DNA of 64,000 bases, from assembly GCF_054482595.1 (NCBI RefSeq), contig NZ_CM137008.1; one strand, 5' to 3'. A program made the translations under genes and the position numbers. Numbering within the stretch: the stretch's first letter is position 1; each line of letters begins with the position of its first letter. The notes beneath the pieces were generated by a model. It was not told the origin of the DNA. It saw only the letters and a list, made by a program, of their open reading frames with translations, and searched no databases. Below, piece by piece: positions 1 to 64,000 of the stretch.

Positions 1-161
1 AAGGGGTGACAGAGCAGCGACTGGAAACGGATGTTTATGTGCCGTTAGCGTGATGGGGAATCTTTACCGGAGTGTGAGCCAAATCACTCGCGATAAGTTT
101 GAGCGAACAATGCCACAGGCGTATTGTTGTTGGGCTTATAATTTCTCCGGTAAGGAATACC

Positions 162-1769
162 ATGTATACGCGAAATTTATTATGGCTGGTCAGCCTGGTA
201 AGTGCGGCTCCTCTCTACGCTGCTGACGTTCCCGCCAACACACAGCTCGCCCCGCAACAAGTCTTTCGTTACAACAATCATAGCGACCCAGGTACGCTCG
301 ACCCGCAAAAGGTGGAGGAGAATACTGCTGCGCAGATTGTGCTGGATCTGTTTGAAGGTCTGGTATGGATGGACGGTGAAGGCCAGGTGCAGCCCGCTCA
401 GGCTGAACGCTGGGAGATAATGGACGGCGGCAGGCGCTATATTTTCCATCTGCGTAGCGGTTTGCAGTGGTCCGACGGTCAGCCTCTGACGGCAGAGGAT
501 TTTGTCCTCGGCTGGCAGCGCGCGGTTGACCCGAAAACGGCAAGCCCTTTTGCTGGCTATCTGGCACAGGCGCACATTAACAATGCCGCGGCTATTGTTG
601 CGGGTAAAGCAGATGTTACATCGCTGGGTGTCAAAGCGACGGATGATCGTACTCTTGAAGTTACGCTTGAGCAGCCGGTTCCTTGGTTCACGACGATGCT
701 CGCCTGGCCGACGCTGTTCCCGGTTCCTCATCATGTCATCGCTAAACATGGCGATAGCTGGAGTAAGCCAGAGAACATGGTTTACAACGGTGCCTTTGTG
801 CTTGATCAGTGGGTAGTTAACGAAAAGATTACTGCACGCAAAAATCCAAAGTACCGCGATGCGCAACATACAGTATTGCAACAGGTTGAGTATCTGGCGC
901 TGGATAATTCGGTCACCGGCTATAACCGCTATCGCGCGGGAGAGGTCGATCTCACCTGGGTTCCGGCGCAGCAAATTCCCGCCATTGAAAAATCACTGCC
1001 TGGCGAGCTACGAATTATTCCGCGTCTGAACAGCGAATATTACAACTTCAACCTTGAGAAACCGCCATTTAACGATGTGCGAGTGCGTCGGGCGCTATAT
1101 CTTACGGTTGATCGACAGCTTATTGCGCAAAAGGTACTGGGGTTGAGGACGCCCGCAACCACGCTGACGCCGCCAGAGGTAAAAGGCTTTAGCGCGACGA
1201 CGTTCGATGAACTGCAAAAGCCAATGAGTGAGCGCGTCGCGATGGCAAAAGCCTTGCTGAAACAGGCGGGATACGACGCCTCTCATCCGCTACGCTTTGA
1301 GCTGTTCTACAACAAGTACGATCTGCATGAAAAGACCGCGATAGCGTTGTCTTCCGAATGGAAAAAATGGCTGGGTGCACAGGTGACGCTGCGCACAATG
1401 GAGTGGAAAACCTATCTTGATGCCCGACGAGCCGGTGATTTCATGCTGTCTCGGCAGTCGTGGGATGCGACGTACAATGATGCTTCCAGCTTCCTGAACA
1501 CGCTCAAAAGCGATAGTGAAGAAAACGTCGGTCACTGGAAAAATGCACAGTATGACGCCTTACTAAACCAGGCCACGCAGATCACTGATGCGACAAAGCG
1601 TAATGCGTTGTATCAGCAGGCAGAAGTGATCATCAACCAACAGGCACCGCTGATTCCTATCTACTATCAGCCGTTAATCAAACTGCTTAAACCCTACGTT
1701 GGCGGTTTTCCGCTGCATAATCCCCAGGATTATGTCTACAGCAAAGAGTTGTATATCAAGGCACATTGA
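162..1769 (+). CDS. ygiS: Periplasmic solute-binding protein (oligopeptide/bile-salt binding family, SBP family 5); ORF track start at 99 is probably an N-terminal over-extension, with the likely start at the Met preceding the signal peptide
   Basis: Translation MYTRNLLWLVSLVSAAPLYAADVP is a signal peptide followed by an SBP_bac_5-like body; position immediately upstream of parC matches the E. coli gene order. Confidence 0.85.
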   Translation: MYTRNLLWLVSLVSAAPLYAADVPANTQLAPQQVFRYNNHSDPGTLDPQKVEENTAAQIVLDLFEGLVWMDGEGQVQPAQAERWEIMDGGRRYIFHLRSGLQWSDGQPLTAEDFVLGWQRAVDPKTASPFAGYLAQAHINNAAAIVAGKADVTSLGVKATDDRTLEVTLEQPVPWFTTMLAWPTLFPVPHHVIAKHGDSWSKPENMVYNGAFVLDQWVVNEKITARKNPKYRDAQHTVLQQVEYLALDNSVTGYNRYRAGEVDLTWVPAQQIPAIEKSLPGELRIIPRLNSEYYNFNLEKPPFNDVRVRRALYLTVDRQLIAQKVLGLRTPATTLTPPEVKGFSATTFDELQKPMSERVAMAKALLKQAGYDASHPLRFELFYNKYDLHEKTAIALSSEWKKWLGAQVTLRTMEWKTYLDARRAGDFMLSRQSWDATYNDASSFLNTLKSDSEENVGHWKNAQYDALLNQATQITDATKRNALYQQAEVIINQQAPLIPIYYQPLIKLLKPYVGGFPLHNPQDYVYSKELYIKAH

Positions 1770-1906
1770 TGCCTTTATCGCCGTCGGAGCACGTCCGGCG
1801 GCGCTATTCACGCTGATCTCCTGTGACTCGACGCGGCAGATAATGTAGTATCTCCGGCAATATTGCCCCTTTGAAGGCTGGCGAATAAGTTGAGGAATCA
1901 GAATTA

Positions 1907-4165
1907 ATGAGCGATATGGCAGAGCGCCTTGCGCTACATGAATTTACGGAAAACGCCTACTTAAACTACTCCATGTACGTGATCATGGACCGTGCGTTGC
2001 CGTTTATTGGTGATGGTCTGAAACCTGTTCAGCGCCGCATTGTGTATGCGATGTCTGAACTGGGCCTGAATGCCAGCGCCAAATTTAAAAAATCGGCCCG
2101 TACCGTCGGTGACGTACTGGGTAAATACCATCCGCACGGCGATATCGCCTGTTATGAAGCGATGGTCCTGATGGCGCAGCCGTTCTCTTACCGTTATCCG
2201 CTGGTTGATGGTCAGGGGAACTGGGGCGCGCCGGACGATCCGAAATCGTTCGCGGCAATGCGTTACACCGAATCCCGGTTGTCGAAATATTCCGAGCTGC
2301 TATTGAGCGAGCTGGGGCAGGGGACGGCTGACTGGGTGCCAAACTTCGACGGCACTTTGCAGGAGCCGAAAATGCTACCTGCCCGTCTGCCAAACATTTT
2401 GCTTAACGGCACCACCGGTATTGCCGTCGGCATGGCGACCGATATTCCACCGCATAACCTGCGTGAAGTGGCTCAGGCGGCAATCGCATTAATCGACCAG
2501 CCGAAAACCACGCTCGATCAGCTGCTGGATATCGTGCAGGGGCCGGATTATCCGACTGAAGCGGAAATTATCACTTCGCGCGCCGAGATCCGTAAAATCT
2601 ACGAGAACGGACGTGGTTCAGTGCGTATGCGCGCGGTGTGGAAGAAAGAAGATGGCGCGGTGGTTATCAGCGCATTGCCGCATCAGGTTTCAGGTGCGCG
2701 CGTACTGGAGCAAATTGCTGCGCAAATGCGCAACAAAAAGCTGCCGATGGTTGACGATCTGCGCGATGAATCTGACCACGAGAACCCGACCCGTCTGGTG
2801 ATTGTGCCGCGTTCCAACCGCGTGGATATGGATCAGGTGATGAACCACCTCTTCGCTACCACCGATCTGGAAAAGAGCTATCGCATTAACCTCAATATGA
2901 TCGGTCTGGATGGTCGTCCGGCGGTGAAAAACCTGCTGGAAATTCTCTCCGAATGGCTGGTGTTCCGCCGCGATACCGTGCGCCGCCGACTGAACTATCG
3001 TCTGGAGAAAGTCCTCAAGCGCCTGCATATCCTCGAAGGTTTGCTGGTGGCGTTTCTCAATATCGACGAAGTGATTGAGATCATTCGTAATGAAGATGAA
3101 CCGAAACCGGCGCTGATGTCGCGGTTTGGCCTTACGGAAACCCAGGCGGAAGCGATCCTCGAACTGAAACTGCGTCATCTTGCCAAACTGGAAGAGATGA
3201 AGATTCGCGGTGAGCAGAGTGAGCTGGAAAAAGAGCGCGACCAGTTGCAGGGCATTTTGGCTTCCGAGCGTAAAATGAATAACCTGCTGAAGAAAGAACT
3301 GCAGGCAGACGCGCAAGCCTACGGTGACGATCGTCGTTCGCCGTTGCAGGAACGCGAAGAAGCGAAAGCGATGAGCGAGCACGACATGCTGCCGTCTGAA
3401 CCTGTCACCATTGTGCTGTCGCAGATGGGCTGGGTACGCAGCGCTAAAGGCCATGATATCGACGCGCCGGGCCTGAATTATAAAGCGGGTGATAGCTTCA
3501 AAGCGGCGGTGAAAGGTAAGAGCAACCAACCGGTAGTGTTTGTTGATTCCACCGGTCGTAGCTATGCCATTGACCCGATTACGCTGCCGTCGGCGCGTGG
3601 TCAGGGCGAACCGCTCACCGGCAAATTAACGTTGCCGCCTGGGGCGACCGTTGACCATATGCTGATGGAAAGCGACGATCAGAAACTGCTGATGGCTTCC
3701 GATGCGGGTTACGGTTTCGTCTGCACCTTTAACGATCTGGTGGCGCGTAACCGTGCAGGTAAGGCTTTGATCACCTTACCGGAAAATGCCCATGTTATGC
3801 CGCCGGTGGTGATTGAAGATGCTTCCGATATGCTGCTGGCAATCACTCAGGCAGGCCGTATGTTGATGTTCCCGGTAAGTGATCTGCCGCAGCTGTCGAA
3901 GGGCAAAGGCAACAAGATTATCAACATTCCATCGGCAGAAGCCGCGCGTGGCGAGGATGGTCTGGCGCAACTGTACGTTCTGCCGCCGCAAAGCACGCTG
4001 ACCATTCATGTTGGGAAACGCAAAATTAAACTGCGTCCGGAAGAGCTACAGAAAGTCACTGGCGAACGTGGACGCCGCGGTACGTTGATGCGCGGTTTGC
4101 AGCGTATCGATCGTGTTGAGATCGACTCTCCTCGCCGTGCCAGCAGCGGTGATAGCGAAGAGTAA
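1907..4165 (+). CDS. parC: DNA topoisomerase IV subunit A
   Basis: 752 aa ORF; N-terminus [32 protein letters not shown] and GyrA/ParC breakage-reunion domain with active-site region AAMRYTE. Confidence 0.97.
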
Positions 4166-4172
4166 TATGCCG

Positions 4173-4240
4173 GGGAGGGCGCTGTTTCCTCCCGCTTGCA
4201 AGGAACGCCGGATGAAACGTTAAGTCGTCATCCGGCAGCG
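4173..4240 (+). terminator. GC-rich hairpins downstream of parC (gggagggcgctgtttcctccc and gccggatga...tcatccggc); candidate terminator/REP-like palindrome
   Basis: Inverted repeats read directly from the sequence; no strong T-run. Confidence 0.35.
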
Positions 4241-4398
4241 TATTCAACCCCCGGAAACGATAAAAATTCCCTTGAAACCGTTGTTTATTCATGCGTTGCG
4301 ATTAACAATACGCTTTTCCAGAGAGCGGCTTTTAACAATGCCCTAACCTGATTTCAGGTGACGTACAATGCCAGTCTCTCAGACCTTCAGAGGGTGTT

Positions 4399-5136
4399 AT
4401 GCTATATATCTTTCGTCTTATTATTACCGTGATTTACAGCATCTTAGTCTGTGTATTCGGCTCCATTTACTGCCTTTTCAGCCCGCGTAACCCGAAACAT
4501 GTGGCCACCTTTGGGCATATGTTTGGTCGTCTTGCGCCGCTGTTCGGCCTGAAAGTTGAGTGCCGCAAACCTGCAGATGCTGAAAGCTACGGCAATGCTA
4601 TCTATATCGCTAACCACCAGAACAACTATGACATGGTGACAGCATCGAACATTGTGCAACCGCCGACGGTGACGGTAGGTAAAAAGAGCTTGCTGTGGAT
4701 CCCCTTCTTCGGGCAGTTGTACTGGTTAACCGGCAACTTATTGATCGACAGAAACAATCGCACTAAAGCTCACGGCACTATTGCGGAAGTAGTGAATCAT
4801 TTCAAAAAACGCCGTATTTCCATTTGGATGTTCCCGGAAGGAACCCGCAGCCGTGGTCGCGGCCTGCTACCGTTCAAGACTGGAGCATTTCACGCGGCAA
4901 TTGCAGCAGGCGTCCCGATTATTCCCGTGTGCGTCTCTACAACTTCGAATAAGATTAATCTTAATCGACTGCACAACGGTCTGGTGATTGTCGAAATGCT
5001 GCCGCCAATTGACGTCAGTCAGTATGGCAAAGATCAGGTTCGTGAGCTGGCTGCCCATTGTCGTTCGATAATGGAACAAAAAATCGCCGAGCTCGATAAA
5101 GAAGTCGCAGAGCGCGAAGCCGCCGGAAAAGTTTAA
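4399..5136 (+). CDS. plsC: 1-acyl-sn-glycerol-3-phosphate acyltransferase
   Basis: 245 aa; NHQNNYD (HX4D acyltransferase motif) and FPEGTRS motif visible in the translation. Confidence 0.95.
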   Translation: MLYIFRLIITVIYSILVCVFGSIYCLFSPRNPKHVATFGHMFGRLAPLFGLKVECRKPADAESYGNAIYIANHQNNYDMVTASNIVQPPTVTVGKKSLLWIPFFGQLYWLTGNLLIDRNNRTKAHGTIAEVVNHFKKRRISIWMFPEGTRSRGRGLLPFKTGAFHAAIAAGVPIIPVCVSTTSNKINLNRLHNGLVIVEMLPPIDVSQYGKDQVRELAAHCRSIMEQKIAELDKEVAEREAAGKV

Positions 5137-5210
5137 GTCGGCAATCTGTATTTTTGCGGGGAACACTTTCCTGCACGGTATTACTTTAGCCAGTTTTACA
5201 TGGAGCAAAT

Positions 5211-6623
5211 ATGTCACTCAGTCGGCGTCAGTTCATTCAGGCATCGGGGATTGCACTTTGTGCAGGCGCTGTTCCCCTGAAGGCCAGCGCAGCCGGGCAA
5301 CAGCAACCGCTACCCGTTCCGCCGCTGCTTGAATCTCGCCGTGGGCAACCGCTGTTTATGACTGTACAACGTGCGCACTGGTCATTTACGCCAGGGACAC
5401 GCGCGTCGGTCTGGGGAATCAATGGTCGTTACCTGGGGCCGACTATCCGCGTCTGGAAGGGCGACGATGTTAAGCTTATTTACAGCAACCGCCTGACAGA
5501 AAATGTCTCAATGACGGTGGCCGGGCTACAGGTACCAGGCCCGCTGATGGGCGGTCCGGCACGGATGATGTCGCCAAACGCTGACTGGGCACCCGTACTG
5601 CCTATTCGCCAGAACGCAGCTACTCTGTGGTATCACGCCAATACTCCCAACCGCACGGCTCAGCAGGTCTATAACGGCCTTGCCGGAATGTGGCTGGTGG
5701 AAGATGAAGTCAGCAAGTCGCTGCCTATCCCCAACCATTATGGTGTGGATGATTTTCCGGTCATTATCCAGGATAAACGGCTGGATAACTTTGGTACGCC
5801 AGAATACAACGAACCGGGAAGCGGCGGCTTTGTTGGTGATACGCTGCTGGTTAACGGTGTGCAAAGCCCGTACGTTGAAGTCTCGCGTGGCTGGGTGCGC
5901 TTGCGACTGCTGAACGCGTCGAACTCTCGTCGCTATCAACTACAGATGAGCGATGGTCGCCCGTTACATGTGATTTCTGGCGATCAGGGATTCCTGCCTG
6001 CTCCTGTATCGGTGAAGCAACTTTCGCTGGCACCGGGCGAGCGCCGCGAGATTCTGGTGGATATGAGCAACGGTGATGAAGTGTCGATCACCTGTGGTGA
6101 AGCGGCGAGCATTGTTGATCGTATTCGTGGCTTCTTTGAGCCATCCAGCATTTTGGTTTCTACCCTGGTGCTAACGCTGCGCCCAACCGGCCTTCTGCCG
6201 CTGGTCACAGACAGTCTTCCTATGCGCTTGCTGCCAACTGAAATCATGGCCGGTTCGCCGATTCGCAGTCGCGATATCAGTCTGGGTGATGACCCGGGTA
6301 TTAATGGACAGCTGTGGGACGTCAACCGTATTGATGTCACCGCGCAGCAAGGAACGTGGGAACGCTGGACGGTACGCGCGGACGAGCCGCAAGCGTTCCA
6401 TATTGAAGGCGTGATGTTCCAGATCCGTAACGTGAATGGCGCGATGCCGTTCCCGGAAGACAGAGGCTGGAAAGATACCGTTTGGGTTGACGGACAAGTG
6501 GAGCTGCTTGTTTATTTCGGTCAGCCTTCCTGGGCGCACTTCCCGTTCTACTTCAACAGTCAGACGCTGGAAATGGCGGACCGTGGCTCGATTGGGCAAC
6601 TATTGGTCAATCCGGTACCGTAA
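5211..6623 (+). CDS. ftsP: Cell division protein FtsP (SufI), multicopper-oxidase-like, Tat-exported
   Basis: 470 aa; twin-arginine signal MSLSRRQFIQASGIALCAGAVPLKASA; location between plsC and ygiQ. Confidence 0.95.
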   Translation: MSLSRRQFIQASGIALCAGAVPLKASAAGQQQPLPVPPLLESRRGQPLFMTVQRAHWSFTPGTRASVWGINGRYLGPTIRVWKGDDVKLIYSNRLTENVSMTVAGLQVPGPLMGGPARMMSPNADWAPVLPIRQNAATLWYHANTPNRTAQQVYNGLAGMWLVEDEVSKSLPIPNHYGVDDFPVIIQDKRLDNFGTPEYNEPGSGGFVGDTLLVNGVQSPYVEVSRGWVRLRLLNASNSRRYQLQMSDGRPLHVISGDQGFLPAPVSVKQLSLAPGERREILVDMSNGDEVSITCGEAASIVDRIRGFFEPSSILVSTLVLTLRPTGLLPLVTDSLPMRLLPTEIMAGSPIRSRDISLGDDPGINGQLWDVNRIDVTAQQGTWERWTVRADEPQAFHIEGVMFQIRNVNGAMPFPEDRGWKDTVWVDGQVELLVYFGQPSWAHFPFYFNSQTLEMADRGSIGQLLVNPVP

Positions 6624-6733
6624 TCTTCATACTCGCCCGAGGAGGGCGAGTATGGAATACTTTTCGATTTCTCTTTCGTTCCGGCTTATAATCCCCGGCC
6701 TTTGATTATTTTTTTATCATTTCTGGAAGCAAA

Positions 6734-8953
6734 ATGAGCTCTATCTCCCTGATCCAACCGGATCGCGACCTGTTCTCCTGGCCGCAGTACTGGGCCGCCT
6801 GTTTTGGACCGGCACCGTTTTTGCCGATGTCTCGTGAAGAGATGGATCAACTTGGCTGGGATAGCTGCGACATCATTTTGGTTACTGGCGACGCGTATGT
6901 CGATCACCCAAGCTTCGGGATGGCGATTTGCGGTCGTATGCTGGAAGCGCAGGGCTTTCGCGTTGGGATCATCGCTCAGCCAGACTGGAGCAGCAAAGAC
7001 GATTTCATGCGTCTGGGTAAACCGAATCTGTTTTTCGGTGTTACTGCTGGCAACATGGATTCGATGATCAACCGTTATACCGCCGATCGCCGTTTACGTC
7101 ATGACGATGCCTACACGCCGGATAACGTCGCGGGTAAGCGCCCGGATCGCGCCACACTGGTTTATACCCAGCGTTGTAAAGAGGCGTGGAAAGATGTACC
7201 GGTGATCCTCGGTGGTATTGAGGCTAGTCTGCGCCGTACCGCGCATTATGATTACTGGTCCGATACCGTGCGCCGTTCCGTGCTGGTGGATTCGAAAGCC
7301 GACATGCTGATGTTTGGTAACGGTGAGCGTCCGCTGGTGGAGGTGGCGCACCGTCTGGCGATGGGCGAGCCGATTAGTGAAATCCGCGATGTGCGTAATA
7401 CTGCGATTATCGTAAAAGAGGCGTTGCCAGGCTGGAGCGGTGTGGATTCTACTCGTCTTGATACTCCTGGGAAAATCGACCCGATCCCGCATCCGTATGG
7501 CGAAGATTTGCCGTGTGCGGATAACAAACCTGTTGCTCCGAAAAAGCAGGAAGCGAAAGTCGTAACCGTGCAGCCACCGCGCCCGAAACCGTGGGAAAAA
7601 ACCTACGTGTTGCTGCCTTCTTTCGAGAAAGTGAAGGGCGATAAAGTGCTGTACGCCCATGCTTCGCGTATTCTGCACCACGAAACCAACCCAGGCTGTG
7701 CCCGCGCATTGATGCAAAAACACGGCGATCGCTATGTGTGGGTCAACCCGCCTGCTATCCCGCTTTCTACCGAAGAGATGGACAGCGTTTTTGCGCTGCC
7801 GTACAAGCGCGTGCCGCATCCGGCCTATGGCAATGCCCGTATTCCGGCTTACGAAATGATCCGTTTCTCGGTCAACATTATGCGCGGCTGCTTTGGCGGC
7901 TGCTCTTTCTGTTCTATCACCGAGCACGAAGGGCGCATTATTCAGAGCCGTTCGGAAGATTCGATCATTAATGAGATCGAAGCGATCCGCGACACCGTTC
8001 CTGGTTTTACGGGCGTAATTTCCGATCTCGGTGGGCCAACTGCCAACATGTATATGTTGCGCTGCAAATCGCCACGCGCTGAGCAAACCTGCCGCCGTTT
8101 GTCCTGCGTTTACCCGGATATTTGTCCGCACATGGACACGAACCACGAACCGACGATCAACCTCTATCGCCGTGCGCGTGATCTGAAAGGCATTAAAAAA
8201 ATCCTCATCGCCTCAGGCGTACGTTATGACATCGCCGTGGAAGATCCGCGCTATATCAAAGAGCTGGCGACCCATCACGTCGGCGGTTATCTGAAGATTG
8301 CCCCGGAACATACCGAAGAAGGGCCGTTATCGAAGATGATGAAGCCGGGCATGGGCAGCTATGACCGCTTTAAAGAGCTGTTCGATACTTACTCGAAACA
8401 GGCGGGTAAAGAGCAGTATCTGATCCCGTATTTCATCTCTGCGCACCCCGGTACGCGTGATGAAGATATGGTGAATTTGGCGCTGTGGCTGAAAAAGCAT
8501 CGTTTCCGTCTCGACCAGGTACAGAACTTCTACCCATCGCCACTGGCTAACTCGACCACCATGTATTACACCGGGAAAAACCCGCTGGCGAAGATTGGTT
8601 ATAAGAGTGAAGACGTCTTCGTACCGAAGGGCGACAAACAGCGTCGTTTGCATAAAGCGTTGTTGCGTTACCACGATCCGGCAAACTGGCCGTTAATCCG
8701 CCAGGCGCTGGAAGCGATGGGCAAAAAGCATCTGATTGGCAGCCGTCGCGATTGCTTAGTGCCTGCGCCAACCATTGAAGAGATGCGTGAGGCTCGTCGC
8801 CAGAACCGCAATACCCGTCCGGCGTTGACGAAACATACGCCGATGGCGACCCAGCGTCAGACGCCTGCTACGGCAAAAAAAGCGTCGTCTACGCAATCTC
8901 GTCCGGTGAATGCTGGTGCGAAGAAACGCCCTAAAGCGGCGGTTGGACGTTAA
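6734..8953 (+). CDS. ygiQ: Radical SAM superfamily protein YgiQ (UPF0313)
   Basis: 739 aa; Cys-rich radical-SAM-type region ([13 protein letters not shown]) and basic C-terminal tail. Confidence 0.9.
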
Positions 8954-8994
8954 AAAAAATCCCCGGCAACTGACATGCTGCCGGGGATTTTTTT
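8952..8994. terminator. Bidirectional intrinsic terminator between convergent ygiQ and yqhH
   Basis: A-run, perfect stem atccccggca / tgccggggat, then T-run (aaaaaaaatccccggcaactgacatgctgccggggattttttt). Confidence 0.8.
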
Positions 8995-8995
8995 A

Positions 8996-9253
8996 TCATT
9001 CTGCGTACATACGCAAGCAGCGCAGGCAATCAAAATAGTCCTGTGCATCAAGACGCGTATTGGCTCTGTTAGCTTCGGATTTGGCAGCATAGATTTGTGG
9101 GCGTAGTGCTTTCATATCCTGCTCAAGCCGGGCGATTTTGGCATTTAATGTTTGCACATTGCTCGCCAGCTGATTGACCTTTTGCTCATTGACGCAGCCA
9201 CTGAGCAAGCAGGTTGCCAGAACAACAGCTCCCACGGTGAAAATCGTTTTCAT
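8996..9253 (-). CDS. yqhH: Small outer-membrane lipoprotein, Lpp-like coiled coil
   Basis: 85 aa; signal peptide plus lipobox LLSGC; heptad-like coiled-coil region. Confidence 0.85.
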
Positions 9254-9303
9254 ATAGTGTTCCCTTTTATTTATTGTTCCGGCTAATTGTTATTTAATTC
9301 AGC

Positions 9304-10230
9304 TCATTGTTTTAATCTGGCGGCGGTTTTTGCCTCAATCTGCTTAAGTAGGCTGCCGCTGTTCGGGCGGATAAAATCAGCGATTTCCCACTTACCTTCG
9401 CGCCGTTGTAAAACCAGTTCTTGCTCTTCGTTGTTGCCATTAGTCAGCGTAAAACGAATATGAATGCGGGCGGAATCGGCGGTTTTCTCCAGGACTCGAA
9501 TTTCATCAACGCGTGAAAATAGCGACTCTTCGCCAAAACAGATCGGATTGTCGTAAATAAATTGCCGTTCTATTTGCATATCTTCATCGGGATTGTTGGC
9601 CGCCTTGAAGGTGGTTTTATAGAAGGCATTGACCGCCTGGCGGTAAGAGTCGGAAACCACCCACGTCCACGGCCAGCTATAATCGGCAATATGTTCAAAG
9701 AGTTCGGCAACAAAGGCTTCCGGCTGTTCTTTTTGCAGCGAAGCTAAAGCGGCCAGCGTTTTTTCATTCTCGCTATTAACTGCTTGTAAGACGCTGCCAT
9801 GATTGCTGACAATATCGTCAATGACCCAACGACCATTTTCCGCCACCATTTTCAGTGTCTGCGTGGTCTTTTCTTTATCATCTTTAAAGATACGAAAGCG
9901 CACAACGGCATCGGCATGATCGGCGTCAGTTTCGGTTATCGCTACGCTTTCTAGCACCAGATCGCCAAAATCCTGACAATCACAAACCGGATCATAATCC
10001 AGCCAGCCAATATTGCCCGGCAGCGTAAGATTGTCGTTCAGGGTAAGCGCCTGTTGAATACGCGCAGAAGTTATCGCCCGCTCTCCGGTTTCACCAAAAT
10101 AAGGGGCAGTGGCATCTGATTTATAGTTCTGATAAATATGCCGGACTGTTTGTTCTACGGTCTGTGAGGGGGGCTGTGCGTGCACGGTAAAACTTGCCAG
10201 GGCTGCTAAAAACAGAAGTATTATTTTCAT
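9304..10230 (-). CDS. yqhG: Secreted protein of unknown function YqhG (DUF3828 family)
   Basis: 308 aa with N-terminal signal peptide MKIILLFLAALASFTVHA; conserved position between yqhH and dkgA. Confidence 0.8.
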   Translation of the reverse strand: MKIILLFLAALASFTVHAQPPSQTVEQTVRHIYQNYKSDATAPYFGETGERAITSARIQQALTLNDNLTLPGNIGWLDYDPVCDCQDFGDLVLESVAITETDADHADAVVRFRIFKDDKEKTTQTLKMVAENGRWVIDDIVSNHGSVLQAVNSENEKTLAALASLQKEQPEAFVAELFEHIADYSWPWTWVVSDSYRQAVNAFYKTTFKAANNPDEDMQIERQFIYDNPICFGEESLFSRVDEIRVLEKTADSARIHIRFTLTNGNNEEQELVLQRREGKWEIADFIRPNSGSLLKQIEAKTAARLKQ

Positions 10231-10429
10231 CTGTTTTTCACCTCTCCGTTGCGTTTATCCCGGATATAGATGAGTTGTTCTTTTAAGAGCTTCCGGCTCT
10301 GCATGATGATGTCCTTATATTTGGCATTCCTGAACAAGGAAGAGTAACAACGGGCGGGACGCGAGGGGAATAAATGATTTCTGAAAAGTCCGGTAGCGGA
10401 ACATTACCGCCACCGGGAGAATTTGCACG

Positions 10430-11257
10430 TTAGCCGCCGAACTGGTCAGGATCGGGACCGAGACGCTTGCCCTGATCGAGTTTTGCAATTTCGCCGAGTT
10501 CGTCTTTGTCGAGACGGAAATCCCAGACATCAAAGTTTTCGGCAATACGTGAAGGTGTGACCGATTTCGGGATCACCACCAGGCCGCTATCCAGATGCCA
10601 GCGGATAACAATCTGCGCCGGGGTTTTGCCGTATTTATCTGCCAGATCGCGAATGACTTTCTGATCGAAAACGCCTTTCCCTCCTTGCGCTAATGGGCTC
10701 CAGGATTCGGTCTGGATTTTGTGTGTCGCGTTCCAGGCGTGTAGCTGGCGTTGTTGCATCAGCGGATGAAGTTCGATCTGGTTTATCACAGGCGTCACGC
10801 CAGTTTCATCAATCAGGCGTTGCAGGTGATGGATCTGGAAGTTGCACACGCCGATGCTTTTGATTAATCCCTCTTTTTGCAATTCGATCATGCCTTTCCA
10901 TGCTTCGACATAATGGTCGATAGCGGGAACGGGCCAGTGCATTAAGTAGAGGTCGATATAATCAAGCTGGAGTTTTTTCAGGCTGTCGAGCAGGGCTTCG
11001 CGGGGGCGCTTGTGGTCGTCGTTCCACAGCTTAGTGGTGATGAACAGTTCTTCTCTGTTGACTGAGGCATTTTTCAGGGCTTTGCCGACACCTTCTTCGT
11101 TCTTATAGGCTGTGGCGGTATCAATCGAGCGATAACCCACTTCTAACGCTTTTTGAATGGCGGTGATTACTTCCTCATTACTTGCTTGCCAGACGCCCAG
11201 TCCCAACTGGGGCATGACATTGCCATCCTGTAGCTTAATAACGGTTGGATTAGCCAT
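10430..11257 (-). CDS. dkgA: 2,5-diketo-D-gluconate reductase A / methylglyoxal reductase (aldo-keto reductase)
   Basis: 275 aa; MANPTVIKLQDGNVMPQLGLGVWQ N-terminus typical of AKR family. Confidence 0.93.
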   Translation of the reverse strand: MANPTVIKLQDGNVMPQLGLGVWQASNEEVITAIQKALEVGYRSIDTATAYKNEEGVGKALKNASVNREELFITTKLWNDDHKRPREALLDSLKKLQLDYIDLYLMHWPVPAIDHYVEAWKGMIELQKEGLIKSIGVCNFQIHHLQRLIDETGVTPVINQIELHPLMQQRQLHAWNATHKIQTESWSPLAQGGKGVFDQKVIRDLADKYGKTPAQIVIRWHLDSGLVVIPKSVTPSRIAENFDVWDFRLDKDELGEIAKLDQGKRLGPDPDQFGG

Positions 11258-11361
11258 ACGTTCCTCCTTTATATGAACTCACCGGAGCAGGCTCCGGTGA
11301 GGTGTTGTGAACTTAAGTCTGGACGAAATGCCCGAAAACGAAAGTTTGAGGCGTAAAAAGC

Positions 11362-12525
11362 TTAGCGGGCGGCTTCGTATATACGGCGGCTGACATCCAG
11401 CGTAATGTCATGATTTTCGCCCAGTTGGGTCATGCCGTGCTCTTCCAGTTTTTTCAGCAAAGCCGGGATGGAGCTGCCGTCCAGACCGTAGTCGGAGAGG
11501 TGGGTAGGCACGCCTAATTGCTCAAAGAAATTGCGGGTTGCGGCAATCGCGGCGTCAATACGCTCATCGTCGGAACCTTCAGTGATGTTCCAGACGCGTT
11601 CAGCATATTGCAGCAGCTTAGCGCGCTTGGTATCGCGTTTTTCATTCCACAGTGCAGGCAGGACGATAGCCAGTGTTTGCGCGTGATCCAGACCGTGCAT
11701 CGCAGTCAGTTCGTGGCCCAGCATATGCGTTGCCCAGTCCTGCGGTACGCCAGCGCCAATCAAACCGTTCAGCGCCTGAGTCGCCGCCCACATGACGTTG
11801 GCGCGCACATCGTAGTTTTCTGGCTCTTTCAGGGCTTTCGGACCATCTTCGATCAGCGTCAGCAAAATGCCTTCTGCGAAACGGTCCTGAATTTTGGCAT
11901 CAACCGGTTTGGTAACATACTGTTCCACGGTGTGTACAAAGGCGTCCACTACACCGTTAGCCACCTGACGCGGCGGTAGGGTGTAGGTATAAACCGGATC
12001 GAGCACGGCAAATACGGGCTGAACATGGGCAGAATGGAACGCCTGCTTATCGCCTGTGGTTTTACGGGAGATCACCGCACCGGCGTTGGATTCTGAACCG
12101 GTTGCTGGCAGCGTCAGCACACAGCCCATCGGGATGGCGCTTTTAATCTCTTTACCGCCCGTTTGCAGAATGTGCCACGGATCGATATTTTCCGGATAGT
12201 TAGCCGCTGCGGCGATAAATTTGGTGCCGTCCAGTACAGAACCGCCGCCAACCGCCAGCAGGAAAGTCACTTTCTGTTCGCGAACCAGTTTCACGGCGTT
12301 CATCAGCGTTTCATAAGCCGGGTTTGGCTCAATACCGCCAAATTCCAGCACGTCCATGCCTTTCAGGGCATCCAGAACTTGATCGAGAACGCCGGTTTTT
12401 TTCACGCTGCCGCCACCGTAGGTAATCAATACGCGAGCATCGTGAGGAATTTGTTCGCGTAAACCAGCGATTGCGCCTTTACCAAACAGAATGCGGGTTG
12501 GGGTGTGCAGATTAAAGTTGTTCAT
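11362..12525 (-). CDS. yqhD: NADPH-dependent aldehyde reductase (iron-containing alcohol dehydrogenase family); ORF track start at 12549 is an 8-codon over-extension
   Basis: Translation from [22 protein letters not shown]; Fe-ADH fold motifs; divergent from yqhC. Confidence 0.93.
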
Positions 12526-12661
12526 TACTTGCTCCCTTTGCTGGGCCAATATGAGGGCAGAGAACGATCTGCCTGATGTTTTTCATTGTGATCGCCAGCG
12601 CCCTGGCTCTCAATGCTCATTTCTGCCTATGTCTTGCCTATTTCTCCAGAGTGCTGGAGAA

Positions 12662-13618
12662 ATGCTACAAAATTGCGCACAATCAAATTGCCGCATTATT
12701 CCTAAGAAATTACGCGATATGAAACGTGAAGAGATTTGCCGCTTGCTGGCGGATAAAGTTAATAAACTGAAAAATAAAGAAAATAGTTTGTCAGAACTGT
12801 TGCCCGATGTGCGTTTGTTGTATGGCGAGACGCCTTTCGCACGTACACCGGTGATGTACGAGCCTGGCATCATAATTCTCTTTTCCGGGCATAAAATCGG
12901 TTATATCAATGAACGCGTGTTTCGTTATGATGCCAATGAATACCTGCTGCTGACGGTGCCGTTGCCGTTTGAGTGCGAAACCTATGCCACGTCAGAGGTG
13001 CCGCTGGCAGGGTTGCGTCTCAATGTCGATATTTTGCAGTTACAGGAACTGTTGATGGACATTGGCGAAGATGAGCATTTCCAGCCGTCGATGGCAGCCA
13101 GCGGGATTAACTCCGCCACGTTATCAGAAGAGATTTTATGCGCGGCGGAGCGGTTACTCGACGTGATGGAGCGACCACTGGATGCGCGTATTCTCGGCAA
13201 ACAGATCATCCGCGAAATTCTGTACTACGTGCTGACCGGACCTTGCGGCGGCGCGTTACTGGCGCTGGTCAGTCGCCAGACTCACTTCAGTCTGATTAGC
13301 CGCGTGCTGAAACGGATTGAGAATAAATACACCGAAAACCTGAGCGTCGAGCAACTGGCGGCAGAAGCCAACATGAGCGTATCGGCGTTCCACCATAATT
13401 TTAAGTCTGTCACCAGCACCTCGCCGTTGCAGTATTTGAAGAATTACCGTCTGCATAAGGCGCGGATGATGATCATCCATGACGGCATGAAGGCCAGCGC
13501 AGCAGCGATGCGCGTCGGCTATGAAAGCGCATCGCAATTTAGCCGTGAGTTTAAACGTTACTTCGGTGTGACGCCGGGGGAAGATGCGGCAAGAATGCGG
13601 GCGATGCAGGGGAATTAA
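12662..13618 (+). CDS. yqhC: AraC-family transcriptional activator of yqhD-dkgA; ORF track start at 12491 is probably over-extended, with the likely start at internal Met MLQNCAQ
   Basis: C-terminal AraC-type HTH region; start chosen so that the gene does not overlap the divergent yqhD start. Confidence 0.88.
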
Positions 13619-13657
13619 ATACGTTCCCGGTACAGCAGCCGGGAACGGGGAAAATCG

Positions 13658-14317
13658 TCAGGCGTTACAGTATTTTTTTTTAATCACCACAAACAGCGTG
13701 CCTAACAAGCCAGCGGTTAACAAGGCAATTGGCAGGATCATCAGGAACGTCATTACCTGATCTTCATGGCGTTTAACGAACGGAATCATACTTAAGGCAT
13801 AGCCAAAACTGATTACCACGCTGACCCACAGCAATCCACTTAACCAGTTGAAAAACTGGAAGCGGCGGTTTGGCAGACCGGAAATTCCCGCCATGGTTGG
13901 CAGCAGCGTACGGACAAATGCAAGAAAACGTCCAGCCAGCAGCGCCAGCAGACCGTGGCGGTCAAACATGCAGGTGGCGCGCTGGTGATATTTAGCAGGA
14001 AGCTGTGCCAGCCAGCCTTTCACCGTTTTGGTATTCCCTAACCAGCGCCCCTGAATATAACTTAGCCAGCAGCCCAGACTTGCTGCGGCGGTCAGAATCG
14101 CAATCGTAGGCAGAAAATCCATAACCCCTTGGGCAATCAATGCGCCTGCCAGTATCAACAAGCTGTCGCCTGGCAAAAATGAGGCGGGCAGCAGGCCGTT
14201 TTCTAAAAACAGCGTGGCAAACATGACAAAGTAAACAACGCTAACAATATGAGGATCCGCCAGCGCGGCAAAGTCGTGTTGCCAGAGCGCAGCGATGATA
14301 TCTTGAATAACAGCCAT
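13658..14317 (-). CDS. yghB: DedA-family inner membrane protein
   Basis: 219 aa multi-TM protein with DedA/SNARE-associated signature. Confidence 0.88.
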
Positions 14318-14456
14318 GGACTTTCCTGTGGAACAGCGTTTAAGCCTTTATCTGCCTATTGTACTCCTGATTCGTCCGGGACGCCTTGATCCCGGACGCA
14401 ACAATTTAAGACTTTTCACAATTAAATGTCTGCAAAATTGTCCAAAAGTGGCAATG

Positions 14457-15644
14457 TTATACAATTCGCGCAAAACCGGCGTCCAGATCGGCAATCAGAT
14501 CGTCGACATCTTCCAGACCAATATGCAGGCGAATCAAGGTCCCGCTAAAATCGATCTCGCCTTGGGGGCGAATGGCGGCGATATGTTCTGGTTGATTCGC
14601 CAGGATCAACGATTCATACCCGCCCCACGAGTAGGCCATGCTGAATAAACTGAAGTTATCCAGATAGTTCGCCAGCTCTTCATTATTGAGTTTTTTCTTA
14701 AGCACAAAGGAAAATAGCCCGCTGCTGCCTGTAAAGTCTCGTTTCCAGAATTCGTGGCCTTTACTGCCAGGCAGAGCAGGGTGGTTAACTCGCGCAACTT
14801 GCGGATGTTCTGCCAGCCATTCAGCCACTTTCAGACTGCTTTCATGATGTTGACGCAAACGCACACCTAATGTGCGCAGGCCACGGCTGGTTATATAGGC
14901 GGTATCGGCATCGACCATCTGGCCCATCAGATAGGCGTTTTCCCGTAGCTGCTCCCAGCAACGGGCATTGCACACGGCAGTGCCAATCATCGCATCTGAA
15001 TGCCCAACCAGATATTTGGTGGCGGCTTGAATAGAAACATCGATGCCAAAATCCAGCGCCTTAAACAGCACACCGGCTGCCCAGGTGTTGTCGATCATAA
15101 TGATGGCATCCGGCACCACACTGCGTACGGCGGCAACAATCGCCGGAACGTCGTGGACTTCCATGGTGATGGAGCCTGGCGATTCCAGAAACACGATTTT
15201 AGTGTTTGGCTGCAGATGCTTAACGATATCGGCACCAATCAGCGGATCAAACCACGATGTCGTTACGCCCAGTTTGCTGAGGATTTTGCTACAGAAATCC
15301 TGACTCGGTTCATAGGCGGTGTTGGTCATCAACACATGAACGCCCTGTTCGACAAAAGCAAGAATGGAATTAGCAACCGCTGCCGCCCCGCAGGGAAATA
15401 GCGCGCAGCCTGCGCCACCTTCCAGTTCACACATCGCTTGTTGTAAGGAGAAATGGGTTAACGTTCCGCGCCGTCCATAGAACAACTCGCCATTGGCGCG
15501 ATTGCGCGTCGCGTGCTTTTTGGCTTCCACACTGTCAAAGACCAGCGAAGAAGCGCGCTGAATCACGCTATTTACCGCGCCGAGAGTGTATTTTTTGCTG
15601 CGTCCTGCATTCACCAGTTGAGTATCAAGCTTTTTGTCCGCCAT
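14457..15644 (-). CDS. metC: Cystathionine beta-lyase (PLP-dependent); ORF track start at 15779 is over-extended, with the likely start at [10 protein letters not shown]
   Basis: Cys/Met-metabolism PLP enzyme fold; PLP-lysine region [10 protein letters not shown]. Confidence 0.93.
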
Positions 15645-15662
15645 CTCGGGATTCCTGTTTTT

Positions 15663-15686
15663 ATACGTCTGGATGTCTAAACTAGC
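15663..15686 (-). promoter_or_regulatory. Candidate tandem MetJ boxes in the metC upstream region
   Basis: atacgtct ggatgtct aaactagc resemble tandem 8-bp met boxes (consensus AGACGTCT) just upstream of the metC start. Confidence 0.4.
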
Positions 15687-15807
15687 ATGAATATTCGCGG
15701 GCGCATCCTGAAGAATTGGCATAAAGCAGAAAATTTTCGCAAATGGCGTGCTGGTGACTTTTTTACTGCGTAAACGCAAGGAAAAGAAAGCAAAGGTACG
15801 GCAGTAT

Positions 15808-15838
15808 GCAAATAGTAATGAGAACGACTATCAATTCG
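15808..15838 (+). promoter_or_regulatory. Candidate Fur box / promoter of exbBD
   Basis: gcaaatagtaatgagaacgactatcaatt partially matches the Fur consensus GATAATGATAATCATTATC; exbB is a known Fur-regulated gene. Confidence 0.35.
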
Positions 15839-15895
15839 ACGTCGTTTTGATATTATTATGCGCAGATTTTGTGACTTGCGTCCTGGAGATACACA

Positions 15896-16630
15896 GTGGG
15901 TAATAATTTAATGCAGACGGACCTTTCCGTCTGGGGTATGTATCAGCACGCCGATATTGTCGTTAAGTGCGTGATGATTGGGCTTATTTTGGCCTCCGTA
16001 GTCACCTGGGCAATCTTCTTCAGTAAGAGCGTAGAGTTCTTTAATCAGAAGCGTCGCCTTAAGCGCGAGCAGCAACTGCTGGCTGAAGCGCGTTCCTTAA
16101 ACCAGGCCAACGATATCGCCGCTGATTTTGGTAGCAAAAGCTTAAGCCTGCATTTGCTCAATGAAGCGCAGAATGAGCTGGAACTGTCAGAAGGCAGCGA
16201 CGATAACGAAGGTATTAAAGAACGTACCAGCTTCCGTCTGGAGCGTCGGGTCGCCGCAGTGGGTCGTCAAATGGGCCGCGGTAACGGCTATCTGGCAACC
16301 ATCGGCGCGATTTCTCCGTTCGTTGGTCTGTTTGGTACGGTCTGGGGCATCATGAACAGCTTTATTGGTATCGCGCAAACGCAGACCACTAACCTGGCAG
16401 TCGTTGCGCCGGGTATCGCAGAAGCTCTGTTAGCAACGGCAATCGGCCTCGTGGCAGCGATTCCTGCGGTCGTTATCTATAACGTATTTGCACGCCAGAT
16501 TGGCGGCTTTAAAGCGATGCTGGGTGATGTTGCAGCGCAGGTATTGTTGCTGCAAAGCCGTGACCTGGATCTGGAAGCCAGCGCCGCTGCGCATCCGGTT
16601 CGTGTCGCACAAAAATTACGCGCAGGATAA
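15896..16630 (+). CDS. exbB: TonB-system energizer ExbB
   Basis: 244 aa; MotA/TolQ/ExbB family TM protein. Confidence 0.95.
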   Translation: MGNNLMQTDLSVWGMYQHADIVVKCVMIGLILASVVTWAIFFSKSVEFFNQKRRLKREQQLLAEARSLNQANDIAADFGSKSLSLHLLNEAQNELELSEGSDDNEGIKERTSFRLERRVAAVGRQMGRGNGYLATIGAISPFVGLFGTVWGIMNSFIGIAQTQTTNLAVVAPGIAEALLATAIGLVAAIPAVVIYNVFARQIGGFKAMLGDVAAQVLLLQSRDLDLEASAAAHPVRVAQKLRAG

Positions 16631-16636
16631 TATCCG

Positions 16637-17062
16637 ATGGCAATGCATCTTAACGAAAACCTCGACGATAACGGCGAAATGCATGATATCAACGTGACGC
16701 CGTTTATCGACGTGATGTTGGTTCTGCTGATTATCTTTATGGTGGCGGCACCGTTAGCGACGGTAGATGTGAAGGTGAACTTGCCTGCTTCTACCAGCAC
16801 GCCGCAGCCGCGCCCGGAAAAACCGGTTTATCTGTCGGTGAAGGCAGACAACTCGATGTTTATCGGTAACGATCCGGTCACCGATGAAACAATGATTACG
16901 GCGTTGAATGCGTTAACCGAAGGCAAGAAAGACACCACCATCTTCTTCCGAGCGGATAAAACCGTCGATTACGAGACGTTGATGAAGGTAATGGATACGC
17001 TGCATCAGGCGGGTTACCTGAAGATAGGTCTGGTCGGCGAAGAAACCGCCAAAGCGAAGTAA
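16637..17062 (+). CDS. exbD: TonB-system energizer ExbD
   Basis: 141 aa; single N-terminal TM plus periplasmic domain; immediately follows exbB. Confidence 0.95.
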   Translation: MAMHLNENLDDNGEMHDINVTPFIDVMLVLLIIFMVAAPLATVDVKVNLPASTSTPQPRPEKPVYLSVKADNSMFIGNDPVTDETMITALNALTEGKKDTTIFFRADKTVDYETLMKVMDTLHQAGYLKIGLVGEETAKAK

Positions 17063-17065
17063 AGT

Positions 17066-17290
17066 AGAATTGCCTGATGCGCTACGCTCATCAGGCCTAC
17101 AATATCTATTGCAACATGTTGAATCTTCGTGCGTTTGTAGGCCGGATAAGGCGTTCACGCCGCATCCGGCATTAGGTGCTCAATGCCTGATGCGCTACGC
17201 TTATCAGGCCTATAAAATCTATTGCAACATGTTGAATCTTCATGCGTTTGTAGGCGGATAAGGCGTTTTCGCCACATCAGGTAAGAGTGA
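17066..17290. repeat. REP/BIME palindromic array (two copies of a unit of about 108 bp, each with two REP palindromes)
   Basis: gcctgatgcgctacgctcatcaggcctac at about 17070 repeated at about 17178; gccggataaggcgtt...gccgcatccggca REP palindromes. Confidence 0.85.
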
Positions 17291-17300
17291 ATTCACAATG

Positions 17301-17335
17301 ATGCCCGGTTGCTTTTCACAACCGGGCATTTTTTT
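17301..17335 (+). terminator. Intrinsic terminator of exbBD
   Basis: Stem atgcccggttg / caaccgggcat followed by a run of seven T. Confidence 0.75.
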
Positions 17336-18218
17336 AACCTAAATGCTCGCCGCCGCACACACCGTGCACTTCTGCGGTGACGTAGCTCGACTCCTGACTT
17401 GCCAGATAAACATATACAGGGGCCAGTTCCGCCGGTTGCCCCGCACGCTTCATCGGCGTTTTCTGACCAAACTGCGGGATCTTATCCTGCGTTTGTCCGC
17501 CGGAAATTTGCAGTGCCGTCCAGATAGGGCCTGGCGCGACAATATTCACCCGAATACCTTTCTCCGCGACCTGTTTTGCCAGGCCACGGCTGTAGTTCAG
17601 AATCGCCGCCTTCGTAGCCGCATAGTCCAGTAAATGCGGACTTGGCTGGTATGCCTGGATTGACGAAGTGGTGATGATACTTGCACCTTTCGGTAGCAGG
17701 GGGATCGCTTCCTGGGTTAGCCAGAACAGCGCGAAAACGTTAATGGCAAAGGTCTTTTGAAACTGTTCGCTGGTGAGGTCTGCAATATCCGGAATGGCAA
17801 CCTGTTTCCCGGCGACCAGCGCCATAATATCCAGCCCGCCTAACGCCTTGTGCGCTTCGTGAACCAGCGAACGGGCGAATTTCTCATCGCTTAAATCGCC
17901 TGGCAGCAGAACGGCTTTGCGTCCGCATTCTTCAATGATCTTTTTCACATCCTGAGCGTCTTCTTCTTCCACGGGAAGATAACTGATCGCCACGTCAGCC
18001 CCTTCACGCGCGTAAGCGATGGCGGCAGCGCGACCTATTCCGGAATCGCCCCCTGTCACCAGTGCTTTACGATCTTTCAGGCGACCGCTACCAACATAGG
18101 TTTTCTCGCCGCAATCCGGTACCGGTGTCATCTTCGCCTGGATGCCTGGCGTCGGTTGTTTCTGTTTGGGATATTCACCAGTGTAATACTGCGTGGTCGG
18201 GTCTTTTAAATGAGACAT
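17334..18218 (-). CDS. yghA: NADP-dependent short-chain dehydrogenase/reductase
   Basis: 294 aa; glycine-rich SDR cofactor-binding motif [10 protein letters not shown]. Confidence 0.9.
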
Positions 18219-18339
18219 CGTTTTTCTCCCTTCAGGTTCAACGTCCTTTAAGGGTAGACGCTCTCGATGCGTTGATAAGGGAACCAGGAAGATCCCTAAA
18301 CCTCAGAATTATGCGACAAAGGTTTAACGTATATGTTGA

Positions 18340-18903
<564 letters not shown>

Positions 18904-18942
18904 TCTGATTCGGGCGCGGTTCGCGCGCCCGTTATTAACAGG

Positions 18943-19983
18943 TCATTTATCGGACGACGCCTGCCACAGATTCAGCTCGCCATCGGCGATATGCTGATCA
19001 ATCTGCGCCAGCTCCTCGGTGCTAAATGTCAGATTATTCAGCGCCTGCACGTTCTCCTCAAGTTGCTCCGCGCGGCTGGCACCAATCAATACCGACGTCA
19101 CGCGATCATCTTTCAGCAACCAGCTTAACGCCATTTGCGCCATTGATTGTCCACGCTGCTGTGCCATTTCATTCAATAAGCGCAGGCTGTTGAGGTTGGC
19201 TTCGGTGAGCATTTTCGGCGTCAGGCCACGAACTTTATTCCCTTCACGATGCATCCGTGAATCTTCAGGAATGCCGTTGAGATATTTTCCGGTCAGCAAT
19301 CCCTGAGCCAGAGGAGTAAAGGCAATACAGCCCACGCCGTTATTTTGCAGGGTATCCAGCAGGCCGCTTTTATCCACCCAGCGGTTCAGTAAATTGTACG
19401 AAGGTTGATGAATTAACAGCGGAATTTTCCACTCGTGCAGCAACTCGACCATTTTTTGCGTCCGCTCTGGCGAGTAAGAGGAGATCCCGACATACAGCGC
19501 CTTACCGCTTTGTACCGCATGAGCCAGCGCAGAGGCGGTTTCTTCCATCGGCGTATTTTCATCGACGCGATGAGAGTAAAAGATATCGACATACTCAAGC
19601 CCCATACGCTTCAGGCTTTGGTCGAGGCTGGCGAGCAGGTATTTACGTGAACCGCCAGAGCCGTACGGGCCGGGCCACATATCGTAGCCAGCCTTGGTAG
19701 AGATAATCAGTTCATCGCGATAAGCGGCAAAATCCTCCCGCAGCAGGCGACCAAAGTTCTCTTCTGCGCTTCCTGGAGGTGGCCCGTAATTGTTGGCTAA
19801 ATCAAAGTGCGTAATGCCCAAATCAAACGCTTTACGCAGGATCGCACGCTGTGATTCCAGCGCGTTAACGTGACCGAAATTGTGCCATAAACCGAGCGAT
19901 AACGCGGGCAGGCGTAAACCGCTTTTTCCGCAATAGCGGTATTGCATCTGCCCGTAACGTTCGGGATTCGCTAACCAGACCAT
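18943..19983 (-). CDS. yghZ: L-glyceraldehyde-3-phosphate reductase (aldo-keto reductase)
   Basis: 346 aa AKR family. Confidence 0.9.
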   Translation of the reverse strand: MVWLANPERYGQMQYRYCGKSGLRLPALSLGLWHNFGHVNALESQRAILRKAFDLGITHFDLANNYGPPPGSAEENFGRLLREDFAAYRDELIISTKAGYDMWPGPYGSGGSRKYLLASLDQSLKRMGLEYVDIFYSHRVDENTPMEETASALAHAVQSGKALYVGISSYSPERTQKMVELLHEWKIPLLIHQPSYNLLNRWVDKSGLLDTLQNNGVGCIAFTPLAQGLLTGKYLNGIPEDSRMHREGNKVRGLTPKMLTEANLNSLRLLNEMAQQRGQSMAQMALSWLLKDDRVTSVLIGASRAEQLEENVQALNNLTFSTEELAQIDQHIADGELNLWQASSDK

Positions 19984-20139
19984 GACCTCTCCTTTCCACC
20001 GTTCAATTTCGAAACAATGTTTCTAGTTTAGCGATTCGCCAGCGCGTATCCCGTAGTCTGGCTCACAGAGTGACGAAAAACTGGGCAAAAACACGCGCTT
20101 ATGCTTTGCTTAAAAAAACACCAATTGAGGAGTGCAACG

Positions 20140-21027
20140 ATGCCGCGTTTAACCGCCAAAGATTTCCCACAAGAGTTGCTGGATTACTACGACTATTACG
20201 CTCACGGGAAAATCTCGAAACGTGAGTTCCTCAACCTTGCGGCGAAGTATGCGGTGGGCGGGATGACGGCATTAGCGTTGTTTGATTTGCTCAAGCCAAA
20301 TTATGCGCTGGCGACTCAGGTAGAGTTTACCGACCCGGAGATTGTTGCTGAGTACATCACGTATCCTTCGCCAAATGGTCACGGCGAGGTACGGGGTTAT
20401 CTGGTGAAACCCGCAAAAATGAGCGGCAAAACGCCAGCCGTGGTAGTGGTGCATGAGAATCGTGGACTGAATCCGTATATCGAAGATGTGGCACGGCGAG
20501 TGGCGAAGGCGGGGTATATCGCCCTGGCACCTGACGGCTTAAGTTCCGTTGGAGGTTATCCGGGAAATGATGATAAAGGTCGTGAGCTGCAACAGCAGGT
20601 TGATCCAACCAAACTGATGAATGATTTCTTTGCCGCAATTGAGTTTATGCAACGCTATCCGCAAGCGGCAGGCAAAGTGGGTATTACCGGATTTTGCTAT
20701 GGCGGTGGCGTATCGAACGCGGCGGCTGTCGCGTATCCGGAACTGGCCTGCGCGGTGCCGTTTTATGGTCGTCAGGCACCCACTGCCGATGTGGCGAAGA
20801 TTGAAGCGCCTTTACTACTCCACTTCGCGGAACTGGACACCCGAATCAACGAGGGCTGGCCTGCTTACGAGGCGGCGTTGAAAGCCAATAATAAGGTTTA
20901 TGAGGCGTATATCTATCCGGGGGTTAATCACGGATTCCATAATGATTCCACGCCCCGTTATGACAAATCTGCCGCCGATCTTGCCTGGCAAAGGACACTG
21001 AAATGGTTCGATAAATATCTCTCCTGA
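20140..21027 (+). CDS. yghX: Dienelactone-hydrolase-family protein, intact here (a pseudogene in K-12, from memory); likely start at the Met of MPRLTAKDF, preceded by a GAGGAG Shine-Dalgarno
   Basis: alpha/beta-hydrolase nucleophile elbow GFCYGG; uninterrupted 295-codon frame. Confidence 0.8.
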   Translation: MPRLTAKDFPQELLDYYDYYAHGKISKREFLNLAAKYAVGGMTALALFDLLKPNYALATQVEFTDPEIVAEYITYPSPNGHGEVRGYLVKPAKMSGKTPAVVVVHENRGLNPYIEDVARRVAKAGYIALAPDGLSSVGGYPGNDDKGRELQQQVDPTKLMNDFFAAIEFMQRYPQAAGKVGITGFCYGGGVSNAAAVAYPELACAVPFYGRQAPTADVAKIEAPLLLHFAELDTRINEGWPAYEAALKANNKVYEAYIYPGVNHGFHNDSTPRYDKSAADLAWQRTLKWFDKYLS

Positions 21028-21145
21028 TAGGTTTATCTCTTACTGGATTACGTCTTAAACAAGCATGAAAAAATAGCGTGCGCAAAAGTCGTTCTTTGCC
21101 TAAAATATCGCTATATATGGCGATATATAACGAATGAGGTGAACG

Positions 21146-21433
21146 ATGAATAACCATTTTGGTAAAGGCTTAATGGCGGGATTAAAAGCAACGCATGCCG
21201 ACAGTGCGGTTAATGTGACAAAATTCTGTGCCGATTATAAACGCGGTTTTGTATTAGGCTACTCACACCGGATGTACGAAAAGACCGGAGATCGCCAGCT
21301 TAGCGCCTGGGAAGCGGGTATTCTGACGCGCCGCTATGGACTGGATAAAGAGATGGTAATGGATTTCTTTCGTGAGAATAATTCCTGTTCTACGTTGCGC
21401 TTTTTTATGGCCGGTTATCGCCTCGAAAATTGA
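21146..21433 (+). CDS. yghW: Small protein of unknown function YghW (DUF2623)
   Basis: 95 aa ORF immediately upstream of the hyb operon, conserved position. Confidence 0.75.
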
Positions 21434-21621
21434 TCAAACATACGTATTATCTTGCTTTAATTAATTACACTAATGCTTCTTCCCTTCGTTTTAGCGCCCC
21501 GCCGCAGTATCATGATATCGATAACCATAATAAATGTGTGGTAAATGGCGCATCGATCGCATTATTGATTTTGCGATTGAGGCAAAATATATGCCAGGTC
21601 TTCGCAACGGAATAACTATAA

Positions 21622-22740
21622 ATGACTGGAGATAACACCCTCATCCATTCTCACGGCATTAACCGTCGTGATTTCATGAAGCTTTGTGCAGCATTAGCCG
21701 CCACCATGGGGTTAAGTAGCAAAGCCGCTGCAGAGATGGCCGAATCGGTTACTAACCCGCAGCGTCCGCCAGTTATCTGGATTGGCGCGCAGGAGTGCAC
21801 CGGTTGTACGGAATCTCTGCTTCGTGCAACGCATCCAACGGTAGAAAACCTCGTGCTGGAGACTATCTCTCTGGAGTATCACGAAGTGCTTTCCGCCGCC
21901 TTCGGTCATCAGGTCGAAGAGAACAAACATAACGCACTTGAGAAGTACAAAGGGCAGTATGTGTTGGTTGTGGATGGTTCCATCCCATTAAAAGATAACG
22001 GTATTTATTGCATGGTTGCTGGTGAGCCGATTGTGGATCACATCCGCAAAGCGGCAGAAGGCGCAGCAGCGATTATCGCTATCGGTTCCTGCTCTGCGTG
22101 GGGCGGTGTTGCCGCAGCTGGAGTTAACCCAACTGGCGCAGTCAGCCTGCAAGAAGTTCTGCCAGGCAAAACCGTTATCAATATTCCGGGCTGCCCGCCG
22201 AACCCGCACAACTTCCTCGCGACCGTTGCGCACATCATCACTTACGGCAAACCGCCGAAACTGGATGACAAAAATCGTCCGACCTTCGCCTATGGCCGTC
22301 TGATTCACGAACACTGCGAACGTCGCCCGCACTTCGATGCTGGTCGTTTTGCCAAAGAGTTCGGTGATGAAGGCCACCGTGAAGGCTGGTGCCTGTACCA
22401 CCTCGGCTGTAAAGGGCCAGAAACTTACGGCAACTGCTCAACGCTGCAATTCTGCGATGTTGGCGGCGTGTGGCCGGTAGCGATTGGTCACCCATGCTAT
22501 GGCTGTAACGAAGAAGGTATCGGCTTCCATAAAGGCATCCATCAGCTTGCCAACGTCGAAAATCAGACTCCGCGTTCACAGAAACCGGATGTTAACGCTA
22601 AAGAGGGCGGCAACGTCTCTGCAGGCGCTATTGGTTTGCTCGGCGGTGTGGTTGGGCTGGTTGCCGGTGTCAGCGTGATGGCGGTGCGTGAACTGGGTCG
22701 TCAGCAAAAGAAAGATAACGCTGACTCACGGGGAGAATAA
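21622..22740 (+). CDS. hybO: Hydrogenase 2 small subunit (Tat signal)
   Basis: 372 aa; Tat motif RRDFMK; [NiFe]-hydrogenase small-subunit Cys clusters. Confidence 0.95.
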
Positions 22741-22742
22741 CC

Positions 22743-23729
22743 GTGAACAGACGTAATTTTATTAAAGCAGCCTCCTGCGGGGCATTGCTGACGGGCGCGC
22801 TGCCGTCTGTCAGTCATGCGGCTGCTGAAAACCGCCCGCCAATTCCGGGATCGCTGGGGATGTTGTACGACTCGACCTTGTGCGTAGGCTGCCAGGCTTG
22901 CGTCACCAAGTGTCAGGATATCAACTTCCCTGAACGTAACCCGCAAGGGGAACAGACCTGGTCGAACAACGACAAACTGTCGCCGTATACCAATAACATC
23001 ATTCAGGTGTGGACCAGCGGCACAGGGGTCAACAAAGACCAGGAGGAGAACGGCTACGCGTACATTAAGAAACAGTGTATGCACTGCGTCGATCCGAACT
23101 GTGTCTCTGTGTGCCCGGTCTCTGCGCTGAAAAAAGATCCGAAAACCGGCATTGTCCATTACGACAAAGATGTGTGCACCGGTTGCCGTTACTGCATGGT
23201 CGCCTGCCCATACAACGTGCCGAAGTACGACTACAACAACCCGTTTGGTGCGCTGCATAAGTGCGAGTTGTGCAACCAGAAAGGTGTGGAACGTCTCGAT
23301 AAAGGCGGTTTGCCTGGCTGCGTAGAAGTGTGCCCGGCGGGCGCGGTAATTTTTGGTACGCGTGAAGAGCTGATGGCGGAGGCGAAAAAACGTCTGGCGC
23401 TGAAGCCTGGCAGCGAATACCACTATCCGCGTCAGACGCTGAAATCTGGCGACACTTACCTGCATACGGTGCCGAAATATTATCCGCATCTGTACGGCGA
23501 GAAAGAGGGCGGCGGTACTCAGGTTCTGGTACTGACGGGTGTGCCTTATGAAAATCTCGACCTGCCGAAACTGGACGATCTTTCTACCGGTGCGCGTTCC
23601 GAAAATATTCAACACACCCTGTATAAAGGCATGATGCTACCACTGGCTGTGCTGGCGGGCTTAACCGTGCTGGTTCGTCGCAACACCAAAAACGACCATC
23701 ACGACGGAGGAGACGATCATGAGTCATGA
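22743..23729 (+). CDS. hybA: Hydrogenase 2 4Fe-4S ferredoxin-type subunit (GTG start, Tat signal)
   Basis: 328 aa; [10 protein letters not shown] Tat motif; four CxxCxxCxxxCP ferredoxin motifs. Confidence 0.93.
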
Positions 23730-34669: not shown

Positions 34670-35428
34670 ATGGATGCACTACAAACACAAACTGTTATTA
34701 GTACAACCGCGCCGCAGCCCAACTACATTCCGGGGCTGATTGCGGTGGTCGGGTGTGATGGCACCGGTAAATCCACGCTGACCACCGACCTGGTGAAATC
34801 GCTGCAACAACACTGGCAAACCGAGCGCCGCTATTTGGGGCTGCTCTCCGGCGAAGACGGCGACAAAATCAAACGATTGCCGTTGGTTGGCGTCTGGCTG
34901 GAACGGCGACTGGCGGCCAAATCCTCGAAAACCCAAAGCATGAAAACCAAATCTCCGGCGCTATGGGCGGCGGTGATTATGTACTGCTTCTCGCTGCGAA
35001 GAATGGCGAATCTACGCAAGGTTCAGCGACTGGCGCAAAGTGGCGTTCTGGTGGTCAGCGATCGCTTCCCGCAGGCTGAAATTTCGGGCTTTTATTATGA
35101 CGGACCGGGGATCGGCGTCGAACGTGCGACCGGGAAAATAAGCATGTTTCTGGCGCAGCGCGAACGGCGTTTATACCAACAAATGGCGCAATATCGCCCG
35201 GAATTAATTATTCGCCTGGGCATTGATATTGAGACTGCCATCTCCCGCAAGCCTGACCATGACTATGCCGAGCTGCAGGACAAAATCAGTGTTATGTCGA
35301 CGATTGGCTATAACGGCACAAAAATTCTTGAGATTGATTCCAGAGCGCCCTACAGCGAAGTGCTGGAACAGGCACAGAAGGCGGTTTCTCTGGTTGCCAT
35401 CGTTTCTGACCGCCGAAGTTTAACTTAA
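34670..35428 (+). CDS. yghR: P-loop NTPase, thymidylate-kinase-like fold, function unknown
   Basis: 252 aa; Walker A GCDGTGKST, VSDRFP, SRKPDHD. Confidence 0.8.
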   Translation: MDALQTQTVISTTAPQPNYIPGLIAVVGCDGTGKSTLTTDLVKSLQQHWQTERRYLGLLSGEDGDKIKRLPLVGVWLERRLAAKSSKTQSMKTKSPALWAAVIMYCFSLRRMANLRKVQRLAQSGVLVVSDRFPQAEISGFYYDGPGIGVERATGKISMFLAQRERRLYQQMAQYRPELIIRLGIDIETAISRKPDHDYAELQDKISVMSTIGYNGTKILEIDSRAPYSEVLEQAQKAVSLVAIVSDRRSLT

Positions 35429-35473
35429 GGCTGGCGGGATACTTTTTACTATCAACGATAAGGTCAGGCTGAA

Positions 35474-36823
35474 TTGGCGGGTTTTAACATCAAACATTGG
35501 TTTGCAGATGGCGCGTTTCGCACCATTATTCGCAATAGCGCCTGGTTAGGCTCCAGTAATGTCGTGAGCGCTTTGCTGGGGCTGTTGGCGCTCTCGTGTG
35601 CCGGTAAAGGGATGACGCCCGCCATGTTTGGCGTACTGGTGATTGTGCAATCGTACGCCAAGTCGATCAGCGATTTTATTAAGTTTCAGACATGGCAGCT
35701 GGTGGTTCAGTACGGAACGCCAGCCTTGACCAACAATAATCTGCAGCAATTTCGCAATGTCGTCTCATTTTCCTTCTCGCTGGATATCGTCAGCGGCGCG
35801 GTGGCGATTGTCGGCGGCATTGCCTTACTGCCATTCCTTTCCCATTCATTAGGTCTGGATGACCAAAGCTTTTGGCTGGCGGCGCTGTATTGCACGCTCA
35901 TTCCTTCAATGGCTTCCTCCACGCCGACCGGCATTCTGCGTGCGGTAGATCGCTTTGATTTGATTGCTGTACAGCAGGCGACGAAACCTTTTCTGCGCGC
36001 AGCGGGGAGCGTCGCAGCCTGGTATTTTGACTTTGGTTTTGAGGGTTTTGTTATTGCCTGGTACGTGTCGAATCTGGTTGGCGGCACCATGTACTGGTGG
36101 TTTGCCGCGCGCGAATTACGCCGCAGAAATATCCATAACGCCTTCAAATTGAATCTGTTTGAGTCTGCCCGACACATTAAAGGCGCGTGGAGTTTTGTCT
36201 GGTCAACCAACATTGCCCACTCCATCTGGTCGGCGCGTAACTCGTGCAGCACAGTGTTGGTGGGGATCGTGTTAGGACCCGCTGCCGCCGGGTTATTTAA
36301 AATCGCCATGACATTCTTCGACGCCGCCGGAACGCCAGCGGGTTTGCTGGGTAAAAGTTTTTACCCAGAGGTGATGCGTTTAGATCCGCGCACCACCAGA
36401 CCGTGGTTGTTAGGCGTGAAGTCCGGTTTACTGGCGGTCGGAATCGGTATTCTGGTGGCGCTCGCGGTGTTGATCGTCGGCAAGCCGCTCATTTCGCTGG
36501 TGTTTGGCGTTAAGTATCTCGAAGCGTATGACCTGATTCAGGTGATGCTGGGCGCAATTGTGATCTCGATGCTGGGCTTCCCTCAGGAGTCATTGCTATT
36601 GATGGCGGGAAAACAGCGCGCTTTTCTCGTGGCGCAAACCATCGCCTCAATCGGCTACATCGTATTGCTGTTCATGTTCTGTCATCTGTTTGGCGTGCTG
36701 GGAGCAGCGTTTGCTTACTTCGGTGGGCAATGTCTGGACGTGGCGCTCTCGTTAATTCCAACCTTAAAGGCATTTTTTCAGCGCCATTCCTTGCTTTATA
36801 ACGCAGCCGGAGAGAAATCCTGA
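35474..36823 (+). CDS. yghQ: MOP/Wzx-like polysaccharide or lipid flippase family inner membrane protein; start codon uncertain (ORF track begins at a TTG, first in-frame ATG is 46 codons in)
   Basis: 449 aa polytopic membrane protein; 45 bp after yghR; stop overlaps the start of the next ORF (TGATG). Confidence 0.75.
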   Translation: MAGFNIKHWFADGAFRTIIRNSAWLGSSNVVSALLGLLALSCAGKGMTPAMFGVLVIVQSYAKSISDFIKFQTWQLVVQYGTPALTNNNLQQFRNVVSFSFSLDIVSGAVAIVGGIALLPFLSHSLGLDDQSFWLAALYCTLIPSMASSTPTGILRAVDRFDLIAVQQATKPFLRAAGSVAAWYFDFGFEGFVIAWYVSNLVGGTMYWWFAARELRRRNIHNAFKLNLFESARHIKGAWSFVWSTNIAHSIWSARNSCSTVLVGIVLGPAAAGLFKIAMTFFDAAGTPAGLLGKSFYPEVMRLDPRTTRPWLLGVKSGLLAVGIGILVALAVLIVGKPLISLVFGVKYLEAYDLIQVMLGAIVISMLGFPQESLLLMAGKQRAFLVAQTIASIGYIVLLFMFCHLFGVLGAAFAYFGGQCLDVALSLIPTLKAFFQRHSLLYNAAGEKS

Positions 36824-37647
36824 TGATGAGAAAATATTTCCCGCTTGAGGCGAGCGAGCATCTATTTGTTGCGATTGAGGAAGATGATGTTGTTGATGCC
36901 CAGGTCAGTTTGCCGCCGACTATCGCACTAAGTTGTACCACCGAAATCATCCATGATAATTACGCGTTATGCCTGCAATTCTGGCTCAATGGCGTTGATC
37001 GTCAGGAATTACTTCGTTTAATTCGCAAACAAGCCAAAGGCGATGAGCTGACGACAGACGAGCGTAAACAGTTTAAATACATGCGAGCGCGCTACAAGCA
37101 CCTGCGTTTTGCGCAACGGCTGTATTTAAAGAAGCATCAGGCCGGATTTTTATTCGGCAAAACGACCGTTTTTCTGGGACGTTTTCAGGACGGATTTCGT
37201 AACGGTAAGAAAAATATTGTGTCGTATTACGGCAACCTGTTACGAATTTATTTAAGCTCTCCGGTCTGGTCGTTGGTGAACTATTCATTACGCCATAGCC
37301 AGTTAGAAAGCGTAAGCGGTTTTATTGCCTATCGGCAAAAGCAAATGCATGCCCTGAAAGAGATAATTGCCAAACCGCGACTAACCGGCAGGGAATTTCA
37401 TGATGTGCGAAAAATCATCAGCCAGCAGGTTTCTTATTACGACACCTTAAGATCGCTTGATCCTGAAAATAAAGAGGCGTTACAGATTTCCCGTTTCCTC
37501 GCCGCCATTAATGGCCTGATGGGGGATAAACACGACGACATGGTGGCGGATGATATGGAAAACCGCCAGTCGTATGATGCACCGGTGGCGCTGGATAGCG
37601 ATATTCGCCAGCGCTTAGAGCTGCTGATTTCGCGTTTTCCGCTATAA
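36823..37647 (+). CDS. Hypothetical soluble protein, function unknown
   Basis: 274 aa ORF, no predicted TM segment or signal peptide, start overlaps the yghQ stop; no family recognised from sequence alone. Confidence 0.6.
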   Translation: MMRKYFPLEASEHLFVAIEEDDVVDAQVSLPPTIALSCTTEIIHDNYALCLQFWLNGVDRQELLRLIRKQAKGDELTTDERKQFKYMRARYKHLRFAQRLYLKKHQAGFLFGKTTVFLGRFQDGFRNGKKNIVSYYGNLLRIYLSSPVWSLVNYSLRHSQLESVSGFIAYRQKQMHALKEIIAKPRLTGREFHDVRKIISQQVSYYDTLRSLDPENKEALQISRFLAAINGLMGDKHDDMVADDMENRQSYDAPVALDSDIRQRLELLISRFPL

Positions 37648-37655
37648 CCGGAGCA

Positions 37656-38219
37656 ATGATGTCATCTCGTTTGATTATTGCGCTGATTATCATGCTCTTA
37701 GCCCCGGGTGTGCAGGCACACAATTTCGTCACTGGCAAAACGGTTACCCCTGTTTATATTCAGGAAGGCGGCGAGCTGCTTCTGAATAGCGACGACGAAA
37801 TTCACTACCAAAAGTGGAACAGCACACAATTGGCGGGAAAAGTCCGAATTATCCAGTATATCGCCGGGCGTAAGTCGGCGAAGAAAAAGAACTCACTGTT
37901 AATTAAAGCGGTTGAAGCGGCAAACTTTCCGCAGGATCGTTTTCAGCCCACCACCATTGTGAACACTGATGATGCCATCTTTGGTACTGGCTATTTTGTC
38001 GTTGGCAAAATCGAAAAAAATAAACGGCGCTATCCGTGGGCGCAATTCGTTATTGACGGCAATGGACAGGGACGCGTTGCCTGGCGCTTGCCGGAGCAGA
38101 GTTCAACCATTCTGGTGCTGAATAAAGCTGGGCAAATTCAGTGGGCAAAGGACGGCAGCCTGACGCCGGAAGAGGTAGATCAGGTCATTGCGCTGGCGCA
38201 GAAACTGATCAATGAATAA
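37656..38219 (+). CDS. Secreted/periplasmic protein (possibly YtfJ-family-like)
   Basis: 187 aa; cleavable signal peptide MMSSRLIIALIIMLLAPGVQA; Shine-Dalgarno ccggag upstream; family assignment by recollection only. Confidence 0.6.
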   Translation: MMSSRLIIALIIMLLAPGVQAHNFVTGKTVTPVYIQEGGELLLNSDDEIHYQKWNSTQLAGKVRIIQYIAGRKSAKKKNSLLIKAVEAANFPQDRFQPTTIVNTDDAIFGTGYFVVGKIEKNKRRYPWAQFVIDGNGQGRVAWRLPEQSSTILVLNKAGQIQWAKDGSLTPEEVDQVIALAQKLINE

Positions 38220-38249
38220 AAAACTCAAAGGATTGAGGGCGTTAGTGAG

Positions 38250-39320
38250 ATGAAGCTGGTTGAACACTACATCATGCGTGGTACGCGCCGTCTGGTGCTG
38301 ATTATCGTCGGTTTTCTGATCTTTATTTTCGCCAGCTACTCCGCACAGCGTTATCTGACCGAAGCGGCAAATGGGACATTAGCACTTGATGTTGTGCTGG
38401 ATATCGTTTTCTACAAAGTGCTGATTGCACTGGAGATGTTGTTACCTGTTGGACTGTATGTGTCAGTTGGCGTGACGCTAGGGCAGATGTATACCGACTC
38501 GGAAATTACCGCTATCTCTGCGGCGGGGGGCAGTCCGGGACGCTTGTACAAAGCCGTTCTTTATCTGGCGATACCGCTAAGTATTTTTGTCACCCTTCTG
38601 TCGATGTATGGTCGTCCGTGGGCTTATGCGCAGATTTATCAACTGGAGCAGCAGTCGCAGTCGGAGCTGGATGTTCGCCAGTTGCGGGCAAAGAAATTTA
38701 ACACTAACGATAACGGACGAATGATCCTTTCGCAGACGGTTGATCAGGATAATAATCGCCTGACTGACGCGCTGATTTATACTTCTACTGCCAATCGAAC
38801 CCGCATTTTCCGCGCCCGTTCGGTTGATGTGGTTGACCCATCACCCGAGAAACCGACCGTTATGTTGCACAACGGCACTGCCTATCTTCTCGATCATCAG
38901 GGTCGTGACGACAACGAACAGATCTACCGTAATCTGCAATTACATCTGAATCCGCTGGATCAAAGCCCTAACGTCAAACGCAAAGCAAAATCGGTCACGG
39001 AGCTGGCGCGCTCCGCCTTTCCTGCCGATCATGCCGAACTGCAATGGCGACAAAGCCGTGGCCTGACCGCATTGTTGATGGCGCTGCTGGCCATTTCATT
39101 AAGTCGGGTAAAACCGCGGCAGGGGCGATTTTCAACGTTATTGCCACTGACGTTGCTGTTTATTGCCATTTTTTATGGCGGCGACGTCTGCCGTACGCTG
39201 GTGGCTAACGGCGCGATTCCTCTCATTCCTGGTTTGTGGTTAGTGCCCGGACTCATGCTAATGGGCCTGCTGATGCTGGTTGCACGCGACTTCACTTTGC
39301 TGCAGAAATTTTCCCGATGA
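38250..39320 (+). CDS. LptF-like permease (YjgP/YjgQ family)
   Basis: 356 aa; N-terminal TM bundle, large periplasmic domain, C-terminal TMs; conserved RxGRxS-type segment (RVKPRQGRFSTLLP) typical of LptF/LptG. Confidence 0.7.
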   Translation: MKLVEHYIMRGTRRLVLIIVGFLIFIFASYSAQRYLTEAANGTLALDVVLDIVFYKVLIALEMLLPVGLYVSVGVTLGQMYTDSEITAISAAGGSPGRLYKAVLYLAIPLSIFVTLLSMYGRPWAYAQIYQLEQQSQSELDVRQLRAKKFNTNDNGRMILSQTVDQDNNRLTDALIYTSTANRTRIFRARSVDVVDPSPEKPTVMLHNGTAYLLDHQGRDDNEQIYRNLQLHLNPLDQSPNVKRKAKSVTELARSAFPADHAELQWRQSRGLTALLMALLAISLSRVKPRQGRFSTLLPLTLLFIAIFYGGDVCRTLVANGAIPLIPGLWLVPGLMLMGLLMLVARDFTLLQKFSR

Positions 39321-40396
39321 ATGTTTTCAGTCGCTATTTAATCCGTCATCTCTTTCTCGGTTTTGCCGCCGCCGCAGGGTTATTGCTGCCGCTTTTTACT
39401 ACCTTCAACCTGATTAACGAACTGGATGATGTCAGCCCGGGCGGTTATCGCTGGACTCAGGCGGTGCTGGTGGTGCTGATGACCTTACCGCGTACACTGG
39501 TCGAACTTTCGCCGTTTATCGCCTTATTGGGAGGGATTGTTGGCCTGGGGCAGTTATCGAAAAACAGTGAGCTTACCGCCATTCGCAGCACGGGGTTTTC
39601 TATCTTCCGTATTGCACTGGTGGCGCTGGTTGCCGGGATATTGTGGACTGTTTCGTTAGGCGCGATAGATGAGTGGGTGGCGTCGCCATTGCAGCAACAG
39701 GCGCTGCAAATCAAATCGACCGCCACCGCGTTAGGGGAGGACGATGACATTACCGGCAATATGCTGTGGGCCAGGCGCGGCAATGAATTTGTGACGGTGA
39801 AATCGCTGAATGAACAGGGCCAGCCGGTGGGCGTGGAGATTTTTCATTATCGTGACGATCTCTCGCTCGAATCCTACATTTATGCACGCAGTGCCACCAT
39901 TGAAGACGACAAAACGTGGATCCTGCATGGTGTGAATCATAAAAAATGGCTGAATGGCAAAGAAACGCTGGAAACATTAGATAATCTTGCCTGGCAATCG
40001 GCCTTCACCAGTATGGATCTTGAAGAGTTATCAATGCCGGGCAATACTTTTTCTGTCCGTCAGCTTAATCATTACATCCATTATTTGCAGGAAACCGGGC
40101 AACCCAGCAGCGAATACCGCCTTGCACTGTGGGAAAAACTGGGGCAACCCATCCTGACCCTGGCGATGATTTTGCTGGCTGTGCCGTTTACCTTTAGCGC
40201 CCCGCGCTCGCCAGGGATGGGTAGCCGTCTCGCTGTAGGCGTCATCGTTGGCTTACTCACCTGGATCAGCTATCAAATCATGGTCAATCTGGGTTTGCTA
40301 TTTGCGTTGAGCGCACCTGTTTTCGCGCTCGGTTTACCGGTAGCGTTTGTGTTGATGGCGTTGAGCCTGGTGTATTGGTATGACAGACAATATTAA
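39317..40396 (+). CDS. LptG-like permease (YjgP/YjgQ family); ORF track start at 39236 is over-extended, with the likely start at the ATG overlapping the upstream stop (ATGA)
   Basis: Translation from MNVFSRYLIRHLFLGF; same architecture as LptG, including a NHYIHYLQETGQ segment comparable to the LptG region around YVKYLKSSGQ. Confidence 0.7.
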   Translation: MNVFSRYLIRHLFLGFAAAAGLLLPLFTTFNLINELDDVSPGGYRWTQAVLVVLMTLPRTLVELSPFIALLGGIVGLGQLSKNSELTAIRSTGFSIFRIALVALVAGILWTVSLGAIDEWVASPLQQQALQIKSTATALGEDDDITGNMLWARRGNEFVTVKSLNEQGQPVGVEIFHYRDDLSLESYIYARSATIEDDKTWILHGVNHKKWLNGKETLETLDNLAWQSAFTSMDLEELSMPGNTFSVRQLNHYIHYLQETGQPSSEYRLALWEKLGQPILTLAMILLAVPFTFSAPRSPGMGSRLAVGVIVGLLTWISYQIMVNLGLLFALSAPVFALGLPVAFVLMALSLVYWYDRQY

Positions 40397-40430
40397 ACCC
40401 GCCGTGGCGCAACACCACAGCGGGCTCACA

Positions 40431-41603
40431 TTACTGCTTCAGAGTAGCAAATGCTTGAATGATGGCATCGATTTGCTCACGACTGTGGGCAGCGTTTACG
40501 CTACAGCGCAGCAGCGTGATGCCTGCAGGCGCGGCAGGTGGCAGGATAAGATTCACATAAACGCCCAGCGAAATAAGCTCGCGCCAGATGCGTAAACCGT
40601 CCTCTTTCGAACCGATTATTACCGGCACTACCGGGCTAATATGTGAACTTAACTCATAACCCAGTTTTTGCAGACCGTCATACAGATGGTTGGCATTATC
40701 CATCAGCTTTTGCCGCAGCTCTGGTTGTGTGGCAATAGTTCTTAACGACGAGCGCACGGTCGCAATGCAGGACGGAGAAGGAGAGGCGGTAAAAATATAC
40801 GGGCGGCTGCCGTAGCGCAGCACTTCCATCGCTTCCGAACCGACAGCAAAACCGCCAATCGAGGCCAGACTTTTACTGAAGGTGCCAACGATAATATCCA
40901 CATCATCTTCAACGCCAACGGCTTCAGCCAGTCCGCGCCCCGTTGCGCCTAACACGCCAAACGAATGCGCTTCATCGACAATCAAATAACCACCGAGACG
41001 ACGTTTGATATCAACAATTTCCGCCAGCGGCGCAACGTCACCGAGCATGCTGTAGATACCCTCAACGATGATAATCGCCTCTTTCGCCCGTTCACCGAGG
41101 CGAACCATGCGCCGTTCCAGATCTTTAGCATCGTTATGGCGGAAACGAATAATTTCCGCGCCACCGAGAGAACAGGCGTCATAAATACTGGCGTGGCTGT
41201 CGGCATCCAGTAACACCACGGCGTTATGGTCGGCAAGTGCGCTGATGACGCCTAAATTAGCGGTATAACCGGTTGAAAAAACGATAGCGGTAGGGCGATT
41301 GAAAAACTCGGCAATCTCTTTCTCTAACGCCAGGTGCGGCGCATAACTGCCGTTTGCCATACGAGAACCGGTGGTGCCGGTGCCTTGGGCCGCTAACGCT
41401 GCCTGACCTTCGGCGATGGCATCATGATTAAAGGTTAAACCGAGGTAATTATTGGTCCCGGCCAGAATCACTTTTTTATTGCCGATCCGGCCTTCGGTGG
41501 CGGAATACACTTCATCAATACAGGTGCCAAACGGTGTTAACCCGTTGTCACTAAATTGCAGTCGCTCGCCAGCAAGGCGCGCATATTTATCGTATAGCCC
41601 CAT
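40431..41603 (-). CDS. Alpha-oxoamine synthase (PLP-dependent), serine-palmitoyltransferase-like
   Basis: 390 aa; PLP-lysine motif GTFSKS, RPYIFTAS, GVYVN, PPAAPAG, LLRCS motifs resembling bacterial SPT more than BioF. Confidence 0.8.
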   Translation of the reverse strand: MGLYDKYARLAGERLQFSDNGLTPFGTCIDEVYSATEGRIGNKKVILAGTNNYLGLTFNHDAIAEGQAALAAQGTGTTGSRMANGSYAPHLALEKEIAEFFNRPTAIVFSTGYTANLGVISALADHNAVVLLDADSHASIYDACSLGGAEIIRFRHNDAKDLERRMVRLGERAKEAIIIVEGIYSMLGDVAPLAEIVDIKRRLGGYLIVDEAHSFGVLGATGRGLAEAVGVEDDVDIIVGTFSKSLASIGGFAVGSEAMEVLRYGSRPYIFTASPSPSCIATVRSSLRTIATQPELRQKLMDNANHLYDGLQKLGYELSSHISPVVPVIIGSKEDGLRIWRELISLGVYVNLILPPAAPAGITLLRCSVNAAHSREQIDAIIQAFATLKQ

Positions 41604-41851
41604 TATTTATTCTCCAGCCATGGAAGTAGAGTTTCCATTAATTGCGCAGGGGTTTTGACATCCAGCAGAATATTAATAGGAATGGAAATATCGAATCTGT
41701 CTTCCAGCATCATTAAGAGATCCATCACTTTGATCGACTCCAGGCCAAGATCGTTGACGAGATCGCTGTCGGGCTTAATTTCCACACCGTTTTCGACCAA
41801 ATCCTGTAAACAGGAAAGGATGTAATCCATTACTATTTCACGATTTACCAT
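41603..41851 (-). CDS. Dedicated acyl carrier protein
   Basis: 82 aa acidic protein with phosphopantetheine-attachment-like motif DLGLESIKVMDL; 1-nt overlap with the downstream synthase. Confidence 0.75.
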   Translation of the reverse strand: MVNREIVMDYILSCLQDLVENGVEIKPDSDLVNDLGLESIKVMDLLMMLEDRFDISIPINILLDVKTPAQLMETLLPWLENK

Positions 41852-41882
41852 AGAAACGTTAACACACCTTTAAACAAGACAA

Positions 41883-42797
41883 TCAAAATAGCCCGTTGCG
41901 TAATGCGTGTTCCAGGCTAATCCCGGGAAACCAATTAATATCTTCAGAAATACGGTTATTACTTGCCGACCAGTCAACATGGGTTAATTCACCCAATTTC
42001 GAGCGGGTCAGCATGGGTTCTTTACCTGCCAGGCGACTCAATGCGGTACTGATATCCGCAAGGCAGGTGAGTACCGGCAGAGGAATACCAACCATTCGCA
42101 CGGAACCACAACGGGCGTCGGCGGCAAGCTGTCGTACGCGCTGCCAGTCATAGCCGCCGGGGACGCCATCGCATAATTCATAGGTTTGCGTCTGTACAGT
42201 TTCGGCGCTTAACCACTGACCCACTGCTTGCGCAAAATCGGTGACGTGCAGGAAAGAGAGTTGTGTATCTGGCGCACCAAGTCGTGGCAGCAGGCCGCGC
42301 AGCATCCAGTCAAACAGCGGTTTTAACTCTTTATCGCCGGGACCATACACGGCTGTCGGGCGAAAAACGCCCAGCGTAATTTTGTCAGCCATTGCAGTCA
42401 GCCGTTGTTCGGCGACGTATTTGGAATTTGCGTACCAGGAGAGTTCGGGATGGCGCGCCGCCAGCGAAGAGATAAACAGAAAACGTTGGCAAAAGCCGCT
42501 CTCTTTTGCTGCTTGCATCAGGCGCAGGCTGCCGTCAACGTTACAGTGGGTAAAAATCTCTTCTTTGTGTCCGCGCACTTGCCCGGCGCAATGGACCACC
42601 GCGCTGGCTCCGGCAACCAGTTCGCTAAGCGAATGTGTATCTTCCAGCGAACCGCGCACCCAAGTAAGATTATCATTGACGTGAGCGCGGGCAGTACGCG
42701 TCAATGCGCGAACGTGAAAGCCGCGGGCGAGCAGGTTATCGATAATATATTTACCGATAAACCCGGTAGCGCCCGTCACCGCGACAGTTTGATTCAT
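41883..42797 (-). CDS. NAD(P)-dependent epimerase/dehydratase-family reductase
   Basis: 304 aa; Rossmann motif VTGATGFIG at the N-terminus. Confidence 0.75.
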   Translation of the reverse strand: MNQTVAVTGATGFIGKYIIDNLLARGFHVRALTRTARAHVNDNLTWVRGSLEDTHSLSELVAGASAVVHCAGQVRGHKEEIFTHCNVDGSLRLMQAAKESGFCQRFLFISSLAARHPELSWYANSKYVAEQRLTAMADKITLGVFRPTAVYGPGDKELKPLFDWMLRGLLPRLGAPDTQLSFLHVTDFAQAVGQWLSAETVQTQTYELCDGVPGGYDWQRVRQLAADARCGSVRMVGIPLPVLTCLADISTALSRLAGKEPMLTRSKLGELTHVDWSASNNRISEDINWFPGISLEHALRNGLF

Positions 42798-44515
42798 GCC
42801 AGGGATTCCTGCACATGAAGACTGGCAGCATAAGCCTTCTGATAACGTTTTTTCGCTTCCGCACGGGCAGGCTTGCCGGAGGACGTTCGGGGAATACTGT
42901 GGGGCGGCAACAGATCGATAGCCGCGGTCACGCCAAATTCGCTTTGGATCCGTGCCGCCAGCGCGTGGATAAGCTGCCCGCGACGTTCTTCATCGCTGAT
43001 CCGACACTGGATCTGCAAAATGATTTTTTCCTGGGCGGTAACAAAAGCAATCGCATCGCCAGAATGAATTTCCGGTTCCTGTTCCGCAATATATTCAATA
43101 TCCTGCGGCCAGATATTACGGCCACGAATAATAATCAGATCTTTAATGCGTCCGGTGACATACAGATAACCGTCCAGCAGATAACCGAGGTCGCCAGTGT
43201 CTAACCAGCCCGTCGCGGCAATCTCGTCTTGCGAAGCCTGGTCGCCAAAGTAACCGCTCATCAGACTGGGACCGGAGATGCAAATATGGCCTACCACACG
43301 TTCCGCGACCGGCATACCTGCTTCATTGCGGATTTCAATACCATGTTCCGGCAACGCTTTGCCGCAGTTGACGAAAGTCGATACGGCGCGTGTCTCTGCA
43401 CCCGGCGCGACGGCTTTACCCTGATATTCGAGGATGTCGCGATCCACTTCGTTAACCACAACCCCGGAGGCTTCATCAGAGAAGCTGACAGCCAGCGCAT
43501 TTTCTGCCAGTCCGTAGCACGGCATGAAAGTTTTATTGTCAAAGTTAACCTGACGGAAACATTCAGCGAATTGATGGAGTTGTTCTGCGGAGATGGGTTC
43601 TGCACCAATACCAGCGACGCGCCAGCAGGAAAGATCCAGTTCAGCGAGATCTTTTTCATTCACGCGGCGCTGGCACAATTCATAGCCAAACGGCGGCGCA
43701 ACGGAAACGGTGCCGCGATTTTTACTGATCAATTTAAGCCATTGCAGAGGACGCATGGCAAAATCCTGAGTGCGCAAATAATCTACTGAAAGCTGCGTGG
43801 CGACCGGGGTCAGGAGAAAGCCGACCAGTCCCATATCATGGTAGAAAGGCAGCCAGGAGACGCAGCGGTCGCCAGGGCGTAATTTAATGCCGTCGTGGCT
43901 TATAGCACGTAGATTAGCCATCACTTCGCGATGGGTGATAATGACGCCACGGGGAAAACGGGTGCTGCCGGAGGTGTACTGGAGGTAGGCGATATCGTTC
44001 GGAACTGGACGCTGGAGCGCAACATCGGCTTCCGGTAATGCCTTATACCAGGCGTGGCTTAATACATGCAATTCGGGGTTGTTATGCGTGGCGGCATTGA
44101 CCAGCGGCAACCACTCATCACCAGTGATAATGGCAGCGGGCTGGCAACTTGCCAGTAAACCCTGCAGTTTGGCGCTCCAGGAATCCCGCTGACCGACGCC
44201 CATTGGAATCGCCAACGGGACGGCGACTAAGCCGGCATACTGGCAGGAAAAAAAAGCCTCTACGAACCCGCTACTGGTTTCGGCAATCAGTGCCACGCGA
44301 TCGCCTTTTTTCAGGTTCAGCGATAACAACCGCTTCGCACCAGCTTCGGCACGCGCTTTTAACGTCTGATATTCCAGTTGATCTTCAAGTTGGCAACGTC
44401 TGTCATAAAAATTCATTCCAGCGCTACTCAGAGCGGCGTAGTCCAAAGCATCAACCAGCGTTGGAAAATCGGCATAGCGCATAGGTAGGGAATGCGTAAA
44501 GATTTTATTAGACAT
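42794..44515 (-). CDS. Fatty-acyl-AMP ligase / acyl-CoA (acyl-ACP) synthetase family; start uncertain (44515 ATG preferred over 44542 TTG and 44482 ATG)
   Basis: About 573 aa ANL-superfamily adenylating enzyme; AMP-binding motif YTSGSTRFPRGV; 4-nt overlap with the downstream reductase. Confidence 0.75.
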   Translation of the reverse strand: MSNKIFTHSLPMRYADFPTLVDALDYAALSSAGMNFYDRRCQLEDQLEYQTLKARAEAGAKRLLSLNLKKGDRVALIAETSSGFVEAFFSCQYAGLVAVPLAIPMGVGQRDSWSAKLQGLLASCQPAAIITGDEWLPLVNAATHNNPELHVLSHAWYKALPEADVALQRPVPNDIAYLQYTSGSTRFPRGVIITHREVMANLRAISHDGIKLRPGDRCVSWLPFYHDMGLVGFLLTPVATQLSVDYLRTQDFAMRPLQWLKLISKNRGTVSVAPPFGYELCQRRVNEKDLAELDLSCWRVAGIGAEPISAEQLHQFAECFRQVNFDNKTFMPCYGLAENALAVSFSDEASGVVVNEVDRDILEYQGKAVAPGAETRAVSTFVNCGKALPEHGIEIRNEAGMPVAERVVGHICISGPSLMSGYFGDQASQDEIAATGWLDTGDLGYLLDGYLYVTGRIKDLIIIRGRNIWPQDIEYIAEQEPEIHSGDAIAFVTAQEKIILQIQCRISDEERRGQLIHALAARIQSEFGVTAAIDLLPPHSIPRTSSGKPARAEAKKRYQKAYAASLHVQESLA

Positions 44516-44878
44516 ATACACCACGAAAAAATTGGATATCAAAAATAAAATGACAATAATGCGGTGGATTATATAGGTATAAAAGATAAATGAGATAGTA
44601 TTTTCATTGGTGTGATATTGAACATTGATTAAAATAATGCTTTAAATCTTAACTCTGTTTATTGTGAATAATATTTAATTTATGAATATATTAAGATAAT
44701 GCCCTGGTGGGTCGCATTAAATCCACAATAGTCATGTTGATCGGCTAACGGTGGCGCTGGTGTATCGTAATTATTCATAAATATTATTTTATTTTTCCTT
44801 ATATTCATTGCGTGGATAGTTAAGGTACCGTCCGTTGCTGTTTATTTTCAGCATTAATTATTTGTTATCCACTAAGCT

Positions 44879-46021
44879 ATGGAACGCGATCTGCTGATGA
44901 TTAAAATTGAAAAAGTAATAAATAAAAACGACTTAAAGGCATTTATCGCTTTTCCGTCATTACTTTATCCCGACGATCCAAACTGGATACCCCCTTTATT
45001 CATTGAACGCAACGAGCATTTGTCTGCGAAAAATCCGGGGACGGACCATATCATCTGGCAGGCGTGGGTGGCAAAAAAAGCGGGGCAGATAGTTGGGCGT
45101 ATTACCGCGCAAATAGATACCTTGCACCGCGAGCGTTACGGCAAAGATACCGGTCATTTCGGCATGATTGACGCCATTGATGATCCGCAGGTTTTTGCCG
45201 CGTTGTTTGGCGCAGCGGAAGCGTGGTTGAAGTCACAAGGTGCAAGTAAGATCAGCGGTCCTTTCAGCCTGAATATCAATCAGGAAAGCGGATTACTGAT
45301 TGAAGGTTTCGATACACCACCCTGTGCGATGATGCCGCACGGTAAACCGTGGTATGCCGCGCATATTGAACAATTGGGTTATCACAAAGGCATTGATTTA
45401 CTGGCGTGGTGGATGCAGCGAACCGATCTCACTTTCTCTCCGGCGCTAAAAAAACTGATGGATCAGGTGCGCAAAAAGGTGACCATTCGCTGCATCAATC
45501 GCCAGCGGTTTGCCGAAGAGATGCAGATCCTGCGTGAGATTTTCAACTCTGGCTGGCAGCACAACTGGGGATTTGTGCCGTTTACCGAACATGAATTCGC
45601 GACCATGGGCGACCAACTTAAATATCTGGTGCCGGACGATATGATCTACATCGCTGAGATTGATTCTGCACCCTGCGCGTTTATTGTCGGCTTGCCGAAC
45701 ATCAACGAGGCGATTGCCGATCTGAACGGATCGCTCTTTCCCTTCGGCTGGGCAAAATTGCTGTGGCGTTTGAAAGTCAGCGGTGTGCGAACTGCGCGAG
45801 TACCGCTGATGGGCGTGCGCGACGAGTATCAGTTCAGCCGCATCGGCCCGGTGATTGCGCTGTTATTGATTGAAGCCTTACGCGATCCGTTTGCCCGCCG
45901 GAAGATCGATGCGCTGGAGATGTCATGGATCCTCGAAACCAATACAGGCATGAATAACATGCTGGAACGCATTGGGGCGGAGCCGTACAAGCGTTACCGA
46001 TTGTATGAAAAGCAGATTTAA
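44879..46021 (+). CDS. yghO: GNAT-like acyltransferase-family protein (intact here; an IS5-disrupted pseudogene in K-12, from memory)
   Basis: 380 aa uninterrupted ORF divergent from the synthase operon across a 336-bp AT-rich region; GNAT assignment is tentative. Confidence 0.65.
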   Translation: MERDLLMIKIEKVINKNDLKAFIAFPSLLYPDDPNWIPPLFIERNEHLSAKNPGTDHIIWQAWVAKKAGQIVGRITAQIDTLHRERYGKDTGHFGMIDAIDDPQVFAALFGAAEAWLKSQGASKISGPFSLNINQESGLLIEGFDTPPCAMMPHGKPWYAAHIEQLGYHKGIDLLAWWMQRTDLTFSPALKKLMDQVRKKVTIRCINRQRFAEEMQILREIFNSGWQHNWGFVPFTEHEFATMGDQLKYLVPDDMIYIAEIDSAPCAFIVGLPNINEAIADLNGSLFPFGWAKLLWRLKVSGVRTARVPLMGVRDEYQFSRIGPVIALLLIEALRDPFARRKIDALEMSWILETNTGMNNMLERIGAEPYKRYRLYEKQI

Positions 46022-46027
46022 TACCAG

Positions 46028-46792
46028 CTAACTCAGGTTCATCTCCAGCGGCACCGCCGAGCGAATCAAATGGTGGCCTTCCAGCTCGATATCGTGGAGA
46101 TTCTTTTTCACGGTCCGCACATGATCGCGTGCTGCGCGCTGGGCGACGTGCGGCAGCCGCTGCAACACCGCGTTGTAGATCCGCGCATGCTGGCGATCGA
46201 TCTGCTTTTTTTGCTGTGGTCGATGGTAGAGATTATTTACGCTGGCAAACACTGAATTAAACATCAGGTCGGTCAATGATTGCAGCGTAAACACCAGCAC
46301 CTGATTGTGAGAAGCCTGACAAATGGCGAGATGGAAAGCGTGATCCAACTGCGCATGTTCGATCAGCGAAATCTCTTTGTTGTTCTCACTGGCGGCGAGC
46401 ATTTTTTCATAACAGCGGGTTATCACAACAAAATCAGCCTGCGTTCCCAGCGTTGCCGCAAGCCTTGCCGATTCGCCCTCCAGTAATGCGCGAACGTCGA
46501 GCAGATCGTACAGCGTTCGCGGCTGCGTACTGAACAGATGGATCAGCGGGCTGGTGTCCTGCACCCGATTAAGCCGTGCGACACGAGAATCGCGACCCTG
46601 CGCCGTTTCAATAATCCCGCGCCCGCGCAGCACGGTCAGCCCTTCACGCAGTGCGGAGCGTGAGAAGCCGAGCTTTTCACACAGTCGACGTTCCGAGGGA
46701 AGCGGCTGACCGACCTTCAGTACGCCGTCGATAATTAACCGTTCGATACTCTCTGCAACCACTTCGCAAATAGGGCGACGTTCATCTTTCAT
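46028..46792 (-). CDS. glcC: GntR-family transcriptional activator of the glc operon; ORF track start at 46852 is over-extended
   Basis: Translation from MKDERRPICEVVAESIERLIIDG; GntR HTH plus FCD domain; divergent from glcD. Confidence 0.92.
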   Translation of the reverse strand: MKDERRPICEVVAESIERLIIDGVLKVGQPLPSERRLCEKLGFSRSALREGLTVLRGRGIIETAQGRDSRVARLNRVQDTSPLIHLFSTQPRTLYDLLDVRALLEGESARLAATLGTQADFVVITRCYEKMLAASENNKEISLIEHAQLDHAFHLAICQASHNQVLVFTLQSLTDLMFNSVFASVNNLYHRPQQKKQIDRQHARIYNAVLQRLPHVAQRAARDHVRTVKKNLHDIELEGHHLIRSAVPLEMNLS

Positions 46793-47042
46793 TCCCGGAC
46801 CTCGTGCACAGGTAGGACCAATTTTTCTGTACTTAACTCGCAAAACACGCACATCACGTAAGTGATTATGTTACATCAATTTAACATTGAGTTAACCAAG
46901 ACAAGGTCACAGAGCTGGAAAAAAAATGGTCTGACCGGTAGCTAAAGAGATAGACGAAAACGAAAAGCCCGCTTAATAACTGTTCACAGAAGCAGCGCGC
47001 AAAAATCAGCTGCCACACAACACAACAAAGCGAAGCCTACTC
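46793..47042. promoter_or_regulatory. Divergent glcC / glcDEFGBA control region
   Basis: 250-bp intergenic between divergently oriented glcC and glcD. Confidence 0.6.
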
Positions 47043-48542
47043 ATGAGCATCTTGTACGAAGAGCGTCTTGATGGCGCTTTACCCGATGTCGACCGCACAT
47101 CGGTACTGATGGCACTGCGTGAGCATGTCCCTGGACTTGAGATCCTGCATACCGATGAGGAGATCATTCCTTACGAGTGTGACGGGTTGAGCGCGTATCG
47201 CACGCGTCCATTACTGGTTGTTCTGCCTAAGCAGATGGAACAGGTGACATCGATTCTGGCTGTCTGCCACCGCCTGCGTGTACCGGTGGTGACCCGTGGT
47301 GCAGGCACCGGGCTTTCTGGTGGCGCGCTGCCGCTGGAAAAAGGTGTGTTGTTGGTGATGGCGCGCTTTAAAGAGATCCTCGACATTAACCCCGTTGGTC
47401 GCCGCGCGCGCGTGCAGCCAGGCGTGCGTAACCTGGCGATCTCCCAGGCCGTTGCACCGCATAATCTCTACTACGCACCGGACCCTTCCTCACAAATCGC
47501 CTGTTCCATTGGCGGCAACGTGGCAGAAAATGCCGGCGGCGTCCACTGCCTGAAATATGGTCTGACCGTACATAACCTGCTGAAAATTGAAGTGCAAACG
47601 CTGGATGGCGAGGCACTGACGCTGGGATCGGATGCGCTGGATTCGCCTGGTTTTGACCTGCTGGCGCTGTTCACCGGATCGGAAGGTATGCTCGGCGTGA
47701 CCACCGAAGTAACGGTGAAGCTGTTGCCGAAGCCGCCCGTGGCGCGGGTTCTGTTAGCCAGCTTTGACTCGGTAGAAAAAGCCGGACTTGCAGTTGGTGA
47801 CATCATCGCCAATGGCATTATCCCCGGCGGGCTGGAGATGATGGATAACCTGTCGATCCGCGCGGCGGAAGATTTTATTCATGCCGGTTATCCCGTCGAC
47901 GCCGAAGCGATTTTGTTATGCGAGCTGGACGGCGTGGAGTCTGACGTACAGGAAGACTGCGAGCGGGTCAACGACATCTTGTTGAAAGCGGGCGCGACTG
48001 ACGTCCGTCTGGCACAGGACGAAGCAGAGCGCGTACGTTTCTGGGCCGGTCGCAAAAATGCGTTCCCGGCGGTAGGACGTATCTCCCCGGATTACTACTG
48101 CATGGATGGCACCATCCCGCGTCGCGCCCTGCCTGGCGTACTGGAAGGCATTGCCCGTTTATCGCAGCAATATGATTTACGTGTTGCCAACGTCTTTCAT
48201 GCCGGAGATGGCAACATGCACCCGTTAATCCTTTTCGATGCCAACGAACCCGGTGAATTTGCCCGCGCGGAAGAGCTGGGCGGGAAGATCCTCGAACTCT
48301 GCGTTGAAGTTGGCGGCAGCATCAGTGGGGAACATGGCATCGGGCGAGAAAAAATCAATCAAATGTGCGCCCAGTTCAACAGCGATGAAATCACGACCTT
48401 CCATGCGGTCAAGGCGGCGTTTGACCCCGATGGTTTGCTGAACCCTGGGAAAAACATTCCCACGCTACACCGCTGTGCTGAATTTGGTGCCATGCATGTG
48501 CATCACGGTCATTTACCTTTCCCTGAACTGGAGCGTTTCTGA
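47043..48542 (+). CDS. glcD: Glycolate oxidase FAD-binding subunit
   Basis: 499 aa FAD-linked oxidase. Confidence 0.95.
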   Translation: MSILYEERLDGALPDVDRTSVLMALREHVPGLEILHTDEEIIPYECDGLSAYRTRPLLVVLPKQMEQVTSILAVCHRLRVPVVTRGAGTGLSGGALPLEKGVLLVMARFKEILDINPVGRRARVQPGVRNLAISQAVAPHNLYYAPDPSSQIACSIGGNVAENAGGVHCLKYGLTVHNLLKIEVQTLDGEALTLGSDALDSPGFDLLALFTGSEGMLGVTTEVTVKLLPKPPVARVLLASFDSVEKAGLAVGDIIANGIIPGGLEMMDNLSIRAAEDFIHAGYPVDAEAILLCELDGVESDVQEDCERVNDILLKAGATDVRLAQDEAERVRFWAGRKNAFPAVGRISPDYYCMDGTIPRRALPGVLEGIARLSQQYDLRVANVFHAGDGNMHPLILFDANEPGEFARAEELGGKILELCVEVGGSISGEHGIGREKINQMCAQFNSDEITTFHAVKAAFDPDGLLNPGKNIPTLHRCAEFGAMHVHHGHLPFPELERF

Positions 48543-49594
48543 TGCTACGCGAGTGTGATTACAGCCAGGCGCTGCTGGAGCAGGTGAATCAGGCAATTAG
48601 CGATAAAACGCCGCTGGTGATTCAGGGCAGCAATAGCAAAGCCTTTTTAGGTCGCCCTGTCACCGGGCAAACGCTGGATGTGCGTTGTCATCGCGGCATT
48701 GTTAATTACGACCCGACCGAGCTGGTGATAACCGCTCGTGCCGGAACGCCGCTGGTGGCGATTGAAGCGGCGCTGGAGAGCGCCGGGCAAATGCTTCCCT
48801 GCGAGCCGCCGCATTATGGTGAAGAAGCCACCTGGGGCGGGATGGTCGCCTGCGGGCTGGCGGGGCCGCGTCGCCCGTGGAGCGGTTCGGTCCGCGATTT
48901 TGTCCTCGGCACGCGCATCATTACCGGCGCTGGAAAACATCTGCGTTTTGGTGGCGAAGTGATGAAAAACGTTGCCGGATACGATCTCTCACGGTTAATG
49001 GCCGGAAGCTACGGTTGTCTTGGCGTGCTCACTGAAATCTCAATGAAAGTGTTACCGCGACCGCGCGCCTCCCTGAGCCTGCGTCGGGAAATCAACCTGC
49101 AAGAAGCCATGAGTGAAATCGCCGAGTGGCAACTCCAGCCATTACCCATTAGTGGCTTATGTTACTTCGACAATGCGTTGTGGATCCGCCTTGAGGGCGG
49201 CGAAGGATCGGTAAAAGCAGCGCGTGAACTGCTGGGTGGCGAAGAGGTTGCGGGTCAGTTCTGGCAGCAATTGCGTGAACAACAACTGCCGTTCTTCTCG
49301 TTACCAGGTACCTTATGGCGCATTTCATTACCCAGCGATGCGCCGATGATGGATTTACCCGGCGAGCAACTGATCGACTGGGGCGGGGCGTTACGCTGGC
49401 TGAAATCGACAGCCGAGGACAATCAAATCCATCGCATCGCCCGCAACGCTGGCGGTCATGCGACCCGCTTTAGTGCCGGAGATGGTGGCTTTGCCCCGCT
49501 ATCGGCTCCTTTATTCCGCTATCACCAGCAGCTTAAACAGCAGCTCGACCCTTGCGGCGTGTTTAACCCCGGTCGCATGTACGCGGAACTTTGA
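48542..49594 (+). CDS. glcE: Glycolate oxidase FAD-binding subunit GlcE
   Basis: 350 aa; ATGA overlap with glcD. Confidence 0.93.
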   Translation: MLRECDYSQALLEQVNQAISDKTPLVIQGSNSKAFLGRPVTGQTLDVRCHRGIVNYDPTELVITARAGTPLVAIEAALESAGQMLPCEPPHYGEEATWGGMVACGLAGPRRPWSGSVRDFVLGTRIITGAGKHLRFGGEVMKNVAGYDLSRLMAGSYGCLGVLTEISMKVLPRPRASLSLRREINLQEAMSEIAEWQLQPLPISGLCYFDNALWIRLEGGEGSVKAARELLGGEEVAGQFWQQLREQQLPFFSLPGTLWRISLPSDAPMMDLPGEQLIDWGGALRWLKSTAEDNQIHRIARNAGGHATRFSAGDGGFAPLSAPLFRYHQQLKQQLDPCGVFNPGRMYAEL

Positions 49595-49604
49595 GGAGCA
49601 GGCT

Positions 49605-50828
49605 ATGCAAACCCAATTAACTGAAGAGATGCGGCAGAACGCGCGCGCGCTGGAAGCCGACAGCATCCTGCGCGCCTGTGTTCACTGCGGATTTTGTACC
49701 GCAACCTGCCCAACCTATCAGCTTCTGGGCGATGAACTGGACGGGCCGCGCGGGCGCATCTATCTGATTAAACAGGTGCTGGAAGGCAACGAAGTCACGC
49801 TTAAAACACAGGAGCATCTCGATCGCTGCCTCACTTGCCGCAATTGTGAAACCACCTGTCCTTCTGGTGTGCGCTATCACAATTTGCTGGATATCGGGCG
49901 TGATATTGTCGAGCAGAAAGTGAAACGCCCACTGCCGGAGCGAATACTGCGCGAAGGATTGCGCCAGGTAGTGCCGCGTCCGGCGGTCTTCCGTGCGCTG
50001 ACGCAGGTAGGGCTGGTGCTGCGACCGTTTTTACCGGAACAGGTCAGAGCAAAACTGCCTGCTGAAACGGTGAAAGCTAAACCGCGTCCGCCGCTGCGCC
50101 ATAAGCGTCGGGTTTTAATGCTGGAAGGCTGCGCCCAGCCTACGCTTTCGCCCAACACCAACGCGGCAACTGCGCGAGTGCTGGATCGTCTGGGGATCAG
50201 CGTCATGCCAGCTAACGAAGCAGGCTGTTGTGGCGCGGTGGACTATCATCTTAATGCGCAGGAGAAAGGGCTGGCGCGGGCGCGCAATAATATTGATGCC
50301 TGGTGGCCCGCGATTGAAGCAGGTGCCGAGGCAATTTTGCAAACCGCCAGCGGCTGCGGTGCGTTTGTCAAAGAGTACGGGCAGATGCTGAAAAGCGATG
50401 CGTTATATGCCGATAAAGCGCGTCAGGTCAGTGAACTGGCGGTCGATTTAGTCGAGCTTCTGCGCGAGGAACCGCTGGAAAAACTGGCAATTCGCGGCGA
50501 TAAAAAACTGGCCTTCCACTGCCCGTGTACCCTACAACATGCGCAAAAGCTGAACGGCGAAGTGGAAAAAGTGTTGCTTCGTCTTGGATTTACCTTAACG
50601 GACGTTCCCGACAGCCATCTGTGCTGCGGTTCAGCGGGAACATATGCGTTAACGCATCCCGATCTGGCACGCCAGCTGCGGGATAACAAAATGAATGCGC
50701 TGGAAAGCGGCAAACCGGAAATGATCGTCACCGCCAACATTGGTTGCCAGACGCATCTGGCGAGCGCCGGTCGTACCTCTGTGCGTCACTGGATTGAAAT
50801 TGTAGAACAAGCCCTTGAAAAGGAATAA
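49605..50828 (+). CDS. glcF: Glycolate oxidase iron-sulfur subunit; ORF track start at 49458 is over-extended
   Basis: Translation from MQTQLTEEMRQNARALE; CxxCxxCxxxCP 4Fe-4S motifs (CVHCGFCTATCP, CLTCRNCETTCP). Confidence 0.93.
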   Translation: MQTQLTEEMRQNARALEADSILRACVHCGFCTATCPTYQLLGDELDGPRGRIYLIKQVLEGNEVTLKTQEHLDRCLTCRNCETTCPSGVRYHNLLDIGRDIVEQKVKRPLPERILREGLRQVVPRPAVFRALTQVGLVLRPFLPEQVRAKLPAETVKAKPRPPLRHKRRVLMLEGCAQPTLSPNTNAATARVLDRLGISVMPANEAGCCGAVDYHLNAQEKGLARARNNIDAWWPAIEAGAEAILQTASGCGAFVKEYGQMLKSDALYADKARQVSELAVDLVELLREEPLEKLAIRGDKKLAFHCPCTLQHAQKLNGEVEKVLLRLGFTLTDVPDSHLCCGSAGTYALTHPDLARQLRDNKMNALESGKPEMIVTANIGCQTHLASAGRTSVRHWIEIVEQALEKE

Positions 50829-50832
50829 AAAA

Positions 50833-51237
50833 ATGAAAACTAAAGTCATTCTTAGCCAGCAAATGGCGAGTGCAATTATTGCCGCAGGTCAGGAAGAGGC
50901 GCAGAAAAATAACTGGTCTGTTTCCATTGCTGTTGCCGATGACGGCGGTCATCTGCTGGCGTTAAGTCGCATGGACGATTGCGCGCCGATTGCGGCTTAC
51001 ATCTCTCAGGAGAAAGCGCGTACCGCCGCGCTGGGGCGTCGTGAAACTAAGGGCTATGAAGAGATGGTGAACAACGGACGTACCGCGTTCGTGACTGCGC
51101 CGTTATTAACGTCGCTGGAAGGCGGCGTACCGGTTGTTGTTGATGGGCAAATTATTGGTGCCGTGGGCGTTTCTGGTTTAACCGGAGTACAGGATGCGCA
51201 GGTCGCGAAAGCGGCAGCAGCGGTGTTGGCGAAATAA
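50833..51237 (+). CDS. glcG: GlcG protein (DUF336/heme-binding-like); ORF track start at 50815 is over-extended
   Basis: Translation from MKTKVILSQQMASAIIAAGQ. Confidence 0.9.
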   Translation: MKTKVILSQQMASAIIAAGQEEAQKNNWSVSIAVADDGGHLLALSRMDDCAPIAAYISQEKARTAALGRRETKGYEEMVNNGRTAFVTAPLLTSLEGGVPVVVDGQIIGAVGVSGLTGVQDAQVAKAAAAVLAK

Positions 51238-51258
51238 GCGAAAACGAGGAGAGAAACA

Positions 51259-53430
51259 ATGAGTCAAACCATAACCCAGGGCCGTTTACGCATTGACGCC
51301 AATTTTAAACGTTTTGTGGATGAAGAAGTTTTACCGGGAACAGGGCTGGACGCTGCGGCGTTCTGGCGCAATTTTGATGAGATCGTTCACGATCTGGCAC
51401 CAGAAAATCGTCAGTTGCTGGCAGAACGCGATCGCATTCAGGCGGCGCTTGATGAGTGGCATCGCAGCAATCCGGGGCCGGTAAAAGATAAAGCGGCCTA
51501 TAAATCTTTCCTGCGTGAACTGGGCTACCTGGTGCCGCAACCGGAGCGCGTGACGGTGGAAACCACGGGCATTGACAGCGAAATCACCAGTCAGGCGGGG
51601 CCACAGCTGGTGGTTCCGGCAATGAACGCCCGCTACGCGCTGAACGCGGCGAACGCTCGCTGGGGCTCACTGTACGATGCGTTATACGGCAGCGACATCA
51701 TCCCGCAGGAAGGGGCGATGGTCAGCGGCTACGATCCGCAACGCGGTGAGCAAGTTATCGCCTGGGTTCGGCGTTTCCTCGATGAATCTCTACCGCTGGA
51801 AAACGGCAGCTATCAGGATGTGGTGGCGTTTAAGGTGGTCGATAAACAATTACGCATCCAGTTGAAAAATGGTAAAGAAACCACGTTACGTACCCTGGCG
51901 CAGTTTGTCGGTTACCGTGGCAATGCCGATGCGCCGACCTGCATTTTGCTGAAAAATAACGGCCTGCATATTGAGCTACAAATCGATGCCAACGGGCGTA
52001 TTGGCAAAGACGATCCGGCGCACATCAACGATGTTATCGTCGAAGCGGCCATCAGTACCATTCTCGACTGCGAAGATTCGGTCGCGGCGGTTGATGCGGA
52101 AGATAAAATCCTGCTGTACCGCAATCTGCTGGGCCTGATGCAGGGGACTCTGCAAGAGAAAATGGAGAAAAACGGTCGGCAAATCGTGCGTAAATTGAAT
52201 GACGATCGTCAGTACACCGCCGCCGATGGCTCTGAAATTTCTCTGCACGGACGCTCGTTGCTGTTTATCCGCAACGTGGGTCATTTGATGACCATTCCTG
52301 TGATTTGGGACAGCGAAGGTAATGAAATACCGGAAGGCATTCTTGATGGCGTCATGACTGGCGCGATTGCCCTCTATGATTTAAAAGTGCAGAAAAACTC
52401 GCGCACTGGCAGCGTCTATATTGTGAAACCGAAAATGCACGGTCCGCAGGAAGTGGCGTTCGCCAACAAACTGTTTACCCGCATTGAGACAATGCTCGGT
52501 ATGGCACCGAATACCCTGAAAATGGGCATTATGGATGAAGAACGTCGGACCTCGCTGAACTTGCGTAGCTGTATCGCTCAGGCGCGCAACCGCGTGGCGT
52601 TCATCAATACCGGTTTCCTCGACCGTACCGGCGATGAAATGCATTCGGTGATGGAAGCTGGCCCGATGCTGCGTAAAAACCAGATGAAATCGACGCCGTG
52701 GATCAAAGCCTACGAACGTAATAACGTGCTTTCCGGTCTGTTCTGTGGGCTGCGCGGTAAAGCGCAAATTGGTAAAGGCATGTGGGCAATGCCGGACCTG
52801 ATGGCAGACATGTACAGCCAGAAGGGCGACCAACTGCGTGCCGGGGCAAACACAGCCTGGGTTCCGTCACCAACCGCTGCTACGCTCCATGCGCTGCACT
52901 ACCACCAAACCAACGTACAGAGCGTGCAAGCCAACATTGCCCAGAGCGAGTTCAATGCTGAATTTGAACCGCTGCTGGACGATCTGCTGACTATTCCGGT
53001 TGCTGAAAACGCTAACTGGTCGGCGCAAGAGATCCAACAAGAGCTGGATAACAACGTGCAGGGGATTCTGGGGTACGTGGTGCGCTGGGTGGAGCAGGGG
53101 ATTGGTTGTTCAAAAGTGCCGGATATTCACAATGTGGCGCTGATGGAAGACCGCGCAACGCTGCGTATCTCCAGCCAGCATATCGCCAACTGGTTACGTC
53201 ACGGTATTCTGACCAAAGAACAGGTGCAGGCGTCGCTGGAGAATATGGCGAAAGTGGTTGATCAGCAAAACGCTGGCGATCCGGCTTATCGTCCGATGGC
53301 GGGGAATTTCGCTAACTCGTGTGCTTTTAAAGCTGCCAGCGATTTGATCTTCCTCGGCGTGAAACAGCCAAACGGTTATACCGAACCGTTATTACACGCC
53401 TGGCGTTTACGCGAAAAAGAAAGTCATTAA
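51259..53430 (+). CDS. glcB: Malate synthase G
   Basis: 723 aa; [27 protein letters not shown]. Confidence 0.96.

Positions 53431-64000: not shown

Follow-up and report, generated by a model that had tools for sequence, protein, structure and literature searches.

An AT-rich divergent control region, probably of two modules, between the aasR operon and yghO in the Escherichia coli sphingolipid cluster

A ceramide gene cluster has reportedly been described in Caulobacter crescentus, and its genes (CC_1162-CC_1165 together with CC_1154) represent the same five enzyme families as a locus of Escherichia coli. The Caulobacter work deals with the enzymes, whereas the subject here is the control region of the E. 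coli locus, its alleles and its regulation, of which we found no description in the literature on ceramide enzymes. The AT-rich promoter regions known to be bound by H-NS include those of proU and bgl and the divergent csgD-csgB gap; the sslE/T2SS-beta promoter, which lies in the DNA analyzed here, is presumably another. Like these regions, the gap between aasR and yghO consists of several hundred base pairs of very AT-rich DNA at the promoters of accessory or conditional envelope genes, is a target of insertion sequences and belongs to a locus whose product goes unseen in standard laboratory growth. It differs from them in that it is known by its composition only, that its flanks have a normal G+C content, that its best match to the H-NS motif carries two mismatches and that its curvature is modest. 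Horizontal regulatory switching is also said to occur in E. coli, in what are called switched intergenic regions. The aasR-yghO locus resembles these in having near-identical genes (98-99%) around an upstream segment of about 70-75% identity, and in having alleles that are common to several species and whose phylogeny is incongruent. Unlike in the switched regions, just the yghO-proximal two thirds are switched here, the aasR-proximal third being ultra-conserved, and the switching is known in this case from sequence alone.

The window, that is the whole stretch of 64,000 nucleotides that was analyzed, is 100% identical to E. coli XH990, an isolate from human urine. What the initial annotation had called a biosynthetic operon is, together with yghO, the already described E. 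coli sphingolipid cluster, which contains five homologues of the Caulobacter dihydroceramide genes. In BL21(DE3) these genes are named aasR (ECD_02851), epi (ECD_02852), acpR (ECD_02853), spt (ECD_02854) and aca, which is yghO (ECD_02850), and co-expression of the E. coli AasR, AcpR and SPT proteins led to the production of 3-oxo-sphinganine (Padilla-Gomez et al. 2022, PMC9386255). In the window they are placed as follows:

42794-44515, minus strand: aasR, fatty acyl-AMP ligase or specialised acyl-ACP synthetase, homologue of ECD_02851, which opens the operon (NCBIfam NF006624 at 873 bits, above the cut-off of 600)
41883-42797, minus strand: cerR/epi, reductase of the NAD-dependent epimerase/dehydratase family (annotation and PMC9386255)
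41603-41851, minus strand: acpR, specialised acyl carrier protein (annotation and PMC9386255)
40431-41603, minus strand: spt, serine palmitoyltransferase (NCBIfam NF047599 at 599.5 bits, above the cut-off of 500)
44879-46021, plus strand: yghO, homologue of the Caulobacter acyl-CoA N-acyltransferase (aca, CC_1154; PMC9386255, legend of Fig. 9), whose start may be Met7 at 44897

As YghO matched no Pfam or NCBIfam model, its assignment rests on PMC9386255. The start of aasR was set at the ATG at 44515 (the GTG at 44524 being possible) because the N-terminus MS(E/N)..STHSLPMRYADF, which is conserved over about 45 species, begins there. RefSeq places this start at 44482 in the present strain and at 44515 in others, and in some species the residue corresponding to 44482 is not Met. 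For YghO, Met7 (ATG 44897) is the sole start conserved outside Escherichia. Neither aasR nor yghO is preceded by a recognisable Shine-Dalgarno sequence. The genes next to the gap include no regulator, and the nearby glcC is part of the glycolate operon. Adjoining spt, at 35474-38219 and 38250-40396, RefSeq names a second permease pair of the lptF/lptG-like type along with a YtfJ-family protein, two hypothetical proteins and yghQ, a flippase-like protein annotated as "lipopolysaccharide biosynthesis protein"; together they could form a dedicated export route for the sphingolipid product.

The operon and yghO face away from each other, and the DNA that separates them is the only DNA available for the promoters of both units. 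Two features describe its composition:

44516-44878, no strand: full aasR-yghO intergenic region, 363 bp with 29.2% G+C, from the aasR ATG at 44515 to the annotated yghO ATG at 44879
44700-44768, no strand: island of 52% G+C in the AT-rich gap, the part richest in indels and most divergent between alleles

The initial annotation had given the region 336 bp, starting at 44543. Its right edge at 44878 is set by the annotated start of yghO; its left edge follows the longest open reading frame, with a TTG at 44542, and has to be moved to the conserved ATG at 44515, which gives 363 bp. The gap could measure up to 381 bp if yghO begins at Met7 (ATG 44897). The strong AT-richness that had been claimed was confirmed by the G+C content of 44543-44878, which is 0.292 (70.8% A+T) compared with 0.518 for the whole window and which only 0.18% of the 336-bp windows equal, and the two long AT runs that had been quoted were located at 44629 and 44779. 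We then ranked the 26 intergenic regions of at least 50 bp in the RefSeq annotation of XH990. With a G+C content of 0.295, against a median of about 0.43, the aasR-yghO gap came third from the bottom, and the only intergenic regions below it were pppA-gspS2 (65 bp) and gss-pitB. Similarly AT-rich intergenic regions (29-31% G+C) were observed at gss-pitB (31221-31511), yghT-yghS (33752-33924) and glcA-sslE (55468-55952). The AT-richness of the gap is uneven: the 69-bp island at 44700-44768 has 52% G+C and the stretches flanking it 19% and 27%, so that the G+C content outside the island is about 23%; that of the first 100 nucleotides of yghO is 34%. The flanking genes have a G+C content of 0.52-0.54, which is normal for E. 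coli, and the locus is therefore not a classic AT-rich foreign island. The gap sequence is present in a single copy per genome and is not a repeated element. An imperfect 22-nucleotide inverted repeat around the island (44667-44688 and 44772-44793) was treated as chance in AT-rich DNA, as were three copies of the direct repeat ATnAnAATAATGC, of which the two within the variable stretch are altered in the common allele.

To describe the conservation of the gap, nine Escherichia loci were aligned, five of them from complete E. coli genomes (the window included) and the others from representatives of four Escherichia species. The alignment splits the gap sharply at 44608, and the following features were defined on its two sides:

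44525-44608, minus strand: conserved aasR-proximal module of 84 bp with 22.6% G+C, candidate aasR promoter and short leader
44568-44573, minus strand: perfect TATAAT -10 hexamer toward aasR, with a weak -35 element (ATCTCA, 44596-44591) and a 17-nucleotide spacer (prediction)
44664-44692, plus strand: best weak sigma-70-like candidate toward yghO, GTGAAT-17-TATATT, in a block common to alleles A and B
44608-44935, plus strand: hypervariable yghO-upstream patch reaching into the first 19 or so codons of yghO, present here as the rare allele "B", with sharp edges in difference maps

Between Escherichia lineages, 0 to 3 of the 83 positions of 44525-44607 differ, compared with 9-25% of third codon positions in the genes on either side for the same pairs of loci (Fisher p <= 3e-4). 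The module as a whole diverges by 2.4-3.6% between lineages, 5-7 times less than third codon positions (13-25%). This indicates that the aasR-proximal module is under purifying selection. These 84 or so base pairs, near-constant across Escherichia, would most likely contain the aasR promoter (TATAAT at 44573-44568), with a predicted transcription start near 44561 and a predicted leader of about 40 nucleotides. An 18-codon open reading frame in the module was rejected, its substitutions all being amino-acid-changing. No strong promoter toward yghO and no strong -35 element were found in the gap. The candidate at 44664-44692 scores no better than many others in AT-rich DNA, and promoter-like consensus sites numbered 2, compared with 3.2 expected from shuffled sequences. 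The description of the interval as a divergent control region stands, given the orientation of the two units, the conservation of this arrangement in about 40 species and the constrained 84-bp module with its perfect -10 hexamer, and we are highly confident that it is a promoter-bearing divergent control region with a two-module structure.

We propose that the gap would act as the common upstream region of two divergent dihydroceramide-synthesis units, one on the minus strand (aasR-cerR-acpR-spt) and one on the plus strand (yghO). The remaining 270 or so base pairs before yghO would be free to vary, with very divergent alleles exchanged by recombination, and the AT-rich gap would nucleate H-NS, perhaps with StpA, so that both units would be kept low in ordinary laboratory growth. 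This reading as a whole, a shared divergent upstream region of two modules in which H-NS keeps both units low, is the one that we favor, with modest confidence.

AT-rich DNA of such composition is of the kind coated by H-NS in enterobacteria, where ChIP surveys show that stretches of several hundred base pairs with about 23% G+C are usually H-NS-bound. As is typical of H-NS regions, the A+T content of the gap is far above the genome average over 363 bp. The 10-bp H-NS site (TCGATAAATT-like) has a single match in the gap, with two mismatches, at 44677-44686, and window-wide the motif was not enriched (79 observed versus 63 expected); a high-affinity nucleation motif is not obligatory for H-NS binding. 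Predicted curvature is in the 4th percentile at 44501-44650 and near the median in the rest of the gap, as estimated with our own script of a wedge model. The strongest predicted curvature of the whole window was observed in the glcA-sslE gap, around 55780. No H-NS occupancy or hns-mutant data for the locus were found in the literature searched, which included an ETEC H10407 ChIP-seq paper and an H-NS transposon-capture paper; K-12 and O157 Sakai, the usual strains for H-NS ChIP, do not carry the region.

Amongst complete E. coli genomes, about 84% carry at least part of the locus and about 75% carry the gap intact. In the Sakai stretch examined (L052, NC_002695.2, 3850000-3899999), the pheV island SpLE3 directly borders a truncated pitB pseudogene, and neither glc genes nor a yghO cluster intervene. 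Four independent insertions, of IS1 or IS5, were found at or beside the gap, each in a different strain (positions are those of the window):

44921: IS5 in a K-12-like strain (L053), truncating yghO, with a deletion back to yghQ
44913: IS1 in strain EH09-18-41 (L054)
45039: IS1 in strain F8 (L055)
about 44264: IS1 within aasR in strain WEM25 (L003)

Different strains have lost the gap or the operon through such insertions and the deletions next to them. IS5 insertion is biased to AT-rich, H-NS-bound DNA (PMC11677980). The silencing by H-NS that had been read from the look of the gap is plausible. We count silencing more likely because of the extreme AT content, the AT-rich gap in every species examined and the IS1 and IS5 scars; the H-NS motif, which is not enriched, and the modest curvature do not add to this.

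The lipids of BL21(DE3), which carries the cluster on its chromosome, bear on the further claim that the locus is cryptic in the laboratory. With empty vectors or with SPT alone this strain contained no 3-oxo-sphinganine, which was undetectable unless plasmids supplied aasR, acpR and spt (PMC9386255). This profile agrees with a low level of aasR and acpR expression from the chromosome in complex medium at 30 C. The chromosomal cerR and yghO genes were, however, suspected of being somewhat active in BL21 (PMC9386255), which argues against complete silence. The 3-oxo-sphinganine controls support the claim indirectly, and the suspected activity of cerR and yghO weakens it. With the composition of the gap, its AT-richness across species, the insertion scars and the BL21 controls taken together, H-NS binding and silencing at the gap appear somewhat more probable than not.

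A less probable explanation, although one with several observations on its side, is that the gap is an ordinary AT-rich promoter region without H-NS silencing, in which low or conditional expression would result from the weakness of its promoters and ribosome-binding sites or from the action of a dedicated regulator. The gap has no strong -35 elements, neither gene has a recognisable Shine-Dalgarno sequence, the motif and curvature tests were unremarkable and there may be residual activity of chromosomal cerR and yghO in BL21, all of which agree with this explanation. It is also favored by most other Enterobacterales gaps, which contain a conserved block of about 120 nucleotides resembling a specific control element. 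On the other hand, stretches of about 23% G+C and of this length are usually H-NS-bound, there is no regulator gene beside the gap, and none of the 14 transcription factor consensus sequences scanned (CRP, FNR, Fur, PhoB, PhoP, FadR, LexA, ArcA, IHF, Lrp, OmpR, CpxR, RcsB and IscR) scored above dinucleotide shuffles. The idea that the locus is induced by a specific signal gained nothing from these scans, as no known consensus beat the shuffled controls. A FadR-like sequence, CCCTGGTGGGTCGCATT, in the 52% G+C island was rejected because it matches 9 of 13 positions and is equalled by 39% of shuffles.

The conserved block emerged from a wider comparison across Enterobacterales. The divergent aasR-cerR-acpR-spt / yghO order is kept in about 40 species and was seen in Shimwellia, Citrobacter, Pluralibacter, Serratia, Klebsiella indica, Pantoea, Erwinia, Tatumella, Rahnella, Hafnia, Sodalis, Rosenbergiella, Cedecea, Pseudocitrobacter and a Pseudomonas. 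In all of these 40 or so species the G+C content of the gap is below that of its flanks, by 0.07-0.27. Many of the gaps in other genera are 600-1,100 bp long and contain no conserved open reading frame. The block of about 120 nucleotides has an invariant core, AGCATTAAGTGGTAAAA, often followed by AATGCTT (the inverted repeat of AAGCATT), and lies in the gap of at least 20 Enterobacterales species, usually 290-340 nucleotides before yghO (for example L017:5562-5760, with equivalents in L010, L012, L014, L022, L023, L029, L038-L041, L044 and L046-L048). A profile of the block was built from 15 species and, when run with nhmmer, gave matches with E values of 1e-26 to 1e-5 in at least 20 species. 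It found nothing in any Escherichia gap or in the intergenic region of the window, which indicates that the E. coli control region is shorter and different. Consequently, the proposal that the E. coli module GCGGTGGATTATATAGG, about 315 nucleotides before yghO, resembles the enterobacterial box AAGTGGTAAAAAATAG, about 300-330 nucleotides before yghO, was dropped. The consensus RNA structure of the block has 0 pairs.

Three other observations were made on the compared loci. In Shimwellia pseudoproteus (L010, L033) the yghO homologue next to the operon (84% identity) is joined by a second (74%) at another site that lacks the operon. A fluoride riboswitch (RF01734, 45.4 bits, L012:11320-11389) was found at a distance of a few kb from the cluster of Pluralibacter gergoviae and is probably unrelated to it. 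A fragment of YghO with 99% identity was found in a Gram-positive assembly, that of Macrococcus sp. DPC7161 (L049), on a 430-bp contig with a coverage of 0.8, and is almost certainly E. coli contamination.

On the other side of the split, 44609-44878 of the window is only 70-72% identical to other E. coli (28-37% divergence between alleles; the identity to the common allele is about 72-75%), whereas the same pairs of strains are 98-99.5% identical at the 5' end of aasR and 96-98% identical in yghO. When 5,426 complete E. coli genomes were searched, the allele of the window was found at 99% identity or more in 25 of them; 7 genomes had matches at 80-90% and 4,122 at 60-80%. The 25 carriers of allele B came from humans, poultry, pigs, calves, deer, a baboon, an otter and river water. 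A third allele, in strain SCPM-O-B-8794, is 82.6% identical to that of the window and about 63% identical to the common allele. Despite this divergence the G+C content of every allele is 30-34%. Over 44609-44878 the window shares 94.8% identity with the unclassified Escherichia sp. E1V33 while the flanks group with E. coli, and in E. whittamii the grouping of patch and flanks is reversed relative to the window. The distribution of the patch alleles is incongruent with the phylogeny of the flanks.

The AT-richness of an unconstrained stretch could come from mutational bias. According to an explanation that we regard as unlikely, the AT-richness on the yghO side would be a neutral by-product of unconstrained drift to A+T and of recombination, the 84-bp aasR module being the only functional part of the gap. 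Such drift would account for the 28-37% divergence of the right part between alleles, with its indels, for the lack there of a conserved open reading frame, RNA family or RNA structure, and for the 52% G+C island being the least conserved part. The promoter of yghO must however sit somewhere in this stretch, and several blocks, among them 44657-44696 and 44797-44841, are common to the aligned alleles A and B. Moreover, E. coli and E. whittamii are 93-95% identical in allele A, and in a comparable pair the third codon positions of yghO differ by 13-14%. Since the divergence within allele A does not exceed that of the third codon positions, each allele is not simply drifting.

A hidden small gene or small RNA in the gap is very improbable, because the 42-codon minus-strand open reading frame (44808 to 44680) that is open here, and that has a 31-codon version with a similar C-terminus in the common allele, carries a frameshift in Escherichia sp. 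MOD1-EC7003, is disrupted in allele C and is unrelated between alleles in its N-terminal half, and because no credible Rfam match was obtained and folding was no better than that of shuffled sequences. This reading frame was accordingly rejected, being kept in neither allele A' nor allele C. The lone Rfam match over 43500-46000, also discarded, was to a plant microRNA model, at 20.5 bits where the gathering score is 249 (E = 0.65), and RNA folding of the yghO-side and aasR-side leaders gave z = -0.33 and z = -1.35, respectively, values not beyond those of shuffles.

We thus return to the shared divergent region of two modules with H-NS keeping both units low. An extension of it, which we consider quite improbable, is that the patch at 44608-44935 would be an old polymorphism across Escherichia species, moved by recombination, that sets strain-specific expression of the ceramide synthase. 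Acting jointly with a lifting of H-NS silencing under some condition of the host or the environment, it would decide whether a given strain makes sphingolipids.

As an AT-rich divergent promoter region, the gap is an element of an ordinary type, set in a locus of interest. Its added interest comes from the locus that it controls and from its division into a frozen module on the aasR side and a swapped cassette on the yghO side. It offers a natural experiment, in which one module is frozen by selection and its neighbour is swapped between lineages. To our knowledge, E. coli is generally regarded as making no sphingolipids, and ceramides are lipids that act on host signalling. If the AT-rich gap keeps these genes quiet, relieving the silencing would reveal whether commensal and pathogenic E. 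coli make ceramides.
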